A DNA stretch of 64,000 nt from the IMG/VR virus record IMGVR_UViG_3300002988_000032, positions 12,793-76,792 of that record. One strand, written 5' to 3'. The notes below the pieces were generated by a model that was given only the letters and a program-made list of their open reading frames with translations, did not search any database and was not told the DNA's origin. How positions within the stretch are numbered: the first letter of the stretch is position 1; each line of letters opens with the position of its first letter. Of this stretch, positions 1 to 64,000 are shown one piece after another. This DNA is from a virus. The position numbers and the translations under genes were made by a program.

Positions 1-585
1 TTTGATAGCCGGAGCCGCGCCGCCCTTCGGCGGGGTGATGTCGACGAGGAAGTGTTGGGCCGCGAGGTATGGGGCCAGCCGATGCCATTTGAACCGCGCG
101 GCCACGAGGCGGGCGACGGCGCGAAAACCGCGCGTGGCGTCGCGCATCTCGTCGATTTTCTCACGGGACTCGGTGGACGGCGTTTCGCCGGCGGGCAGGG
201 CGTCGATCTCGTCGATGATCACCTGGACCTCGGGGACGGTGAAATCCGACCACCCGTCCTCGACGGCGGACTTGATCGCCGTCAGCAACTCGCGGTCGCT
301 CGGGAAGACGACGGCGTTCTCGATCAACGCCTCCGTCCACGCCGCCTTGGTCCGGTAATTCGGAACGGCGATCGTATAGACGGGCGGATCGGGCAGCGCC
401 TCGACTTTTTCCAACTCCGCCGTCGCCTCGTCGGCCGCCTTCTCGATCTTGGCGATCTCGTCGGACTTGTCGGCGTCGAGTGCGGAAAGCTCATCGTGTT
501 TCTCGGCGATGAACGTGTTGAGGGTCTTGATCCGTTCGGCCTTCGGGTCGAAGCGGACGGTCGGGGACAGGGGGATGGCGGACAT
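1..585 (-). CDS. Probable tail assembly chaperone (runs off window start)
   Basis: Open frame MSAIPLSPTVRFDPKAERIK... from ATG 585 to the window edge with no stop; lies downstream of the tail tube gene; function from position only. Confidence 0.45.
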   Translation of the reverse strand, partial: MSAIPLSPTVRFDPKAERIKTLNTFIAEKHDELSALDADKSDEIAKIEKAADEATAELEKVEALPDPPVYTIAVPNYRTKAAWTEALIENAVVFPSDRELLTAIKSAVEDGWSDFTVPEVQVIIDEIDALPAGETPSTESREKIDEMRDATRGFRAVARLVAARFKWHRLAPYLAAQHFLVDITPPKGGAAPAIK

Positions 586-602
586 GGGGGGAGCCTTTCG
601 GG

Positions 603-935
603 TCAGGCCGCGTTGGCGGGTTCGGTGAAGAAGGGGGACAGAGCCTCGAATTCGGCGGGGGTGATCTGCGCCGCGCCGATGAATTCCAACGGGACGGGAC
701 GCGCGTTGACCGCGAACGATCGCCCGGAGATATCCGCCAAGACGGTGGAAAGCCGCTCGTCGGACTCCTCGCGGGCGGACGTGACCTCCTCAGCGATGGG
801 GACGACGAGATCGCGGATCGCCCTGGCGACGGCGGCGAAATGACGGGCGGCGCCCGGCGGCATGCGCTGTTGCGACAGGGCCAGAAGCGCTTGATTGACG
901 GCGAGAATGTTCGCGCCGCCGATGGTGACGGACAT
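603..935 (-). CDS. Hypothetical tail-region protein (110 aa)
   Basis: ATG preceded by GAAGGAGG RBS; co-oriented with the tail operon. Confidence 0.6.
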   Translation of the reverse strand: MSVTIGGANILAVNQALLALSQQRMPPGAARHFAAVARAIRDLVVPIAEEVTSAREESDERLSTVLADISGRSFAVNARPVPLEFIGAAQITPAEFEALSPFFTEPANAA

Positions 936-968
936 GTGTCGGGCCTCCTTCGGGAGAGGGTGGGGGAT

Positions 969-1289
969 TCAGGCGGTCAGGCCCTTGACCGTCCACATGA
1001 CGGCGAGTTCGAGCGATTTCATGCCCTCGGTGAAGGGGTCGGCGTCCAAGTTCACCGCGATTCCGACATGGAATTCGCCGAATTCGGCCGGCGGGAGGTG
1101 TTCGATCACCGGAGCGCGCAACGCGCGAGCACGCTCAAACAACGCCTCGAGTTCGCCGGCCTTGGCCTTGATCGCGTCGTGAAGATCCTTCTCCTCAGCG
1201 GACAGCGCGCGATACCCGGGCCGGAAGCGGCTCGGGCGAATGTCGCCGCTCCGACACCCGTCGGGAGCGTCTTGGAAAACGTGTGTCAT
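969..1289 (-). CDS. Acb2/Tad1-like signal-sponge protein
   Basis: GYRALSAEEKDLHDAIK...KSLELAVMWTVKGLT resembles the helical-hairpin pattern of Acb2/T4 Vs.4 (GY-x-x-x-x-E...KxxLxEAxMW), recalled from memory. Confidence 0.65.
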   Translation of the reverse strand: MTHVFQDAPDGCRSGDIRPSRFRPGYRALSAEEKDLHDAIKAKAGELEALFERARALRAPVIEHLPPAEFGEFHVGIAVNLDADPFTEGMKSLELAVMWTVKGLTA

Positions 1290-1405
1290 TTGATCGCCTC
1301 ATTCGGGAGGAGGGTGGGCGACGGCCCCGAAACCGTCGCCCGGGCGCATGCGCTCCCCATCGGCTTTGGGCCGATAGGTTCCGCTATCGGGATCGCGGGT
1401 TCGGA

Positions 1406-2590
1406 TCAGAAGACGGTGAACTGAACGGCGGCGTCGTCCGCGCCGGTGCATTCGAACGTCGTGCTCGCGGTGCGGGCCTTTTCGTCGACGGCTTGGCCGT
1501 AGGTGACGTATTTCGCGTTCGGGACGGTGAAGGCGAAGCGATTGCCCGGCGTCTCGCCGTAACGGGCGTGGATCAAGCGCTTCGCCCCCCCGCGGAAATC
1601 GCCGAGGATGTCGCGCGTCGCCGCCAGCGTCTCGTTGGGGTCGATCTGGCCTTCCCAACGCCGTTCGGTCGGGAACGGCGAGCCGAAGCCCTCAGCCGCG
1701 TTGGGATCGCCGGGCTGGGCCAACTGGGTGTTGGTGTTGAAGGTGAGATTTTTGAGGGACGCGGGGCGCCGGTCGATGGTGAACGCGCCGGCGCGGAAGC
1801 GGGGCGGATCGAACGACACGCCGAAGTCGATGGACGGCAAGGCGGCATCGGCGCGAACCGGGCTTCCGGCGATGCCGGAAAACTTGAAGTTGATCTTTCC
1901 GATGCCGCCGGTCGGGATGGCGAAATCCACCGTGCCGCGGGCGCCGACGATCTTGTAAAGCGTGCCGTCCTCGTACCAGTACAAGGTCAGCGTCTTGATC
2001 TTGCTCTTGTCGGACGTGCCCACATAACGGACGTTCGGAAGGATTCGGTAATCGAACGTGGGGTCGAGAACCGAGGCGAACGTGTCGGTCAGCGTCGCCG
2101 CCTTGGCGGCGGTGTAGCCGGAGATGAACGACAACCGGTCGGGGTCTCCGCTCTTGGCGAACGAGATCGGCATGCCGCGGTACAGATTGGCGGTCGCGGC
2201 GGCTCCGGCCCCGAGCGTCGCCGACGTGGCGGATCCCGCCGTCAGCAACTCGGCGGCGGCGGGAACGCCGGTCGCGGTGACGAGTTCATCGAAGCCGCAC
2301 GCCTTCAGCAACGTTCCCCAAGCCGGGGCGACGCCGGGGGTGTCGGTCCCGCGCAGGAGCACGGAGCACGTCAGCGACACCTTCATGCCGCCGACGATGC
2401 TTTCCGAACGATCCAGCGACGCCTGGGCCTCGTTCGGCTGGATGCGTTCCGCATCGATCGAGATCGGGGAATCCGCGACCTCGACCAAGACGGCGTCGGT
2501 CGCGGCGGGGGACGCGTCCACGCCCTCGGTCGTCTCGATCTTGGCGAGAAGGGCGGCGCGGTTGATGAGAATGGTATCGGTGAACGCCAT
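1406..2590 (-). CDS. Major tail tube protein
   Basis: 394 aa, N-terminal LLAKIETTEGVD and AWGTLLKACG motifs typical of siphophage tube proteins; follows the tail terminator. Confidence 0.75.
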   Translation of the reverse strand: MAFTDTILINRAALLAKIETTEGVDASPAATDAVLVEVADSPISIDAERIQPNEAQASLDRSESIVGGMKVSLTCSVLLRGTDTPGVAPAWGTLLKACGFDELVTATGVPAAAELLTAGSATSATLGAGAAATANLYRGMPISFAKSGDPDRLSFISGYTAAKAATLTDTFASVLDPTFDYRILPNVRYVGTSDKSKIKTLTLYWYEDGTLYKIVGARGTVDFAIPTGGIGKINFKFSGIAGSPVRADAALPSIDFGVSFDPPRFRAGAFTIDRRPASLKNLTFNTNTQLAQPGDPNAAEGFGSPFPTERRWEGQIDPNETLAATRDILGDFRGGAKRLIHARYGETPGNRFAFTVPNAKYVTYGQAVDEKARTASTTFECTGADDAAVQFTVF

Positions 2591-2608
2591 GGCGGCTTTC
2601 TCCCAACG

Positions 2609-2638
2609 AAAAAAGCCGCCTCGGCTTCACCGGGCGGC
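2609..2638 (-). terminator. Intrinsic terminator inside the late operon
   Basis: GCCGCC-CGG/CCG-A-GGCGGC stem followed by T6 on the minus strand. Confidence 0.6.
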
Positions 2639-2656
2639 GGGGTTGACGGGAATCGT

Positions 2657-3088
2657 TTAGCCGAGTTGGTCGACCTGATAATCGACCTGCACGGGGACGG
2701 AGAACCACTCGGAAGCCTCGTCCCCATCTTCCGTCGTCGCGCGACCGGCGGACAGAACCGCCGCGTCGACGACGAGAACCAATCCGTTCAGTCGGGCGTC
2801 GATCGGATACAGCGGCTTGATGAGGCCCGCCACCGCCTCCGCGCGACCGACGCCGTTCGCGTCGCGGTCCCAAATCTCGATGTTCAGGAATCCCGTCGCC
2901 ACGGTGCGGGCGTTGGTGATCTTGCGTTCTCCGCCGCGAAACAGGCGGGCGCGGAGGTGAATGTCGGAGGCGGACAAATCATATGGGGTCCGCTCCACGA
3001 CCAATGGAATCCCGACGAGATCGCCCGCTTCCACCGCGTCCCGGATCGGCTTTTCGAGGGCGGCGCGGACGGCGGAATCGTCGATCAT
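2657..3088 (-). CDS. Tail terminator / tail completion protein
   Basis: 143 aa from ATG 3088 (MIDDSAVRAALEK); GFLNIEIW and WFSVPVQVDY pattern; directly upstream of the tube gene. Confidence 0.6.
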   Translation of the reverse strand: MIDDSAVRAALEKPIRDAVEAGDLVGIPLVVERTPYDLSASDIHLRARLFRGGERKITNARTVATGFLNIEIWDRDANGVGRAEAVAGLIKPLYPIDARLNGLVLVVDAAVLSAGRATTEDGDEASEWFSVPVQVDYQVDQLG

Positions 3089-3927
3089 CAGGACTTGACC
3101 CTCACATCCCAGGCGATCGGGGACGAACCCTGATAAATCGCGGAATACGCGGAAATCCCCTTCGCCGAACCGCCGAACACGATGAAATGAGACGTGGACG
3201 GCTCGGACAGGAAGGGGGCGAGAGCCGCGTGCGGGATGATGAGGCGGCGATCGGACATGTTCGCGCCCGCCGCGAGTTCGACTTGGGTCCAGCCCGCCGG
3301 GGTGACGGGGATGATGTGATCGCATGCGAAAGATGGGATCACGGCGTCGTCGACGGCGACGGCGGCGACCAGAGCCGGAGAGATCGGAACGGCGGTGAAT
3401 TTGCCCGACGCCGCCGATACGGGGGCGGTCACGACATAAACGTTCCCGCCGACGGCCAGCGCGTCGCCCGCCAGGAACCGCCCGGTCGGAACGGTTCCGG
3501 CGATCGTCAACGCGGTCGCGCCGGCGGGCGCGTTCGCCGCGATCTTGAACGGGGAACCCGCGGGCGGGTTGAGCGTCGCCCCGGCCCCGGTCGCGATCCG
3601 GTAGTTCGCGTTCACGGCGCCGGTGCAATCGCACGTCCAAACGAGACGCCGGGAGTCCATCCGCGCCGGGGGGGCCGTGACGGTGTAGGCCGAGCCGTCG
3701 ACAACGAAAACGCCGCCGACGGTCGGGGCCGAAACCTCACTCGCCCGCACGTCGAACAGAACGCGTTCGCGCATCACCTCCGCGTCGCCGACCGACACGC
3801 GGGCGTCGCGGCCTTGGTGTTGCCGGACCATACAGGCGGTCGATTCCCCGGTTGGGGAGGCGTAAGTCGCTCCCGCCCCCACCAAGGCCATGATCGTCGG
3901 CCCGCAAACGGCGTCAAAATCAATCAT
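3088..3927 (-). CDS. Extended head-tail joining (head closure) protein, 279 aa
   Basis: ATG 3927 overlaps the upstream stop (ATGA); N-terminal gpFII-like beta domain plus extra modules; lies between capsid and tail terminator. Confidence 0.55.
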   Translation of the reverse strand: MIDFDAVCGPTIMALVGAGATYASPTGESTACMVRQHQGRDARVSVGDAEVMRERVLFDVRASEVSAPTVGGVFVVDGSAYTVTAPPARMDSRRLVWTCDCTGAVNANYRIATGAGATLNPPAGSPFKIAANAPAGATALTIAGTVPTGRFLAGDALAVGGNVYVVTAPVSAASGKFTAVPISPALVAAVAVDDAVIPSFACDHIIPVTPAGWTQVELAAGANMSDRRLIIPHAALAPFLSEPSTSHFIVFGGSAKGISAYSAIYQGSSPIAWDVRVKS

Positions 3928-4100
3928 GGCTTGCGACCGGGGCGGCGGGAAGACGGCCCGGTCGCCGAAACGGTCGCGCCGGACTCCGGGGCCGGGAGGG
4001 CCGTCCAAACGGCGTGTCGGCGCGGGTCGAAATCGTTCGCGTTGATGACGAGGGGGTGATCCGGGCGCGTCGGATCGGAAATTTCGACGGTTTGAAGCAT
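3924..4100 (-). CDS. Small post-capsid protein (58 aa, MLQTVEISDPTRPDHPLVINANDFDPRRH...)
   Basis: Read by hand (below the ORF-track cutoff); GAGG RBS; VINxxDFDP motif often seen in small genes after capsid genes. Confidence 0.55.
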   Translation of the reverse strand: MLQTVEISDPTRPDHPLVINANDFDPRRHAVWTALPAPESGATVSATGPSSRRPGRKP

Positions 4101-4157
4101 GTCCGCCTCATCGCGAGGGAAGTGAGGGCGGCGCGTCGACGGCGCCGCCCATCGACA

Positions 4158-5297
4158 TCAATTGCGGGCGCGAACCGCGAGGTTCGGATCCAGCGTCTTC
4201 ACGCCGAACAGCGCGTCGACGCGAACGTTGACCGCCGACGTGTCTCCGTCCCACCACAGCGACGAGCGCAGCGACAGACCGGTGACGGGATCCGTGACCG
4301 ACTGCACGCGGGCGCCGACCTGTTGCGCGGCGTCCGACAACGGGGCCATCGCCAAGGCGAAGGCGTTGCGATGAAACGCGAGGCACTCGCTGTGATCGTC
4401 CAGCGAAACCGTGACGTTCGCGTTGTCCGCGTAATCCTGGATCAACGCCGGGAAAATCTGGACGGCGGGGAACGCGTTGCCGGCCGCCGTCGCCGGCGCG
4501 GTGACGACATACCGCTGCGTGTTCCCGGCGATCACGAAACTTTCGCCCCTCACCAGCGTCCCGGTGACGGTGGCGGCGTCGATCGAGATCGTGGTCGCCC
4601 CCTTCGCGTGGGCGCCGTTCAGAGCCAAGGCGGAAACGGAAGCCGTCCCCTTGGTGTGGCCGACGACATTCTGATTCGCGAAGAGGTTGAAGCCGAACCG
4701 GCGACCGAGCGTCGCGTCGGTCTGCGAGGATACGCCGTTCTGCCCGGCCCCCTGCCACTGGGTGAACGCCGACTGGCCGAGAAGGTCGGCCTCGAAGTCG
4801 CCGTCCAGCATCAGATGGATGTTGTCGGCGTCCGTCAACGGGACTTTGTTGTCGAACATCAGTTTGCGGATGCCGACGAGATCGGGGATCCCGGCGGTGC
4901 CGCCGACATCGTAATACCACGGGATGCAGTTCGCCTGATCGGCCAGAGCCTGATCGATGGCGTCGGCGATGGCGTAAGCCGCCGGGCGGATATGCTCTTC
5001 GATGATGGTCTGGCCGGTGGAACTCAGATCCTTGTCGGTGATGGTGAACCGGACGCCCTTCCACTGATCGAGCGTGATGTTCACCTCCTCGGCGTTGACG
5101 TCCTGGGAATCCGACGACCCGACGTCCCGCGCGATGAACGTTCCGGGTTTGCGGATGGCGATGGTGGACCCCTTCTGTTGGGGAGCCTTGTCGTAACCGC
5201 GATAAACGCGGCTCGCGAGACCAAGGGACTTCTGAAGCTGGATCAGAGCCTCGTTGGCGTACCAGATCGGATCATAGGCGCTGTAGACGTTCGCCAT
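4158..5297 (-). CDS. Major capsid protein, P22 coat (gp5)-like
   Basis: 379 aa; KGSTIAIRKP, AYAIADAIDQ, LAFHRNAFALA, RVDALFGVKTLDP motifs; follows the protease gene. Confidence 0.85.
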   Translation of the reverse strand: MANVYSAYDPIWYANEALIQLQKSLGLASRVYRGYDKAPQQKGSTIAIRKPGTFIARDVGSSDSQDVNAEEVNITLDQWKGVRFTITDKDLSSTGQTIIEEHIRPAAYAIADAIDQALADQANCIPWYYDVGGTAGIPDLVGIRKLMFDNKVPLTDADNIHLMLDGDFEADLLGQSAFTQWQGAGQNGVSSQTDATLGRRFGFNLFANQNVVGHTKGTASVSALALNGAHAKGATTISIDAATVTGTLVRGESFVIAGNTQRYVVTAPATAAGNAFPAVQIFPALIQDYADNANVTVSLDDHSECLAFHRNAFALAMAPLSDAAQQVGARVQSVTDPVTGLSLRSSLWWDGDTSAVNVRVDALFGVKTLDPNLAVRARN

Positions 5298-5311
5298 GAC
5301 TTTTCACTCCG

Positions 5312-6787
5312 TTATTCGACGATGATGGGGGACTGACCGTGCGCCATGGCGGCGTCGCGGACCCTGCGATACTTCGCGAAGTCTTTCGCGTCCTCGCGAG
5401 AGATGGTGAACGAACCGGAATCGGCCGCGTGGGATGTGGAGACGTCGCTCGCCCGCGCATTCTTCACCAACGCGGCGTTGACGGCCTCCTCGGCGGCGGA
5501 GATATCGGTCCCGGACTTCAACAGATCCAAGGCCATCTCCGGCATTCCGGCGGCGGCGGCCTTGGCGACGATCTCGCGGGCCGACGCCAGCGCCTCGGCG
5601 GCGCCCTTTTCGGCCCCCTCCCTCAAGCCCTCGACTTTTCCGGCGGCGAACGCCGACGCCTTGGCGTTGTCGAGTTCGGCGGCGAACTTCGCGGTCGCCT
5701 CGGCGACCGCCGCGTGGATGGACGCGCCGACGGGAGGGTGTTCGACGACCGCCTCACGCGCTCCACTCTTGTTCCCGCAAGCCCCCATCTCGGCGCATTC
5801 GTCGGGGTTGGGGCAATCCGGGCACGGAACGGCGTCGGCGGCGGGATCGCTTTGGTCCGCCGCGTTCACGATTGCCATCTTGGTCTCCTTGGGCATGGCG
5901 TTGCGGGAAAACGCGACGGACGGGCCGCGCGCGGGGGGGCCGACCAGGGCGGCCAACTCCGAAAGGGTGTCGGAAATCGTTGCGACCGCGTCGGCCAAGC
6001 CGAGTTTCACGGCGTCCGAGCCGTAACAGCACCCGGCTTCCGTCGCGCGGGCGGCGGCCTCGGTGAGGCGGGATCCCCGGTTCCGCGCGACCGTGCTCAC
6101 GAACAGGTCGTAATCCTTGTCGATGGCGGCTTGAAATTCCGTTTTGACCTCTTCCGAGAGAGGCGCGTGCGACCATCCGTCGACCTTTTTCGACCCGGCG
6201 AAGATCGGGGTGTACACGACCCCATCCTCCGCGTCGGCTTGGGAAACATCCATGTGGATGCAGATGACGCCGATCGAGCCGACGCCCGCCGTGCGGGGCA
6301 AAACGACGCGCTCGCACGCGCTGGCGAGCGCATATCCGGCCGAATACGCCGCTTCGTTGGCGACGGCCCAAATCGGCTTGACCGCGCGGGCGGCGTGGAT
6401 CGCATCGACGAGATCAAAGCATCCGGCGACTTCGCCGCCGCCCGTGTCGAAGTCGAACAGAACCGCCGACACGTTGTCGTCGGTCAGGGCGTCGTTGAGA
6501 TTCGCGGCCAGTTCCTCATAGGACACGAGGCCGGACAAAGCCGACATCCACGACGAACGGTGAACCAACGTGCCGTGAACCGGGATGATCGCGATGGAAC
6601 CGGGCGTCGCGGGGGGCTTTGTCCGAGCCGCGGCCTCATAAGTCCCGTCCATCACGACCGCGGGCAGTCCCATGCGGGCCGCCAGGACGTTGCCGATGAT
6701 CTTCGCCCGACCGGGATGGATCATCAAAGGCGTGTTGAACATCCGTTCCGCCACCCGATGGTACGGAAACTCCCGCGGGACGGACAT
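5312..6787 (-). CDS. S49 prohead protease with scaffold-like C-terminus (lambda gpC/Nu3-like)
   Basis: FDFDTGGGEVAG, AYSAGYALAS, GVGSIGV S49 motifs; Ala-rich helical C-terminus. Confidence 0.9.
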   Translation of the reverse strand: MSVPREFPYHRVAERMFNTPLMIHPGRAKIIGNVLAARMGLPAVVMDGTYEAAARTKPPATPGSIAIIPVHGTLVHRSSWMSALSGLVSYEELAANLNDALTDDNVSAVLFDFDTGGGEVAGCFDLVDAIHAARAVKPIWAVANEAAYSAGYALASACERVVLPRTAGVGSIGVICIHMDVSQADAEDGVVYTPIFAGSKKVDGWSHAPLSEEVKTEFQAAIDKDYDLFVSTVARNRGSRLTEAAARATEAGCCYGSDAVKLGLADAVATISDTLSELAALVGPPARGPSVAFSRNAMPKETKMAIVNAADQSDPAADAVPCPDCPNPDECAEMGACGNKSGAREAVVEHPPVGASIHAAVAEATAKFAAELDNAKASAFAAGKVEGLREGAEKGAAEALASAREIVAKAAAAGMPEMALDLLKSGTDISAAEEAVNAALVKNARASDVSTSHAADSGSFTISREDAKDFAKYRRVRDAAMAHGQSPIIVE

Positions 6788-6803
6788 GCCGACCTCCTTC
6801 AGA

Positions 6804-8360
6804 TTATGCGTTTTGATTCCCGGCGGCGGCGAACACGCCGTCTTCCGCCTTTTGCGCCGCGCCGCCGCGCGCCGTCCTTCGGGGGTCCGCGTCGGACACC
6901 AACCCGAGTTCGTCGAGAAGCGCGAAGTCCGCCGCCGAACGGCGGAGGGATTCGTGAGCCGAATACCCCTCCTGTTCGATCACCGCGGACAGCGGCTTGA
7001 CGCCCATGCGCACGGCCAGTTGCTCCGCGAGGCGATCCTTCATCGGGTCGACCCACGGCCACGGCTGCGGGATCCAGCGCCCCCTGTTCCAAGATCTCGG
7101 CGACGCGAGATAGTCGACGGCGGAGACCGGGACTTTCCCGTAGATCACCGCGTCGCGAACGAAGCGGGTCCACACCGGCCGACAAAGCTGGAAAACGAGG
7201 ACGTTGTGTTGGATCGGCTCCAGCCGACGGCGGATCTCCAAGCATCCGGCCCGGATGCTTGAGTAGGTGACACCCTCGTAATCGTTCGCCATCCACTCAT
7301 ACATCACGTCCAGGGCGGCGGACGCGGAGCGGAGATAGGTCTTCACGTAGGTTTCGAACTGGGTCGAGATATCCGGGGCCTCCGCGAACTGAACGGTGAA
7401 CCCCGGCGGGAGCCTCTGAAACGTTCCGGGTTCAATCGCGGAAAACCCGACCGTTTGGTCCGCGGCTCCGTTCGGGCGAGCCGGGTTCATCGCGTTCTGA
7501 GCGGGGTCGCTCGGATCCCCGGTCGACGTGAAAAAACCCGTGAGACCGGCGCCGATCTTCTGTTTCACCAAGGCGGCGTCCAGAAATTGATCGAGTTCGT
7601 AAAGCGTCAGAAGCCCGACCGACAGCCGCGGGACGCCGCGCACCTGTCCCTTGCGGATGGGGTCGAAGATATGGAGAACTTCCGTCGCGGGGACGCGGAC
7701 GACATCGTTGTCCCTTCCCGTCGTCGCGTAGTCGCCGGGATGAGTCCGGTACATCCAATAGGCGACCCGTCGGTCTGGGACATTCGCGTCGAATTCCACA
7801 CCCATCCGAACGGTGTTTCCGCTCGGCAGCGTCTCGTTTTTCCACAACGGGACTTGTTCGGACTCGATCAGTTGAAGCTGGACCGGAACCGCGAACCCGT
7901 CGTCCAAGACGCGGGGGCGGAAACGGACGAAGATCTCGCCCGCCTCGAACAGCGCCCGCGCGGCGGTGCTTTGAAGTCCGTAGAAATCGGACTGGCCCTC
8001 AACATCCGCCTCGTCCACCCACCGATCCCACAAATCCAGGAACGCCTCGCGTTGCGACCGGTCCTCGATCGCCGGAGATGGAGAAATCCCCGTCCCGACG
8101 ACGTTCGCCACCCAACTGTTGCACGCCGCCGCCGCGTAGGTTGAGCGCCGGACGGCGTCCCGAGACCGATCACGAAGTATCTGCGCGTCGGAATTGGCGA
8201 TGCTCGCCATCGACGCGCCCATCGGGGGGAGCCAGGACGCGAGACGCCGCCCCGAACCGGCGGCGTCGAACGCCACCATTCCCGGAGTCATGGGCGCGGT
8301 TCGGCGCACCACATTCCCATCCGGGCCATAGATCACGGGGGGACGCGGAATGCCGGACAC
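6804..8360 (-). CDS. Portal protein, lambda family
   Basis: LRDRSRDAVRR, VVGTGI, GQVRGVP, TYSSIRAG, PWPWVDPMKD motifs. Confidence 0.92.
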   Translation of the reverse strand: MSGIPRPPVIYGPDGNVVRRTAPMTPGMVAFDAAGSGRRLASWLPPMGASMASIANSDAQILRDRSRDAVRRSTYAAAACNSWVANVVGTGISPSPAIEDRSQREAFLDLWDRWVDEADVEGQSDFYGLQSTAARALFEAGEIFVRFRPRVLDDGFAVPVQLQLIESEQVPLWKNETLPSGNTVRMGVEFDANVPDRRVAYWMYRTHPGDYATTGRDNDVVRVPATEVLHIFDPIRKGQVRGVPRLSVGLLTLYELDQFLDAALVKQKIGAGLTGFFTSTGDPSDPAQNAMNPARPNGAADQTVGFSAIEPGTFQRLPPGFTVQFAEAPDISTQFETYVKTYLRSASAALDVMYEWMANDYEGVTYSSIRAGCLEIRRRLEPIQHNVLVFQLCRPVWTRFVRDAVIYGKVPVSAVDYLASPRSWNRGRWIPQPWPWVDPMKDRLAEQLAVRMGVKPLSAVIEQEGYSAHESLRRSAADFALLDELGLVSDADPRRTARGGAAQKAEDGVFAAAGNQNA

Positions 8361-8361
8361 G

Positions 8362-8586
8362 TTACCACGTCCCCTTCGTCATCGTCACGACGATGCGGTT
8401 GATCGGAGGCGGTTGGGCGGAAGACGCGGCGTGGATTTGGGCGTTCAAGTCCGATAGAGCCGCGAGCATTTCGTCATCGCTTCGGTATACGATTCTCTGG
8501 TTGTCGTAATAGACTTCCTTGGCGCCGGAAAAACGCGCCGCCTCAAGCGCCGACTTCCATGCCGTGAGCTGCACGAGAGTTGCCAC
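8362..8586 (-). CDS. Head-tail joining protein gpW-like
   Basis: 74 aa between terminase and portal; GAKEVYYDNQRIVYRSDDEM resembles gpW. Confidence 0.75.
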   Translation of the reverse strand: MATLVQLTAWKSALEAARFSGAKEVYYDNQRIVYRSDDEMLAALSDLNAQIHAASSAQPPPINRIVVTMTKGTW

Positions 8587-8632
8587 GATTTCACCCTTCT
8601 TTCGTCTTCGTCGGCGGATCGCCGTCTGGTTT

Positions 8633-10669
8633 TCAAAGGCCGGGGATCCGCCCCATCCTCGCCGCGACGGGGGCGAAGGGCTGAATTTTCAACGGGGGCG
8701 CGGCGGTCGGCACGACACGGACGCCCTGATCGTCATCGTCTCGCTCTTCCGACGGCTCATCTCGCGGCGGCGGCGGATGCAACCGCACCACCTGCATGAG
8801 TTCCGCCGCCGCCTCCTGCATCATTTCGCAGTCGAGATAGTGATTGGCGCCGGTTTCCTGCCAGTACGGCTTGCCGTTCTTGAGGATGCGAGTCTCCGAC
8901 GCGACCTGTTTCGCGTAGCTTTCATCCACATCCTCGGGCAGATGCCATCCGCCCAGGATTTCCTTCCGGCGGCTGATCCGCTCGTAGACCTGCGTCTTGA
9001 AGTAATCGGTGTTGAGGCGGTGCAGAATCAAACCGCCGTATTTCCTCGGCTTTCCCCGGTAATCCACGTCGCCGTCTTGAGACGCCAAGCGGCGCCCCCC
9101 GGCCAAGGTCGGTTCGCCTTTGATCGGTTGGGCGAACATCTTGTTGAAGCGGCGACAGAAGTCGTAAACGATGTTTTCCGGGAGCACCGACGGGCGTCCG
9201 GGCCGATAGCCGGAGTCGATCAACAGGCGATTGACGGTCATCCCGCCGGGAAGGCTTCCCCGGACGATCTCCTCCAGATTATCCCACACCTCGATCTGGT
9301 CGGTGTCGCCGGCGACATAACCATAATCGATCAACCAAGACTCGCGGCGCGCGCCCCAGCCCCGCATGACCCAATAGACGCCGCGCTTCTGAACGTCCGC
9401 CGTGACCGCGATGCGCTGAACGCCGTATGGGATCTGTCCGCGCTTGTAGGGCAGTTTACATTCCGCCACGTCGGCGTGTTTCGGGGCGTCCGCGGCCGGG
9501 GCGTAAAGTTCGCCGTATCCGGTGTTGAAGACGACCTTCACTTCCTTGGGGTCGCCGGACTGATGCGCCTCGACGTCGTCCTTCGCCCTGTCTCCCCACG
9601 ACACGAACGGGGACGCGAGGCCCGACACCCAAAACGACACCGTTTCTCCCGCCGGGATGTCGCCGACCAACTCGCCGGTCCAGGGAACAATCCTTTGACC
9701 GGGGGCGACGAACACGCCGCGTTCGTTCATCCACGCCTTATGTTCGCCGTCCTCGATGTCGCATCCGCATTTCGGGCAGGAGATATGCGCCGTCGCCTTG
9801 GCCCGCATCGGGTCGGCGGTCGCGATATCGTCCTTGCCGTCGTACTTCAGAATCGATCGGCGCGGGATGAAGAACTCGCCGCAATGCGGGCACGGCCACG
9901 CCCATTCGTGCCGCGTCCCCTGTTGCCACATGCGCCACGTCGGCGACGCCAGTTTCTTCGGATCGGCGTGAACCCACCGCTCCAGCCCCGTGTCGGGGTC
10001 GTACTCGGAGAACACCCGTCCCTCCAACGGGGTGCAGATGATGCCGGCCTTCCCGTTCGGATAGGTGAACAACCGAGCGCGCGCGAGGCGAACCGGGTCG
10101 CCCTCGTCCGACACCTTGCCGGTCATCCGGTCGCGTTCATCCACGAGAAGGAGAGCGACGGAATCCGACGCCAGTTGCGACGACGACGCGGCGGAAATCA
10201 GCCGGAGTTTCGCGCCGTTCACCACCTTGCGGCGTTTTTTCTGCGCTTTGCCCCACACCGTTTTCCGCCGAAGAGACGGGGTTGAACGAAGCATCGACAC
10301 GATGTCGGGTTCGAGTTTGTCCTCCAAAAAGTCGCGGTCCGGGCCGACGTAGAAGATGGGGGCCGGGTCGTCGTCCAGGCGATGCCCGATGATCGCCATG
10401 AACGACAGGGTTTTCCCCATCTGGGAACCCATGACGGTCACGATCACCTTGTAGCGCGGGTCCGAGAAGGCCCGCATGATCGGCACGACATACGGGGTCC
10501 GCGTCGGGTCGTACCGACCGGGAACCGGACTGGTCGGCGGAAGGTCCATGCACTGGGCCGCCCATTGATCCGCCGTCCTGGCGGGAGGCGGTTGGATGAT
10601 GCCGGCGCAAAACCGAAGGAGGGCGGACCGGTTACTCGTCCTCGTCGCCATCGCCGGACTCGTCATCAC
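8633..10669 (-). CDS. Terminase large subunit, lambda gpA family
   Basis: GSQMGKT Walker A, LLLVDERDRM Walker B, EGDPVRLARAR, CPHCGE and CPKCG Zn motifs, NHYLDCE nuclease motif. Confidence 0.93.
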   Translation of the reverse strand: MMTSPAMATRTSNRSALLRFCAGIIQPPPARTADQWAAQCMDLPPTSPVPGRYDPTRTPYVVPIMRAFSDPRYKVIVTVMGSQMGKTLSFMAIIGHRLDDDPAPIFYVGPDRDFLEDKLEPDIVSMLRSTPSLRRKTVWGKAQKKRRKVVNGAKLRLISAASSSQLASDSVALLLVDERDRMTGKVSDEGDPVRLARARLFTYPNGKAGIICTPLEGRVFSEYDPDTGLERWVHADPKKLASPTWRMWQQGTRHEWAWPCPHCGEFFIPRRSILKYDGKDDIATADPMRAKATAHISCPKCGCDIEDGEHKAWMNERGVFVAPGQRIVPWTGELVGDIPAGETVSFWVSGLASPFVSWGDRAKDDVEAHQSGDPKEVKVVFNTGYGELYAPAADAPKHADVAECKLPYKRGQIPYGVQRIAVTADVQKRGVYWVMRGWGARRESWLIDYGYVAGDTDQIEVWDNLEEIVRGSLPGGMTVNRLLIDSGYRPGRPSVLPENIVYDFCRRFNKMFAQPIKGEPTLAGGRRLASQDGDVDYRGKPRKYGGLILHRLNTDYFKTQVYERISRRKEILGGWHLPEDVDESYAKQVASETRILKNGKPYWQETGANHYLDCEMMQEAAAELMQVVRLHPPPPRDEPSEERDDDDQGVRVVPTAAPPLKIQPFAPVAARMGRIPGL

Positions 10670-11276
10670 GGCCCGCGTCCGTGTCGCGGTACGCGGTGTC
10701 TTCGGCGTCCTTGATCCGCCGCGCCGTCTCCTCCAATACGGCGCGACATTCGTCTTGAATCATCCGATGCCGCTCGGCCGCCGTCTTCCCTTCCAGGGGA
10801 TTCGCCAAACGACCGGCGAGACCCAACACGCTCGCGCGAAAATGGGACATGATCTCGCCGTTCGCCGCGTGGACGTCCTCCTTGGGGTAATGGTCGCGAT
10901 CGTGCGCCTTGACCTCCCGCATTTTCATCTCGGCGTCCCAATACATCTTGGCGGCTTGAGACACGCCGAACGCCGGGATCAGGTCCATCGGGACAACCGT
11001 TCCGTCCGGGAACTGAACGGCCACGTCGGGGTTCGCCCGGATCACGTCGATCGGGGGGACCGACGCCGAACTCGCGGACGGGGGCAAGGACTCCTTCATT
11101 TTCGGCTTGGTCCGATCGCCGTTGGCGTCCCACCACGCGTCGGCCTCGGCCGGGTCGATTTCCTTGTTCGGGCCGTGCGTCGGCATCCCCTTTCGAACGC
11201 GGCGCATGACGGTGGAGGGAACCACCCCCTTCATCCGCGCGTATTCGGCCTGGATGACGAGTTTGCGGCGAGCCAT
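10632..11276 (-). CDS. Terminase small subunit (Nu1-like)
   Basis: N-terminal wHTH (AEYARMKGVVPSTVMRRVRKGMP...AEADAWW) and coiled-coil C-terminus; overlaps the large subunit start. Confidence 0.85.
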   Translation of the reverse strand: MARRKLVIQAEYARMKGVVPSTVMRRVRKGMPTHGPNKEIDPAEADAWWDANGDRTKPKMKESLPPSASSASVPPIDVIRANPDVAVQFPDGTVVPMDLIPAFGVSQAAKMYWDAEMKMREVKAHDRDHYPKEDVHAANGEIMSHFRASVLGLAGRLANPLEGKTAAERHRMIQDECRAVLEETARRIKDAEDTAYRDTDAGRDDESGDGDEDE

Positions 11277-11278
11277 GG

Positions 11279-12058
11279 TCAGGTGTTGCCGGGCTTCCCG
11301 GTCCCGCCTTCGATCGACCGTTTGACGGATGGGAACGCGTCAAGGCTGATCGTATGGCCGCCGACCGCGACCATGACGTCGCCGCTCGGATGTCGCGACG
11401 CCTCACCCGGAGCGATGATCGCGGAGGCGGGGGATGCCGTCGCGGCCCTCTCCTTCGCCTTGTGAAGAAGGTTGAGGATCACGTCGGCTCGCGAGGGGCG
11501 GGGGACCGCGACGATCCACTCGCGCGGGTTCGTCACGTCCACCGTGCGAACCGCCGTCACGCGGCCGCCGTGGTTCGCCGTCACGACAACGGCATCGGGC
11601 GAGTGGACGTGACGAATGATGTCGCCGGGAACGAGCTTCCTGAATCGCTCGGGCGTCATGCCCATATCGTCGTCGGGGTTCCCCTTCGCGCCGCCGGCGC
11701 TTCCCAAAACCATCTCGCGGACGCGATCGGCGAATTCGTCGGTCGTCACCCATAAGATTGTGGCGTGAGGGGATGTTTCGGCCCGCCGCTTGATGAGCGG
11801 CACCAACCAAGGCTCTATCCGGTCGGCGTCATCGACCACGATGCGCCGCGCCACCCAACCCAGCAGCCCGAGTTCCGTCGCTTGGGCGATTGCACACCGC
11901 AGCCCGAATTTGCGGCGAAGAACGAGCGCCCGCTCACCGCTTGAACACACGAACCGCGTCGGCTCCCCCGCGTCGCGCATGGCGTTGGCGTAGGTCGCGG
12001 CGAGCGCCGTCTTGCCCGACAGCTCGGGGCCGGTGATGAAGATGTGGTTGGTGGTCAT
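11279..12058 (-). CDS. P-loop NTPase-like hypothetical protein (259 aa)
   Basis: GPELSGKT Walker A and IVVDD Walker B; start moved to ATG 12058. Confidence 0.55.
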   Translation of the reverse strand: MTTNHIFITGPELSGKTALAATYANAMRDAGEPTRFVCSSGERALVLRRKFGLRCAIAQATELGLLGWVARRIVVDDADRIEPWLVPLIKRRAETSPHATILWVTTDEFADRVREMVLGSAGGAKGNPDDDMGMTPERFRKLVPGDIIRHVHSPDAVVVTANHGGRVTAVRTVDVTNPREWIVAVPRPSRADVILNLLHKAKERAATASPASAIIAPGEASRHPSGDVMVAVGGHTISLDAFPSVKRSIEGGTGKPGNT

Positions 12059-12223
12059 CCCGGCTCCTGATTGTCGGTCTTCAGCGTTTCCCATCAGGGT
12101 ATCTCTCCCGACGCCAAGGCGCCCTTGACCCAATCCGGCGCGTCCGACGCGGCCTCGATCGTGATCGGGCCGTTGACGACGAGCCAACGGCCCGATCTCG
12201 GTACCGGCCTCGATCCGCATGAT

Positions 12224-12532
12224 TCACCCGTCGATTCCCGAGATACTCAACCCGAACGCGCCGGAATCGACCGCCCGCGAAATGGCGGCGTCGAACGCGC
12301 GATGTAAAAGCGTCGTTCCATCCTCCTCTTCCCGCCTCAATTCGCGGATAAATTCATCGACCCAAACCAGTCGGTCCGTCACGTTCACACGGGTCGACTC
12401 ATTCCCGCCGCGGCCATGAATCAGATCATCCAACGCGGGACCACGCTCGGTGGCGGACACGAGCGCGTCCACGGTCAATCGGACAACAACCTCATTCCCC
12501 TCGATCTCAACCCTCATCATGGAATCTCCCAT
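12224..12532 (-). CDS. Hypothetical protein (102 aa)
   Basis: Co-oriented ORF with balanced amino-acid composition and GGAGA RBS. Confidence 0.55.
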   Translation of the reverse strand: MGDSMMRVEIEGNEVVVRLTVDALVSATERGPALDDLIHGRGGNESTRVNVTDRLVWVDEFIRELRREEEDGTTLLHRAFDAAISRAVDSGAFGLSISGIDG

Positions 12533-12711
12533 GTCTCAATCGGAGACGGACGCGCATCACCCGACGCTCCCGGCTTTCGGCGTTTCGGCACCGTCCCGTT
12601 CGCTCGCCGCGCGAGCCTCGCGGCGGATGTCGTAGTCCTCGAAACCGGCGCGCTTCAGCGCTTCCGCGATCTTCAACGGATCGCGGGGCGGACGGCGGGA
12701 GAGATCCGGAA

Positions 12712-12957
12712 TCACGCTTCGCTCCGGTTCATGGGATGGATCAATCCCGCGGCTTGGCCGGCGGGGAGCCGAGATCGATCATGATCGAGGTTCCATGCGG
12801 CGGACGGGGAGGGCGCGCGGCACACCGCGTGAAGGACGGCGAAGCCAAAGGCGGCGCCGAGGAGGAAACACAGCGCGCCGACGGCGCCGAAGGCGAGAAT
12901 CGCCGTCGTCGTTCCGCCGCCCGAGGAGAAGCCGGCGCGCGGAGGAGGGGAGGGCAT
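12712..12957 (-). CDS. Small membrane protein
   Basis: One hydrophobic segment (AILAFGAVGALCFLLGAAFGFAVL); start overlaps the upstream stop. Confidence 0.4.
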   Translation of the reverse strand: MPSPPPRAGFSSGGGTTTAILAFGAVGALCFLLGAAFGFAVLHAVCRAPSPSAAWNLDHDRSRLPAGQAAGLIHPMNRSEA

Positions 12958-13108
12958 CAGGAGGGCGCTCCCTCGAAAATCAGGACCAGGGGGCCGAGGC
13001 GGTACCAGAGCGTTCCGTCGGCGGGGCCGGACCAGGATCGACCGTTTCGCGTGGGAACGGACGGGCCGAGGCCCCAGGTTCGGGGGTCGAGGGAGAGGGC
13101 GAGGGCGA

Positions 13109-13441
13109 TCACGGGAGCGGAGTCCGATCGACGGCGGAGGCGCCCAGCAAACGGGGCAGCCAGCGCGAGACCAGCAGATTCAGCGCCGCCGGACCGGCGT
13201 AACCGATCGTGACGCAGATCACCCCCGTGGTGTTCTCGTCCGCGCGCAGAATGTTCGCCACATAAAGACCGAGCACCGTGAGGGCGCCCAGGGACGGGAT
13301 GTCGTAGACGATCCGCCGCAACGTTCCCTTTCGACCGCTCCGCAGTTCCGCCGACCAGCGGGCGAGCGCGCCCACGGTGACGGTCGCGCCCGCGAACAGC
13401 CACGGCTTCAACGCCGCGAACAGATCGGAATGTTCGGACAT
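13109..13441 (-). CDS. Probable holin (110 aa)
   Basis: Three hydrophobic segments, IGYAG motif, basic C-terminus; first gene after the late promoter/terminator. Confidence 0.55.
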   Translation of the reverse strand: MSEHSDLFAALKPWLFAGATVTVGALARWSAELRSGRKGTLRRIVYDIPSLGALTVLGLYVANILRADENTTGVICVTIGYAGPAALNLLVSRWLPRLLGASAVDRTPLP

Positions 13442-13475
13442 CGGCGCCTCGGTTCTGGGTCGGTCGCGGGCAGAC

Positions 13476-13513
13476 AAAAGAAAACGGCCCACCCGGGGGT
13501 TCCGGGTGGACCG
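13476..13513 (-). terminator. tR'-like terminator ahead of the late genes
   Basis: CCACCCGG/CCGGGTGG stem followed by TTTTCTTTT on the minus strand. Confidence 0.6.
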
Positions 13514-13621
13514 CGACGCGATCTTGACCGTATTGATAGGTCGAAGCGCGGGAAGTTGTAACGTTCCATTATTGACGGACTGATTTCAGCCCATCAATAG
13601 TGTCGGGCCTGAATTGATCCG

Positions 13622-14449
13622 TCAATGTCGGACGGCTCCGCGTTCCCGCCGCCCGTTCAGTGCCGCGGTGATCCGTTTCACGCCGTCGGCTTCCCAGCGT
13701 TCGACGGCCGGATGACTGACGCCTTTCGCGGCGCCCCGGCGTTTCATCTCCTCCGAGACGAGGACCGCCGTTTTGCGAAGCGAAAACCCCGCGAGCCGCA
13801 GTTGGAGCGCCAAACGCCGGGGAACGTCGTCGATCAAGAACAGCCACGGCAGAACCTCGTCCAGGCGACGAAGCGCGTCGGGCGCCGGCGCGGCGCGGAT
13901 CAGGCGCGGGCGATCGAGGCCGTTCAGCGCCGCCTCCCAAATCTCGGCCGCGGTGCGGGCGACCTCGAGGCGCGCGCAGACGCGACCCGACGGGATTTCC
14001 CCCGCCGGGAAGCGGTCGCGCCACAGCGTTTCCATCGCGTCTTGAAGCCGGGCGCGGACGTCGCCCTCGCTCCAACGACCGTCGGGGGAGGGCGCCGGGA
14101 TCGGTCGGAACTCCGTGCGGCGGGGGTTGAAGTAATCGGAACCGGGGGCCGTCAGGCGATCGGACTTTCGCGCGCGGCCCGCGGAAAATCTTCCATCGTC
14201 GAAGCCGTGACTGTCGCGCCATTCGGCGGGCGTCAGCGCCTCCGACGCCTGGATCCGAACCTCATCCGTCAAATTCGGCGGATCGGAGGGCGTCGTCAAT
14301 CGCGCCGTCAACGCGGCGCCGGCCGCCGCGACCGCCCCCCGGGAGGAACGACGCGCCTCCTCCAGTTTCCGCGCGAGGGCGGATGTCGACAGCTGCCCGG
14401 ACTCCGCTCGAATCCGATCGCGGCGGCGGCGCGAGCGGGCGCCCGTCAC
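13622..14449 (-). CDS. DUF6362-like late transcription regulator (Q-equivalent position)
   Basis: WSEGDVRARLQDAMETL...LRRLDEVLPWLFLI pattern; GTG 14449 overlaps the upstream stop. Confidence 0.55.
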   Translation of the reverse strand: MTGARSRRRRDRIRAESGQLSTSALARKLEEARRSSRGAVAAAGAALTARLTTPSDPPNLTDEVRIQASEALTPAEWRDSHGFDDGRFSAGRARKSDRLTAPGSDYFNPRRTEFRPIPAPSPDGRWSEGDVRARLQDAMETLWRDRFPAGEIPSGRVCARLEVARTAAEIWEAALNGLDRPRLIRAAPAPDALRRLDEVLPWLFLIDDVPRRLALQLRLAGFSLRKTAVLVSEEMKRRGAAKGVSHPAVERWEADGVKRITAALNGRRERGAVRH

Positions 14450-14664
14450 GCCGCCTTCTCCATGGCGCGGGCCGCCTGCCACCACACGGCGAGCGCGGTG
14501 CGGCTGGTCGCGCCCGTCGACCTTCTCATGTCCCGGATGCGGTTCGACACCGTGTGAGGCGAAATTCCCAGTCGGGCGGCGATCGCCTTGTTCGTCGACT
14601 CCCTGCCGGAACACAGGGCTTCGAGAACGGCGAGTTCGGAGGGGGTCGGAGAATATCGCGGCAT
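14446..14664 (-). CDS. LuxR-type HTH protein (72 aa)
   Basis: TPSELAVL...TNKAIAARLGISPHTVSNRIRDM is a LuxR/GerE HTH pattern. Confidence 0.8.
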   Translation of the reverse strand: MPRYSPTPSELAVLEALCSGRESTNKAIAARLGISPHTVSNRIRDMRRSTGATSRTALAVWWQAARAMEKAA

Positions 14665-15513
14665 CGGCGCCTCGCGCGAAGGGGGGATCTCGGGGACAAG
14701 TATAGCCGGGGGACGAGCCTCGAAAAAGGCACAGGCGATGAGGGGGGGGGCGGGGAAGGAGGGGAAGGGCGCGCACAGCCGCGGTGCGCACCAAACACGC
14801 CCTCAAATCGTCTGATTTATTCGCATTATCAATGCGTTGAACGGCGCGGACGGGGAGGGTCGGTGCGCACCCCGATCCCTAACGCCGAATAAAATCTCCA
14901 CATGACCCCTGACCGGTGGGGAACCCCAAATTGCCGCGGAGATTTGATCCCCCTACCCCTCATCCAGTCGGGCCGACCGCGCGTTGCGGGGCGTTGCGGC
15001 AACTCCCGCCACGCGCAATGACCGCCGCAACGGGAACGCCCCGTCGCAAACGGCCATTGGTTAACGTTTTCAGATCGTTGCGGGATTTTGTTAATGCGCC
15101 GGCCGGAAGGCGAAACGACGAGTTGCGTTGGTTTTGAACCCGAAAAATACTCGCGCATAGCCAGCGGCCACGCCCGCGGGTCATTGGGGCTGGGAAGAAC
15201 CTACACTCGCGGGCTGCCCGTGGGTTGGCCCGTAGACGCGAGGCGTATAGAGTTGGATATCTCTCATGCGGCGAACTTACACCGCACTCACGAGCCAATC
15301 CACGGGCTTGTAGGCGATGCGCGAAAAATCGCCCGATCGCGGCCACTCCGGCCCATGCCGCGCGACTCTCCGCCGGGCGGACACGCGAAAGCGCCCGGCG
15401 CCGCTCTACGAGGCGTCGGGTTGCGGTTGGCGTTGCATGAGGGCGGGACACGCTTCACCCCGCTCCGCTGGTGTGCGGGCGGGGCGTGGCGTGATGCTAT
15501 GCTTGATCGGGAG

Positions 15514-15741
15514 CTAGTCGGCGGAGTATCGAGCCGACGGCGTGGGGCGTAGCTCGGGCGGACACCTAGGGTCAGTCCATAGGGTCACTAGGACCGTCGC
15601 CGGGCCGGGGATGTCGTTCTCGCCGGCTTCCCAGCGCCGGACTGTCCGCCCACCGTTGCCGCCCAGTTTGAGCGCGTCCGCCATGCCTTGAGCCGAGAGG
15701 CATAGCTTGCGCCGCGCCTCCCGGAAGTCGTCCGGTGTCAT
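15514..15741 (-). CDS. XRE/KorC-like HTH protein (75 aa)
   Basis: MTPDDFREARRKLCLSAQGMADAL...GRTVRRWEAGENDIP. Confidence 0.8.
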   Translation of the reverse strand: MTPDDFREARRKLCLSAQGMADALKLGGNGGRTVRRWEAGENDIPGPATVLVTLWTDPRCPPELRPTPSARYSAD

Positions 15742-15929
15742 CCCACAGCGGCGAGTTTGTCGGGGATGAGGCGAATCGCGATGCGGCTCAGATCGTCAAT
15801 CCGCTTGGATTGTTCCTCGGTCCGAGCGTTGGTCGCGACGATGAGGGGGTACATCGCCTTGAGGAGGCTCTTGATTTCGGCGATGTCGGACTCGATCCTT
15901 GACAAACGCTCGTCGGCAGCTTGGGCCAT
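15738..15929 (-). CDS. Small coiled-coil protein (63 aa)
   Basis: LSRIESDIAEIKSLL heptads; GGAGA RBS; stop overlaps the HTH start. Confidence 0.6.
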   Translation of the reverse strand: MAQAADERLSRIESDIAEIKSLLKAMYPLIVATNARTEEQSKRIDDLSRIAIRLIPDKLAAVG

Positions 15930-15975
15930 GTAAATCTCCATTGATTGGCGGGCACGATCGCCCTTGCACAAGTGT

Positions 15976-16004
15976 AATATAGGTCATGGCGCCCTATATG
16001 GCAA
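15976..16004 (-). promoter_or_regulatory. Sigma70-type promoter with inverted repeat
   Basis: TTGCCA-N17-TATATT; IR ATATAGG (15977-83) / CCTATAT (15993-99). Confidence 0.6.
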
Positions 16005-16335
16005 GCTCAATCGGCGATCCATTTGTCACCCGCGATCGGTCGCACCCTAGCAGTGGGGAGACGGTCCGCCCATGCGGGGTGACGAGGGCGTATGTGTGAC
16101 GCTCCGACTTGGGAGCGTGGTCCGGCACCGTCTCGGCGATATTGTATTCAAATCGATACATTTGGGTCCAGTCCGCGACACACTCGGCTTTCGAATCCCC
16201 CCAGCCGAGGATCCCGCGGTAATCGATTCCCCAGCAATAAATCGCCCCCCTTGGGGCGTCGCGAATCAGCAACTCCGGTTCCGGTATCTCGCGCGGCATC
16301 CTCTTGTATATTTTTGTCATGACATTAATCCTCAA
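15994..16335 (-). CDS. Hypothetical protein (AT-richer)
   Basis: 113-aa ORF in a visibly lower-GC stretch. Confidence 0.45.
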   Translation of the reverse strand: MRINVMTKIYKRMPREIPEPELLIRDAPRGAIYCWGIDYRGILGWGDSKAECVADWTQMYRFEYNIAETVPDHAPKSERHTYALVTPHGRTVSPLLGCDRSRVTNGSPIELAI

Positions 16336-16353
16336 TTATATGGTTTTGTGTTG

Positions 16354-16626
16354 TCAGTTGCGAACGACATCAAAGTAAATCTCACGCTCTCCGTCGTCGT
16401 CCACTCTCTCAACCTCTATCGCCGTGCCTGTTTTTGCCACACATGCCATGGCGGTATCGGCGGCGCTCGGAGTGCCGACGATCACCCACTTTCGCGGCGC
16501 GAGGAGGCGTAGGGACACGGAGACGCCCGTCTCCTCCGCTATCTCAGCGACCATTTGCGCCGTGACGACCGCAAGCGCGACACGCCGCTCGTCTCTCGTG
16601 AGTCCCCGGTGGAAATTGATACCCAT
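16354..16626 (-). CDS. Hypothetical protein (90 aa)
   Basis: ATG with GAGG RBS; co-oriented. Confidence 0.55.
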   Translation of the reverse strand: MGINFHRGLTRDERRVALAVVTAQMVAEIAEETGVSVSLRLLAPRKWVIVGTPSAADTAMACVAKTGTAIEVERVDDDGEREIYFDVVRN

Positions 16627-16698
16627 GGCGGAATCCTCAGTCGGGATTTATGGGGTATCGGCGCCCCTCACAGCGGGAGAGGCGCCGCGTGGGATTGG

Positions 16699-16845
16699 TC
16701 AGGGGCGCCCGCGTAGCCACGCCAGGACATCATCAGCGTCGTAGCGGTAGCGGCGGCCGAAGGCCGCGTCGAACGCCGCGATACTGCGGTCGTGGCCGCG
16801 CACCATGTCGTGAGCTTGGAAAAGGGTCAGATCGAGGCGGTCCAT
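16699..16845 (-). CDS. Hypothetical protein (48 aa, MDRLDLTLFQAHDMVRG...)
   Basis: Read by hand; AGGAGA RBS. Confidence 0.45.
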   Translation of the reverse strand: MDRLDLTLFQAHDMVRGHDRSIAAFDAAFGRRYRYDADDVLAWLRGRP

Positions 16846-16891
16846 TTCGGGGGTCTCCTGTCGGCGCCACGGAACGGGCGATGAGGATTGG

Positions 16892-17125
16892 TCAGACAGC
16901 GCGTGCGGAGTTGATCCGGCGCCAGTTTCGCGCGTCGCACTCGGCGACGATGTGCGGGGTGCCGATCGACGCCGCCGCGGCCCGCATCATTTTCCGGGCG
17001 GTCGCACCCGGATTCCGGCACGCCAGTGTCGCATGGGTGCTGGTGGGGTAGGCGTACCCCGTGCGCCCGGTTGCCGTGTCGCCGGCTGTGAACCCGCCGT
17101 CGTCGTCCATAAGCCAAACGACCAT
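16892..17125 (-). CDS. Hypothetical protein (77 aa)
   Basis: MVVWLMDDDGGFTAGD...YAYPTSTHA; first gene of a leftward mini-operon. Confidence 0.55.
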   Translation of the reverse strand: MVVWLMDDDGGFTAGDTATGRTGYAYPTSTHATLACRNPGATARKMMRAAAASIGTPHIVAECDARNWRRINSARAV

Positions 17126-17244
17126 TTTTGATCCCCATGTTGGCGCCTGGTGGCGCGTTGTGCATGGGTTATGTATGCCATGATGTATGGCACTGCGCAA
17201 GGGGGAAATTCACTGTCCATATCAAAAATGTATGTCATAATGCG

Positions 17245-17273
17245 TTGACAATCCCACAAAAACGCCATACATA
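17245..17273 (+). promoter_or_regulatory. Sigma70-type promoter
   Basis: TTGACA-N17-TACATA upstream of ORF 17300, embedded in CATACAT repeats. Confidence 0.5.
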
Positions 17274-17299
17274 TAGGCCATACAAGTTGGAGAGGCGAA

Positions 17300-17515
17300 A
17301 TGTATGGAATGTCGCGAATTGAAGCCGAATCGTTCGCGATCGCCCTGCGCGACCGCGTCGGTAGCACTCACGACGAGGATCCGGGGAAGATGATCGTCGG
17401 ATATGTCGTCTCCCCATATCCGGGGACGCGCCTTTTTGGCGTCGTCGAAAGGTGGGTCTATGCCGGGAATCCTGAGATGGGCGAATTTGGTGGTGGATTC
17501 GCCTGGAAAGACTGA
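17300..17515 (+). CDS. Hypothetical protein (71 aa)
   Basis: GGAGAGG RBS, downstream of the promoter. Confidence 0.55.
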   Translation: MYGMSRIEAESFAIALRDRVGSTHDEDPGKMIVGYVVSPYPGTRLFGVVERWVYAGNPEMGEFGGGFAWKD

Positions 17516-17554
17516 CGGCCTTGTCTGCCATACGAAAATGCCATACCATGAGGC

Positions 17555-17881
17555 ATGATCATGAGCTTGACCGAGATAGAGGCGCGCGCCCGCGATGCGG
17601 GCTTACCGCCTCCCGTAATCGTCGGAGACCGATTCGTCATTGTCGGCGAATTTCGGCATGACCCGCCCGACGCGCGCGGCCCCGATCCGCGGCGCCATGT
17701 GATGACGCCCGATGATTTTAAAACATGGGCCGAATCCGCCGGCGGGTGGCAGGCGGCGGCCGACTATCTCAATGGTCGGCTCGGGACGCGCTATACGCGC
17801 GCGGATGTATGGCGCTGGGGTAGCGGCGACAAATCCTCGCGCCCGGTCCCGACGAAAATAGCGCGCTTGCTCGGAGAATAA
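17555..17881 (+). CDS. HTH-containing protein (108 aa)
   Basis: C-terminal half MTPDDFKTW...AADYLNGRLGTRYTRADVWRWGSG is an HTH pattern; true start could be the internal MTPDDF. Confidence 0.55.
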   Translation: MIMSLTEIEARARDAGLPPPVIVGDRFVIVGEFRHDPPDARGPDPRRHVMTPDDFKTWAESAGGWQAAADYLNGRLGTRYTRADVWRWGSGDKSSRPVPTKIARLLGE

Positions 17882-17905
17882 TTATATGATGTATGGCGTT
17901 TTCCG

Positions 17906-17934
17906 TTGACGCCAGACGCCATACGACATACATT
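17906..17934 (+). promoter_or_regulatory. Sigma70-type promoter
   Basis: TTGACG-N17-TACATT with CATAC motifs. Confidence 0.55.
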
Positions 17935-17988
17935 ATCTCCATACACAGAGCGGCGAACGCCGCCGCCAAGCCAACCAGGAGACAGTCA

Positions 17989-18240
17989 ATGACGCCGGAA
18001 CGCGAAGCCGAACTGTTCGCCAAGCTCGACCTGATGCTCGAGCTGCATCGGAGGACGGAAGCCGATATCCGAGAGATGCGAGCGGACATTCGCGAAATGC
18101 GAGCCGACGTCGGCGGCATGCGGGCGGAGGCGGCGGAGACGAATAGCCGCCTCTCGAGAGTCGAAGGCCGGATCGAGGAACAGTCCAAATTCTTGCAACT
18201 CACTCTCGCGAGCCGGCAGAGCCGCAAGCCCGCCGCGTGA
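17989..18240 (+). CDS. Small coiled-coil protein (83 aa)
   Basis: ADIREMR-ADIREMR-ADVGGMR heptad repeat; AGGAGA RBS. Confidence 0.65.
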   Translation: MTPEREAELFAKLDLMLELHRRTEADIREMRADIREMRADVGGMRAEAAETNSRLSRVEGRIEEQSKFLQLTLASRQSRKPAA

Positions 18241-18284
18241 CCGGCTTTGCGTCACCCCCCACCGGAGTTTTTTGAGATCGACGT

Positions 18285-18344
18285 GACCCGCTTCAACAAT
18301 CGCCCGTTCCCGTGGGAGTGGGCGACTTTGAAACGAGACACCCC
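18285..18344 (+). repeat. 60-bp hairpin repeat, copy A
   Basis: 58/60 identical to 19005-19064; long imperfect palindrome ending TTTGAAAC. Confidence 0.95.
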
Positions 18345-18413
18345 ACACAAGGGTTTTTTGAAACAGCGCGGCGGGCCGCGGGAGCGGCGACCGGCGTCAA
18401 TAGGGGGTATGAA

Positions 18414-18902
18414 ATGAAATTCCGACTGCACAATGAACAGAGGTCGTCGCCGCTCGAGTATGAATTTCACGCGAGTTGTCAGGACGAACTAGCTGCTGGC
18501 CTCTATAGGGCGTGGATCTCAATTTACTCACAAGAAAAGAATCTCCTAAAATCTGATGAGTGGCTCTTGGCGCACAAAGCTAGGACAGTGGAGTTTTCTG
18601 GGCGGGATCAGCAACTGTACGTCGCTGAAAGGCAGCGTGAATATGCAAGAATTAGAGCGTTTCAGACAGCTAGATATTTTCTTCACGTTGGTTTGTCGGA
18701 AAGCCATCCGTTGGCGCCATGGACTCACGCTGTTGAATACTACGACGTTAGCGGCTTCCGCCATAATCTTATCGTCAACGGCGCCCCAAATGAGCAAATT
18801 TGCGCCCAAAAAAGCAAATCGTTCTTTCAAATTGAGGCGGCGGTCGATGCGCTGGAGATGTGGACCGGGTTTTCCGCCGCCCTTCTCGGCCCCAAGATAT
18901 AA
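18414..18902 (+). CDS. Hypothetical protein (162 aa, lower GC), flanked by direct repeats
   Basis: ATG 18414 after GGGGG RBS; no recognisable family. Confidence 0.6.
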   Translation: MKFRLHNEQRSSPLEYEFHASCQDELAAGLYRAWISIYSQEKNLLKSDEWLLAHKARTVEFSGRDQQLYVAERQREYARIRAFQTARYFLHVGLSESHPLAPWTHAVEYYDVSGFRHNLIVNGAPNEQICAQKSKSFFQIEAAVDALEMWTGFSAALLGPKI

Positions 18903-19004
18903 ACACCAACACAACATATAAAAGCGGGCGGGCCGACGCCCCGGCCCGTGCCGCACGGCACCCCCACCGGAGTTTTTTGAGAAACAGAGCGGACTTCCCC
19001 GCGC

Positions 19005-19064
19005 GACCCGCTTCAACAATCGCCCGTTCCCACGGGAGTGGGCGACTTTGAAACGAGACACCCC
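19005..19064 (+). repeat. 60-bp hairpin repeat, copy B
   Basis: Direct repeat of 18285-18344, exactly 720 bp downstream. Confidence 0.95.
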
Positions 19065-19149
19065 CCCCCGAAGGGTTTTTTGAACAGATCCCCGATTTTT
19101 GAACACCTGGCGCCGCGACGCGGCCGCCACAACACTCGGAGTCCGTCCG

Positions 19150-19722
19150 ATGCCGAACGCCGTGAAATTTTCAGATCTCGTCGCACTCTCGAAAGACGAG
19201 CGACGCGCCGTTCTCTCGTCCCTCTTCCCCTTCGGCGGTCTCATGACCGACGACAATTGTATCATGCACGACGCCGACCGAAACAAACTCATTCGGACCG
19301 CGATCAAGAACGCGGAGACGATTGGTTTGATCCCGGCGGGACTCCGCGTATCGGTGCGGTCGCCGCATTACGGTTCGGTGAAGGTCGAGGTCCGGGTGAC
19401 GAAGTTTCTCATATTGAACCCCGAGCATGTTCGTTACGGTAACGACAATCCCAGTCACACATATTACGACATGCCATGGGAAGCGAGGGAGCGCTTGACG
19501 CCCGCCGGCGAGGCCCTTATGAGCGCGCTCAAGGCTATCGCGTCCCAGTGGCGATATGATCGGTCCGACGCCATGTCGGATCACTTTGATACAAATTACT
19601 ATCTTGACGTTTCGTTCAATTACGAACTTGAACGCACGCAGCGCGCTTGGATCCTGTCCTTCCCGCGGTCGGTCCGCATCAGACCGAAAGTGACGGTTGG
19701 CGTTCAGTCCCGCGCCGCGTGA
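19150..19722 (+). CDS. LPD29-like (large polyvalent protein-associated domain) protein
   Basis: IRTAIK...RVSVRSPHYGSV and YDRSDAMSDHFDTNYYLDV patterns, recalled from memory. Confidence 0.5.
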   Translation: MPNAVKFSDLVALSKDERRAVLSSLFPFGGLMTDDNCIMHDADRNKLIRTAIKNAETIGLIPAGLRVSVRSPHYGSVKVEVRVTKFLILNPEHVRYGNDNPSHTYYDMPWEARERLTPAGEALMSALKAIASQWRYDRSDAMSDHFDTNYYLDVSFNYELERTQRAWILSFPRSVRIRPKVTVGVQSRAA

Positions 19723-19806
19723 CACCCCCCCACAGAGGTTTTTTGAAACGCCGCGCCCGCGCCGGTGATCGCCACCCCCACACCCGCAAGTCGGAAGATA
19801 CCCACC

Positions 19807-22800
19807 ATGTCCGTCACCATCGAATCCGCCGCGCTCAAGTCCGCTCTCGCCCGCGTCAAATGGGCGTGCGATCTCAAGTCGCGCATCCCCATCCTCGCAT
19901 GCGCTCGCATCGAGGCGCGTGGAGGGGAGGTCGTCATGACGACGACGGACATGGACGCGCTCGCGACGATCGTGGTTCCGGCGGACTCGTCGGAGGCGTG
20001 GACGGTCGCGGTCCCGTTCAAAGCTCTCGAAGCCGCGGCCAAGACAACAAAAGGATCGATCGAGCTTTCCACCGCGGCCGGCGGGTTGCTGATCCGCGCT
20101 GGCGCCGGACAATCGACCATCAAGGCTCTCGACCACTCCGATTTTCCGAGCTGCGTCAATCTCGGCGATCTCGGCGGATCGATCGTCATCCCCGCGTCGA
20201 CGCTCCGCGACATCTCCCGCAAGGTCGGATTCGCGATGTCGACGGACGACCGGCGCTATTACCTCCGCGGCATCCACATCCACCGCGACGAGACGGGATT
20301 CCACGCGGTCGCGACGGATGGTCACCGCATGGCGGTCATGGACGTCGCGGCGCGCTCCAGCGCCGGAACGTGGGATCCGGTGATCGTCGCTCACGGCTCG
20401 ATCAATGGATTGGGCAGGGCGCTCCCCGGAAGATACGCCGGAGATGTTGAAATCGAGCGGTTCGAACGGGGGGTCATCATCCGATTGCCGGACATGACAA
20501 TCGTATCCAAGGCGATCGACGGAACTTTCCCCGACTACAAACGCGTCGTCCCGTCTTTCCATCTTCGCCCGCCCGCTTCCGCCACGGTCGACCGCGCCGC
20601 GCTTCTGTCCGCTCTCTCCTCCGTCGGTTCCGCGGAACAGGCCGGATTCTACAGCGACGGTCGAGAACTGGTCATTCAAACCGACGACGCCGACGGCGGA
20701 GAGGCGGAGTCCGCCCTTCCCGCGGACTTTTCGGGCGATTTCCGGCGCTTCGGCGCGAACCGAAAGTATATGCTCGACGCCGCGACGGCGTTCGACGGAG
20801 ATAACGTCACCATCGCCCACGACGGGCCGGACTCCCCGATGGTGATCCGCGACGGCGACGCCGGATATTATCAAGTTCTCATGCCGTGCGGGCTTTTTGA
20901 AAAAATGCGCCCGCGCTCGAGCCTGGCGGACCCCGTCGTCGCGGACGCGCCCACCCCGGCGGAGGTTTTCGAAGTCGCGGAGGAAGCGCCGTCGGATCCG
21001 TCCACCGTCGAAATCATCGAAGCCGAAAGCGACGCGAGAGACACGCCCCCGGCGGAGGTTTTCGGAGAGCCGCGCCCCGCGGAAGCCGCGGGGGATGCGC
21101 CCGCGTCCGAAACGATCGAATGCGCCGTTCCCGACACCGACGATTCACCCCGCGACACGACCGGCGCTCGCGACGAAATCGCGGCCCGCTATGCCGCCGA
21201 ACTGGGGGCGAACGAGGTCAGCGACTTTCACCGCGCGTTCGCCGACGGGATTCTTCAACGGGACGCGGAATCCCTGATGTGGATTGTCAACGGCGTCAAC
21301 AAAGTCGCGCCGCGCCTCTTCCAGGCCGTGACCGGCTATCGGCTCCCTCGCGGGATCGCGGCGGGCCGAGCCGCGCTCGAGGCGTGGGGCGGACGCGCGG
21401 GCGTTCTTGTCGACATGGCGTGGAAAGAGGACTCCGCGGCGCTATGGCGAAGGGTCAAGTCCAGGAGAGTCGCGGCCGAGCGCATCATCATGGGCGAACG
21501 AACGGCGGCGGAGGTTGTCGACGACTTTATCGCCGACGGGTTCCGAGAACTCGTCTCCGCGACGACCGACGGCGGCCGGCGAGTTTTCCACTTGGTCAGG
21601 CCGACCGACGGCTTCCGGGTGAACCTGTCCGTTCATCGTGGAGCGGCCGTCTCCGCCTACGCCCGCGCGGTCATCGCCGCGATGGATCACGACGCCGCGA
21701 ACTCCGCCCCCCCGGCGGAGTTTTTGGAAGATCCCGCCCCGATCGACGACGCGTCTTCCGCCTCCGCCTTCGCCACGCTCGAACGCGCCGTCGTCGCGGA
21801 GTCAGACGAACCGCTCGGCCCGTTGGTCGTCGCCTATGAACAAGCGGTCGCGCGGGAGCGGGGGGAGGAGTGGAAAGCGCCGAAGCCGAGAGCGGAACGA
21901 AGCGCCGGGCGCGGCAAGCCTCCGGCGCGCGAACTTCCGGCGGACAAAAAAGCGGAAATGGTCGAAATCGTCGGCGTCGACTGGCGCGGAATTCCCGCGG
22001 CGATGATCGCCGTCGCGGAATACCTCGTCGCGCGCGATGCGCTGGAAGATTTCCCCTGGGCGATCTCCCACCACCTCTTCCGCCTCCCCAACGGACAAGT
22101 CCGCAACGCGTCCTCCGACGACACGGCGGAGTATCGCGCGGCGTTGGGGCGTGTCCGGGACGCCCTGGCCGCGTTCGAAGCCGCGGTCGGCTCTCCTCAC
22201 GCCCGTCTCGCTCTCGGATTGGAGGTGGACGCGAGAGACGCGGCCCCGGCGGAGGTTTTTGGAGACGCGGCGGGCACGCCGGAAGCGCCGTCCCCCGTCG
22301 AAATCGCCGAAGTGAAGGAGCGCGCGCGAGATGTTCCCCCGGCGGGGGAAGGCGAGAAGCTCGCACCGGCTCCGCGGTGGAGAGGGGGAAAGTTCCGCCT
22401 CCACGAAACACCGGCGGTGAGAATCGGAAAGCACGAATGGCGCGTTGCCGTCGTCATCGATCCGTATTTGGGGCGGACGCGATTTTCCGAATGGCGTCAC
22501 CTTGAATCCGTGGGCGAGTGGAATCATTACAGAGACTGGCCGTCGTATGATTTCAACGGACATCGCTCCGGTCTTCCGGCTTCCATCGGGAAAAAAGTTT
22601 ACGACAAGTTTGAAGCTGAAATCGACGCGGCGATGAATCGGAAATTCGATGAGGCGACCGCACGCACGATCCTTGACGACGCGCGCGCGTATTTTGAAAA
22701 ACGCACCGACCTCGCGACGGTCGCCGCGGAACTTGGGGTATCGCTTGAAGGCGCCGCCGCGGCGGTCGCGGGCGCCCCGCCGGAGGTTTTTGAAGCGCGC

Positions 22801-22866
22801 CATCTTTCGACCGCGCCGTTTTTCGCTTGCCCCATACATACGATGTATGTATCTTTCTCTTTGTGA
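19807..22866 (+). CDS. dnaN: DNA polymerase III beta clamp fused to a ~660-aa multi-module extension
   Basis: N-terminal ~360 aa has TTDMD, FAMSTDDRRYYLRGI, VATDGHRMA, IDGTFPDYKRVVP, VLMP clamp motifs; frame stays open to 22866. Confidence 0.8.
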   Translation: MSVTIESAALKSALARVKWACDLKSRIPILACARIEARGGEVVMTTTDMDALATIVVPADSSEAWTVAVPFKALEAAAKTTKGSIELSTAAGGLLIRAGAGQSTIKALDHSDFPSCVNLGDLGGSIVIPASTLRDISRKVGFAMSTDDRRYYLRGIHIHRDETGFHAVATDGHRMAVMDVAARSSAGTWDPVIVAHGSINGLGRALPGRYAGDVEIERFERGVIIRLPDMTIVSKAIDGTFPDYKRVVPSFHLRPPASATVDRAALLSALSSVGSAEQAGFYSDGRELVIQTDDADGGEAESALPADFSGDFRRFGANRKYMLDAATAFDGDNVTIAHDGPDSPMVIRDGDAGYYQVLMPCGLFEKMRPRSSLADPVVADAPTPAEVFEVAEEAPSDPSTVEIIEAESDARDTPPAEVFGEPRPAEAAGDAPASETIECAVPDTDDSPRDTTGARDEIAARYAAELGANEVSDFHRAFADGILQRDAESLMWIVNGVNKVAPRLFQAVTGYRLPRGIAAGRAALEAWGGRAGVLVDMAWKEDSAALWRRVKSRRVAAERIIMGERTAAEVVDDFIADGFRELVSATTDGGRRVFHLVRPTDGFRVNLSVHRGAAVSAYARAVIAAMDHDAANSAPPAEFLEDPAPIDDASSASAFATLERAVVAESDEPLGPLVVAYEQAVARERGEEWKAPKPRAERSAGRGKPPARELPADKKAEMVEIVGVDWRGIPAAMIAVAEYLVARDALEDFPWAISHHLFRLPNGQVRNASSDDTAEYRAALGRVRDALAAFEAAVGSPHARLALGLEVDARDAAPAEVFGDAAGTPEAPSPVEIAEVKERARDVPPAGEGEKLAPAPRWRGGKFRLHETPAVRIGKHEWRVAVVIDPYLGRTRFSEWRHLESVGEWNHYRDWPSYDFNGHRSGLPASIGKKVYDKFEAEIDAAMNRKFDEATARTILDDARAYFEKRTDLATVAAELGVSLEGAAAAVAGAPPEVFEARHLSTAPFFACPIHTMYVSFSL
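22827..22855 (+). promoter_or_regulatory. Sigma70-type promoter with palindromic operator
   Basis: TTGCCC-N17-TATCTT; IR ATACATAC-gat-GTATGTAT (22834-22852). Confidence 0.7.
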
Positions 22867-22910
22867 GGCGGACGGATCGACCGATCGCCCCGAACCGGGA
22901 GACCGAAGAA

Positions 22911-23411
22911 ATGGGCACCGAAATGGGTTTGGACAAAGCCGCGCATCTGCGCGCCCGTAAAATTCTGGATTTTACGCCGGACCGCGCTCCATCAGTCAAA
23001 GCCGCATGCGCGTGCGCCCGGACGGCGCTCCGCTTTGTGCCGGAAGGCGAGGAGCGCCCGCGCCTCGCGATCGTGGCGGCGGAAGCGTGGGCCGAAAATC
23101 CGACGAGTGACGATCTACTTGATGCCGCCCTCGCCGCGTCCCATGCCGCTGGGGTGTTTGCGTGCGGTGTCCCCCAAGGCGTGGGCGAGGACGCCGCCGC
23201 CTACGCCGCCTACGCCACCAACTTGATAATGTTTGATCCGACGGAAGCCCCGACACTGACCATAAACGCGATCGTCGAAGCTCGCGCGCACGCTGCCGAC
23301 CTTGTGCGGCACGCCCATGACTCCGGAGTACGCGCAGCGTACGAGGCCCTTCGCTACGACACCAAGCGCGAAATGGACGAAATTGTCAGACGATACACCA
23401 TCAACGCGTGA
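22911..23411 (+). CDS. Hypothetical helical protein (166 aa)
   Basis: AACACARTALRFVPEGEERPRLAIVAAEAW, an Imm5-like helical pattern; GGGAGA RBS. Confidence 0.6.
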   Translation: MGTEMGLDKAAHLRARKILDFTPDRAPSVKAACACARTALRFVPEGEERPRLAIVAAEAWAENPTSDDLLDAALAASHAAGVFACGVPQGVGEDAAAYAAYATNLIMFDPTEAPTLTINAIVEARAHAADLVRHAHDSGVRAAYEALRYDTKREMDEIVRRYTINA

Positions 23412-23424
23412 GGGGAGGGCAAAA

Positions 23425-24006
23425 ATGACGATAAGCCTATACGTCGGACTGACGAACGGAAAATTTCGGGAGGAGCTGACGGTTGACGGTGGCCACATCG
23501 ACGCGACGCCGCTCGAGGGGGGCTGCCATCGCGGTGGCGAACTTGTCATTGCGCACTGGATCGGTCCGGGCAGAGTCAGCCGCTTATGGGTGCGGCCTGG
23601 ATACGAGGCTAGGGGACGCGTGCTCGCCGACCAGTTCGACGCCTATGCCAAAAGAGAGCAAGACGAGTGGATGAGCAATGATGACGATCGGGATCGCAGA
23701 AATTGGGCAAAGCGGAACGCTATCCCCGAAGATAATGTAAAGATTTATAACGTCTATTCCCGAAAGATCAAAAAATTTGTCAACCACTTAAAGATAGACG
23801 AAAAAGACGCCGAGTGGGACTGCGAACAGGTATTTGCGACGAGTGGCGCCGGCGCGATTTATATGTTCCGCGAAGAATATCGCCTATGGGAATGGGACTA
23901 CGAGGTGAAAGCCTTCGAAAAGATCACCACGCACCAAAAAGACCCCGACGACGGCTGGGAAGAGCGCTGGGAAGCCGCCGTGAAGGCCGATGGAGCGGCC
24001 ACATGA
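23425..24006 (+). CDS. Hypothetical acidic protein (193 aa)
   Basis: GGGGAGG RBS; Trp/Asp/Glu-rich; lower GC. Confidence 0.65.
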   Translation: MTISLYVGLTNGKFREELTVDGGHIDATPLEGGCHRGGELVIAHWIGPGRVSRLWVRPGYEARGRVLADQFDAYAKREQDEWMSNDDDRDRRNWAKRNAIPEDNVKIYNVYSRKIKKFVNHLKIDEKDAEWDCEQVFATSGAGAIYMFREEYRLWEWDYEVKAFEKITTHQKDPDDGWEERWEAAVKADGAAT

Positions 24007-24518
24007 TCCGTGTCTTTATCCGCGACGAGGCGGGATCCCTGTCCGACTACATCGCGACCGACGATCCGGTCGAGGCGGAGGCGCACTACCTTCGCCTTAT
24101 CCAGATCCGCACGGTCACCCCCACGACGGCGATCATCGATCCAGGTCGCCCGACCGGGGCGCTGCTCCCGGCGCGCTACCGCCTTGACAAGACTTGCTCA
24201 CCCCCGGAAAGGGAGCAGGAAATCGAAAGGGGGGCGGTCCAGTGGCTGCCGTCCGGATCCCCGACCGTCGCGATGGTGAGAGGCCTCGCTTTGAGGCTAC
24301 GCGAAGATCATGGGGCGACGCGCGACGCTCTCGCGGCGTCGGTCGGCTACACAAAGGCCGCATGGGACGCGTGGGCAATGCCGGAGGCGGCGAAGGGGCA
24401 CCGAAGGATCCCGTGGGGGATCTACACGCTCGCCCTCATCAGGTGGGGGCTTCACCCCGACCATGCCCTGCGTAGAGGATCCCGGTCAGCCGCTCCGCGC
24501 CGCGTCGGGCGAGGTTGA
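24003..24518 (+). CDS. Protein with C-terminal KorC/Aca1-like HTH (171 aa)
   Basis: PTVAMVRGL...GATRDALAASVGYTKAAWDAW...GHRRIPWGIYTLAL; ATGA overlap with the upstream gene. Confidence 0.55.
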   Translation: MIRVFIRDEAGSLSDYIATDDPVEAEAHYLRLIQIRTVTPTTAIIDPGRPTGALLPARYRLDKTCSPPEREQEIERGAVQWLPSGSPTVAMVRGLALRLREDHGATRDALAASVGYTKAAWDAWAMPEAAKGHRRIPWGIYTLALIRWGLHPDHALRRGSRSAAPRRVGRG

Positions 24519-24728
24519 CGACGGCGGTGTGTGACACCCCCAGCGTCCGGGCGATCTGGCGGGTCGGCACGCCCGCCGCCGTCCCGGTCATGGCCAGGCA
24601 CCAGGCCCGCGTCCGCGCCGCGTCGCCCCCCGGTGGAGGTTTTTGAAGCGGCGAACGACTCCGCTCGGACCGGACCAACCCAAACGACCGCCGCCGACCC
24701 CCGGAATGGGTTTTTGGAGAGCCGCCCC

Positions 24729-25559
24729 ATGAAACCGATGCTCGCCGCCCCGTTCGAAGGGCCGATCACCTATCCCCGTATCGCCGAACCGAAGGCCAAC
24801 GGCATCCGCGGAATGGTCCGCGTTGAAAACGGGCGCGTCGTCTCCGCCGTCTCCCGTGAAGGCCGCGACCTTCCGGCGCTCGCCGGCGCGGTCGTGAAAC
24901 TCGCGCGCTCCGCCGGCGGGCCGTGTTGGCTCGACATGGAACTCCTCGCCGACACGGGCTTCGCGGGGACGCTTTCAGCCGCGAGGGGGCAGACCCAAGC
25001 CCGGCTGGCGCTCCACCCGCTCGACCTCGTGCGCGACGGGGAGTCCAAGAATCTCGTCGACAGGTTGGCGGACGTGGATGCGGTCGTCGCGGCGTGCGGG
25101 GATCCCCGCGTCATCCGCCTGGAGAGGCGCGTCGTCCACAACGAGGCGGAGGCGAGGGAAGCCTATGCCGAGTACCGGGCGAAAGGTTGGGAAGGCGCGA
25201 TGCTGAAGTCCCCCCGCTCCCTCTACGAGCCGGGGAAGCGCGGGGACGCGTGGGTGAAGTTGAAGCCCGCCCTTGACATGGACTGCGAAATCGTCGACGC
25301 ATACGAGGGAAAGGGAAAACACGCCGGGTCGCTCGGCGGGTTCGTCGTCCGCACGCCGTTCGGCGTTTTATGCCGCGTCTTCCCCGGCAAGGACGTCTCC
25401 AACGCCGATCGCGCGCGCCTCTGGACGATACGCGGCTCACTACGCGGGACGACCTGCGAGGTGTCATACCAAGAGGTTCTGGCGTCCGGGCAACTCCGTC
25501 ATGGCCGCTTCGAGAGGGTCCGCACCGATCGGGGCGCGTTCGCCTATCGCGCCGCGTGA
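24729..25559 (+). CDS. Minimal ATP-dependent DNA ligase (276 aa)
   Basis: EPKANGIR (motif I), LDMEL (III), WEGAMLK (IV), WVKLK (V), OB fold ending LRHGRFERVRTD. Confidence 0.85.
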   Translation: MKPMLAAPFEGPITYPRIAEPKANGIRGMVRVENGRVVSAVSREGRDLPALAGAVVKLARSAGGPCWLDMELLADTGFAGTLSAARGQTQARLALHPLDLVRDGESKNLVDRLADVDAVVAACGDPRVIRLERRVVHNEAEAREAYAEYRAKGWEGAMLKSPRSLYEPGKRGDAWVKLKPALDMDCEIVDAYEGKGKHAGSLGGFVVRTPFGVLCRVFPGKDVSNADRARLWTIRGSLRGTTCEVSYQEVLASGQLRHGRFERVRTDRGAFAYRAA

Positions 25560-25944
25560 TCCCCCATCGCGGTTTTTTGGAGGCCCCCCGATCGCGGCTT
25601 TTCGGACTCCCGAATGGTTTTCGGACTCCCGAATGGCGTATCATCCGCGATTGTCGCGTCCCATGCGGGCGCGGATGACCCGTACCCACCGGCACCGGGT
25701 GGAAACAGCACGATGTCGCGCCCTTATGGGCGCGGATGATTCCGTTATGCTTCGGCGGGAGCAAACCAAAGAACATTGGATGTCACGCTTTGAATTTCCA
25801 TAACGTATCTTATTGGTCGAATTCATGTGTAGCCGCGAAGATGGGCCGTCAGGACGGGGTCGACGCGGCGCGGTGTTGGATCGCATCCATGCGGGAGGCG
25901 CGGCGCTTTGAGGCCGCGCCGCGAGATAATGAGGGAGAGGACCA

Positions 25945-26283
25945 TTGAACACGATCATTCTCGATGTCGTCACCTTCGAACTGGACCGGCGCGGGATCCC
26001 TCACACGATCACGCACGGGGGAAAACATGCCAAGGTGAGTTTCGTCGTTGACGGCCGCCCCCGGCACCAAGCGGTGTCCCTATCGCCGTCCGATCATCGG
26101 GCGCCGCGAAACGCCCTATCGGAATTGCGCCGCAAACTGCCGACGGAGCCGCGCGAGGATAAGGCCGGTGAGCGCGCGAGGAAGAGGCCCCGAGGACGAT
26201 CGGCCCCCGTCTCTCGGACGCCCACGTTCGAGTGGACCAACAAGTCGGACCCGTTCGCGGTATTGGCGAATTTTGGGAGGTAG
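25945..26283 (+). CDS. HicA-like small RNase/toxin-fold protein
   Basis: GGKHAKV...SLSPSDHRAPRNALSELRR pattern; TTG start with GGAGAGG RBS. Confidence 0.55.
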   Translation: MNTIILDVVTFELDRRGIPHTITHGGKHAKVSFVVDGRPRHQAVSLSPSDHRAPRNALSELRRKLPTEPREDKAGERARKRPRGRSAPVSRTPTFEWTNKSDPFAVLANFGR

Positions 26284-26395
26284 GGGGGACGACCGCTGGG
26301 TCTAGGCCGACATGGGTATGGCGGCCCGACGGAACCGCGAACTGAATCCAAAAAGGGGATTTTCGGCGACCGCACGTTCCTGTTATGTTCCAGCC

Positions 26396-26671
26396 ATGGA
26401 ACCGACCCACGGAGATACCGCTCTCGAGACCTTGAGGCGTCGCGGGGCGACGACGCTGGAGATTTGGTGCGTCTCGGGATGGGTGGACGGAAAGCGATGC
26501 CGAAACCATGGTTCCGTCAAGATCGACGAGGCTGTCCGGCGATGGGGGCCGGGGACACCGTTGGTGATGATCGCCCGTCGAGCGCGCTGTCGACTATGCG
26601 GCGCGCGAGGCGCCCATGTTCAGGCGACAACACCCTATTCCACACCCCACCCCACACCGGCGAATTGGTGA
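26396..26671 (+). CDS. Zn-binding hypothetical protein (91 aa)
   Basis: WC...C and RCRLCGARGA cysteine pairs. Confidence 0.55.
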   Translation: MEPTHGDTALETLRRRGATTLEIWCVSGWVDGKRCRNHGSVKIDEAVRRWGPGTPLVMIARRARCRLCGARGAHVQATTPYSTPHPTPANW

Positions 26672-26815
26672 TCTCGACCCGGCCTCGCCCTTATGAAGGC
26701 GTTTCAACCTTCTCAACGCGCAGTCGATCCACGTCGATATTCAAACACCGCGACGCCCAGCGCGCGAAGTGAAGACGCGTCCACGAGAGCGAGGGGACCG
26801 GCGGCGGTTTTCGTC

Positions 26816-27229
26816 TCAGAACGGAATATCGTCGTCGAGATCGTCGTGGCGCGGCGCGGTTTCCGTCGGTCGGGGGCGCGCCGGAGCGCTTGCCTTCTCG
26901 TCGTGATCGCCTTGCCCTTCGGGTTTCCCGCCGACGAGCGTCACATCGTTGACCCGGACCCGAAGGCCGGACGCCTTCGATCCGTCTCGACGCTCAAACT
27001 CATGGATCGTCAACTCTCCCGAGACGACGACCTGCTGTCCCTTTTTGAGGTGCGGCGCGACGGCTTCCGCCCGCTTTCCCCACATCGAGCACTCGACCCA
27101 TTGCGTGGTCTTGCGGTCGCCGAAGCCCACGTCGTTCGCGGCGCGGAAGCTCAGCACGCGCTCGCCGCTCTGCGTCGTCCGCAACTCGCCGTCGGCGCCG
27201 AGGCGCCCGGTGAAGGTCCATACGTTCAC
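26816..27229 (-). CDS. ssb: Single-stranded DNA-binding protein
   Basis: GRLGADGELR OB fold, TQWVECSMWG, acidic tail DDDIPF. Confidence 0.95.
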   Translation of the reverse strand: MNVWTFTGRLGADGELRTTQSGERVLSFRAANDVGFGDRKTTQWVECSMWGKRAEAVAPHLKKGQQVVVSGELTIHEFERRDGSKASGLRVRVNDVTLVGGKPEGQGDHDEKASAPARPRPTETAPRHDDLDDDIPF

Positions 27230-29259
27230 GCGGCTTCTCCATCCTGTTCGGTGTTGGTGTTCGCCCCGCCTTGGGGCGTGGCGTCCTCATCCGGCACACC
27301 TTCCCAGGCGGATTCAGGAATGACGATCTTCGTGTTGTCGCGGACCCATTGCTCGGCGCCCGCTTCGTTCATTCTCGGGTCCGGCATCCCCCGCTTTCTC
27401 AGGTTATAGACGGTCGCCTCGCTCACATTGAGTCTCCGCGCAAAGCTGCACAGCGTTTTCTGTGTTTTTTTGCTGATATCAAGGGCGGACGACAGGAGGT
27501 ATACTCGCTCAACGCTGATGTTCTCTATGATCCATTTGCCTGATCCGGCATCATCAATTCTCGGATCTGGCATCCCACGCGCCATCCAACCGCAAATTGT
27601 TGAAGTGGATACATGGTTTTTTTTCGCGAATTCTGTGAGCGACGTAGAAAACTTATTTGCATCACGTTTTGCGCGAGACCGCTTTCTCAGAGAATCTCTA
27701 TCGACGTTATTTTTGATCCACGCGTCCGCCTCGGCATGATCGCGCGTAGGATCCGGCATGCCGCACTTTCTCCATCTTATAATTGACCCTATCCCAATAC
27801 CTCTACTATTGGAAAACCGAGTTAAAGTCTCACCGGTTTCCTTGCTGTTTTTCAGTGTAGCATTAAGCTGCCTTATTCTATCCGCATCGACATTTCGTTC
27901 AATCCAGTCTATAGCCGCCCCAGCCCCGGCATTAGGGTGTGGCATCCCACGGCTAATCCAGTTGTGAATGGTCGCCTTCACGACCCCGCATTCTTTTGCG
28001 AAACCACTCACCGTCATCGGTTTCGCTGCGCCGCACCTTATTTCGTGGAGCGCCCCATCAAACCGCCCCGGCTCCCGCCCCGCCGGATACTCGTACCCGC
28101 ACTCCGGGCAGATTGCGGAGATCGGATGGGCGCATCCGCACTTCGGGCAACGGCGGATCACCTCTCCCGCCTTCCGGGCGTTCTCGATCCGGCGCGTTCG
28201 CGCTCCACCCTCAAGAGACCATTCAAACGTCGCGTCCGGGAACCCGTGCTCCATGCACATTCCGGCGTGGTCGAGAACCGTCACGATGGTTTTCCCGGCA
28301 TCCAACCGAAGCCCGCGCCCAACCATTTGCAGGAAGACGCGGAGCGACCTCGTGGGGCGCAACAGGATCACGGTTTCGATGCCGGGAACGTCGAAGCCCT
28401 CGATAAACAGGTCGACGTTGACCAAAACTTTGATCCGCCCGGCGGCGAAATCCGCGACGAGGAGATCTCGTTCGGCATCCGGGGAGTTGCCGGAGACGTG
28501 AGCGGCGGATATCCCCGCCTCTTGGAACCGCGCGGCGACATTCTCGCTCATGGCGACGGACGGGCAAAAGACGATTGCCCGCGTCCCCGGCGCGATGCGC
28601 TGGTAATGCTCGATCGCGTCGCCAATCAGGACCGGGCGGTTCATGGCCTTGTCCAGATCGTCGGCGCGGTAGTCGCCCTTGCTCATGCGCGCGGCAGTCA
28701 AGTCCGGCTCGGTCGGGGCGAACCAGCGAAAGCGCGATAGATGCCCGGCGTCGATCAGATCCGCGACCGACGGCCCGACAACCAGCGCCTCGAACAGGTC
28801 GTCCAGCCCCTTCCCGTCCAGCCGTTCCGGTGTCGCGGTCAGTCCGACATGGGCGGCTTGCGGGTGACGCCGCATCAACGCGGCCCACGTCTTCGCCGCC
28901 GCGCGGTGGCATTCATCCCACATGACCGTTTTCGGCTTTGGGAACTCCGCGTCGTGGTTCCGCAGGGTATCGACGGAACCGATTTGCATGAGCTTGCCCG
29001 GCTCTCGCTTCGCCCACGGGGCGATGACGCCAAAATCGATCCCGGCGCGTTTGAACGTCCGCATCGCTTGTTTGATCAGTTCCTTTCGGTGGCACAGGAA
29101 CCACACGGGACCGACCCCAAGCCGTTCCCGCGCGATCTCCACCCCCGTGAAGGTCTTTCCCGATCCGGTCGGCATTTGCAAGACGACGGAGTGATGGGTT
29201 TCGAGCGCCGCCCGCACATCGGTGACGGCCTTGAATTGGTATGGTCGAAGCGCGCTCAC
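27226..29259 (-). CDS. SF2 (DEAD/DEAH-like) helicase with Zn ribbon and four C-terminal wHTH repeats
   Basis: LRPYQ, MPTGSGKT, DECH, LTATP, EGFD, QMVGRGLR; CPKC/CPEC; four GMPxP repeats. Confidence 0.9.
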   Translation of the reverse strand: MSALRPYQFKAVTDVRAALETHHSVVLQMPTGSGKTFTGVEIARERLGVGPVWFLCHRKELIKQAMRTFKRAGIDFGVIAPWAKREPGKLMQIGSVDTLRNHDAEFPKPKTVMWDECHRAAAKTWAALMRRHPQAAHVGLTATPERLDGKGLDDLFEALVVGPSVADLIDAGHLSRFRWFAPTEPDLTAARMSKGDYRADDLDKAMNRPVLIGDAIEHYQRIAPGTRAIVFCPSVAMSENVAARFQEAGISAAHVSGNSPDAERDLLVADFAAGRIKVLVNVDLFIEGFDVPGIETVILLRPTRSLRVFLQMVGRGLRLDAGKTIVTVLDHAGMCMEHGFPDATFEWSLEGGARTRRIENARKAGEVIRRCPKCGCAHPISAICPECGYEYPAGREPGRFDGALHEIRCGAAKPMTVSGFAKECGVVKATIHNWISRGMPHPNAGAGAAIDWIERNVDADRIRQLNATLKNSKETGETLTRFSNSRGIGIGSIIRWRKCGMPDPTRDHAEADAWIKNNVDRDSLRKRSRAKRDANKFSTSLTEFAKKNHVSTSTICGWMARGMPDPRIDDAGSGKWIIENISVERVYLLSSALDISKKTQKTLCSFARRLNVSEATVYNLRKRGMPDPRMNEAGAEQWVRDNTKIVIPESAWEGVPDEDATPQGGANTNTEQDGEAA

Positions 29260-29417
29260 TCCTCACCCTCCCCGCTCAAGTCCGGCTCACGGAACGGCGT
29301 GCGGTCGCGGAATTCGGATCGCTTGCCCTTGTTGAACGACGTGACCGGGCGGTGATAGCCCATCACCCGCGTCCAGATTTCGCAGCGTTGGCGTTCGGAA
29401 TCTTGGAGATCGGTCAT
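29256..29417 (-). CDS. Stand-alone NrdD C-terminal (glycyl-radical motif) peptide, 53 aa
   Basis: Read by hand: RCEIWTRVMGYHRPVTSFNKGKRSEFRDR; overlaps neighbours at both ends. Confidence 0.7.
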   Translation of the reverse strand: MTDLQDSERQRCEIWTRVMGYHRPVTSFNKGKRSEFRDRTPFREPDLSGEGEE

Positions 29418-30661
29418 CACGCGGCCCTCTTGTCGGAGACGACGACCACGACCTCGTCCACGCCCAGGCAGTGGCGGATATCGGCTTCAAGACGCCCGAC
29501 GAGCCAATCGCGGTGCATCACGTTCGGGGCGACAATCCGGGCCGAACCGGAGGAGATGACGATCCCGTTGGCGATGGGAGCGATCCAGCGCTGGTACGTC
29601 GTCGGATCGAAGCGCTCGGACCATGGCGGCGGAACGACGGCGGGAGGGACCGAAGGCCTCGCCGATCGCGTCGCGGCGGCTTGGGCGACGGCTCGGCGAA
29701 CGTCGTGGTCGAGAACGGCGGCGAGGCTGCGCGGCGGGTCGTCGGGCTTGCGTTCGGCGAGACGACGGAACTGCCGGCTAACCTCCTCGGCCACGGCTTC
29801 GGCGGTTCGATCCGGCGTCAAGCCGCGATCGAACCCATCCCCGATCCAGGCCGCGAAAAGCTCCTCGTCGCGGGGGCCGAAGGGGCGGTCCGGCAGGTCG
29901 AATATATCCTCGAACGCCTTGGAAACCGCGGATTTCACGGCTTGTACCGCCGCGACGGTTCCGGCGCCGAAATCCCCCGATCCCGGATCATCGGGCGGCG
30001 GCGGGCCTTCGCGCGTGGGGGTGCGCTCGCGCGTGAAAGCCGCCGCCGTTCCAATTTCAGATCTCTCTTCCCTCTTCCCTCCTCCCTCCTCCCTCAGCGC
30101 GGCCGTTTCCGAACTTTTCGGAACCGACGGGCGTTGATCGGTGTCCGGTTCGGAACTCGACCCGCGTTGGTGGCGCTTGCGTTCTGAACTCGCCCCCCGT
30201 TCACGCGCGGCGAGTTCCGAACACACCCCCACATCATCATCATCCGGTTCCGAACCGTCGTCGCGTTGATCGGTGTCCGGTTCGGAACCGGATCTTTTCT
30301 TCGCGCCCCCCCAAAGGTCCATTCTGACCCATTCATGCAGTTCGGGCGGCAGAGGGTGGACCTTCGTCGGCTTCTTGGGCTTCTGGTAACGGACGAAGTT
30401 GCGGATCGCGCCGTAAACCTTCCCGTGCACCGTGAAGCGCACTATCTGCCGGCGCTCCTCCAGTTCCGACAAGAGGGCGGACATATCGATATTGTCGGCG
30501 GGCATCAGCCGCATCTTCAGTCCGACCGGTTTCCATTCAAAAACCCCTTGGTCGTCGGCCTCGTTACGAAGGGCGAGGACGAGGAGCCGGGCGAGCGCGG
30601 AGCACTCGACGAAATCCTCGTCTGTCCATTGTCCCGGAAAGGTGGAGCGAATGCGCGCCAT
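29417..30661 (-). CDS. Phage replication initiator (O/DnaT-like) with C-terminal DnaA N-terminal-like domain
   Basis: MARIRSTFPGQWTDE...ADDQG N-terminus; TYQRWIAP...APNVMHRDWL C-terminus. Confidence 0.75.
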   Translation of the reverse strand: MARIRSTFPGQWTDEDFVECSALARLLVLALRNEADDQGVFEWKPVGLKMRLMPADNIDMSALLSELEERRQIVRFTVHGKVYGAIRNFVRYQKPKKPTKVHPLPPELHEWVRMDLWGGAKKRSGSEPDTDQRDDGSEPDDDDVGVCSELAARERGASSERKRHQRGSSSEPDTDQRPSVPKSSETAALREEGGGKREERSEIGTAAAFTRERTPTREGPPPPDDPGSGDFGAGTVAAVQAVKSAVSKAFEDIFDLPDRPFGPRDEELFAAWIGDGFDRGLTPDRTAEAVAEEVSRQFRRLAERKPDDPPRSLAAVLDHDVRRAVAQAAATRSARPSVPPAVVPPPWSERFDPTTYQRWIAPIANGIVISSGSARIVAPNVMHRDWLVGRLEADIRHCLGVDEVVVVVSDKRAA

Positions 30662-30679
30662 ATCATGATTCCTTGATTA

Positions 30680-30877
30680 TCAGCGCAAATTTGCCTTGTT
30701 GAGGGATCGCCCCCCGATGGTCAGCAACGCGAAGGCGGCGGCGAAGATGATCTCTCCCCACGAATACGCGACGCGTGGAAGCCGCAACGCGGCGGAGGCG
30801 TCGACCGGGCTGAACCCGTTCTCGATCCACCAGCACACCTGTTCGGTGGCGGCGTCCAGGGCGTCGCTCGCGCTCAC
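30680..30877 (-). CDS. Hypothetical protein (65 aa), paralogue of 31379-31558
   Basis: WWIENGF..DA motif shared. Confidence 0.5.
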   Translation of the reverse strand: MSASDALDAATEQVCWWIENGFSPVDASAALRLPRVAYSWGEIIFAAAFALLTIGGRSLNKANLR

Positions 30878-31092
30878 GCCGCGCCTCCACCAAACGACAA
30901 AATCTCCTGAACCCCCGCGGGCGGCTCGGCTCCGCGCGCGGCCTTGCGAATCTCTTCCGCCGCGTGCGTGAGGCGATAAAACCGCCCGAGATCGGTTTCG
31001 TGTCCGACCTCTCGGCGCGAAGCCTCGGCCATCTCGACGAGGATGCCGGCGGCATGTTGAATCCCGGCGCGGAAGGAGGAGGTCGCCGTCAT
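30874..31092 (-). CDS. Hypothetical protein (72 aa)
   Basis: Overlapping start/stop with both neighbours. Confidence 0.5.
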   Translation of the reverse strand: MTATSSFRAGIQHAAGILVEMAEASRREVGHETDLGRFYRLTHAAEEIRKAARGAEPPAGVQEILSFGGGAA

Positions 31093-31382
31093 GTCACGAC
31101 CTTCGACGCCGGCGATATCCCGCGAATGACGATAAGCCCGCGCGCGGTGCCGGTGCGACCGACGCGACCGCGCTCCTCCAGCCCCCGGATCAGACGCGCG
31201 ACGCCGGACTTCGACTTCAGCCCCAGATGGTCGGCCATTTCCGCGTACGACGGCATCACGTCATCTTCGCGGCCCGACAGAAAGGAGAGAAGGTCGCGCT
31301 GACGCCGCGTCAGTCCGGGCAATGCCGTCAACCGGCTCAATTCCGACGGGCGTCCGCAATACGGACATTTTTCGATCGTCAT
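31089..31382 (-). CDS. LexA-like DNA-binding domain protein (97 aa)
   Basis: LTRRQRDLLSFL...PSYAEMADHLGLKSKSGVARLIRGLEERG; no peptidase domain. Confidence 0.8.
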   Translation of the reverse strand: MTIEKCPYCGRPSELSRLTALPGLTRRQRDLLSFLSGREDDVMPSYAEMADHLGLKSKSGVARLIRGLEERGRVGRTGTARGLIVIRGISPASKVVT

Positions 31383-31558
31383 GATCCACCTCTTCGGCGC
31401 GTGCGCGCGGCGATGCGATTGACGGCCCGGCGCACCTCCGTCCACGTCGGGGCGTGAGCGGTCGCGGCGTCGATCGCCGCGAATCCCTCGTTGATCCACC
31501 AGACCATCATCTCGATCACAACATGTTCGAATGAGGACAGGCGCGGAGCGTCGATCAC
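31379..31558 (-). CDS. Hypothetical protein (59 aa)
   Basis: GTG overlap with the upstream stop; WWINEGF motif. Confidence 0.45.
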   Translation of the reverse strand: MIDAPRLSSFEHVVIEMMVWWINEGFAAIDAATAHAPTWTEVRRAVNRIAARTRRRGGS

Positions 31559-32133
31559 GCCGCCTCCGCCAACTCGGCCAGCCGCGCCTTGATGCCGCTC
31601 AGCATGCCTTCGACCGCCTCGACATCCGAACGCAACGCCGTGATCGCCGGATCCTCCTTGATGGGACCGATGAACATCTCTCGGGCCTTGCTCACCTTGG
31701 CGGGAGCGACGTCCAAGGCGGTCGCGATTTTGCGATCGGACCAACCGTCGAGATATCGACCGTCGGCGAAGACCTCGTTGATCTTGCGGACGATCCGCGC
31801 GGCTTCCTCGACGGTCGTCTCGGCGGTCGGCTCGACGACGGCGGCGCGCGGTTCGGACTTGGCGGGCATGAGCGGTTTCCTTTCTTTTTTGGGGGGACGT
31901 TGCCGGGCTTTCTCGGCGCACGCGGGACAACGGATCGGCCCGTCGCCGAGGATCCATCCCTTGCCGGCGTAATTGTTTTTGATCAGCGAGAGATCGGCCG
32001 TGTTGGCGCGGAGCCGCGCGGATGCCCCGCAATCGACGCACCACGCCTCGTGGACGCTGCGCGTCCGCCCGCCCTCGATGACCGTTTTGGGCACGGCCCA
32101 CCTCGGGAAATCGGGGCCGTCGACGCGGGTCAT
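31555..32133 (-). CDS. Zn-finger/HTH hypothetical protein (192 aa)
   Basis: CVDC and CPAC; WSDRKIATALDV; coiled-coil end. Confidence 0.6.
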   Translation of the reverse strand: MTRVDGPDFPRWAVPKTVIEGGRTRSVHEAWCVDCGASARLRANTADLSLIKNNYAGKGWILGDGPIRCPACAEKARQRPPKKERKPLMPAKSEPRAAVVEPTAETTVEEAARIVRKINEVFADGRYLDGWSDRKIATALDVAPAKVSKAREMFIGPIKEDPAITALRSDVEAVEGMLSGIKARLAELAEAA

Positions 32134-32720
32134 GACCTCTCCTCGCGAATCCAGGGAACCGGGGTCGTCTCGGCGGGGATGTACAAGGGGTGTTCCGGGC
32201 GTCCGCCCTTGGTCAGGCGGAGGACCAGCGGGGTGACGCCCCGGGAACGGATGTGGTTTTCGACGGCCGCCGCGCGATCGTCGACCATCGCCCTGCCCCA
32301 TTTATCGCGACCGGCGGCGCCCCAGGCGCAAACGAGCGTTCCACGCCCGCCCGCCACGCGGTCGACGGCGGCGGCGATGAACGCGTCGTTGTCCGGGCCG
32401 ACCGGATCCGGCGCCGCGAAGATCGCGGCGGGGTTCGTCGATCGCAGCGCGAACAGATTAACGACGATCAGTTCCGAACACGCCCAGCGCGCCGCGAAGC
32501 CGCGAAGCCGGCGGATCGTTGGATCGTCGCGCGCGGCGGCGGCGGTCGACGGATTGAGCATGACGAACACCGCCGCCGGACCGTCGAACGGGTCGATCGT
32601 TCGGCGGAGTTGATACCGATATCGACCATCGGGAGTTTCAATCCACGCCTCCGCGCGGGAGGCGACGAGGCGCGTCGTCCACAACAAGGCGGAGGCGATG
32701 TCGTTGGATCGGTCGATCAT
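32130..32720 (-). CDS. DUF1643-family protein
   Basis: YRYQLRR, FVMLNPSTA, DDPTIRR, VNLFALRSTNP, PEHPLY. Confidence 0.85.
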   Translation of the reverse strand: MIDRSNDIASALLWTTRLVASRAEAWIETPDGRYRYQLRRTIDPFDGPAAVFVMLNPSTAAAARDDPTIRRLRGFAARWACSELIVVNLFALRSTNPAAIFAAPDPVGPDNDAFIAAAVDRVAGGRGTLVCAWGAAGRDKWGRAMVDDRAAAVENHIRSRGVTPLVLRLTKGGRPEHPLYIPAETTPVPWIREERS

Positions 32721-32914
32721 GGCGCCGCGCCCTCCCCCGCCGATCGCGCGCCGCGCCCAGGCTCCCACCCCTCGCCCGGACGAATCTCGCGACACGCGCG
32801 GCATGGCCCGTCGGCGAAATCCCCGACGTGGTGGGCGCACGTTCCGCATCGGGCGACGCCCGGCGTCGTCTCGAGGCGGGAGTTTCCGATCTTGTCGGCG
32901 CGAACGTGTCTCAT
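32717..32914 (-). CDS. Small Cys-containing protein (65 aa)
   Basis: CGTC and CRAC pairs; overlaps neighbours. Confidence 0.45.
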   Translation of the reverse strand: MRHVRADKIGNSRLETTPGVARCGTCAHHVGDFADGPCRACREIRPGEGWEPGRGARSAGEGAAP

Positions 32915-33501
32915 GCCGCCACCTCGTTATCGAAGAGATCAACCTGATTTCCCCAGCAATCCCAGCCGGCGACGGTGGAACGGGCGAAAAGCTCCGCCTT
33001 CTCGACCCCCGGATAAGCGCGGTCCAAATCGGAATAGAGGCGGTCCGGCTTGCGCGAGTGCTCGCGCCGGCGGGCGGAGATGATGTTGGGCACGGCCATG
33101 TTGCGCCAACGTCCGGGGGAGCCGCGCGTCCCCACAATCCACGGCTCCGCCGACGACCGCCAATAGTAGCCGGTGCCGATCGCCGGATCGCCGTCGACGG
33201 TCAGTTTTTCCCAACAGCCCATGGTCGCGTACTTGAAACCCCACGCATCCATCACGGTCAACGCGGCGGGGAGAAACGGCGCGGTCGTCCACATCACCAA
33301 CATACAGTTACGATTTGACAGCGACCCGACCGGCAACGCGGCGATCTCATCGAGCGTCATCGTGGGGTAAGGGCACGGTTTGCCGTTGCCCTTCTCCGAC
33401 CACGTTTTGAACTTCCATGGGGGGTCGGCGAGGATCACGCCGTACCGACGCGGCGTGAGGTTCCCGAACGGCCAGTCGCGGGGGCGGGGGTCGAGCATCA
33501 C
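32911..33501 (-). CDS. MT-A70 family adenine methyltransferase
   Basis: VILADPPW, YPTMTLDEI, WGFKY, HSRKPD, ELFAR. Confidence 0.9.
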   Translation of the reverse strand: MMLDPRPRDWPFGNLTPRRYGVILADPPWKFKTWSEKGNGKPCPYPTMTLDEIAALPVGSLSNRNCMLVMWTTAPFLPAALTVMDAWGFKYATMGCWEKLTVDGDPAIGTGYYWRSSAEPWIVGTRGSPGRWRNMAVPNIISARRREHSRKPDRLYSDLDRAYPGVEKAELFARSTVAGWDCWGNQVDLFDNEVAA

Positions 33502-33743
33502 GCGACCTCATCAGTCTTGTCGCGCCCGTCGACGCGGATCACGAGGACATCGCTGAAGGCGAGCAGGATCGCCGCGCCGACGATGTCGGCGGCGATGATG
33601 ACGCACGCTCCGATGAAGACGTGCGGGGGCGCCCGGAACAGCGCGGCCGCGGAGACGACGACGACGAACAGGCATGCGACCATGAAAACAGCCTTCGCCA
33701 AAATCACGGCGGCGCGCCAAACTCGCTCGCATATCTTGATCAT
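33498..33743 (-). CDS. Small two-TM membrane protein
   Basis: Two hydrophobic segments. Confidence 0.45.
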   Translation of the reverse strand: MIKICERVWRAAVILAKAVFMVACLFVVVVSAAALFRAPPHVFIGACVIIAADIVGAAILLAFSDVLVIRVDGRDKTDEVA

Positions 33744-33976
33744 TTCCACGCACCCCTCCCCATCCCCGCCTTCACGACGGCCTTTCGCAGCCAGTCCGGC
33801 CAAACCCCGGATCCCTCCAGCACCTTTTCGGCATAGGGAAGGGGGGTATCGTCAAAACGCTCGTCGCCGACGACCGGCGCGTGGCGATGCGGGCATTAAG
33901 GTCGATGACGGTCATGGTTCCTCCCGTTTGTCCGGCGCCGCGTGATCGTCGGCACCGGACATGGATCGGCCTACGA

Positions 33977-35011
33977 TCAGGAAGGCTTGCCGGAGAAAAC
34001 CGGGAGGCCGGTCTCCTCGCCCACCTTGGCGGCGACGGCATCGACGGCGAGTTTGATGAGACGCGGCGCGTCGATCAGTTCGACGCCCCAAAACGGCGTT
34101 CCGCCCTTCTGGCGATAGAACAGACGCACGGGCAACAGGTGCCTCTCGCCGCGATCGAAGACCGGGATGTTGACGAAGAACATTTCCGGCACGGTGATCT
34201 TTCGACCGGCGCTGTCGCGGGTGTCGTGCTCCTCGCTGAAATGAACGACGCGCTCGCCGGTCTTGGGACTGAACGCCGAGACGACCTTCTGCCCGACCGC
34301 GATCTCGATCCCGCGCGACAGCGCGTTGAGGCGCTGGACGTTGCCGAAGCGGATCTTGCGCAGCTTGTGAACCGCCGACCGCGGGATGTACCGATCCTCG
34401 TCGGGGTCGTCGGCCTCAACGCGCTCCGCGTCCAGCGCCGCGTCGTCGATCTCGCCCTTGTCGTCGTGCAGGTTCAGAAGATCGAGCACGAGGTCGAGAG
34501 AGTCCTTGGGCAACATCATCCAGTCGAGCGGGGGATTCTCGATGTCGTACTGACGATCCTGGAGGAAGACGGCGAAGGTCGCTTGATCCTTCAGCCCCTC
34601 CCGCGTCGCGTTGATCCACGCCGTCATGGGATCGGACAGGGGGAAGGTGTATTTCGCGATGTGCTCGCAGAAGCTGGGATCGGCGTTCGGCCCCACGCCG
34701 TGATAATCGACCATGCCCAGCATCTCGGGCGACTTGACGGTTCCGCCCGCGAACACCGCGCTTTCCGGCTTCTTGAAGCGGTTCATGTAGTCGATGAAGC
34801 TCTCGGCGGTCGTCAACTCCGCCGTGGTTTTCAGCCGCTCGGGCCGCTCGAGATACTCATCGAGCAACGCCTTGACGCTTTTGACCTCCCGTCCGGCCGG
34901 CTCGTCGACGACGACCTTCCCGTTCGGCAAGGTGAGCAGTCTGGCGGGATCGAGCGCCTCCATTTGGGAGATGATCGCGGCGGCGTCGCCGGTGCTTTGG
35001 TCGGTGAACAT
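33977..35011 (-). CDS. DUF2303 (YfdQ-like) protein
   Basis: LDEYLERPER, SFIDYMNRFK, VDYH, FFVNIPVF patterns. Confidence 0.75.
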   Translation of the reverse strand: MFTDQSTGDAAAIISQMEALDPARLLTLPNGKVVVDEPAGREVKSVKALLDEYLERPERLKTTAELTTAESFIDYMNRFKKPESAVFAGGTVKSPEMLGMVDYHGVGPNADPSFCEHIAKYTFPLSDPMTAWINATREGLKDQATFAVFLQDRQYDIENPPLDWMMLPKDSLDLVLDLLNLHDDKGEIDDAALDAERVEADDPDEDRYIPRSAVHKLRKIRFGNVQRLNALSRGIEIAVGQKVVSAFSPKTGERVVHFSEEHDTRDSAGRKITVPEMFFVNIPVFDRGERHLLPVRLFYRQKGGTPFWGVELIDAPRLIKLAVDAVAAKVGEETGLPVFSGKPS

Positions 35012-35048
35012 GTTTCGTCCTCGGTGTGTCGTGGTGGAAAAGGGGTGA

Positions 35049-35414
35049 TCAAGCGCCTTGGCCGCGGCGACGGCCCAAGTCGTCGCCTTCAAAGAGGGTT
35101 CCCCGCGCCGGATCGCGAGCGGTCAAACCGTCGCCCTTCTCGGTCGCGAAGAAGCGTTCCTTCAGAACCGGGCGCTTGGGCGAGGTCGCCTTGGATTCGA
35201 TCGCCACGTCGATACCCTTGGCGTCGGCGGCGAAACTGATGGTCAGGGTCAGCTTGCCCTTGTGGGTGCCGCCGTAATTCTCGACGTAGGAACCCAGGGT
35301 TTCGACGAGGGTCCGGTAATCCCGCGTGGCGTCGGCGCCGTCGTCGCCGTTGTTGAGAACGGCGATCAGTCGATCGACGGTCTGGATTTCATAGGCCCTG
35401 TTGGTCTCGGACAT
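35049..35414 (-). CDS. Hypothetical protein typically paired with DUF2303
   Basis: KGKLTLTISF...FFATEKGDGLTARDP. Confidence 0.6.
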   Translation of the reverse strand: MSETNRAYEIQTVDRLIAVLNNGDDGADATRDYRTLVETLGSYVENYGGTHKGKLTLTISFAADAKGIDVAIESKATSPKRPVLKERFFATEKGDGLTARDPARGTLFEGDDLGRRRGQGA

Positions 35415-35424
35415 ATTCACTCAC

Positions 35425-35607
35425 TCACAGGTTCATGCCGCCGAACGGGCGGCGTCGTTCGACAGGGGACGACCCCGCCGCGATCCTCGCTCTGATGGGG
35501 ATTCCCCAGTTGATGAGAGCCGCCCCGGTCACCGAACGGAGTTGCGCGGCGGCGAGACCGCCCACGTCGTTTCCGCCGATCTCGGCGGGCTTGCTCGTTT
35601 CGGTCAT
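35425..35607 (-). pseudogene. Possible truncated GapR (DUF2312) remnant
   Basis: GGNDVGGLAAAQLRS resembles the GapR N-terminus, but the IERIERLEEE helix is absent. Confidence 0.35.
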
Positions 35608-36002
35608 ATCGTCACCCTTCCCCTCATCGGAATGTTCCAGGACGTCAACGCCCCCAGGATCTCGGGAAGCGAACGGGCGACGGCGACCAGAACCCCGGCC
35701 GCGGCGAACGCCGCGTGAGCCGCCTTTTGTTCGGGAGATGTCCGCCCGGTCGCCGATTTCAGTTCCACGCCGAAACACCGCTCGGCGTGGAGAAACAGGA
35801 GGTCGGGGACGCCCGCGCGAACGCCCATCGCCGACAGCCGCGCCGCCTCCGCCTTTCGACGAAAGCCTCCGTTGGGGACGTGAAAAAACACGACCTCGGG
35901 GGCCAAGATCAGGCCCAGCGCCGTCACGGCCGCGATTTGAAGGGCGTCTTCGGTCCGGGCGCGCTTTCGCGCCGCATGGGGGATATCGGACAGCCGCGTC
36001 AT
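35604..36002 (-). CDS. VRR-NUC nuclease
   Basis: FHVPNGG, GVRAGVPDL, VELKS...SPEQK. Confidence 0.88.
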   Translation of the reverse strand: MTRLSDIPHAARKRARTEDALQIAAVTALGLILAPEVVFFHVPNGGFRRKAEAARLSAMGVRAGVPDLLFLHAERCFGVELKSATGRTSPEQKAAHAAFAAAGVLVAVARSLPEILGALTSWNIPMRGRVTI

Positions 36003-36556
36003 GGCGAGGGCAAATAGAAGAGAGTTTCGTAGTTCGCGCGCAATTCGCTGATATGCTCGGGCATATTCTTTAGATCATCCCCAAATTCCTGAATAAGGCT
36101 GAGGTTGCGGCGCCGCAACCTCAACGCATCGGTCTCGCTCAGGCGCCACGCCGGTTTGGCGACGCGGCGCGGGTTGGGGGTGGTCGTCTCGGGCGGGGGG
36201 TCGTCGGACGGGGCGACATCGGCATGTTTGCGCGCGCCTCCCACGCCGTCGCGCGCGCCCAGCACGCTCCACTCCGTCCAACGGTTTCCAACCGCCGCGC
36301 GCCGAAAACCGCCCGACCGTTCGATCCGCACAAGACCGCGGGCGACGAGTTTGACAAGCGTATCTCTGACCGCCGTTTCGGAAATTCCCAACGCGTCGAC
36401 GAGCGCCGGATTGGTCGGACACGGCGTCCGTTCGCAAACGGCGGCGGTCAACAGGGCGAGGACCGCCGACGCCTTCGCCCGCGCGCTTGGTCGGAGACCG
36501 GACAACGCCGCCGCGATCTCGGCGGCGGGGGGAGAATCCTGGTCGATGGGCTTCAC
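35999..36556 (-). CDS. Winged-HTH protein (185 aa)
   Basis: CPTNPALVDALGISETAVRDTLVKLVARG. Confidence 0.6.
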   Translation of the reverse strand: MKPIDQDSPPAAEIAAALSGLRPSARAKASAVLALLTAAVCERTPCPTNPALVDALGISETAVRDTLVKLVARGLVRIERSGGFRRAAVGNRWTEWSVLGARDGVGGARKHADVAPSDDPPPETTTPNPRRVAKPAWRLSETDALRLRRRNLSLIQEFGDDLKNMPEHISELRANYETLFYLPSP

Positions 36557-37998
36557 GACGCCTCCCTCTCCTCCATGATTTCGGACTCGACGGCGGCGAT
36601 CCGTTCGCCGATCCAGCGCATCACCGCGACGTTCATCGCGTTCCCCAACTGTTTGTAGCGTGGCCCGTCGGGCGCCATGCGAACCCGCGCCGGGCGCTTC
36701 ACGCCGACAGCTTGGAGAACGTGATCGACCACTCGGGACATCGCGCGCGGGGGGATGGGAACGAGCGTCCAGTCGTCGGGGAATCCCTGAAGGCGTTCGC
36801 ACTCGAGCGGAGTGAGGCGACGGACGCCCATCCTCAACGAGGGTTCCAGAACGAGTTGCGCGGCGCGGTCGGTTCCCGTCGTGAGCGGCGCCGTCGCCTC
36901 GCCCTCCTCGTACACACCGCCGTCTCCCGCCGTCCGATAGGCGACGTACTGGGCGTGGTGGCGGGCCTCAAGCGTGTAGGCGATATCACGCTGCCAGCCC
37001 TTGCCTCGCGGGCCGGCCTCGATGTTTTCCGATACCGCGCGCTCCTGGATGGCGTAGACGGGAATTATCGGAGTTCCCCGCCCCGTGCCGTCCTCGCTCG
37101 CGTCGAAACCCTCGGCGCGGAGCGTGTGGGCGACGAGCAGACCATCGCGGGCCTCATGATCGCCGTATGGATTCCCGGTCAGCGGCGGTGAGACCGTCGC
37201 GACGAACGTCTCGGTCTCGAAATCACGCCGCCCCGTGCCGCCCGCGTTGAGGGCGGCGACGTCGATCGGGCCGGACGTGTTGTTCCCCCCGAACGCGATC
37301 AAATGTCCGGCTTGGGCTTGGTTGTCGTCCGCGCCACATGTTCCAACGCCGTTCGAAGTAAGGGCGGCAACTGCCGTCCCCGCGCCGCGGCGCGGCGGAG
37401 GATCCCCGCGCAAGCTCTCGCGCTCAAAAAGTACTTGGGCGGCACGTCTCCAGTCTCCAAGATATCCGACAAGGATGACACGACGGCGTCGCTGGGGAAC
37501 TCCGAGGTATTGAGCGTCCAGAATTCGGTAGGCGAACCCATACCCGAGTTCTTGAAGACCGGAGAGGAAACTCGCGAAGTCGCTCGTCTCGACGATTTCC
37601 CCGTCGTGGTCGTTCGCCGGATCACCCGGCGCGTCGGCGGCGGAGAAAGAGGAAAGGACTCCGGGGACGTTTTCCCAAACCAACCAACGGGGCCGAAGAC
37701 GCTCAGCCAAGCGAAGATACTCGAGGGCCAAGTTTCCCCGCGCGTCGGACAATCCGCCGCGCAATCCCGCGACGGAGAAGGGCTGGCAGGGGGTGCCGCC
37801 AACAAGAAGGTCGATTGGCTCGTAATCGCCGGCCTGGATCGTCGTGAAGTCGCCATGGAGAGGCACCCCCGAAAAGCGGTGTTGGAGAACGGCGCGCGCG
37901 CCCGGGTCGATTTCCGAGAGGAACGCCGGGCGCCAGCCCAGCGGTTTCCACGCGACCGACGCCGCCTCGATCCCGCTGCACACCGATCCGTAAATCAT
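36553..37998 (-). CDS. DNA cytosine-5 methyltransferase
   Basis: SVCSGIEAAS, GGTPCQ, WENVPG, QRRRRV, RRLTPLECERLQGFPD, QLGNA. Confidence 0.93.
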   Translation of the reverse strand: MIYGSVCSGIEAASVAWKPLGWRPAFLSEIDPGARAVLQHRFSGVPLHGDFTTIQAGDYEPIDLLVGGTPCQPFSVAGLRGGLSDARGNLALEYLRLAERLRPRWLVWENVPGVLSSFSAADAPGDPANDHDGEIVETSDFASFLSGLQELGYGFAYRILDAQYLGVPQRRRRVILVGYLGDWRRAAQVLFERESLRGDPPPRRGAGTAVAALTSNGVGTCGADDNQAQAGHLIAFGGNNTSGPIDVAALNAGGTGRRDFETETFVATVSPPLTGNPYGDHEARDGLLVAHTLRAEGFDASEDGTGRGTPIIPVYAIQERAVSENIEAGPRGKGWQRDIAYTLEARHHAQYVAYRTAGDGGVYEEGEATAPLTTGTDRAAQLVLEPSLRMGVRRLTPLECERLQGFPDDWTLVPIPPRAMSRVVDHVLQAVGVKRPARVRMAPDGPRYKQLGNAMNVAVMRWIGERIAAVESEIMEEREAS

Positions 37999-38216
37999 GC
38001 CGCGCCCCCCGGCGCCGAGGCGAACGCGGAGTCGGCGGCGGCGCGATGCCGATTGGAAACCCCCGGCCCCCGGGGGTCGTAGGACCACCAGGCGACGAGC
38101 GGTCCGTCGCCCAGCGCGGTGAACCCGTCGGCGCCGACGGTGACGCGCCGGGCCGCGCGGCCGACCCTCTCCCCGAGAACCGCGACGGGATCGCTCAACA
38201 CGACGTCGGGCATCAC
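37995..38216 (-). CDS. Hypothetical protein (73 aa)
   Basis: Overlaps neighbours in the operon. Confidence 0.45.
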   Translation of the reverse strand: MMPDVVLSDPVAVLGERVGRAARRVTVGADGFTALGDGPLVAWWSYDPRGPGVSNRHRAAADSAFASAPGGAA

Positions 38217-38746
38217 GCGGCCCTCCGTCCGAAAGCGAAGCGGCGCGGAAGACGAACGATCAAGAAACGCCGAGCGTCGACGAGGGGGGGGGCCGCGTCG
38301 CGGGCGGCGCGACGCCGCTCCCGCTCGGCGCGAACCCGGCGCGCGATCTCGCCGAAGAACGAGCGAAGCGGCGGACGCGCGGCGGAGGGATCCATCGCCT
38401 CCAGCTCGGCCAGCGCTCGGGCGTGTTCATGTCGGCGATGCGCGGCGTCGGCGAGATCGAGGACGCGACGCAGCCAACGCCGAAACGGTCGGCTCCGCAG
38501 CGCGATCAACACCGCCGACACCGCGTCGGGCAGATGCTTGCCGGAAATCCAGTCGCTCGCCGTCCGCTCCCCCGCCTCGGCGGCGGCGGTCAGTTCCTTG
38601 CGACCGCCGTAGCGACCGCCCCAAAAGGCGTGAATGGCGCGCGACAGCGCGCGGGAGACGACGTCCCGCGCCCGACCGCGCGACTTCTCGCTTGGTTTCG
38701 GCGGAGTTCCGCCCGGTTCGCCGATGGCCGCCGGCAGTTCGCTCAT
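38213..38746 (-). CDS. HTH protein in CII-equivalent position
   Basis: RKELTAAAEAGERTASDWISGKHLP; downstream of cro. Confidence 0.55.
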   Translation of the reverse strand: MSELPAAIGEPGGTPPKPSEKSRGRARDVVSRALSRAIHAFWGGRYGGRKELTAAAEAGERTASDWISGKHLPDAVSAVLIALRSRPFRRWLRRVLDLADAAHRRHEHARALAELEAMDPSAARPPLRSFFGEIARRVRAERERRRAARDAAPPLVDARRFLIVRLPRRFAFGRRAA

Positions 38747-38815
38747 GGCAAAATCTTCCCGTGATCAAGGGGCGCCCGAGAGAACGGGGCGCCGGGCGCG
38801 AAGGGGGAAAACGAG

Positions 38816-39076
38816 ATGACGGAGGCGCCGAAGCGCGTGATCGGTCGACCACGAACCGGGCGATTGGTCGGCCCGGGGCACCGCGTGATTTGGGAAATCC
38901 TCGTCCCCGCCGGGGAGGAGTGCGCGATGCCGTGTCCCGTCTGTCGACGAAAACGCGGGGAACCGAGAGCGCGGCGAGAGGACGGCGCGGTGTTCGCGCG
39001 GTGTTCGGAGTGCGGCGCGAAATGGATCGCGCCCCCGCGGCGGAACCGGCGCCGACCTTCCGCCGAACCGGCATGA
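38816..39076 (+). CDS. Possible Zn-ribbon protein on the opposite strand
   Basis: CPVC...CSECGAKW. Confidence 0.35.
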   Translation: MTEAPKRVIGRPRTGRLVGPGHRVIWEILVPAGEECAMPCPVCRRKRGEPRARREDGAVFARCSECGAKWIAPPRRNRRRPSAEPA

Positions 39077-39145
39077 CCGTTGTCGAGGTCGAAATGGCGT
39101 CGGACGTCACCAGTTATCTTTCGAAACTGAAACATGTGATGTCCT

Positions 39146-39340
39146 TCAGCGTCGAAAATCGCGGGGAACAACGGACTCCATGGCGCGGATCGTGTCGCGA
39201 GTGGGGTTTCCCCTGCCGCTCAAAAGATCTCGCGCCGTGCTCGCCGGAATTTTCGCCTCCGCCGCGAACTGCGCCGGCGACTTACCGGTTTCGACGGCGA
39301 AGGCCTGAATGCGATGAATGGATTTGTCGATGTCGAGCAT
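39146..39340 (-). CDS. Cro-like HTH regulator (64 aa)
   Basis: SPAQFAAEAKIPASTARDLLSGRGNPT; divergent from the cI-like gene. Confidence 0.7.
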   Translation of the reverse strand: MLDIDKSIHRIQAFAVETGKSPAQFAAEAKIPASTARDLLSGRGNPTRDTIRAMESVVPRDFRR

Positions 39341-39354
39341 GGGCGCGATGGTGC

Positions 39355-39368
39355 CACGGTATATCGTG
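39355..39368. promoter_or_regulatory. Operator CACGGTATATCGTG inside the cro promoter spacer
   Basis: 13/14 match to the palindrome at 42358; minus-strand TTGAAA-N17-CACCAT. Confidence 0.6.
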
Positions 39369-39438
39369 AATTTCAAGGGAGAATCTCCCCGATCACCACC
39401 GGTACGTTTGCGTCGCGAAGGATGGAGGGATCCGCATA

Positions 39439-39759
39439 ATGGGTGACATGAAGCCGCCCACCGCCCTTTCCATCGCCATGAAGCGTTTCATGGCGAATCA
39501 CGGCGAAATCAAGAACCCCAGCCACTGGGCGAAGGGGGCGGGTTTGTCACGTCAAACCGTCGCCGACGCCCTCGCGGGGGGCAACACCACGATCCAAGTC
39601 ATTGAGGATATCGCGAAGGGCGCCGGGTTGGCCGTCGCCGATCTATTGGCCTACGCCGAAGACGACTGGGAGGAGCGCGCCATTGCGCGCTCAATCACAA
39701 AGAACATGACTCCCGACGAGATCAGGGCGTTGTCGTTGATTTTGACTGGGCGCCGCTAA
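39439..39759 (+). CDS. cI-like repressor (HTH, no S24 domain)
   Basis: PSHWAKGAGLSRQTVADALAGGNTT; start may be ATG 39448. Confidence 0.7.
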   Translation: MGDMKPPTALSIAMKRFMANHGEIKNPSHWAKGAGLSRQTVADALAGGNTTIQVIEDIAKGAGLAVADLLAYAEDDWEERAIARSITKNMTPDEIRALSLILTGRR

Positions 39760-40425
39760 TTCGCCATTCATATGACGGCGTAGACTTAGCCACCGCGCGA
39801 TAATTTTACCGCCCCTCTCCGCGCCTTTTTCTTTCAGAAATATCGCCAGTAGCCGTTCAACATCATCATCAACTGCCGACACGTTCGCCTCCGGTCAAGA
39901 ACTGATCATGAACGACGTTGAGATCGAGCGAAGATCCACCGACCGCCGTCGCATGATTGAAGGTTGGGAGCGCCGGCGAGGGGGATCCGTTCGCCGGGAA
40001 GGGGGCCGGACCGGCGGGTGGATTCCCGCCGTCCGGTCATGGGCGCCGATCTCGCGGAGACGACGCCGGCCCGATCAATCCCGCGGTCGGCGTGTGGGCC
40101 GGCCTTGAAGCGGCGGGAGAAAAGCGCGTGATCCGCGCCCGAACGGCGAAAAAGATAACGAGTTCACCCGTCCACGTCCACTCGGAATACGATGGTGCGC
40201 GCTCACGTTCCCGATGCCGTCGGGGTCGAGCGGACACGTGGATGAAGCGCGGATGACCGCAGACATTTCTCGCGTATTCGCGCGATCGCGACGAAATCCA
40301 ACCGCCGGCCAACCCGCGAATCGCGGACATCGACATTCCGTCGATCAACGCGCGCGAGTGAAACCGGAGATTTTCGCTTGAGTATGCCGATTGTGCTACC
40401 CGCCGAGGGGCTGTATTAACCATTG

Positions 40426-40705
40426 CCATGGTGAAACACTGTTCCGTGAGTTACACATTACTGTTCGACCGCGCGGTTGAGCGCGGCGGTCGGCAGCGTT
40501 TAGGGTGAGCGGAGGCCACCGTTCACCCAAGTCGATGCGAGGGGTAACCCCCGCAGTGTACTCACCGAGTCCCAGTCGGCATGAGCACCCCGCCGCGGTC
40601 CGCGTCGAGATACCATCGAAATAATACGACTATCGGACGATAGGGTCAATGATTTGGTGTGTTACGGATCGGTAACACAACATAGCGGCGTATGCGCCGC
40701 TATGC
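40426..40705 (+). ncRNA. Candidate structured ncRNA
   Basis: TTGTGC-N17-TATTAA promoter-like signal (40391-40419) followed by about seven tandem hairpins ending in a 10-bp perfect stem; no credible ORF. Confidence 0.45.
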
Positions 40706-40746
40706 TTCCACGCCCCTCCCCGAATCGGCGGACGTCGATATCCCCC

Positions 40747-42228
40747 TCATCGGTTGTTGAACAGCGCGAAGATACCACCCCATACCGCCGCCCTCACGGC
40801 GGTGCGAGCCACGTCGCGACCGACCTCTCCGGCGAGCGAGCGACCGCCAGCGGACGGAAGCGTCACGCCGAGGCGGGCGGCGACGCCGGCGAGATCGGCA
40901 TTGGTCTCGTCGATGAGTTTTTGGCGTTCGATCACCGCCGCGCGGGCGAACGCGTCGGCTTGGTCCCGCGGCAACGTCGCGCACATTCTTTCGATTTGGT
41001 CGGGGAAGCGATCGACCACCTCCCGCAGCGCCGGCTGGTCGTTCCGGCAACTCAGCACCGCCCGCCAATGGTCCTCAACGAACGCCCGCACCGCCCGCTC
41101 ATCAAGTCGCGGCGGGGATTCGGGCGGGAGCGGTTCCGGCGCCCCGGACGCGGCGGGCGACGACCAACCGTTTTTCGCGGCGAGCGCGGCGAGCGTCGTC
41201 GTCGCGGTTCGCGCCGTCTCCCCGGCGTCGGTGGAGATCAGCGGCACCGTCACACCGACCGGGCCGATGAACACCAGGGCGTGACGGGTCGGGACTTCCC
41301 GGCGCGCGGGGGCCAGCGTCACCACGCCCAGCGCGTCGATCATCGAGAGAAGGTGATATTCGCCGCCGATCCAGACGGACAAGCCGGGCGTCACCTTCGC
41401 CTCGGCGCGCGCGTCCATGGATACCGCCGCGTCTCCGCCCGCGACCGGACGCATCCCGTTTCGCGCGGCGAGGGCGTCGCGGACGGATTCCGCCGCCCAC
41501 GACACCTCCCTCGCGTCGGTTGAGATCAACGCCGCCTCCACCCCCGCCGGACCGGCGAGCATCAGCGACCACCTGGTCGGGATTTCCGGTCGCGCCGGCG
41601 CCAGTTTGACCACACCCAGCGCGTCGATGTCGGAAAGCGCGCGGGGACGCCCGTCGATCTCGACGGAAAGCGCGCTCGGGCGGGCGCTCGTTTCGGCGGG
41701 GTCGCCGCGCCCGGAATCCGACGTCGGCGCCGTCCAGGACCGGGGGCGCGCCGTCGGCAAGCCCGTGAGATCAAAATCGGGTTCGGGCGGGCGGGCGGGC
41801 GCGGCGATGAGGGGGGCGGCGGTTCGAGCCGTCCCGCCGGCGCATCGTGGGCATCTCGGCTCCGAAGCCGGGTAGATGTTCCAACATTTCGGACACGCGG
41901 TCTCGTCGGCGCGCAGACCCGTCGCCGGGTCGACCATCTCGGCGGGCGAGGACGGGCCGGCGAGACACGCGCGGACCACGTCGCGAATCGCGGCGGCGAC
42001 GCGATCGATTTCCGCCAAGTCGGGGGATTTCAAGGCCACCACATCACCCCCCGGGGTGGACAGCACCAAGGCGTACACCGGAGGCGAGGCGGGATCCCCC
42101 CGCGGAGGACGCAGCGCGACCACGCCCAGCGCCGTGATGTCGGTGATCGGATAACCGACGCCTCCGACGGTGACGTGGGCGGCGGTCTCGGTCGGATCGT
42201 CGCGACCTTGGTCTTCCATTCCTTCCAC
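40747..42228 (-). CDS. Protein with three PH-like (DUF6232-like) repeats and a double Zn ribbon (493 aa)
   Basis: Three copies of (V/I)xGxxYxLxDIxALGVVxLxP; CPKC/CPRC. Confidence 0.7.
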   Translation of the reverse strand: MEGMEDQGRDDPTETAAHVTVGGVGYPITDITALGVVALRPPRGDPASPPVYALVLSTPGGDVVALKSPDLAEIDRVAAAIRDVVRACLAGPSSPAEMVDPATGLRADETACPKCWNIYPASEPRCPRCAGGTARTAAPLIAAPARPPEPDFDLTGLPTARPRSWTAPTSDSGRGDPAETSARPSALSVEIDGRPRALSDIDALGVVKLAPARPEIPTRWSLMLAGPAGVEAALISTDAREVSWAAESVRDALAARNGMRPVAGGDAAVSMDARAEAKVTPGLSVWIGGEYHLLSMIDALGVVTLAPARREVPTRHALVFIGPVGVTVPLISTDAGETARTATTTLAALAAKNGWSSPAASGAPEPLPPESPPRLDERAVRAFVEDHWRAVLSCRNDQPALREVVDRFPDQIERMCATLPRDQADAFARAAVIERQKLIDETNADLAGVAARLGVTLPSAGGRSLAGEVGRDVARTAVRAAVWGGIFALFNNR

Positions 42229-42295
42229 CTATCCGAAGTGTATCGTCAGAATTTTCACAACCACGATAATCTCACCCATTCGACAAGGCGTCATC

Positions 42296-42377
42296 GACGG
42301 TATCCCGTGGAAACTTCAACATCCACGAGATACCGTGATTTTCGCCCTTGACCGAGCCACGGTATACCGTGCATAAT
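42296..42377 (+). promoter_or_regulatory. Early promoter with three operators
   Basis: TTGACC-N18-CATAAT; CACGGTATACCGTG (42358-71, perfect palindrome), 42324-37 and 42296-309 (12/14 each). Confidence 0.7.
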
Positions 42378-42430
42378 CTCCCCATCGCGCAACAACAACG
42401 CCGAGAACGACATCAAGGGAGCATCGGGCC

Positions 42431-42826
42431 ATGACCAAAACCGACGAACACGCCCGGATCGACATCGCGATCGGCGCGCGGATCCGGGAGCGACGCGTCA
42501 GCTTGGGAATGTCTCAGTCCAAGCTGGCCGGGGCGATCGATTTGACCTTTCAGCAGGTCCAGAAGTACGAGCGTGGGGCGAATTCGCTTTCCGTCGCCCG
42601 CCTTCTTCAGATCGCCGAGGCGCTGAACAGCCCAGTCAGTTTCTTCCTGCAAGAGTCTCCGGACGCGGAGACGACGGAAGACGACGACGCTTCCGATCGT
42701 GAGCGCCTCAATCTCATGGCCGACTATCGCCGACTTCCGCCCCAAATGCGCGACGTCGCTCGGCGGAGCGTTCGGACGTTGGTCGAGGCGTGGGAAGTTC
42801 CCCGACCGACCGCCGTCGCCGCCTGA
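42431..42826 (+). CDS. XRE-family HTH regulator (alphaproteobacterial type)
   Basis: IGARIRERRVSLGMSQSKLAGAIDLTFQQVQKYERGANSLS. Confidence 0.9.
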   Translation: MTKTDEHARIDIAIGARIRERRVSLGMSQSKLAGAIDLTFQQVQKYERGANSLSVARLLQIAEALNSPVSFFLQESPDAETTEDDDASDRERLNLMADYRRLPPQMRDVARRSVRTLVEAWEVPRPTAVAA

Positions 42827-42888
42827 CGCCTTTCGCGACGACGCGGGGGAGTCGACGGCGTCCTCCCCGCCCGGCCCCGCGTCGACCT

Positions 42889-42929
42889 TCCCCCGCCGGT
42901 ATCGCTTACTCCGCCGGCGGGGGATTTTT
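42889..42929 (+). terminator. Intrinsic terminator
   Basis: TCCCCCGCCGG/CCGGCGGGGGA 11-bp stem followed by T5. Confidence 0.7.
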
Positions 42930-42947
42930 CAGATGAGGGAATTGAAC

Positions 42948-43796
42948 ATGGCGCACAGCGAGAATATTCCGCCCAGACCGATATGGCAGTCGTACGCGGT
43001 CGTCGGCGCCGCCGCCCCCAAAGTCGCCGCCATCATCGGCGCGTGGTCGGGTGAGCCGTTGGGCGGCGAACGCGCGGTCGAGATCATCATGGGCGCGCTG
43101 GCCACGTCCGATCTGGACGGCTATCGATTGGCCCGGAACCTGGAGGACGGGTTGGGGATCAAACCCGACGCCGATCTCGTCGAGAGTTTGGATGAGGCGT
43201 TCGACATTTTGAGTGACGCGGAGGTCGACGCCGTCGCGGCCTGGGTCGCCGAACACGGGGTCTCTTGCCCCGCCGGGGTCGGAGACACGGTTCGGGCGAA
43301 ATGGGGCGGCGAGACCATCGAGGGCGTGATCGTCGAAATCGACACGCGCCTCGGCCTGTGCATGATCCCGACCGGCGGCCCCGACGAACGAAGAGCGGTC
43401 GTGCGCTTCGAGGACGTCGAGCGCGTCCGGCGTGAGGATCAGCCCGCGTCGAGCGGTGGCGAGGGATGGTGGCTTTGCGAAGTCGACGGCGAGCCGGAGT
43501 TGACCGTCGGGCATCCGGTCGAAACCGGGCAATTCGAGCGCGCGGAGAACATCCGCCCGGCGACGGCTGAGACGCTGAAAGAAGCCCTTTTCGCCGCCCG
43601 GGGACGCTACGCCGATTTGGCGAGCAAGCCGATGTACGCGCCCGGGCTTCGCGACAAGATCGCTCTGTTGAGGTCGATCCTCTCCGACGCGAGGGTTTAC
43701 GTCGAAAGCTGCGCCGAGGATCCCGACAGCCCCGAAAACCTCGCCGCTGGCGTGCTCAGGCGATTGGACGCCGCCCTTTCCGGGGAGGGGACGTGA
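42948..43796 (+). CDS. Hypothetical phage protein (282 aa)
   Basis: DGYRLARNLED...AAWVAEHGV pattern; GAGGGA RBS. Confidence 0.6.
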   Translation: MAHSENIPPRPIWQSYAVVGAAAPKVAAIIGAWSGEPLGGERAVEIIMGALATSDLDGYRLARNLEDGLGIKPDADLVESLDEAFDILSDAEVDAVAAWVAEHGVSCPAGVGDTVRAKWGGETIEGVIVEIDTRLGLCMIPTGGPDERRAVVRFEDVERVRREDQPASSGGEGWWLCEVDGEPELTVGHPVETGQFERAENIRPATAETLKEALFAARGRYADLASKPMYAPGLRDKIALLRSILSDARVYVESCAEDPDSPENLAAGVLRRLDAALSGEGT

Positions 43797-43954
43797 TGGC
43801 GGTCGACCCGGAGGTCATGGCGGCGTTCGGCCTTACGACGGGCCAAGCCGTTTCGGACTTTCTCGTCACCAAGATCATGGAGGCCGAAGTCGCGATGTTG
43901 AAGGCCGAGATCCAAGCCGAGAAGGCGATGAGCGGCCCGACGGAAACAATCTGA
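43796..43954 (+). CDS. Hypothetical protein (52 aa)
   Basis: Read by hand; TGATG overlap; GGGGAGGGG RBS. Confidence 0.45.
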   Translation: MAVDPEVMAAFGLTTGQAVSDFLVTKIMEAEVAMLKAEIQAEKAMSGPTETI

Positions 43955-44420
43955 GTTCCCAAGTTCGGTGCGGGATGAGGGTGTGGAGAAAACCACCCTC
44001 CCCACGAAACGCAGCAAGGGACGGCTACGACCGGCAACCGAAAGGTGGCAGTCGGCAACGTTGCAAAGTCGTTTTGGCGGTCCGACCAGTGCACAGCGCA
44101 CCGCCGGCCCGCACCGATCCCCAGCCGGGAGGGGCAAGTCCCGGCACCTATTCGCCCGAGGGGGAACCCGAATTCAAGGCGATCGGCGGGTCAACTGATC
44201 CCCCTCGGCGGAGGGAGCCTCCCTAACCCCGCCGTTGGAATGAGGATGGTCGCCGCCGGGGGCGACAAGTGTCCGGGCGCCTCAATCGAGGCCGCGCCAA
44301 CCGAGCGGATCGGAGGGCCGTGGAAATCGGCCCGCCCCCAACCGCCTTACCCGGCCTGAAAACCGGGTGGCGGTCGAGGCGTCGAGAGGGGGATGGCCCG
44401 CTCTCAGAATCAACAAGGGG
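43955..44420 (+). ncRNA. Candidate large structured RNA or leader (about 460 nt)
   Basis: At least ten stems, a 10-bp long-range helix and several GNRA loops in an intergenic gap. Confidence 0.45.
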
Positions 44421-44427
44421 ACCAACC

Positions 44428-44802
44428 GTGGACGACATGACCCGCTTTGTTCAAGGCATTATCCAAATGGAGAACGATGACGCCGGCGAGGCGACCAAAT
44501 ATGGCGCCGACGACTTGAGGGCGGCTTTCTCCAAGTTCAGCGAAAAGCACAATTTTGAGCCGGGCGATGTCGTCCAGTGGAAGCCGGGAATGAAGATCAA
44601 GAAGACGGACGGTCCGTTCATCATCACAGAGGTGTTGGCGGAACCCATCCTTGATGACTGCGACGATGCCGGCTCCGTGTACTTCCGCGAACGCCTTGAT
44701 GTGAAGGCGGGCAATATCGTCGGCAACGGGGAATTCGTCGAATTTCACTACGACAGTCGGCGCTTCGAGCGATTCCCCGACGAACCCGTCGCTTCAGCCT
44801 AA
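44428..44802 (+). CDS. Hypothetical phage protein (124 aa)
   Basis: FEPGDVVQWKPG...YFRERLD...FHYDSRRFE; GGGGA RBS. Confidence 0.65.
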   Translation: MDDMTRFVQGIIQMENDDAGEATKYGADDLRAAFSKFSEKHNFEPGDVVQWKPGMKIKKTDGPFIITEVLAEPILDDCDDAGSVYFRERLDVKAGNIVGNGEFVEFHYDSRRFERFPDEPVASA

Positions 44803-44904
44803 TCGCCGCCCCCCCCGCGTTTCGACGCGCTCCGGCCCGCATGGATGACCCCAGCGGGCTTGAGGCGTCGGGAACACCCCCACACGACACGGAGACATCA
44901 CAAC

Positions 44905-45342
44905 ATGTTCGGACTGCTTGAACGCGCCAGAGCCGGCTTGGCCGGCGCCGTTTCCCAGGCGAAAAACAAGGAATTCATGGAAGCGGCGATGGCCGGGTGC
45001 GCGCTCGTCGCCGCCGCCGACGGCGAGATCGAGGACGCCGAAAAGGCGAAGATGGCGAAGTTCATCGAACGCTCGCCGGAACTCGCGGCGTTCGACCGCA
45101 CGAGGATGATCGCCGTTTTCAACAAGTTCGCCGATCAGATCGACTTCGACTTCAAGATGGGCAAGGACGCCGTCCTGGGTGAGGTCCGTGAGGTTCCGGG
45201 CGACGAGCAGCGAATTCTACTGATGCGCTTGTTGGTCGCCATCGCCGGCAGCGACGGCGAAATCGAGCCGGCGGAGCGCAAGGTGCTGGTCGAAGTCGCC
45301 CGCGTTCTCGGACTGTCGCCGGGCGAGTTCATCCCGTCGTGA
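44905..45342 (+). CDS. TerB-like protein
   Basis: CALVAAADGEIEDAEK and AIAGSDGEIEPAERK duplicated motifs. Confidence 0.85.
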   Translation: MFGLLERARAGLAGAVSQAKNKEFMEAAMAGCALVAAADGEIEDAEKAKMAKFIERSPELAAFDRTRMIAVFNKFADQIDFDFKMGKDAVLGEVREVPGDEQRILLMRLLVAIAGSDGEIEPAERKVLVEVARVLGLSPGEFIPS

Positions 45343-45506
45343 GCGCGATCGGCGGAAAGCTCCGGTTCTGGGGCGTCGCGGCGATCGGAGCCGCGATCGT
45401 TTTGGTTGATTTCACGAGTTGGATCCTGTCGGCGGCGACGGAACTTGTGATGGTCGCGGCGATCTTGTGGATCCTCTCGCCAATGAGAACGGATCGTTGG
45501 GAGTAG
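45339..45506 (+). CDS. Small two-TM membrane protein (55 aa)
   Basis: Read by hand; GTGA overlap with the TerB-like stop; hydrophobic. Confidence 0.45.
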   Translation: MSAIGGKLRFWGVAAIGAAIVLVDFTSWILSAATELVMVAAILWILSPMRTDRWE

Positions 45507-45967
45507 GCGATCCCCCGACAGCATCACGAAGAGCCTGATGCGGCTTGTGACCATCCTGCCGGCGCTGTTCGAGACGCGGATTTGTCCCCCGCGCGAGACG
45601 GCGAGCCGCCGGCGCTCCTCCAGTCGGGGAACGCGCCCGGGCGACCGCACCGAGAAGGCCGGTGTCCGGCCCCGTGTCCCATGAACAGCGAAGGCTGAGA
45701 AGGCGGAAACGATGACATGGATCAAACCCGCGACGCGCGCCCGGCGGACTGAGGGCGACCGGAACGCCGAATAGGCGCGATGGGGTGGGCGGCGACCGAA
45801 CACTCCCTCGTTCGATGGATCGCCGGGAGCCGCCCGACAGCGCGAGTTCAGAGCACCGGGCGGCGGGTTTGTGTTCCAACCACGGACGCGGACAAATGGG
45901 CCGCCGCCCGTCATCAGCGAAGTGACGCGAACACGGGCGTCATGTCGCCAACCGCGGGAGGGCCGTC

Positions 45968-46099
45968 ATGTTCAGTCGTATCGTCGTCGTCGCGTTCAGC
46001 GCCAGGGACTGGTCGGATCGGATTTCGCCCGTCGCGATGGCCGCGATCATTCTCGTCGGGTTGGCGTTCATCACCGCCGGCGGCGTCGTTTGGCCGTGA
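45968..46099 (+). CDS. Small membrane peptide (43 aa)
   Basis: Read by hand; GGGAGGG RBS; hydrophobic C-terminus. Confidence 0.35.
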   Translation: MFSRIVVVAFSARDWSDRISPVAMAAIILVGLAFITAGGVVWP

Positions 46100-46128
46100 A
46101 ACTGAACACTTGATCGAGGTTGTTGTTC

Positions 46129-46506
46129 ATGAGTTCAGCCGCGCCCAATCCCGTCAATATCCGTCTCGGCGAACGCGCGCGCCTTCGGCGCGATCTCCTC
46201 GGCTTGAGCCGGGAGGCCGTGGGGAAGGCGATCGGCGTCTCCGGGCGCCGGATCGCGGATATCGAACGCGGGGTCGCGCGCGTCGATGTGGCTCTCCTAG
46301 TCGGTTTGGCCGGCGCGCTCGACACGGCGACGACGTATTTTCTCGACGAGAGCGCGGACGGGGACGGGTTGGGGGCGGCATCCGCCGACGCCGAGTTCAC
46401 CGGATATTTCGCGAAACTGACCGGAAAGCAGAGAACCACCCTCCTCCACCTCGCCAAGTCGATGGCGGAGGTGCCGCCGAAACGCGCGGGAGCGCGACAA
46501 CGATGA
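46129..46506 (+). CDS. XRE-family HTH, diverged paralogue of 42431-42826
   Basis: LGERARLRRDLLGLSREAVGKAIGVSGRRIADIERG. Confidence 0.75.
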   Translation: MSSAAPNPVNIRLGERARLRRDLLGLSREAVGKAIGVSGRRIADIERGVARVDVALLVGLAGALDTATTYFLDESADGDGLGAASADAEFTGYFAKLTGKQRTTLLHLAKSMAEVPPKRAGARQR

Positions 46507-47015
46507 TCCGGCGCGGCGGAAAACGGAAGCGGCGCATTCTGCTCGACAAGAGTGAACTTCCGATCGGGCCGAACACGGCGAGAATGGATCGTCCGGAGAC
46601 GCGATTCCGATCAAAACCGCATCGGGATTGGATCGGCGCCCTGCCCTGCCTGATATGCGGGCGGATCGGTCCGGTCGCCGCCGCTCACATCCGACTGGGA
46701 AACGACGGAGCGGCCGGGGTCAAACCGTCGGATTTCTTCACCGTGCCGCTGTGCGATTCCCACCTGGGCGGCTTCGCGTTCGACGGATGCCACGACATCC
46801 AGCACTCGATGGGCGAAGGCCCGTTTTGGGCGCTCTACGGCGGCGTCGACCGGGCGCGGGAAACGGCGCTCGACTTCGCCGCCAAGTCCCCCTGCCCCGA
46901 CGCCCGCGAAGCCGCGCGCCTGTTCCGCGCGACCGGATGTTGGGCGGCGCCGGGCGACGCGCCGGCGATCGATCCCGCCCAGCGCCCGAAACTCGATCAA
47001 AGGAATTTCCGATGA
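46503..47015 (+). CDS. DUF968/Ref-like HNH nuclease
   Basis: RSKPHRDWIGALPCLICG, AHIR, KPSDFFTVPLC...CHDIQH. Confidence 0.75.
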   Translation: MIRRGGKRKRRILLDKSELPIGPNTARMDRPETRFRSKPHRDWIGALPCLICGRIGPVAAAHIRLGNDGAAGVKPSDFFTVPLCDSHLGGFAFDGCHDIQHSMGEGPFWALYGGVDRARETALDFAAKSPCPDAREAARLFRATGCWAAPGDAPAIDPAQRPKLDQRNFR

Positions 47016-47258
47016 TGATCTCCATCCGCACCTTCACCGGGGTCGACTTCAATCTCCAATCGCCCTGCCCCGCCGCCCGCGACGCCGTTCGCCGGTTCGA
47101 CGCCGGTGTCGGTTGGAACGGAGATCTGAACGACGACGGCGGAACCGACGGGATGCGACGCCCGTGAGACGACGACGCGGAGACACACGCTTACCTCTCG
47201 GGGGAAACCAATTCGCCGTTCGCGACGGACGCCGAGAGCGAACGAACGGAGGTCCAAG

Positions 47259-48173
47259 ATGATCGATATCGACGCGCGTGTCGCGACCGAGACGAAAGAA
47301 CTCCTCGCCGGCCACGTCATGCGGCCCGACGACACGCGGTCGTTTCGGTTCCGCCGCGCCGACGGACGGAGCGAATATTGGTTTCAACTGACCTGGAACC
47401 CCGGACACCTGCACCTGTCCGGCGACTGCGGCAACCTCGCCCTCACGCACTACCACGCCCTGGGCAAGTTCGAGGAGGGCATGAACTGGGCCGCCGAGAG
47501 CGGGGCCGACTACCTGCTCGGAAAGTCCGATAAGCAGCGGGAGTACGACAGCGAAGGCACGCTCCGGCACATCGTCGACGATGCCAATCGCCCGGTGATC
47601 GAGGCCATGAACGGCTACGTGACCTATCGTATGGTCAAGCCCGAGGGCTGGGTCGAGGGACAGAGGCTCGTGTCCGTTCGCCATCGCGAAAACGGCTTTC
47701 GGCACGAACTTCAGGACTGGCGCCGCGAGCCGGAGGAGGGTCGGTGGGACCGCGACGACCTGGGCGATCCGCGCGTCATCACCCCGCGCATGCCCGCTCC
47801 CGGTGTGTATTGGAACGACGACACTCCGCTGAGCGACATGTTCGAGTTCGACGAGTGCTGGGGGGGCTGGCTGCGCCTGTGGCGCCTGACCATCGGCGAG
47901 GGATACTTCCACGGCTCAAAGCTTATATCCCCGCGGGACGTTCTTCATCCCGCGAAGCGTCGAGAGATCAAGAGGGAACTCAAAGACCGGCTCGAAGACG
48001 CCCACGCGGCGGGTGAGACGTGCCGCCGCCTCGGGTTCGACGATTGGTACGGCCATTACGAGTATTCGCATCACTCGGCGTTCCAGATCGAGGTGATCCG
48101 TTTCGGCTGCCGGATGATCTTGGACGGCATCCGCGCCGCCCGCGACGCGTTCACGGGCGGCGGAGGCATATGA
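47259..48173 (+). CDS. Hypothetical phage protein (304 aa)
   Basis: YWFQLTWNPGHLHLSGDCG; GGAGG RBS. Confidence 0.7.
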   Translation: MIDIDARVATETKELLAGHVMRPDDTRSFRFRRADGRSEYWFQLTWNPGHLHLSGDCGNLALTHYHALGKFEEGMNWAAESGADYLLGKSDKQREYDSEGTLRHIVDDANRPVIEAMNGYVTYRMVKPEGWVEGQRLVSVRHRENGFRHELQDWRREPEEGRWDRDDLGDPRVITPRMPAPGVYWNDDTPLSDMFEFDECWGGWLRLWRLTIGEGYFHGSKLISPRDVLHPAKRREIKRELKDRLEDAHAAGETCRRLGFDDWYGHYEYSHHSAFQIEVIRFGCRMILDGIRAARDAFTGGGGI

Positions 48174-48276
48174 AGTGGGGATCTCGAAAGTTGGATGGAC
48201 CGACAAAACGCGCGGGAGCGCGGCGCGTCCGCGAACTCCGCCGCGCCGCCAAGGCCAAGGCAACGGGGGAAACGCG

Positions 48277-48573
48277 ATGAATGACAACACCGAACGCCGG
48301 TTTCCCGTGCTTGGCGAAAAAAGCCGAGCCTTTTTCAAGGACGTGCCGTTCGACATCCTCGCCCCGCACGAGAGGCAAGCGCTTGCCAATCATGGACAGA
48401 CGCTAAAGCGTTTGGCGGAACGAGGGGGATTGGACCTCACCGAGATGGTCGCGATCCTTGAAGACCGCAGATGGGAGATGATGCCGCTTCCCGAAGCGGC
48501 GGAACGAGTGCGGAAATTCGTCGATGAGCGCAACCGCGCCGCCATCGCCGGGGCCAAGGGAGAGACACGATGA
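48277..48573 (+). CDS. Hypothetical phage protein (98 aa)
   Basis: APHERQALANHGQTLKRLAERGGL. Confidence 0.65.
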   Translation: MNDNTERRFPVLGEKSRAFFKDVPFDILAPHERQALANHGQTLKRLAERGGLDLTEMVAILEDRRWEMMPLPEAAERVRKFVDERNRAAIAGAKGETR

Positions 48574-49172
48574 TATGGTCTCACGAGGTCGGACGGCTGA
48601 CCCGTCTCCTGAAAGGTGCGCGCGCGGCCAACGCCGATGTCCGACGCGCGCGCAACAAGGCTCTAGCCAGCGTCGAGGAGTTGGAAGCGACCGACTATTT
48701 CGGAACGCTGGTTTCTCGTGCGCGAGCCGTCGCCGCGAAGGCTTCCGTGAGATTCCCCCAGCCGAACTACGTGACGCTGAAGGTGGCTGAAGAGGCCGGC
48801 GAGGTGGTGCGCGGATGCGTCCATTTCGCGGAGCACCGGATGGAGTGGACGGAGGTCGAGGGCGAGATCGTGCAACTGCTCGCGATGCTCATCCGCCTCG
48901 TGACCGAGGGCGACGACGTGAACGGAGTTCACCCGCCGTCCGCTCTCCCCTCCCTTCCCCCGATGCGCGTCCTTCATGTCGATCGCGGAACCGTCTACAC
49001 GGTCGTCGGGGAGGCGGAGTTGCAATCGTCAGGCGGTCCCGTCGCCGAGGGGGCGAAACTCACCGTTTATCGCGGCGCCGATGGAAACCTCTGGGTACGC
49101 CCGTCGGACGAGTTTTCCGACGGTCGGTTCACCGTCACCCCTCCCACCGGGGAGGTGAGCGATGCTGGTTGA
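48570..49172 (+). CDS. MazG-like NTP pyrophosphatase domain fused to a DUF1653-like domain
   Basis: KVAEEAGEV...EGEIVQ motif; C-terminal YTVVGEA...VYRGADGNLWVRPSDEFSDGRF. Confidence 0.55.
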   Translation: MIWSHEVGRLTRLLKGARAANADVRRARNKALASVEELEATDYFGTLVSRARAVAAKASVRFPQPNYVTLKVAEEAGEVVRGCVHFAEHRMEWTEVEGEIVQLLAMLIRLVTEGDDVNGVHPPSALPSLPPMRVLHVDRGTVYTVVGEAELQSSGGPVAEGAKLTVYRGADGNLWVRPSDEFSDGRFTVTPPTGEVSDAG

Positions 49173-49614
49173 GATCGACCCCGCCACAGGTATGACGCCG
49201 GGCGGTCGCCATATCCTCGTCGAGATGGGCATGCTTGGGGCCATGTCCATTCTCCCCATATCCGGGAAGAGATGCGACGCGTGCGTGAACTCACGTGGCG
49301 GGCGACCGCTCTCGCTCACATGCGACGCGTGCGACATTCGGGCGAGCAACTGGCGACCGCGCCAGACTATCCCCGCCTCTCTCGCCTACCGCCCCGACAT
49401 GGAGGCGGTCGCGCGAGCGCTCTGCAAGGCGGCGGGTCAAGACCCCGATGTAAGGGTCGCCTACACGCGCCTTTCGGACGGGACGAGGGTTCGACGCTGC
49501 CAGACACCAGGCGGCGGCTACCCCGAAACACCGTTTTGGGAATGGTATTTCGCGGGAGCCGCGCGTGTGGCTATCCGCGCCATGGGGTTGGAGGTTGAAG
49601 ATGAACATGGTTGA
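49162..49614 (+). CDS. Hypothetical protein (150 aa)
   Basis: Cys pairs; overlapping operon gene. Confidence 0.5.
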   Translation: MLVEIDPATGMTPGGRHILVEMGMLGAMSILPISGKRCDACVNSRGGRPLSLTCDACDIRASNWRPRQTIPASLAYRPDMEAVARALCKAAGQDPDVRVAYTRLSDGTRVRRCQTPGGGYPETPFWEWYFAGAARVAIRAMGLEVEDEHG

Positions 49615-50050
49615 ACTCTTGGCTCTCGCCGATCGCGTCGAACGTGCGGTGAAGGGGGACCGACTCCTTGATACGGAAGTCTGGCTCGCCGTCGGAGGCG
49701 CCGCGGTTGAGACGTACAAGCGTGAGTTCGGGCGCCTACCCACATTGTCGCCGTCCGAACGGGTCAACGGCATAACGGCTTACGAGTGTGCGAAGCGGTT
49801 TCCGAACAACATGGAGCAGATCGCTCATCACTGGGGTATTCCGAAGCTGACCGCCAGCCTGGACGCGGCGCTGACGCTCCTCCCGGACGGAGCGCTTTAT
49901 AGAGTTGGGAACGACGAGGATGATATCGGTTCGTTCAAGGCCGAGATCATCTCCGGCGAGGCGCTTCGTCTTTCCACGGCAGTGGCGATCTCGGCCCCTC
50001 TCGCCCTCTGCGCCGCCGCGCTCAGAGCGCGGGCGGAGGTGGAGGGATGA
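49601..50050 (+). CDS. Hypothetical phage protein (149 aa)
   Basis: LADRVERAVKGDRLLD...TASLDAALTLLP. Confidence 0.6.
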   Translation: MNMVELLALADRVERAVKGDRLLDTEVWLAVGGAAVETYKREFGRLPTLSPSERVNGITAYECAKRFPNNMEQIAHHWGIPKLTASLDAALTLLPDGALYRVGNDEDDIGSFKAEIISGEALRLSTAVAISAPLALCAAALRARAEVEG

Positions 50051-50250
50051 TCAACCCATGCAACTCCTGCCACCGCGGTTCCTACTACGGCGGTGGATGT
50101 GTCGTATCCGTCTGGGATGGTGGACCGTGTCTCAATTGCATACATGGCCACCGGCAGAAACCCGTGAAATGCAACTACAGCGCACGGGATATGCCGGTCG
50201 ACGGCTCCCGCCCGCCATGCCCGACATGCGATGGGGGGAGGACAGAATGA
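50047..50250 (+). CDS. Cys-rich small protein
   Basis: Several CxxC motifs; ATGA overlaps. Confidence 0.45.
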   Translation: MINPCNSCHRGSYYGGGCVVSVWDGGPCLNCIHGHRQKPVKCNYSARDMPVDGSRPPCPTCDGGRTE

Positions 50251-50606
50251 CCGACCTGAAACCATGCCCATTCTGCGGCGGCGAAGCCCGGCATGATCGG
50301 ACGCATCAACCCCAAGGTCTGGCCCGCGTTTATTGCACCGTTTGCGGAGCGGGAGCGGACTTCCGCCCATCCGAGATCGCCGCCGCGAGCCTATGGAACG
50401 ACCGATCGCGTGCAAATGCTGACGCCCTCCGCCGTGGAGCGGAGGAGATGCGGGAGGCGGCGGTTCGCATGGTCGAGACCACGCAAGAGACCTTTTCCGG
50501 GGGAGAGCGTGGCCTTGATCCACGCGATGACGGCAACAGGATCGGACTCGCCTACGCGACCGGGATCCGTTTCCTCCCCATCCCCACCGAGGGAGGCGCC
50601 TCGTGA
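50247..50606 (+). CDS. Lar-family restriction alleviation protein
   Basis: LKPCPFCGG...YCTVCGA...AASLWNDR. Confidence 0.75.
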   Translation: MTDLKPCPFCGGEARHDRTHQPQGLARVYCTVCGAGADFRPSEIAAASLWNDRSRANADALRRGAEEMREAAVRMVETTQETFSGGERGLDPRDDGNRIGLAYATGIRFLPIPTEGGAS

Positions 50607-51295
50607 TCCATTATCACGGCACGCCCATAACGCCACGCACGCATCTATACAATCTAGCCGGGCGACACTTCTGCGTTTCGTTCGCCGAACCGCGCGATGC
50701 CGACGTTTGCATGCAAATTGGGCAGTCCGTTCTTTGGGATAACGGAGCATTCAGCCTCTACACTTCTGGTCGTGAGATCAACGAGCGCGCGCTATACGAG
50801 TGGGTGGGACAACGTCTTGGGAACCCACACCGAGCCGTGGTTCTGGACAAGATCGATGGCGATGTGGATGAACAACGCGCCTACCTCGAGAGGTGGCCGT
50901 ATTCACGTGATGTGTCCTGGCCGGTGTGGCATCTCGATAAGCCGCTCGATTATTTGCTTGAGTTGGCTGACCACTGGTGTGGTCTGTGCCTCGGTTCATC
51001 TGGCGATTATTGGAAAATAGGGACACAAAATTGGGAACGACGCATGGACGAGGCGTTCAACCACTTAAGCCGTCACCGCACTGATCTGCCTTGGGTCCAT
51101 GGACTTCGCATGCTGGGGCAGGCCGGAAATCGCTGGCCTCTATCCTCCGCCGACAGCGCGAACATCGCCCGCAACCACGCCGGCAGTTCGAAGTCCGCCC
51201 CCAAATGTCCGTCGGCGATGGCGCAGGAAATCGACGCGCGGCAATGCCCGATCCGGTGGGAACCCCGTCTTATTCAAGAGGAATTTGCCGCATGA
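50603..51295 (+). CDS. TGT/DpdA-like transglycosylase-fold protein (230 aa)
   Basis: DNGAFS, LDKIDG, PVWH, LCLGS, VHGLRM, SADS motifs in TGT-like order. Confidence 0.55.
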   Translation: MIHYHGTPITPRTHLYNLAGRHFCVSFAEPRDADVCMQIGQSVLWDNGAFSLYTSGREINERALYEWVGQRLGNPHRAVVLDKIDGDVDEQRAYLERWPYSRDVSWPVWHLDKPLDYLLELADHWCGLCLGSSGDYWKIGTQNWERRMDEAFNHLSRHRTDLPWVHGLRMLGQAGNRWPLSSADSANIARNHAGSSKSAPKCPSAMAQEIDARQCPIRWEPRLIQEEFAA

Positions 51296-51834
51296 ACCCC
51301 CTCGGCTTGGCGTCTTTGATAGCTTTCGCGTCGACCATTCCCGCCGCGAACTATCTGATCGGCAACGTCGGAACGGAGTGCCTTCCCAATGGCCCGTGCC
51401 TGATACCCGTTTGGTTCGGTCTGACGGCCCCATCCGGTGTGCTGATGGTCGGAGCGGCGTTGCTCCTTCGTGATTTGGTTCAGCACGAGCTGGGTACGCG
51501 ATGGGCGATATTCGCTGTCGCTTTGGGTGGACTGGCGTCCGGCCTTTGCGCACCTCTCGCGCTGACTGAGGCGTCGGTCGCGGCATTTATGCTGAGCGAG
51601 ATGGTCGACATGGCGGTCTACACCCCGCTTCGACAACGTCGACTCGTCATGGCTATAGCGGCGTCAAACGTCGCTGGGGTCTTCGTCGACAGCGTGATCT
51701 TTCTTTGGCTTGCCTTCGATTCAATCGACATGCTGTCCGGTCAGGTCATCGGGAAGATGCTCATGACTGCGGCGGCAACGCCGATCGTCATGCTGATGCG
51801 ACGCACCCCCACCGAGGGAGGCGGGAATGGGTGA
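51292..51834 (+). CDS. VUT family (queuosine precursor) transporter
   Basis: Six-TM protein; APSGVLMVGAALLLRDLVQ, ASVAAFMLSEMVDMAVY, VDSVIFLWLAF. Confidence 0.8.
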   Translation: MNPLGLASLIAFASTIPAANYLIGNVGTECLPNGPCLIPVWFGLTAPSGVLMVGAALLLRDLVQHELGTRWAIFAVALGGLASGLCAPLALTEASVAAFMLSEMVDMAVYTPLRQRRLVMAIAASNVAGVFVDSVIFLWLAFDSIDMLSGQVIGKMLMTAAATPIVMLMRRTPTEGGGNG

Positions 51835-52912
51835 GACATCCGGTATCGCCTGGACCGACGCGACTTGGAATCCATGGATCGGCTGCACGAAGATCTCGCC
51901 CGCGTGCGCGAACTGCTACGCGGAGCGTGAGCGCGCCGTGAAGGCGCTCGGCGTCGAATGGGGCAAGGGCAAGCCGCGCCACCGCACCAGCGCCGACAAT
52001 TGGCGCGAGCCGTTCCGGTGGGACCGTAAATGCGCCAAGGAAGGGCGGCGCATGCGGGTGTTCTGCGCCTCGCTCGCCGACGTGTTTGACGAGGAGGTTC
52101 CCGACGCATGGCGCGACGAGGTGTTCGCGACCATGGCGTTGACGCCGAATCTGGATTGGCTGGTGCTGACCAAGCGCGCCGCCAAGATGCGGGAGTATAT
52201 CGAATCCCTTGGCCGTGATTGGGTACTGCGACTTTCGAAAGCGATCAACCGATCGGACGCGATGATTCGTGCCTCCGACTCCCCCGGTAGATTGACGCCG
52301 CGATGGCCCCTCCTCAACGTCTGGCTCGGCGTCACCGCTGAGGATCAACCGCGCGCCGACGATCGGATCCCCGATCTGCTCGCCACCCCGGCGGCGAAGC
52401 GGTTCGTGAGTTGCGAGCCGCTGTTGGGGGCGGTAGATCTGAAACACCTTGATCCGAAGCCATTTGGCGCCAAAGCCAACGCGCTTTCTGGAAAGTGGGC
52501 ATGGACCGACGGGCCGATTCGAACGGAGACCCCCGCGCTCGACTGGGTGATCGTCGGCGGAGAGAGCGGCCCAAAGGCCCGTCCGATGCACCCCGACTGG
52601 GTGCGGAGCCTCCGCGATCACTGCGCGGCGGCGAGGGTGCCGTTCTTCTTCAAACAATGGGGAGAGTGGTCGCCGGTCTTCATGGAAGAAGATGAGGAAG
52701 GACGGTTCGGGGCGGCGTACTCGATCGACGGGTGCGGAGCGCCGGACGCCCTGCACAAACCCGACCAAGAGTGCCTGTTCTGGCAAGACGGCGATCTCGT
52801 CCATTGGCCGGAGGTGACCGGGCGGTCGGCGATCGGCGCCAGACGGACGGGAAGGAAGGCGGCGGGGAATCTTCTCGACGGGCGTCAACACCGGGAGGTG
52901 CCGAGTGTCTGA
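51827..52912 (+). CDS. DUF5131 (phage Gp37/Gp68) protein
   Basis: WTDATWNPWIGCTKISPACANCYA, FCASLADVF, LTKR, WVIVGGESG, FFFKQWG. Confidence 0.9.
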   Translation: MGETSGIAWTDATWNPWIGCTKISPACANCYAERERAVKALGVEWGKGKPRHRTSADNWREPFRWDRKCAKEGRRMRVFCASLADVFDEEVPDAWRDEVFATMALTPNLDWLVLTKRAAKMREYIESLGRDWVLRLSKAINRSDAMIRASDSPGRLTPRWPLLNVWLGVTAEDQPRADDRIPDLLATPAAKRFVSCEPLLGAVDLKHLDPKPFGAKANALSGKWAWTDGPIRTETPALDWVIVGGESGPKARPMHPDWVRSLRDHCAAARVPFFFKQWGEWSPVFMEEDEEGRFGAAYSIDGCGAPDALHKPDQECLFWQDGDLVHWPEVTGRSAIGARRTGRKAAGNLLDGRQHREVPSV

Positions 52913-53225
52913 CCTTCCGAACGCCTACGGCCCATGGACGCCGATCGTCGTCACGGGCCACACGGTCACGCGACAAGCGCCCGAGATCGCCCGCCCCGAA
53001 CGAGATGAATACACCTGCCCGGATTGTGGGGACGATACCGACGTGGTCCTGCTCGACCAGCCGGGAGAGTCTCCAACAGCGGCGGATTGGCTGGGGCCTA
53101 GGGACACTCTCAAGCCTGGAGATGTCGCTTTGTGGTTTTGCAACCATTGCGGCGCGGCTTGGCGATCGCGCGTCACGGTCGTTTCCGCCGACGAGAGCGC
53201 GACGGGAGGGAAGCCCCATGGCTGA
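52905..53225 (+). CDS. Zn-ribbon protein (106 aa)
   Basis: CPDC and CNHC. Confidence 0.55.
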   Translation: MSDLPNAYGPWTPIVVTGHTVTRQAPEIARPERDEYTCPDCGDDTDVVLLDQPGESPTAADWLGPRDTLKPGDVALWFCNHCGAAWRSRVTVVSADESATGGKPHG

Positions 53226-53670
53226 TCTCTTCCCCCGCGCGCTCCCCGTCCGCATCCAGCGCCGCCGGACGCCGGGGTTCAATCTCCAAGACGCGTCGCG
53301 GGCGATCAACGGTCTTCCGGCGGTCGTCGTCAGCCGTCCGACCCTCCTCGGGAACCCATTCGTCATCGGAGAACCCAGCGGTTTCGGGTTTGAGGACGGA
53401 GGGGACGAGACCCCGATGGTCGCGGCCCTCACGCCGGAACAATCGGTCGAATACTACAGGCTGATGATCGAGGGCGTCATGATGCCGGAAATGCACCCGC
53501 ACGGCCCGCGCTGGATGAAACGATTCCGCGAGAAGGTTCGCGGCCACGACCACCCGACGGATTGGGTCCGCGCGACCCTGCGGGGCCGCAACCTCGCATG
53601 TTGGTGCGCCGTTGATTTTCCCTTCTGCCATTGCCTACCCTTGCTGGAGATCGCCAATGCCACCCATTGA
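53218..53670 (+). CDS. DUF4326-family protein
   Basis: RIQRRR, VSRPTLLGNPF, LRGRNLACWC. Confidence 0.85.
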   Translation: MADLFPRALPVRIQRRRTPGFNLQDASRAINGLPAVVVSRPTLLGNPFVIGEPSGFGFEDGGDETPMVAALTPEQSVEYYRLMIEGVMMPEMHPHGPRWMKRFREKVRGHDHPTDWVRATLRGRNLACWCAVDFPFCHCLPLLEIANATH

Positions 53671-53869
53671 AACTCTTGGAGACGCGCTCCCCAAGGAAAT
53701 GGCCCGCGTGCGGGACGAGGTTCTGCCTATCTACCTCGTGACGCCGATGGGTCAACTTGCCGCCGCGATGATGCGAGCCGATCTCGACCGAGCCGCGCGG
53801 GCGCTCGCCGAGGGTGACGTCGCCAAGATGATTGAGGTGTTTGAGAGCCTGAAAGGATGGAAGGTTTGA
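53657..53869 (+). CDS. Hypothetical protein (70 aa)
   Basis: LGDALPKEMARVRD; operon overlap. Confidence 0.55.
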   Translation: MPPIETLGDALPKEMARVRDEVLPIYLVTPMGQLAAAMMRADLDRAARALAEGDVAKMIEVFESLKGWKV

Positions 53870-53874
53870 CGCGG

Positions 53875-54666
53875 ATGACTGAGATCACCCCCACTCGCGC
53901 CTTCGCGGGCAAAGTCCACCCCATGCTGTTCAACGGCCCGATGGTCCGCGCCCTGTTGCGCGAGATCTCCGAGCCGGGAACTGGAAAGACGGTGACGAGG
54001 CGAGTTCTCGATGACCCGCCGGTCGCACATCCAACCCTTGGCCCGCCCTGGATGGCGACGCGCGGAATCACCTTCCGCGACGAGGCCGAGGCGCGGCGGT
54101 TGCTTCCAGAAATCGCGCGGTTCCGGCCCGGCGACCTGATCTACGTCCGGGAGACGTGGGCACCAGGATACTACCATGACCCCGATGCGATCGACGGTAT
54201 TCCCAAAGTGTCGGTTATTTACGACGCAGATAAGAGCGAGATCGAAGTCCCTTCGCCGAACTACTCACTCGCGGAAGAGTGGTATGACCGCTTCTCCGAC
54301 GACGGGCCTGACGATCCTATTCTGCGACCTTCCATCCACATGCCCCGTTGGGCATCCCGCATCACCATGCGCGTCACCGAAGTGACGGTCGAGCGGCTGC
54401 AAGACATCACCGAGGAAGACGCGATCAGGGAGGGCCTGAAAGTCTTCAACGAAGACGGAAACCTCTACTACTCGGGAACGTCATGCGACTGGTTCAGCGA
54501 GTCTGATCAATGGCACTGCGATCCGACAGAGGCCTTCGCGCGTCTTTGGGACTCCACCAAGCCGAAGCCCGGCTTCCGGTGGGAGGATAACCCCTGGGTG
54601 TCCGTGATCCGATTCCGACCCGAACTTGCCAATGTCGACCACTTGGGCGCGGAGGTGGAGGGATGA
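53875..54666 (+). CDS. ASCH-like phage protein
   Basis: PMLFNGPMVRALL...KTVTRR, PSIHMPRWASRIT, VERLQDI, NPWVSVI. Confidence 0.75.
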   Translation: MTEITPTRAFAGKVHPMLFNGPMVRALLREISEPGTGKTVTRRVLDDPPVAHPTLGPPWMATRGITFRDEAEARRLLPEIARFRPGDLIYVRETWAPGYYHDPDAIDGIPKVSVIYDADKSEIEVPSPNYSLAEEWYDRFSDDGPDDPILRPSIHMPRWASRITMRVTEVTVERLQDITEEDAIREGLKVFNEDGNLYYSGTSCDWFSESDQWHCDPTEAFARLWDSTKPKPGFRWEDNPWVSVIRFRPELANVDHLGAEVEG

Positions 54667-54890
54667 AACCCAACGACTGGCAAGCGGACGAGATCCGTCA
54701 AGCGCTTAAGGAGATGCGGGCGTCCAACGTCCTCATCTGGAACCGAATGGATATTCCGCCGCCGGGAACTCCCAATCGAAAGCGAGTGGTTGCGGCGTGG
54801 TTCGGTGTCACAGAAGCGATCAAGGCGTTGAGGCGAGAGTTTGAGGCGACGCTGACCACCGATGATGCGAGCGCGGAGCCGGAGAGATGA
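54663..54890 (+). CDS. Hypothetical protein, paralogue of 55790-55996
   Basis: DEIRQALKEM...WNRMDIPPP. Confidence 0.55.
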   Translation: MKPNDWQADEIRQALKEMRASNVLIWNRMDIPPPGTPNRKRVVAAWFGVTEAIKALRREFEATLTTDDASAEPER

Positions 54891-55237
54891 CCGAATATTA
54901 CATCGTCGATCTCCGTCCCGAATTCAGTGGACGCTACATCACATTTTGGAGGCCGGACAACGCCGGTTACGCATATCCCCTGCCGTGGGCGGGGCGATAT
55001 TCACAAGCGACCGTCGATGAAGCCGGGAGTTATTACCACGGGTCGAAGGACCATCGGACCCGCGTCGATCGCTTCCCGGTCCCGTGCGAGATCGTCGAGC
55101 GGTTCGGCGTCGCTCCCGCTCCCGGGGCGATCGATGGGGACGTCGGTCCGGTCGTACCAAGGACGGAGGAGATCCGCAAGGCGTTGAAGGCGGCGAAATA
55201 CAGGCCGGCGAGCCTCCGCGCGAAGGAGGCGGCATGA
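54887..55237 (+). CDS. Hypothetical phage protein (116 aa)
   Basis: ITFWRPDNAGYAYPLPWAGRY. Confidence 0.6.
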   Translation: MTEYYIVDLRPEFSGRYITFWRPDNAGYAYPLPWAGRYSQATVDEAGSYYHGSKDHRTRVDRFPVPCEIVERFGVAPAPGAIDGDVGPVVPRTEEIRKALKAAKYRPASLRAKEAA

Positions 55238-55443
55238 AGATCAACTTGATCGGAATGATTATCGCCCACGCCGGGAGGGAGCCGTTCGAAGGAATCGTCA
55301 TCGACGATGACGGAAATGAACTCGACGCCGCGCATGTCCTCGACACGCTGATCTTGGAATACGCCAAGGTCCGAAACGGCGGATCTTCCGATCTTGTCGT
55401 CGTCCCCGCGTCTCTATCAGCCGGCGTCAAGGAGGCGGCATGA
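55234..55443 (+). CDS. Hypothetical protein (69 aa)
   Basis: AAGGAGG RBS; ATGA overlaps. Confidence 0.5.
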   Translation: MKINLIGMIIAHAGREPFEGIVIDDDGNELDAAHVLDTLILEYAKVRNGGSSDLVVVPASLSAGVKEAA

Positions 55444-55793
55444 AGCCACGCCCCTGCATTCCAGGCTGCACCGCCTGTTGCGGAGTCATCCCGTGGTCGA
55501 TCGACGAATGGAAAGCGGTCGAGAACCATCCCGGCCTCTTCGGCGTCGAGACGATCGCGTTGATACCCGGCAAGAGCGTCATCCCCGCGAGAGACGGAAA
55601 GCCGCTGACGAAATGTCCGTTCGCCACATCCGCCGGATGCTCGGTCCACGACAAGCGCCCCGCGATCTGCCGCCTGTACGGCAACGTCGACAGGATGCGG
55701 TGCCCAAAGGACGGCGGATACAGACCGGAACGAATGATGAGCGACCGCGAGGCGCGGGAAGCCCTCGGGATTACCGGAAGGGAGTTGGCATGA
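55440..55793 (+). CDS. YkgJ-like CxxCxxCC metal-cluster protein
   Basis: CIPGCTACCG...CPF...CSVHDKRPAICRLYG. Confidence 0.75.
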   Translation: MKPRPCIPGCTACCGVIPWSIDEWKAVENHPGLFGVETIALIPGKSVIPARDGKPLTKCPFATSAGCSVHDKRPAICRLYGNVDRMRCPKDGGYRPERMMSDREAREALGITGRELA

Positions 55794-55996
55794 CCGCCGA
55801 TGAGGCCGACAAATCCGTCCGAAAGGACGAGATCGACCAAGCCATAGCCGAGATGAAACTCAATCTCGTCAAGGTGTGGAACCGCCTCGACATGCCACCA
55901 CCGTGCACGAACGAACGCCGCCTTCTCGTCGACGCGCTGTTCAGGGTACGCGACGCGATCGAGCACCTGGACCGGGAGCGGGAGGCTTCAGCATGA
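55790..55996 (+). CDS. Hypothetical protein, paralogue of 54663-54890
   Basis: DEIDQAIAEM...WNRLDMPPP. Confidence 0.55.
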   Translation: MTADEADKSVRKDEIDQAIAEMKLNLVKVWNRLDMPPPCTNERRLLVDALFRVRDAIEHLDREREASA

Positions 55997-56355
55997 CCAC
56001 GTGGACGATCGGTATGCGCGTCGCGGTGTCGGCCGGCGTGCATCTGCCCCCGACGATTCTCACCATCTCCGCGATTTCGGCGGGTGGGAAGATCATCACC
56101 ACCGACGACGGGAGGAAGTGGAATCCCGGCGGATATCTTCGCGGGCAGTCGCGGGACAGGTGGACCCGGACCCGTATTGTTCCGGCGACGCCGGATCTCG
56201 AGGAGGAGGCGGAACGGGCCGCGTTCGTATCTCGCCTATCGCGGGTGAAATGGTCCGCGCTCCCGCTCGACGACCTTCGAAAAATAGCCGGGGTACTTGA
56301 TGGGCGAAGGGGAAATCATGACGACGACCCCACGCCGACCGCCCAGCGCGGGTAA
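55993..56355 (+). CDS. Hypothetical protein (120 aa)
   Basis: GGAGG RBS; last gene before the origin. Confidence 0.5.
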   Translation: MTTWTIGMRVAVSAGVHLPPTILTISAISAGGKIITTDDGRKWNPGGYLRGQSRDRWTRTRIVPATPDLEEEAERAAFVSRLSRVKWSALPLDDLRKIAGVLDGRRGNHDDDPTPTAQRG

Positions 56356-56409
56356 GCCCACCCTCTCCAAACGGGGCGCATCGCGAAGATGTCTCGCACC
56401 GTCGGGGGC

Positions 56410-56788
56410 GCAGGGAAATGCCAAATTGGATCACGAGCGAAGTGCAGGGAAATGCCAAACTCCCGCCAAACACGGCGGAAAAGCGCGGGTCGGCGGGGGG
56501 GGGATTGGAGCGTTCAACCGTCCGCGGGATCGAAAGAAGCGCCATCGCGTGGGGCGCGGCGTCCGGGGCGGCTTGGCATTTCCCTGCACCCACGTTTCGC
56601 GTCGATTCGGCTTGGCATTTCCCTGCACTCCCGCGGAGATTTCAGTTATCCACAGCGTCGCGTTTGGCATTTCCCCGCGGATTTTTGGCATCTCCCTGCG
56701 CGACTCGGCTTATCCACCGGCATTTCCCTGCACATACAAGTAGTTAATACAATACGTTCTCAAATAGCTTGCGCAGGGAAATGCCAAA
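56410..56788. repeat. Plasmid-type replication origin: eight iterons, DnaA boxes, AT-rich tract
   Basis: GCAGGGAAATGCCAAA at 56410, 56444, 56773 (+) and 56573, 56612, 56663, 56684, 56719 (-); TTATCCACA at 56646, TTATCCACC at 56710; AT-rich 56734-56766. Confidence 0.85.
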
Positions 56789-56826
56789 TTGCCGCGTGAG
56801 GGCTTTTACCTTATCGTTACCAAGCG

Positions 56827-57780
56827 TTGTCGATGGGGATACAAATGGCTGAAATTCATTCCTTGGTGCGCCGCGTCGGACGCGACGAAGCGAAACGAAT
56901 TGTTCCCGCCGAACAAGCGGCGCTCGTCGATATCGCATCCCGCATCATGTCCGAGCAAGAACACGACGCGATCCAGTTTTCATACTCCGGCTTCTGCTTA
57001 ACGGCGCTCCCACATCGAGACATCACATCGCCGTACTGGGAAAAAGACAGCGGCCTCGTCAGACTGATCGTGGAACCCGGCGCCCTCCCGGTAAACGGAA
57101 AAATGAAGCCGTTCGGCATTCCCTTCGGCGCTCGCGCCCGACTGATTCTTCTCTATCTGCAAACACGCGCGCTGCAAACCGGGTGCCCGGACGTCGAAAT
57201 CGGAGCCAACATGAACGAATGGCTCGCTCGACTGAACATCTCCTGTGGAGGGTCGTCCTACAAAGGCGTGCGCGAACAAGCGCATCGATTGTCGGCATGC
57301 CGAATGACCTTCACCTGGAAGCAAGACGGTGGAGAACGCTTCGAGCGAGCGAACATCGTCGACGGTGGATTTGTATTCGCCGATGAGGCCGATTCTCGAC
57401 AGAATTCTCTGTGGCTGGATACGGTTCGGCTGTCGCCGGTCTTTTTCAGGGAACTGCAAACCCACCCCGTGCCGATTTGGGAGCCGGCAATTCGGGAGCT
57501 TTCCAACAACTCCATGGGGTTGGATATTTACACTTGGTTGTCTTATCGACTTCGCAGTTTGGGGAGGCCGACGACGATCGGCTGGACCACATTACAGGCG
57601 CAGTTTGGATCATCCTATAACGCGACGCGGAGCTTTCGCACCGATTTTCGCCGATCGATGGCGCTCGCGTTGACAGTCTACCCCGACGCCAGGGTCACGG
57701 ACGAGGGGCTGGACGGCATCATGCTTTACCCATCCCCGTCACCAGTCCCCGAAAAGGCGCCGGTGCGCGCGGCGGTTTGA
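56827..57780 (+). CDS. repA: Plasmid-type replication initiator RepA
   Basis: FCLTALPH, GIPFGARARLILLYLQT, LDIYTWLSYRL, LQAQFGSSY, ALTVYPDA; adjacent iterons. Confidence 0.85.
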   Translation: MSMGIQMAEIHSLVRRVGRDEAKRIVPAEQAALVDIASRIMSEQEHDAIQFSYSGFCLTALPHRDITSPYWEKDSGLVRLIVEPGALPVNGKMKPFGIPFGARARLILLYLQTRALQTGCPDVEIGANMNEWLARLNISCGGSSYKGVREQAHRLSACRMTFTWKQDGGERFERANIVDGGFVFADEADSRQNSLWLDTVRLSPVFFRELQTHPVPIWEPAIRELSNNSMGLDIYTWLSYRLRSLGRPTTIGWTTLQAQFGSSYNATRSFRTDFRRSMALALTVYPDARVTDEGLDGIMLYPSPSPVPEKAPVRAAV

Positions 57781-57942
57781 TCACATCGGGGCGACCGTCG
57801 CCCCGTCCATGAGGCGTGCTCTCGCCGAGCCGACCTGATTGGCGATGGTTGCGGGATTTGTTGCGACATGCCCCTATTTCCATGGAAAAGTTGCCGCAAC
57901 CGGTTTATCCTCCGCTCGTGAACAACATTGGGGCGGACGGGC

Positions 57943-58914
57943 ATGAACGGTATGGATCTGCGCGCCATTCGCGGAGAACGGACGCAAGACAAACTCGCGG
58001 CGTGGCTGAACGACCAACTTGATCGCCATTACACCCGCGCGCAAATCAGCCGCTGGGAAACAGGGGCCGAACAAATACCCCCGCGGGTCGTCGATCTTCT
58101 CGACCGCGATACGCGACCGATCGCGCGGCGTACCGTCGTCGCGGTCGCCAATCAAAAGGGCGGCGTGGGAAAAACCACCATCGCTGTGAATCTCGCGGCG
58201 AAACTGGCCAATCGAGGATACAAGGTTCTCGTCGTCGACGCGGACCCGCAAGCGAACGCGACCATCCACATGGGGGTGAACCCGGTCGACGCGCAGAAAC
58301 GCGGGGCGACCCTCTACGAGGCGATGCGCGAGGAACGACGACTGTCGGATATCATCACTCCCGTGTTCGACGGCCGCGTCTCACTCGTTCCATCCGGAAA
58401 CAGACTCTCGCGAATCGACGCGGAACTCGCGGGGGACGGGTTCGCGGCCTTCGTTCTCAAACGATCGCTCGACGCGTTCGACGGTCAGATCGATTTCGTG
58501 ATCATCGATTGCTCCCCCGCCCTTTCCCTGTTGACCGTCAACGCGTTGACGGCGGCCGACTTGGTGTTGATCCCGGTGCAAACCGAGCCGTTCGCGGTGA
58601 CGGGCGTGCCCTTGCTGTTGGAGACCATTTCGAACGTTCGCCGTCGCGGGAATCCGAACTTGGGACTTCTCGGCATTGTCCCGACCCTGTTCGACTCTCG
58701 AAACTCTCAGGATCGCGAGACGTTGGACGACATCAAAGCGCAATACGGCGCGGCGACGCGGGTCTTTTCCCCCATCAAACGCGCCACGGATTACGCGAAG
58801 GCGATTCGGGCGGCGCTTCCGCTTGTCGATTTCGACGATCGCGCCGAGATAACCGGAGTCTTCGATGATTTGGCGACCGCCCTGACCGAGCGGCGAACCG
58901 GAGGGCAAGCGTGA
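57943..58914 (+). CDS. parA: ParA ATPase with N-terminal HTH
   Basis: [30 protein letters not shown]. Confidence 0.92.
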
Positions 58915-59774
58915 TGGCGCGATCGAAGTTCCCCGGCGGCAACACCGCCTTGACCGCCGCCGGTCAAAGACCGTCCGGCGCCGCCGGCGATGTCTTGTTC
59001 GGGACGAGCGCGGACTTTCCCCGTTTGATTGAGGTCGATGTCGACCATATCGAACCAAACCCCAATCAGCCCCGGCGGAACTTCAACGACGCCGAGTTGG
59101 AGGCTCTGGCGCGATCGATCGAGCGATATGGTTTGAAGCAGCCGATTCTGGTTCGAGAAATCGAAGGGAGGTCGGGGGCCTATCTTTTGGTCGCGGGAGA
59201 ACGACGGTGGCGCGCGCACCGGCTCCTTGGCCGCGCGACGATCTTCGCGGTGATCACGACCGGGAACGTCGATGAACTGTCTCTCGTCGAGAACATGCAG
59301 CGCGCCGACTTGAATGTGGTTGAACAAGCGCGCGGCATGGTCGGGTTGATCGAGGTTCACGGCTATACGCAGGAGGAGGTCGGGAAAATCGTCGGGCTTA
59401 GTCGCGCCGACGTCGCCGGAACCTTATCCGTCTCGCGGTTGCCGGACGACATCATCAGGGAATACGAGGCGAACCCGAAGATCGTCACGAGGTCCGCGTT
59501 GATAGCGGTGGCGGCCGCCCCGGAGAGCGCGCGAGCGGAATTATGGAGGCGGGCGGCGGCGGGGGCGACGGTCGCCGAACTGCGCGACATCAAGCGCGAC
59601 GCGAAGGCCCCCATCGACGCCGGAGGACGCGAACTCAGAACCCTCGGGCAGGGGTTGATACAAATCGGCAAGGGCATCGAGAGAGTGGTCGTGGTGAAGG
59701 AGCATATCACCCCCGAACACCGAGAAGCCCTCATCACCCTTCGCCGACGAATTTCCGCGCTGCTTGGGGACTAG
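58911..59774 (+). CDS. parB: ParB partition protein
   Basis: [38 protein letters not shown]. Confidence 0.92.
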
Positions 59775-59787
59775 GTCGACGCTCGGC

Positions 59788-59862
59788 GTCGGACGTCCGA
59801 CACAACCAAACGAGGTGTTGTATCGTGAGTACAAATCGCCGCGTTGTGTCGGACGTCCGACA
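59788..59862. promoter_or_regulatory. Candidate parS: two GTCGGACGTCCGAC palindromes
   Basis: Perfect 14-bp palindrome at 59788-59801 and 16-bp version at 59847-59862, right after parB. Confidence 0.6.
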
Positions 59863-59899
59863 GATCAAGCCCCTCCCCTCCCCTCGTCGAAGCCGACCG

Positions 59900-60382
59900 A
59901 TGTGGCTCATACTCTCAAGCGTCGCGGCGCTCGTCACGGTCTGCGTCCCCGTTCCCATCGGGTTGGATGGGAAAGCCGCCCGCGCGATCGACGGCGACAC
60001 CCTGTCTTTCGTAGATCGCGACGAACCCCATGTTCGGTTGAGCGGAATCGACGCGCCGGAAGCGCGCCAATCCTGCCGCGACGCGCGGGGTGGGAATTGG
60101 GCGTGCGGGGTGGACGCGACGGTCCATCTCGCCCGGTTGATCGAGGGGCGGGGCGTGCTGTGCGACGAGGTCGATCGGGACCGATACGGGCGCGTCGTCG
60201 CCGTTTGCCGGGCGGAGGGGGTCGATCTCGGGCGACGGATGGTCCAAGACGGATGGGCCGTCGCCTACACCCGGTACGACGCGCGATACGCCGCCGATCA
60301 AAACCGCGCCCAGCGTGACAGGGCGGGGATGTGGGCGGGATCGTTCGAGAACCCCGAGACGTGGCGACACCGGAAGAAGTGA
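59900..60382 (+). CDS. Thermonuclease (SNase) family protein with N-terminal signal
   Basis: IDGDTL, VRLSGIDAPE, DRDRYGRVVA, MVQDGWA. Confidence 0.9.
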   Translation: MWLILSSVAALVTVCVPVPIGLDGKAARAIDGDTLSFVDRDEPHVRLSGIDAPEARQSCRDARGGNWACGVDATVHLARLIEGRGVLCDEVDRDRYGRVVAVCRAEGVDLGRRMVQDGWAVAYTRYDARYAADQNRAQRDRAGMWAGSFENPETWRHRKK

Positions 60383-60516
60383 ACGCCCGACGCTCGCTCC
60401 CCGCCGGCGGATCGCGCGTGGACGCTTGGCAAGGTCCGATGGTTCCGCCATTTTGGGAGAGGAAAACTGGGTCCGCCCATCAAGGCGAGACGAGTGTCCG
60501 CCGAAGAGGAGACGAC

Positions 60517-60702
60517 ATGGCGACCGAAGATCAGGCATCCGCCGTCGCGGCTGTGTGGAACGCGGTAGGATTTCTCAATCGAGCGGTGTCGGACGCGACC
60601 GACGTCGGCGTCCACGTTGAGATTCATTTGAATACGCTTCACAATGTCGGTATACCGTTCACGGAGTCGTTTGTTACCGTGACGTTCGAGATTCCCGTCT
60701 GA
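60517..60702 (+). CDS. Hypothetical protein (61 aa)
   Basis: GAGGAGA RBS. Confidence 0.5.
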   Translation: MATEDQASAVAAVWNAVGFLNRAVSDATDVGVHVEIHLNTLHNVGIPFTESFVTVTFEIPV

Positions 60703-60883
60703 CCGGACCGACGGCAACGAGTTCGGCGCGGCGGCCCGGAAGGACGGGCGACGCTGTGGGGGAGCGGATAGGCTCTTGGGGGCCGAACGAAGCGCCCCGG
60801 CCGGTATCGAGCCGGCACGCGCCGATCATGTACCGGTCCGTTCCACACGACGGGGAATCTGGATTCTCATCTCTGGCCAAATC

Positions 60884-61384
60884 ATGACCGATACCATCGA
60901 GCGCGCCGCCGACTTCGCGACCCGCGCGCACACCGGACAAGTCCGCAAATACACCGGCGATCCCTACATCGTCCATCCGCGGGCCGTCGCCGAGCGGGTC
61001 GCGGGTGCCGGGGGCGACCCGGCGATGATCGCGGCGGCTTGGCTTCACGACACGGTGGAGGACACCGGCACCACGCTCGACGACATCCGGCGTGAGTTCG
61101 GCGACGACATCGCCGAGTTGCTCGACGCGTTGACCGACAAGACGACACTCGCCGACGGCAACCGGGCGACGCGCAAGGCGATGGAGCGAGAGCGCCTGTC
61201 CGGCGTCTCCGATCGAGCGAAGACGATCAAACTCGCGGACTTGATCGACAACGCGGAGAGCATCATCGCGCATGATCCTGGATTCGCGCGGGTGTTTGTC
61301 GCGGAAGCGCGCGCGTTGCTGGCGGTTCTTCGTGGCGGAGACGCCGGGCTTTGGAATGAGCTGTCAAAGGTCGTGAACCTGTAA
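60884..61384 (+). CDS. Stand-alone HD hydrolase, RelA/SpoT-hydrolase (Mesh1-like) family
   Basis: AHTGQVRK, PYIVHP, WLHDTVED, IKLADLIDN. Confidence 0.85.
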   Translation: MTDTIERAADFATRAHTGQVRKYTGDPYIVHPRAVAERVAGAGGDPAMIAAAWLHDTVEDTGTTLDDIRREFGDDIAELLDALTDKTTLADGNRATRKAMERERLSGVSDRAKTIKLADLIDNAESIIAHDPGFARVFVAEARALLAVLRGGDAGLWNELSKVVNL

Positions 61385-61509
61385 GGATCACTTACAGGTT
61401 GCCCAAAAACGAAAAGGCCTCGGTTCCCCGAAGCCCCTCGCCCGCCGACCACGCCGACGCCCGGCCCCTCTCGGCCACACCGGCATTCTCGCCCTTGTCG
61501 CGGAGAGGG

Positions 61510-61794
61510 TCAAGGGGTCGCCCACGCATTCCACGCCCGCAGTCGCGTTTCCCGCGCCTCCGCCCAATACACGAAATCCGCCACGCCGGACTTGTCGAGC
61601 GCGACGACGGCGTTCGGATCGGACGGGGCGATAAAACGGAATCCCGGCGCCGGGAGGGGCGAGGTCAGTTCCACCGGTGGAACGGCCCGCATGACGACCG
61701 GCATGTCCACCTCTTGGATGTCCAAAACCTTCTCGATCGGCGTTCCGCACCCGGCCAAGCCGAGCGCGAGCGCGATGACGGACCACCTCACCAT
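61510..61794 (-). CDS. Probable o-spanin (Rz1-like lipoprotein)
   Basis: Lipobox LAGC after a hydrophobic signal; Pro-rich; overlaps the i-spanin end. Confidence 0.65.
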   Translation of the reverse strand: MVRWSVIALALGLAGCGTPIEKVLDIQEVDMPVVMRAVPPVELTSPLPAPGFRFIAPSDPNAVVALDKSGVADFVYWAEARETRLRAWNAWATP

Positions 61795-62144
61795 TCCTTG
61801 ACCCTCTCGTTCAATTGATCGACGGTGGCCGGCGGCGGACCGGAGCGTTTCGGCTTGGCGAGGGCGGCGCGGGCGCGATCGGCGGCGGAGGACTCGTCCA
61901 TCTTCGCTTGGAACTGCATTTTCCCAATGGCCGCATTCTGCCTCGCCAGCGCCGCCTCAAGCGTCTTCACATCCCCCAGGGCCTTCTCCTTGTCCGCCCT
62001 CGCCGTTTCGGCGGCGGCGCGGAGATCCGCCTTACCCCACTCCTCCCACCCGTAGCCGAGGCCGAGGGCGAGGAGGAGGACGGCGGACACAAGCCGCGGG
62101 GCCGCGGCGGATGCGGCCTTCTCGACGATCCACGTCCACATCAT
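61788..62144 (-). CDS. Probable i-spanin (Rz-like)
   Basis: N-terminal TM plus Ala-rich coiled coil. Confidence 0.6.
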   Translation of the reverse strand: MMWTWIVEKAASAAAPRLVSAVLLLALGLGYGWEEWGKADLRAAAETARADKEKALGDVKTLEAALARQNAAIGKMQFQAKMDESSAADRARAALAKPKRSGPPPATVDQLNERVKEW

Positions 62145-62359
62145 CCCCTCCCCCGCTTCTCCGGCCACAAGAACATCGCCGCCGCGATGATGGGCGGAGC
62201 GATGGTCAACACCGAGTCCAGCCATTCCGCGTCGATCTCGACGAACGGCTTCAACGCCGTGACGACGACGGGGACGACGGCGGCGCGCGTGCTCGTCTCT
62301 CCCAAACGGGCGCGGAGATAGGCGAGCGCCGCGCGGACCCTCGATCGCGAGACGGTCAT
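62141..62359 (-). CDS. Small holin-like membrane protein (72 aa)
   Basis: ARLGETSTRAA, two hydrophobic segments, basic tail; precedes the spanins. Confidence 0.5.
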   Translation of the reverse strand: MTVSRSRVRAALAYLRARLGETSTRAAVVPVVVTALKPFVEIDAEWLDSVLTIAPPIIAAAMFLWPEKRGRG

Positions 62360-62382
62360 TGATCGGCCCTCCTTCCGGGCAC

Positions 62383-62414
62383 AAAAAAGCCGCCGCGTCG
62401 GGTGACGGGCGGGC
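62383..62414 (-). terminator. Intrinsic terminator
   Basis: GC-rich stem ending GGCGGC followed by T6 on the minus strand, similar to 2609-2638. Confidence 0.5.
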
Positions 62415-62466
62415 GGGAAGTCGATTTTTAGACACCGCGTTCGTGGTCTGGAAAATCGACTTTTGG

Positions 62467-62658
62467 TCAGTTCGCGTAGTCGACCGGGTGATCCATTTTC
62501 CACTTCGTCACCTGATGCGCCGCGAGACATACCGGGGCGACCACTGCGACCATGCCGACGACGAACGCCGGCGCTTCGCCCAGCCGACAGGCGAACGCGA
62601 GCGCGGCCCCGGACGCGAGGTCCAGGACGGCGAGAAGGGCTATGCGGCGCATCGGCAT
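62467..62658 (-). CDS. Small membrane protein (63 aa)
   Basis: Two hydrophobic segments. Confidence 0.4.
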   Translation of the reverse strand: MPMRRIALLAVLDLASGAALAFACRLGEAPAFVVGMVAVVAPVCLAAHQVTKWKMDHPVDYAN

Positions 62659-63554
62659 GGGGATATCTCCCGCACCACACCGTCGAGCGCGCGACGCAGA
62701 TAATCAAGCGCGCCGTCGTTGACTATCACGCGATCGGGAACGATCTCCGCCATTTCCGTTTCGGACTTGTGATTCGCGACCGCGAGTCCGGCCCTCTCGA
62801 TACGAACGATCAGCCCGCCGAGCGCGCGAACGGCACCGGCTTCATTCACAAAGCGGCAGTCGTCGACGACGACCACCCCGCCGCGCGCCGATACCCGTCT
62901 TGTCCACGCGGAAACCCACAGGTCGGGGTGAATCATCTCCCGGCCCCACTCGGTTCCGATGGTTCGCATCGCGTGGCGCGGCGTGGCGCCGAGAAGCAGA
63001 TCGCACGGATTTTCCTTGGCGTCGCCCTCGATTTCCCGCTCCGTCAGGCCCAAGGCCCGCATCATGTCCTTCAGCGGGCCGGCGAATTTCTCGACACGGG
63101 CGTCGTATCTGTCCACAAGGTGAGCGGCGGCGACGCTTTTGCCCGAGCCGGCCAACCCCACCAGCGCGATGATGATCGTCGGGATCGCGGCGCGATCAAT
63201 CAGCGCCGCCGGCACCTCACCGGGCGTCATGTGGACGATCGGCTTCCCGGCGGCGCGGAACGCCTCGATCTCGCACGCCATGCCGTAGCTTTCGCGCCAA
63301 CCGTCAGCCTCAAGCACGATCAGGCCGGACGCGGCGTCCATCATCGGCTTGTCGGCGGGAAGCCAAACGGAATGATCGAGCGGATCCATGTCGCCCGCGA
63401 CGGCGACGGGGTGGGAATGGGCGATCGGCGAATAGACGGGGACGTCGGCCTTGATCAGCCGCGCCGTCTCCTCGCACGCCAGTCGAAAGGCGGCATCCAA
63501 TCCGCCGGGGTATTTTGAATACGGGGTTGCGAGATACCAGAATGAGTTGGTCAT
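62640..63554 (-). CDS. Fusion of DUF1937 (nucleoside deoxyribosyltransferase-like) and dNMP kinase, 304 aa
   Basis: YLATPYS...VYSPIAHSH...GWRESYG; then LVGLAGSGKS, KFAGPLK, TPRHAMRTIGTEWGR, DDCRFVNE, HKSE. Confidence 0.8.
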   Translation of the reverse strand: MTNSFWYLATPYSKYPGGLDAAFRLACEETARLIKADVPVYSPIAHSHPVAVAGDMDPLDHSVWLPADKPMMDAASGLIVLEADGWRESYGMACEIEAFRAAGKPIVHMTPGEVPAALIDRAAIPTIIIALVGLAGSGKSVAAAHLVDRYDARVEKFAGPLKDMMRALGLTEREIEGDAKENPCDLLLGATPRHAMRTIGTEWGREMIHPDLWVSAWTRRVSARGGVVVVDDCRFVNEAGAVRALGGLIVRIERAGLAVANHKSETEMAEIVPDRVIVNDGALDYLRRALDGVVREISPCRCAA

Positions 63555-64000
63555 GCGGCGGTGCTCCATTCGACGAATTCGGGTTTCGACCGCGCGGGCT
63601 TGTCCTCCAAGATCACGGGGATCTGATAGGTGACGCCGCGCTTCGGGTTGACGAAGAACAACGCTTGAATCGGCTCTTGAAAACGGGCGCGCAGGAAGAG
63701 GCGGGCGAACTCGTCGTAGCCCTTCAACGTCCCGTTCACGATGCAGCCGGGGAGCGTGAGGTATTGGTGCCAATGGCCCATGAGCAGGGTGTCGAAATCA
63801 CGCCCGATCTGGGCCTCGCTGGTGCGGGTTTTGATCGTCCCTCGCGCGACGGGGCCGAGAAGCCCGATGATGCCGTCCCCGCCCCTCACACCGAGCGCGT
63901 CGCCGTGGGTCAGCATGAAACGATGCCCGGCGACGGAGAAATGCGCGTCGGACTCTCCGGGGATGAGGAACCGAACGCGAGCGTCACCCGCGAAATGACG
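63551..64000 (-). CDS. Metallophosphoesterase (start outside window)
   Basis: LTHGD and MGHWHQ motifs, VNGTLKGYDEF; frame open to the window end. Confidence 0.75.
   Translation of the reverse strand, partial: RHFAGDARVRFLIPGESDAHFSVAGHRFMLTHGDALGVRGGDGIIGLLGPVARGTIKTRTSEAQIGRDFDTLLMGHWHQYLTLPGCIVNGTLKGYDEFARLFLRARFQEPIQALFFVNPKRGVTYQIPVILEDKPARSKPEFVEWSTAA

Follow-up and report, generated by a model that had tools for sequence, protein, structure and literature searches.

Replication operon and helicase core

In the window analyzed here (the whole stretch of 64,000 nucleotides), a replication initiator, a small ORF, a helicase and an SSB are encoded in succession on the minus strand. The initiator gene (29417..30661) encodes 414 aa, of which residues 1–182 match phrog_1408 (E 3.8e-27), and the C-terminus of the product is DnaA_N-like (E 4.3e-5; 23.6 bits, below the cutoff of 24.6). 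Between the initiator and the helicase lies a 54-aa ORF (29256..29420) with a match to the C-terminal segment of Pfam NRDD (E 1.9e-8). The helicase gene (27226..29259) has a GTG start and, according to the ORF list and its translation, encodes a protein of 677 aa, here called P0001. The SSB gene (26816..27229) was assigned by phrog_44 (E 1.6e-35) and Pfam SSB (3e-20), and its product carries a DDDIPF tail. GTGA stop/start overlaps, read in the sequence, join the initiator, the 54-aa ORF, the helicase and the SSB, and the helicase is predicted to be translationally coupled to both the initiator module and the SSB.

P0001 comprises, from its N-terminus, a RadD-like SF2 helicase, a C4 zinc ribbon, four repeats in tandem and a short tail of acidic residues. 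The motor core covers residues 1–340 (28240..29259, minus strand) and was assigned by Pfam, PDB and NCBIfam matches. It carries motifs I, II, III and VI in two RecA-like domains, and the SF2 signatures PTGSGKT, DECH (motif II), TATP and QMVGRGLR are intact in the translation. Both Pfam ResIII (E 2.7e-22) and Helicase_C (E 2.6e-17) exceed their cutoffs on this core, and the PDB entry of RadD (6jde) matches residues 3–335 (E 4.6e-34). The top-scoring model for P0001 was the NCBIfam RadD equivalog NF053632 (137.9 bits, E 3.3e-40), but this score lies far under the 720-bit cutoff for membership, and what E. coli RadD does may not hold for P0001. By these profile comparisons, P0001 is a RadD-like protein and not RadD itself. 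The zinc ribbon, together with a linker, occupies residues 341–409 (28033..28239, minus strand). It is seen in the translation as CPKCG...CPECG at residues 371–387 (C371, C374, C384 and C387), is matched weakly by Pfam zinc-ribbon models, and the segment is kept in the Rhizobium phage RHph_X2_25. PADLOC matches to P0001 were those of a generic helicase core, to restriction and Dpd ATPases, with the effector domains absent; one of them, to a type IV restriction ATPase (E 4e-36), covers residues 24–334 only. Furthermore, a Pfam scan of P0001 found no nuclease or effector domain.

RadD carries a C4 zinc ribbon after its second RecA-like domain. The succession of SF2 core motifs I–VI and C4 zinc ribbon in E. 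coli RadD (YejH) is the same as in P0001, whereas the following part is not: the E. coli protein has its own C-terminal domain, and the phage-encoded P0001 has four helix-turn-helix (HTH) repeats in that place. As an accessory factor, RadD is linked to SSB (PMC8887467). The association of E. coli RadD with SSB is genetic, and its parallel in P0001 is the coupled translation of the SSB gene.

The tandem repeat array

The whole array spans 27289–28032 on the minus strand. The G-M-P motif recurs at exactly 186 nt, which sets the repeat period at exactly 62 aa, made up of a domain core of ~45 aa and a linker of ~17 aa. Repeat 1 (residues 410–471, 27847..28032) was identified as a Nu1-type HTH by phrog_57 when scanned alone (E 6.7e-5), by an AlphaFold (AF2) model and by fold matches. 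Repeat 2 (residues 472–533, 27661..27846), with a net charge of +6, and repeat 3 (residues 534–595, 27475..27660) were placed by repeat alignment, and each was matched at E ~5e-12 when the phage's own record was searched with the repeat profile. Repeat 4 (residues 596–657, 27289..27474) is the conserved terminal repeat and contains the cap motif WVRDNTKIVIPESAW, as found in the same profile search of the record (E 6.8e-18) and by comparison of C-termini. The acidic tail (residues 658–677, net charge −5) follows and, including the stop codon, takes up 27226..27288; it was recognized by charge computation and in the family C-termini.

The identity between repeats within P0001 is just 24–29%, and only F, GMP, P, W and N are invariant. 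The repeats are visible at the protein level; Tandem Repeats Finder did not detect a DNA-level array, and a DNA alignment showed similarity only around the G-M-P codons. A profile constructed exclusively from 112 repeats of other proteins nevertheless scored P0001 at E 4e-34 (1e-5, 0.012, 0.003 and 3e-10 for the individual repeats at Z = 1e6), a match far beyond chance. The GC content at 27450–28050 falls to 45–50%, compared with 64.5% across the window, and GC3 is 0.47–0.53 in repeats R1–R3 versus 0.81 in the helicase core. With a net charge of +12 and a pI of 9.8, the array is strongly basic, and 82% of 116 family repeats are net positive. Across these 116 repeats only structural positions are conserved (F, G-[LM]-P, W and N), and the residues of the recognition helix vary among the four P0001 repeats and differ from those of the small terminase subunit (TerS). 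The first-pass annotation had described an SF2 helicase with four tandem repeats in an AT-richer segment; the ORF, the motifs, Pfam and the 186-nt periodicity confirm the former, and the GC content and the GC3 dip the latter. Its repeat length of ~45 aa holds for the domain core, the full period being 62 aa with the linker, and its interval of 27328–28017 lies inside the array but is slightly narrow.

By profile and by modelled fold, the repeats belong to the Nu1/small-terminase N-terminal HTH family. PHROG 57 (TerS) matches them with E 2.5e-13. The 116-repeat profile, compared with the PDB, gave RppC (6hlk, 2e-5) as the best match, followed by TerS (7lwr, 7e-5, and 7lxs, 4.5e-4) and Nu1 (1j9i, 2e-3), and P2 Cox was also among the matches. 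The AF2 model of repeat 1 keeps the three-helix HTH geometry at a pLDDT of 85.7. Among 48,161 chains, its fold came closest to 7lxs_A (Z 5.5, rmsd 1.6 Å over 45 residues), with 6hn7_A in second place (Z 5.2), and the next ones were MerR regulators (Z 3.2–4.0) and excisionases, all of them DNA binders. Modest Z values such as these are to be expected for a domain of only ~50 residues. A Foldseek search of the repeat model against the PDB returned no match at E ≤ 0.001, and P0001 was not matched by Pfam PF07471 (Phage_Nu1). Pfam MerR_1 covers positions 1–30 of 69 only, with 23.1 bits for the C-terminal fragment and 19.2 bits for whole P0001 against a cutoff of 21.6. The domains of lambda gpNu1 and of cos-phage TerS (1j9i, 7lw0, 7lwr, 7lxs) are of the same HTH family by both profile and fold, and they have the hallmark T-[IV]-x-x-W-x-x-x-G-[LM]-P ... 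W in common with the P0001 repeats. The loop after G-M-P comprises 8–10 residues in P0001 and is short where Nu1 has its wing. The repeat model is without strands, and the absence of the beta-hairpin suggests that the mode of binding may differ from that of Nu1. A segment N-G-[WI]-V-x-I, a possible wing former, is kept in the family consensus and in the RHph_X2_25 repeats. AlphaFold, run with the single sequence of residues 340–677, reached a pLDDT of 45, too low for inter-repeat geometry.

The first-pass annotation had also proposed that the repeats are TerS/Nu1-like and share their family with the N-terminus of the phage's own TerS, and this agrees with both the matches above and a direct comparison. 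The own TerS (P0003; gene 10632..11276, minus strand) carries an N-terminal Nu1-type HTH at 11097..11258 (phrog_57, E 1.5e-15; record searched with the repeat profile, E 8.4e-11). The 116-repeat profile was aligned to it by hhalign with a probability of 96% and E 2.6e-9. Over the entire 78-kb record, the repeat profile finds the four helicase repeats and this TerS N-terminus, and nothing else. This true TerS matches phrog_57 over positions 10–195, while in the helicase the match is confined to positions 13–75 of 199, and the TerS oligomerization core and TerL-interacting C-terminus are missing. TerS bears a single N-terminal HTH on an oligomeric protein with a TerL-binding region, whereas P0001 has four tandem copies with a shortened wing loop on a helicase. 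A TerS-like HTH is likewise reused in a non-terminase protein by RppC (6hlk, 6hn7) of E. coli phage-inducible chromosomal islands. However, RppC consists of one small domain and pairs with phage TerS, and P0001 is a multi-repeat helicase.

Relatives and age of the architecture

An end-to-end orthologue of P0001 was found in RHph_X2_25 (QWY83242.1), with 39% identity over 648 aligned positions and the same four repeats, terminal cap and zinc ribbon. Its gene is surrounded by an HNH endonuclease gene and small ORFs, in contrast to the initiator module and SSB beside P0001; an SSB gene again adjoins the helicase in a Mesorhizobium loti relative. Arrays of 3–8 repeats are present in at least 27 more helicase cluster representatives, and in 28 cluster representatives the repeats occupy the entire C-terminus. 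Family members differ in how many internal repeats they have and in the sequence of these repeats, which evolve fast and are compositionally atypical, whereas the last repeat is conserved. This terminal repeat is positionally orthologous, as the best relatives of repeat 4 are the last repeats of other proteins (37–47% identity), and the cap WVRDNTxIxIPxxAW is present in most of the 28 C-termini listed.

These data do not support the earlier suggestion that the array was recently acquired. In addition to the orthologue, the clusters and the positional conservation of the terminal repeat, the P0001 repeats diverge among themselves as much as from the repeats of other phages. Of the 9 family genes examined, 6 show a GC3 dip (it is absent from the RHph_X2_25 array), which is a family trait and not the mark of a single recent transfer. 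The architecture is real, old and recurrent in uncultured phages.

Among deposited phages the architecture is rare, and the survey of phage helicases did not find it to be already common in annotated ones. Only one of 50,697 deposited phage records has the array, and there the protein is annotated as 'ATP-dependent helicase' only. Members of the family are everywhere annotated simply as 'helicase'. Array-less RadD-like helicases are common, since 865 phage records match the helicase core at E ≤ 1e-30. Those of Xanthomonas phage M29, Escherichia phage ep3 and Lactobacillus phages have the same core and zinc ribbon (35–44% identity), but they end ~60–80 residues past the zinc ribbon and are unmatched by the repeat profile. 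Single-repeat versions in M29 and ep3, considered because tblastn alignments reach residue 450–467, were rejected as their C-termini fail the repeat profile. Many non-helicase matches of this profile were also set aside, being poly-HTH proteins of other HTH types (HTH_3, MerR_1, HTH_23) that match over the HTH core only, and others are fragments of helicase genes, which were not counted as family. A close relative of the whole P0001 was not found in IMG/VR, a word-indexed protein search with the array matched the query alone, and the ESM Atlas gave no usable feature match for residues 405–677, with structure rows at TM < 0.3 only. Literature searches found no description of a helicase with an HTH array. 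The building blocks, a RadD-like SF2 motor and the Nu1-type HTH, are known, but their fusion as 3–8 units with a terminal cap appears to be undescribed.

Possible roles of the repeat array

We hypothesize, giving this reading an even chance, that P0001 is an accessory DNA motor for replication or recombination with a multivalent tether to duplex DNA, and that it is neither the replicative helicase nor a part of the terminase. The likeliest reading of the array is a DNA anchor built into the protein, rather than a novel type of machine. Where bacterial RadD has its C-terminal domain, P0001 has four Nu1/MerR-type HTHs in a basic chain (net +12), connected by helical linkers of ~17 residues, and this chain would hold the motor on phage DNA, possibly at clustered sites. 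The core would then remodel forks, branches or recombination intermediates alongside the co-translated SSB, and the terminal repeat with its cap and the acidic tail would probably dock to a partner or to the motor. The DnaA_N-like C-terminus of the initiator suggests that the replicative helicase is supplied by the host and that the P0001 motor has an accessory role. On the other hand, the gene lies among head and tail genes, outside the replication module, in 3–4 of 8 homologous loci (within head-tail clusters in L002, L013 and L015, and beside a tail-chaperone gene in L003), which an early replication role would not predict.

The four domains could instead recruit the motor to the origin, a possibility that we regard as credible although unlikely. 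Phage P4 alpha primase-helicase is loaded at its origin by a C-terminal DNA-binding domain. Repeat and pattern searches revealed an iteron-like cluster of 6–7 TTCSGAAC copies with a spacing of ~33 bp inside the initiator gene (30105..30289), in the same operon and ~850 bp upstream of where the helicase gene starts. The cluster is a possible origin and one of the sites that the array might target. A second candidate for loading is a set of seven 16-mer repeats with DnaA-box-like words near parAB (56410-56730). However, the N-terminal domain of the initiator is the expected reader of iterons within its own gene, and a k-mer search of the sequences flanking four homologues of the helicase gene turned up no convincing clusters of this kind. 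Moreover, the number of repeats ranges from 3 to 8 without known matching site arrays, the differing recognition helices argue against four identical sites, and no target motif for the HTH array was found.

A direct link to packaging is distinctly unlikely. The TerS-like domains would in this case read cosB-type elements or contact TerS, and the helicase would act on or close to the packaging site, clearing, for instance, branches or proteins from concatemers ahead of a lambda-type terminase. The TerL adjoining TerS is indeed of the lambda gpA type, which points to a cos-type terminase, the helicase repeats and the TerS N-terminus are the sole copies of one family in the record, and the best sequence match in the PDB, RppC, is a TerS-like protein that redirects packaging. 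The homologous loci in head-tail clusters and beside the tail-chaperone gene fit such a link as well. In this phage, however, the gene sits in an early replication operon coupled to SSB, and the recognition-helix residues vary between the repeats and are not those of TerS. No R-element-like array turned up when the region upstream of terS (12150-15750) was searched for direct repeats, and the terS-proximal and helicase regions were found to share no repeated element. In the RHph_X2_25 genome the repeat profile matches the helicase repeats only (E ≤ 0.01), so that a Nu1-type TerS domain is not detected beside the four-repeat helicase, which weakens an obligatory link to TerS. A related and quite improbable idea is that the array imitates the part with which small terminases recognize DNA and places an ATP-driven remodeller at cos/pac-type sites, where late replication or branch clearing would be coupled to packaging, or the terminases of competitors stripped or blocked. 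It would explain the relatives in head-tail clusters and the quick diversification of the internal repeats.

We consider it very improbable that the gene is a mobile, moron-type accessory cassette, whose TerS-like domains would bind foreign cos/pac sites or foreign TerS and serve in the exclusion of competitors or satellites or in counter-defence. The variable genomic position among relatives, the opposite-strand cassette that the helicase gene forms in L015 with AlpA-like and activator genes, placed between the head module and the tail module, the fast-evolving and atypical internal repeats and the resemblance to RppC would suit such a function, but the generic nature of the PADLOC matches, the tight coupling to initiator and SSB and the failure to find a nuclease or effector domain speak against it. 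Just as improbable are repeats that do not bind DNA and form a protein–protein scaffold or a flexible spacer presenting the terminal cap, as conservation limited to structural positions over 116 repeats, the shortened wing and the cap as the best-conserved element might indicate, since the array is strongly basic like most family repeats, the HTH geometry is retained at high model confidence, and the nearest solved structures are all DNA-binding domains.

Returning to the accessory motor with a DNA tether, if the array binds DNA, P0001 would represent a natural translocase with a programmable multivalent anchor and a tractable system for learning how accessory helicases stay on viral DNA. If the array reads packaging-type sites, it would tie replication to packaging in a new way, or be a form of interference with terminase. 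The AT-rich internal repeats that recur in GC-rich phages are an unexplained evolutionary signal of this family.

Architecture of the helicase P0001

The SF2 helicase P0001 (677 aa) is encoded on the minus strand at 27226..29259, as defined by its open reading frame and translation. Its residues 1–340 match Pfam ResIII and Helicase_C and carry intact SF2 motifs PTGSGKT, DECH, TATP and QMVGRGLR, while residues 3–335 align with PDB 6jde (E 4.6e-34). The motor core is thus RadD-like by sequence. RadD was also the best NCBIfam model, but the score of 137.9 bits is far below the 720-bit cutoff, and the protein is therefore not RadD itself. The core is followed by a zinc ribbon (CxxC...CxxC, residues 371–387) and then by four repeats defined by their G-M-P spacing, R1 (residues 410–471), R2 (472–533), R3 (534–595) and R4 (596–657), which together occupy 27289–28032 on the minus strand. 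This order had been read from the sequence alone in the first-pass annotation and was confirmed, with each unit also detected separately by an independent profile of 112 repeats from other proteins (E 4e-34 for P0001). The length of ~45 aa given there holds for the domain but not for the repeat unit, the period of which is 62 aa including the linker, with an exact 186-nt interval between successive G-M-P motifs. Identity among R1–R4 is only 24–29%, the F, GMP, P, W and N being invariant, and no DNA-level repeat array was found in the gene by Tandem Repeats Finder. The AT-richer composition of the segment is real, with a GC content of 45–50% at 27450–28050 compared with 64.5% in the window, and GC3 is 0.47–0.53 in R1–R3 versus 0.81 in the core. 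The sole sigma-70-like promoter match in 26500–31500, where 0.8 is expected by chance, is TTGAAC-16-TAGAAT at 27875–27902 on the coding (minus) strand inside this AT-rich array, a match that base composition probably explains.

Relationship of the repeats to small terminase subunits

The terminase small subunit profile PHROG 57 matched the repeats with E 2.5e-13, restricted to profile positions 13–75. The profile of A3, an alignment of 116 repeats from the array-helicase family, matched RppC (6hlk, 2e-5), the DNA-binding domains of cos-phage TerS proteins (7lwr, 7lxs, 7lw0), lambda Nu1 (1j9i, 2e-3) and P2 Cox. One repeat modelled by AlphaFold with A3 (pLDDT 85.7) forms a helix-turn-helix, a loop and two more helices. 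Foldseek gave no significant match to this model. In a fold comparison without Foldseek against 48,161 chains, the top match was 7lxs_A (Z 5.5, rmsd 1.6 Å over 45 residues), ahead of 6hn7_A (Z 5.2) and then of MerR regulators and excisionases. These Z values are modest, in line with the small domain size of 50 residues. Since sequence and predicted fold agree, the repeats are assigned to the Nu1/small-terminase HTH family, which bears out the Nu1-type HTH proposed at first. Unlike in lambda Nu1, the loop at the wing position is short in R1–R4 and the model has no hairpin. The phage's own TerS gene (10632..11276, minus strand, full-length PHROG 57) aligned with the repeat profile with a probability of 96%, and apart from R1–R4 its N-terminus is the only profile match in the whole 78-kb record, so the resemblance noted earlier was well founded. 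The adjoining large terminase is of the lambda gpA type. The gene directly upstream of terS (11279–12220, minus strand), which stops three bases before the terS start codon, encodes 313 aa whose AAA_16 P-loop match is weak and which match no PHROG; for a Nu1-type TerS this is an unusual partner. A possible regulatory region is the intergenic stretch 14700–15150, which contains a G-rich run, two GGTGCGCACC palindromes and about five GTTGCGG/CCGCAAC words; nothing was found that connects it to the helicase.

Distribution and variability of the array

The orthologue in Rhizobium phage RHph_X2_25 aligns with P0001 end to end at 39% identity and has four repeats and the same zinc ribbon and C-terminal motif. 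As annotated (L001:2837-4810, QWY83242.1), it has 657 aa and begins at motif I (MPTGAGKT), whereas its open frame spans 687 aa; the alignment runs from P0001 residue 29, and the start codon in the deposited record has probably been placed too far downstream. When 1.84 billion cluster representatives were searched exhaustively with a profile, 218 proteins reached E <= 1e-3. Not counting P0001, 27 of the best 150 share the helicase core (E 1e-72 to 1e-171), and 3–8 repeats tile their whole C-terminus. Each member looked up is a singleton with no name beyond 'DEAD/DEAH box helicase' or 'superfamily II helicase' (e.g., in Mesorhizobium loti). R4 is closest to the last repeats of other members (37–47% identity), and no positional counterparts of R1–R3 were seen in other family members. 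Most of the 28 family C-termini end in ...WVRDNTxIxIPxxAW (27289–27330, residues ~644–657 in P0001) and an acidic tail, an ending far more conserved than the internal repeats. Since R4 matches last repeats, R1–R3 lack counterparts and this motif is kept, the family, as judged from its sequences, combines a conserved terminal module with a variable internal array. The survey of homologous helicases thus found this C-terminus in RHph_X2_25 and at least 27 cluster representatives, and together with the positionally matching R4 this does not support the recent acquisition first suggested.

GC3 drops from core to array in six of nine independent family genes: from 0.81 to ~0.5 (R1–R3) in P0001, 0.82 to 0.60 in L002, 0.77 to 0.48 in L003, 0.72 to 0.48 in L004, 0.75 to 0.53 in L013 and 0.69 to 0.51 in L014. 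The dip is mild in L012 (0.68 and 0.61) and absent in RHph_X2_25 (0.67 and 0.66) and L015 (0.62 and 0.60). Therefore, the dip cannot be the mark of a single recent acquisition by this phage; candidate causes are internal repeats that turn over faster or are under weaker selection, array segments swapped repeatedly among phages, and selection acting on the DNA or mRNA itself. Of 50,697 deposited phage genomes, array queries recovered the architecture in only one, and among 72,556 plasmids they recovered it in none; the array-less core occurs in 865 phage records. A full-text literature search did not find the architecture described.

Genomic setting and proposed function

The helicase gene is the third of four linked by GTGA stop/start overlaps, namely the initiator (PHROG 1408 N-terminus, DnaA_N-like C-terminus), a 54-aa ORF, the helicase and an SSB ending in a DDDIPF tail. 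The translationally coupled 54-aa ORF (29256–29420, minus strand) resembles anaerobic ribonucleotide reductase NrdD only in that enzyme's C-terminal glycyl-radical segment (PF13597 positions 531–561, E 1.9e-8), and could be a 'spare part'-like mini-protein. Within the initiator gene, 6–7 palindromic TTCSGAAC words spaced by ~33 bp (30105–30289) encode its repeated GSEPDTDQR segment; the cluster has two identical 26-mers 132 bp apart and an adjoining 30-nt polypyrimidine tract (30065–30289 including the tract). It looks like a lambda-style origin and probably serves as one. Elsewhere, seven TTGGCATTTCCCTGCA copies in both orientations and two DnaA-box-like TTATCCAC words (56410–56730) lie upstream of parA (57928–58914), and four ACGTCCGAC copies (59788–59854) directly follow parB (58911–59774); the record is possibly that of a phage-plasmid in which maintenance relies on a separate origin and a centromere. 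The SSB gene abuts the helicase again in a Mesorhizobium relative, whereas at L002:6001-7989, L013:2770-4977 and L015:5001-7307 the array-helicase gene lies amid head/tail genes and at L003:2559-4952 it adjoins a tail-chaperone gene. Such virion-cluster settings include a place between capsid and tail-tube genes, one before the tail terminator, and a cassette on the opposite strand that also holds AlpA-like and activator genes. The replication-module setting is kept in only some relatives, and therefore the helicase position in phage genomes is not fixed.

We hypothesize, at about even odds, that P0001 is an accessory RadD-like motor, with the HTH array acting as its multivalent tether to phage DNA. 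The analysis establishes the domain identities, their arrangement and the genomic setting; by inference, the array would bind DNA through its HTH units and thus tether the motor. This is favoured because the array is basic (net charge +12, with 82% of the 116 family repeats net positive), its close structural relatives all bind DNA, and translation of the gene goes together with that of SSB; in published work, RadD is a recombination accessory linked to SSB and no stand-alone helicase (PMC8887467). Alternatively, the array might load the motor specifically at an origin. A link to packaging, likewise raised in the first-pass annotation, draws on the common domain family of the repeats and TerS, the likeness to RppC and the head-tail positions of relatives' genes, but RHph_X2_25 has the array and no other profile match in its genome, hence no detected Nu1-type TerS, and the recognition helices of R1–R4 differ from each other and from that of TerS. 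An exclusion or moron role, or repeats serving as a non-DNA scaffold, are further rivals to the favoured tethering of the motor. The array helicase is real, recurrent and unannotated, is built from known parts, and most likely represents an ordinary job done in an unusual way.

Follow-up and report, generated by a model that had tools for sequence, protein, structure and literature searches.

Protein-free read-through of transcription terminators is known from put of phage HK022, where it proceeds via the zinc-binding domain of the RNA polymerase beta' subunit. The eps-associated RNA (EAR) of Bacillus is a structured RNA of ~100-150 nt that lies inside an operon, and boxB and TAR are targets of arginine-rich peptides. 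To our knowledge, the regulatory RNAs of Alphaproteobacteria phages are almost unexplored. HK022 put is a cis-acting pair of adjacent, bulged stem-loops in the sense orientation of the early operon; it follows the early promoter, and putR lies ~270 nt downstream of the PR start (PMC9378689).

The element described here shares features with several such systems. Like put, it consists of two adjacent stem-loops with a bulge and lies after an early promoter and the first regulator gene of its operon, and neither put nor the element is adjoined by a dedicated protein gene. Like nutR and nutL of lambda, it stands after a cro-like gene and ahead of delayed-early genes of the recombination type, and both combine a hairpin with a conserved linear segment. 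Like EAR, it could act on elongation whatever the downstream gene. As among the orphan phage RNA motifs of the GOLLD/ROOL/HEARO type, we find a conserved, covarying intergenic structure of prophages, one copy of which (L023) adjoins a phage tRNA gene, with a tRNA-Met 56 nt upstream of the modelled element.

The window, by which we mean the whole 64,000-nt stretch of DNA that was analysed, runs from base 12793 to base 76792 of a linear IMG/VR virus record that is 78,487 nt long and has an estimated completeness of 84%; the window has a G+C content of 64.5%. Structural genes occupy the minus strand in the left part of the window, and an early operon on the plus strand contains a non-coding gap, the surroundings and parts of which are as follows:

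42348-42377, plus strand: sigma-70-like promoter, with the early operon behind it
42431-42826, plus strand: gene for an XRE-type helix-turn-helix (HTH) regulator, first gene of the operon
42699-43796, plus strand: ORF of an orphan gene between the HTH gene and the 53-codon gene, ending at 43796
43793-43954, plus strand: 53-codon gene directly before the gap
43955-44436: the non-coding gap, ~480 nt
43955-44333, plus strand: non-coding GC-rich spacer (67% G+C, 12% T) with most of the helices listed in an earlier note on this DNA
43965-44117, plus strand: domain closed by the 10-bp helix TCGGTGCGGG/CCCGCACCGA, locally stable, no homologue found
44119-44152, plus strand: 7-bp hairpin with loop GGGGCAAG, similar to a site in Pseudomonas phages
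44341-44374, plus strand: hairpin P1, the "12-bp stem" of the earlier note
44341-46 with 44369-74, plus strand: outer stem of P1, ACCGCC/GGCGGT
44347-48, plus strand: UU bulge of P1
44349-54 with 44363-68, plus strand: inner stem of P1, ACCCGG/CCGGGT
44355-62, plus strand: loop of P1
44375-83, plus strand: junction CGAGGCGUC, family consensus YGAGGCGUYA
44384-88 with 44401-05, plus strand: hairpin P2 in its minimal form, GAGAG / 12-nt loop / CUCUC
44415-21, plus strand: Shine-Dalgarno (SD) sequence AAGGGGA ahead of the next gene
GTG 44428 or ATG 44437, plus strand: start of the next gene (121 codons), 3' of the gap
after the 121-codon gene, plus strand: TerB gene, then more accessory genes

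The orphan gene probably starts at 42948, which gives a protein of 282 aa (365 aa as the full ORF). Neither form had a homologue at E <= 1e-3 among ~5.8 billion proteins or any in IMG/VR, and the 282-aa protein gave weak PHROG matches only (phrog_17597 and phrog_11118). For the gene behind the gap, GTG 44428 has the better spacing to the SD sequence and ATG 44437 is the start of the stored 121-aa protein. This protein is small and acidic, and its homologues were found in unrelated contexts without common upstream DNA; those in L003, L004 and L005 adjoin WYL/WCX-domain regulators and large AAA+ ATPases, in surroundings that look like defence islands. A mini-ORF of 15 codons (44393-44440), unconserved in relatives, begins in the loop of P2, and its TGA stop overlaps ATG 44437 (ATGA). 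Further downstream, a 411-codon ORF (45780-47015) with a DUF968/HNH-like match at residues 266-328 and no close relative in IMG/VR is overlapped in another frame by a 128-codon ORF (46120-46506) whose codon usage is good and whose product is paralogous, at 34-38% identity, to the HTH proteins in G002, G003 and G198; the region 45780-47015 is probably two genes and not a single 411-aa protein.

GC content by codon position is flat over 43955-44420 and strongly periodic to either side. Log-odds of codon usage, trained on 19 confident genes of the same phage, ranged from -0.12 to -0.52 per codon in the nine ORFs of the gap (shadow-ORF mean -0.27), and from +0.31 to +0.63 in seven neighbouring small genes. 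A PHROG search of the gap ORFs returned nothing credible, and blastx of the gap against five related proviruses gave E values of 0.8 or worse. The flat GC-frame plot, the codon log-odds and the absence of protein homology in these searches rule out a protein-coding gene or pseudogene, and bear out the earlier note, which had seen no credible ORF here: codon periodicity is lacking, and all nine ORFs score as shadow ORFs. The same note had found no signature of tRNA, tmRNA or RNase P, which agrees with our searches, as no tRNA was found in the gap and the 4227 models of Rfam 15 (GOLLD, ROOL, HEARO, riboswitches and ribozymes included) gave 0 matches in the 64-kb window at gathering thresholds. 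A relaxed Rfam search of 43700-44700 returned only RAGATH-5 (17.1 bits vs. 50) and MIR2907 (15.6 vs. 60), both with E > 5, and nothing was matched within the element of the long-form relative L018. Repeats and iterons in the gap were short and at chance level, with no origin-like array, and no rut-like stretch of C>G was present.

The helices listed in the earlier note (among them the 10-bp pair, the 12-bp stem and GAGAG/CTCTC) exist where it placed them, and the 10-bp pair (43965-74/44108-17) is part of repeat I1 and appears in the minimum free energy (MFE) fold. Their density, which the note had read as a signal in calling the region tiled with helices, is overall within chance, as judged by shuffle z-scores and background windows. 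For the whole gap, z is -2.45 (plus strand) and -1.86 (minus strand), and the 5' 379 nt alone (last 100 nt removed) have z = -1.29, which was equalled by 10 of 100 shuffles. The pieces 43962-44110, 44150-44262 and 44240-44340 have z = -0.05, +0.21 and -0.82, respectively. The best domain (43960-44122) reaches z = -2.81 (4 of 200 shuffles); among 40 arbitrary 163-nt windows of the same phage, the mean z was -0.51 (sd 1.37) and 7.5% were at or below -2.8, and therefore a window framed around a helix is not exceptional. As the note itself had cautioned in writing that high GC inflates chance hairpins, the 5' hairpins match what 67-70% G+C yields by chance. The sole piece that stands out, both by stability and by conservation with covariation, is 44334-44410 (z = -2.87 on the plus strand and -4.47 on the minus strand).

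The 5' 386 nt of the gap had no match in five related proviruses, and a homologue of the 5' ~380 nt was detected neither in related phages nor in the collections searched. The 5' ~380 nt is an unconserved GC-rich spacer with background-level folding. The proposal of a candidate large ncRNA of ~460 nt is thus unsupported, given the chance-level folding of this part and its lack of a detected homologue; the 3' 80-115 nt, which are conserved, covarying and end before the ribosome-binding site (RBS), do suit the fallback offered with it, a structured phage RNA or an antitermination/translation-control leader. By z-scores and by covariation among homologues, two of the tests that the earlier note had named, the 3' part stood and the 5' part did not. 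The gap appears to be composite, with the conserved element confined to its last ~80 nt (P1 to P2, 44341-44405 = 65 nt, plus the spacer to the RBS). As a separate observation on the 5' part, the hairpin CCCCAGCCGGGaGGGGCAAGtCCCGGCAcCUAUU (44119-44152) has 31 of 34 nt in common with an unannotated intergenic site of the Pseudomonas phages SM1, PaMx31 and relatives (E 3e-3), which lies ~20 nt upstream of a gene and has a C-G loop-closing pair, vs. A-U in the window; this borderline match seems to represent effectively one independent lineage.

Flanking proteins were useless as handles on the element, and relatives were reached via the large terminase subunit (TerL) and then by degenerate DNA patterns. 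The TerL search led to two relatives, including provirus G002 (TerL 53% identical), and BLAST of the gap against the TerL relatives gave a 41-nt match in G002 that spans the 12-bp stem. Degenerate patterns found copies in provirus G003/L018, in four further IMG/VR proviruses and in one JGI metagenome contig; copies are also present in the genome records of Inquilinus sp. CA228 and 'Mycobacterium sp. KBS0706', and a 2-Mb replicon of Azospirillum brasilense matches a long-form copy at 94% identity. In the replicon NZ_CP059450, the element falls within 1,146,300-1,146,700. Pattern matches in L027 and L028 (metagenome scan) and in L019, L021, L022, L024 and L025 (genome scan) were discarded by eye as false.

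We built a covariance model of 66 positions (R1) from six copies, the window copy among them. This copy, being one of the model's six, scores 73.7 bits on the plus strand vs. 16.1 on the minus strand; it is the only one in the window phage (next best 10 bits), where the R1 search found no second copy of the nutL/putL type. R1 matched 17 of 130 genomes in the order that holds G103, 2 of 44 in the Inquilinus order and 2 of 151 sampled from the class. One copy each was found in G000, G003 and G197, and one real copy in G002; G198, G203 and G219 each carry two copies in series on one strand, 0.5-2.5 kb apart. The 30-bit match in L085, which precedes an AcrB-like gene, is probably false or a very distant member, and nothing similar to the element was found in the INPHARED phage collection. 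Judged by these matches, the bearers of the element appear to be temperate phages and prophages whose hosts are Azospirillum- and Inquilinus-like Alphaproteobacteria.

The window copy has all parts of the element (44341-44405, with the SD sequence at 44415), and nine nt separate the end of P2 from the SD sequence. Across the family, P1 has ~12-16 bp with the UU bulge between near-invariant C-G pairs. Over 26 distinct copies, CCCC-UU-ACCC, GGGU-GGGG and the junction GAGGC are near-invariant, and the P1 loop (4-8 nt, and its sequence) and the inner stem (4-7 bp) vary; the bulge and the junction, which is single-stranded, are where conservation is strongest. In some relatives, P1 can be lengthened by pairs between the GAGG of the junction and a CCUC further upstream, and in the window copy only weakly so; the corresponding pairs 13-18/63-66 are partly paired across the family. 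In nine relatives, the same covarying base carries a branched P2 of ~105 nt, the inner sequence of which is conserved, and the minimal P2 is that of the window phage, L041 and the second copy in G198. The long-form P2 domain was not found elsewhere in the genome of the window phage. An intrinsic terminator was considered and rejected: no U tract comes directly after either hairpin (YGAGGCGUY stands behind P1 and a C-rich tail behind P2), and a terminator scan of 43955-44436 was empty.

Two further observations concern relatives. L070:4973-5010 and L081:1706-1750 carry a variant P1 in which the outer stem is kept and the UU-ACCC..GGGU core is replaced by G-UGGACGG-UGAAAGCC-CGUCG-C, which suggests module swapping within the family. 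The lineage of G002, G003 and Azospirillum (L018:1540-2000, L011, L070:4956-5330) has ~190 nt of conserved non-coding sequence with strong hairpins 3' of the long-P2 element; its gene-free region of ~450 nt (z -3.5) begins with a 3-codon remnant ORF (ATG TCC .. TAG) and, as a candidate for a larger RNA, is preferable to the gap of the window.

In the 26 distinct copies, 94.2% of P1 cells are paired and 11 of 16 pairs show compensatory changes, in an alignment of related sequences that was fitted to the model and so favours structure. The number of P1 cells with double changes was 33, compared with 11.6 +/- 2.2 in column shuffles (reached in 0 of 500), and did not exceed 5 when the partner was moved by 1-3 columns. 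Individual pairs exchange G-C for C-G (e.g., 13 vs. 10 at one pair and 12 vs. 8 at another). The base of P2 has compensatory changes at 4 of 7 positions (exchanges among G-C, A-U and C-G), and RNAalifold applied to the nine long forms kept both P1 and P2, with compensatory changes in 10 of 33 pairs. Because the spacing of the half-sites varies and the swaps keep complementarity, P1 is better explained as a hairpin than as a duplex operator. Counting of G-U pairs barely discriminates between the strands (94.2% vs. 92.7% paired), and the window copy, taken alone, folds better on the minus strand. What mainly supports the assigned RNA sense is that two of the conserved parts, the UU bulge and the 3' junction, are asymmetric and that the orientation relative to genes is constant: in most copies read, the element lies in the orientation of the next gene, with an SD sequence 4-17 nt after P2 and then a start codon. 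From these features we infer that the acting form is RNA rather than single-stranded DNA.

With the family defined, the differences from the known systems can be specified. With filters switched off, R1 scored at best 2.6 bits (E 6.6) in the early and immunity region of HK022 (27600-30100). The element is single-copy in most phages, and its double copies are serial on one strand, not left and right as for put; its junction of 9-11 nt is conserved, whereas put has a single unpaired base; and its P2 grows to ~105 nt, its hosts are Alphaproteobacteria, and antitermination by it is putative. In lambda nut, the boxB loop is the determinant, whereas the loop of the element (4-8 nt) is unconserved and conservation over the 26 copies is in the bulge and stem, a bulge-centred pattern that recalls boxB and TAR as arginine-rich-peptide targets. 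Further differences from nut are that the linear segment lies 3' of the hairpin and not 5', that no boxA-like sequence was read in the flanks, and that an N-like protein was not identified, the profiles searched being those of NusG and Q. EAR belongs to another taxon and has another fold, and the element has no Rfam match to EAR or to any family. Compared with GOLLD and ROOL, the element is much smaller, and it matches none of the 4227 Rfam 15 models. By the defining features tested, the element is outside the Rfam families, put and nut, and its function may resemble theirs.

The genomic context of the element was compared among relatives. In G002 and G003, homologues of the HTH protein of the window (45-46% identity) are encoded ahead of the element in the same orientation, as is such a homologue in L070, L071 and L086; in G198 it lies 3 kb downstream of the element, and none was found near the element in G197 or G199. 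In G002, G003 and G197, the element heads an operon for DUF5131, a PD-(D/E)XK exonuclease, RecT and an SbcC-like ATPase, which is a delayed-early recombination block. The genes behind the element are often from unrelated families. A hairpin that resembles an intrinsic terminator and has a short U run stands before the element in G197, not behind it, and terminator-like sites in the operon of the window are not enriched over shuffles. The NusG (PF02357) and Q (PF06530) profiles found no match in G000, G002, G003, G197 and G198; N proteins are too short and divergent for such profiles. We also noted a divergent control region in L040:4440-4575 (G198); the first copy of the element follows ~360 nt downstream, with a 64-codon ORF between them, and in the control region the palindrome TTGCCATCATGGCAA overlaps a promoter-like site TTGCCA-N16-TATGTA (read by eye, 4540-4575); a scan of the G198 locus for consensus sigma-70 promoters listed no site, TTGCCA-N16-TATGTA included.

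Our preferred reading is that early operons of temperate phages carry in this element a new leader RNA motif that acts in cis, with control of elongation as the favoured function, to which we assign a probability of roughly 0.5. The element would act in cis, as RNA, on the early-operon transcript, and would be placed where the first regulator gene (XRE HTH) gives way to the delayed-early genes. The conserved bulge and junction may form a binding surface for RNA polymerase or for a phage or host protein, and binding would set how far transcription or expression runs into the downstream genes, as at an elongation-control site of the nut or put kind. Elongation control is favoured because of the position, which resembles that of nutR and putR, the indifference to the next gene and the put-like form of two hairpins with a bulge. 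Against it count the single copy in most virus records searched with R1, unlike the pairs nutL/nutR and putL/putR; the failure to find a NusG or Q homologue, to see an enrichment of terminator sites or to obtain an R1 signal at HK022 put; and the position of the terminator-like hairpin of G197 upstream, not downstream, of the element. A translational or mRNA-stability role would be equally compatible with the short distance to the RBS. A more specific proposal, that the element joins HK022 put and Bacillus EAR as a third type of processive antiterminator made of RNA only, used by temperate phages of Alphaproteobacteria, is rather unlikely; such an antiterminator would let RNA polymerase proceed past the immediate-early regulator gene and reach the recombination and accessory genes of the delayed-early class, and the optional 105-nt P2 domain might add sensing or protein binding.

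It is doubtful, as compared with elongation control, that the element serves as a leader for translation or mRNA stability, in which the 5'-UTR hairpins, perhaps protein-bound, would guard a processed mRNA against decay from its 5' end, or would place or mask the RBS. The short distance from P2 to the SD sequence and start codon in most copies read is as expected for such a leader, as are the conservation of the SD-like GAGG of the junction and of the purine-rich 5' strand of P2, and the persistence of the SD sequence with a mini-ORF (ATG TCC .. TAG) in L018, L011 and L070, where the downstream gene seems to have been replaced. However, the downstream genes are often unrelated, which makes gene-specific feedback implausible, no conserved pairing of the 3' strand of P2 with the SD sequence was seen, and the distance from P1 to the RBS ranges from ~60 to ~230 nt. 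Moreover, any intergenic element in a packed phage genome ends close to an RBS.

We regard as improbable that the element is primarily an RNA-processing site, at which RNase III or RNase E would cut P1 or P2 and part the regulator message from the downstream early genes. The early RNase III sites of T7 and the N leader of lambda are parallels for such processing, and the long, GC-rich, bulged hairpins between genes of one operon would suit it, as would the serial double copies in G198, G203 and G219. RNase III, however, needs little sequence conservation, whereas hardly any variation is seen here in the bulge, the pairs beside it and the junction, and P1 is interrupted and has just 12-16 bp.

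Still less probable is a role for the element as DNA, in which it would serve as an operator for the nearby HTH protein, as a signal for replication or single-strand initiation, or as a hot spot of recombination where modules meet. P1 is palindromic as DNA, an XRE HTH gene is often close by, the flanks are mosaic, and the G-U evidence for the RNA strand is weak. These points are opposed by half-site spacing that varies by up to 9 bp, by G-C/C-G swaps in the stem that keep complementarity and that a dimeric operator would not tolerate, by the asymmetry of the UU bulge and the one-sided GAGGC junction, and by the lack of a detected HTH homologue near the element in G197 and G199. The least probable alternative, to be given very little weight, is that the whole ~480-nt gap is one structured ncRNA with P1/P2 as its 3' domain and the 5' 380 nt as a lineage-specific domain: the z-scores of the gap (-2.45) and of the domain 43960-44122 (-2.81) and the ~450-nt non-coding region around the element in the L018/L011/L070 lineage (z -3.5) could be taken for it, but the 5' 379 nt have z = -1.29 with most pieces near 0 and overlap with background windows, and the extra sequence of the relatives lies 3' of the element, not 5', with no similarity to the gap.

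In DNA of 65-70% G+C, striking helices and GNRA loops seen by eye are no evidence of a large ncRNA. What the locus does contain is a motif new to Rfam with clear covariation, dozens of copies of which occur in prophages of plant-associated and soil genera (Azospirillum, Inquilinus), with a fixed place in the early operon. If P1 and P2 are only stabilising or processing hairpins, this would be an ordinary leader element. If elongation control, the favoured function, is true, RNA-based antitermination would extend past the enterobacterial lambdoid phages, and the element would offer a compact part for the control of operon read-through in Alphaproteobacteria.
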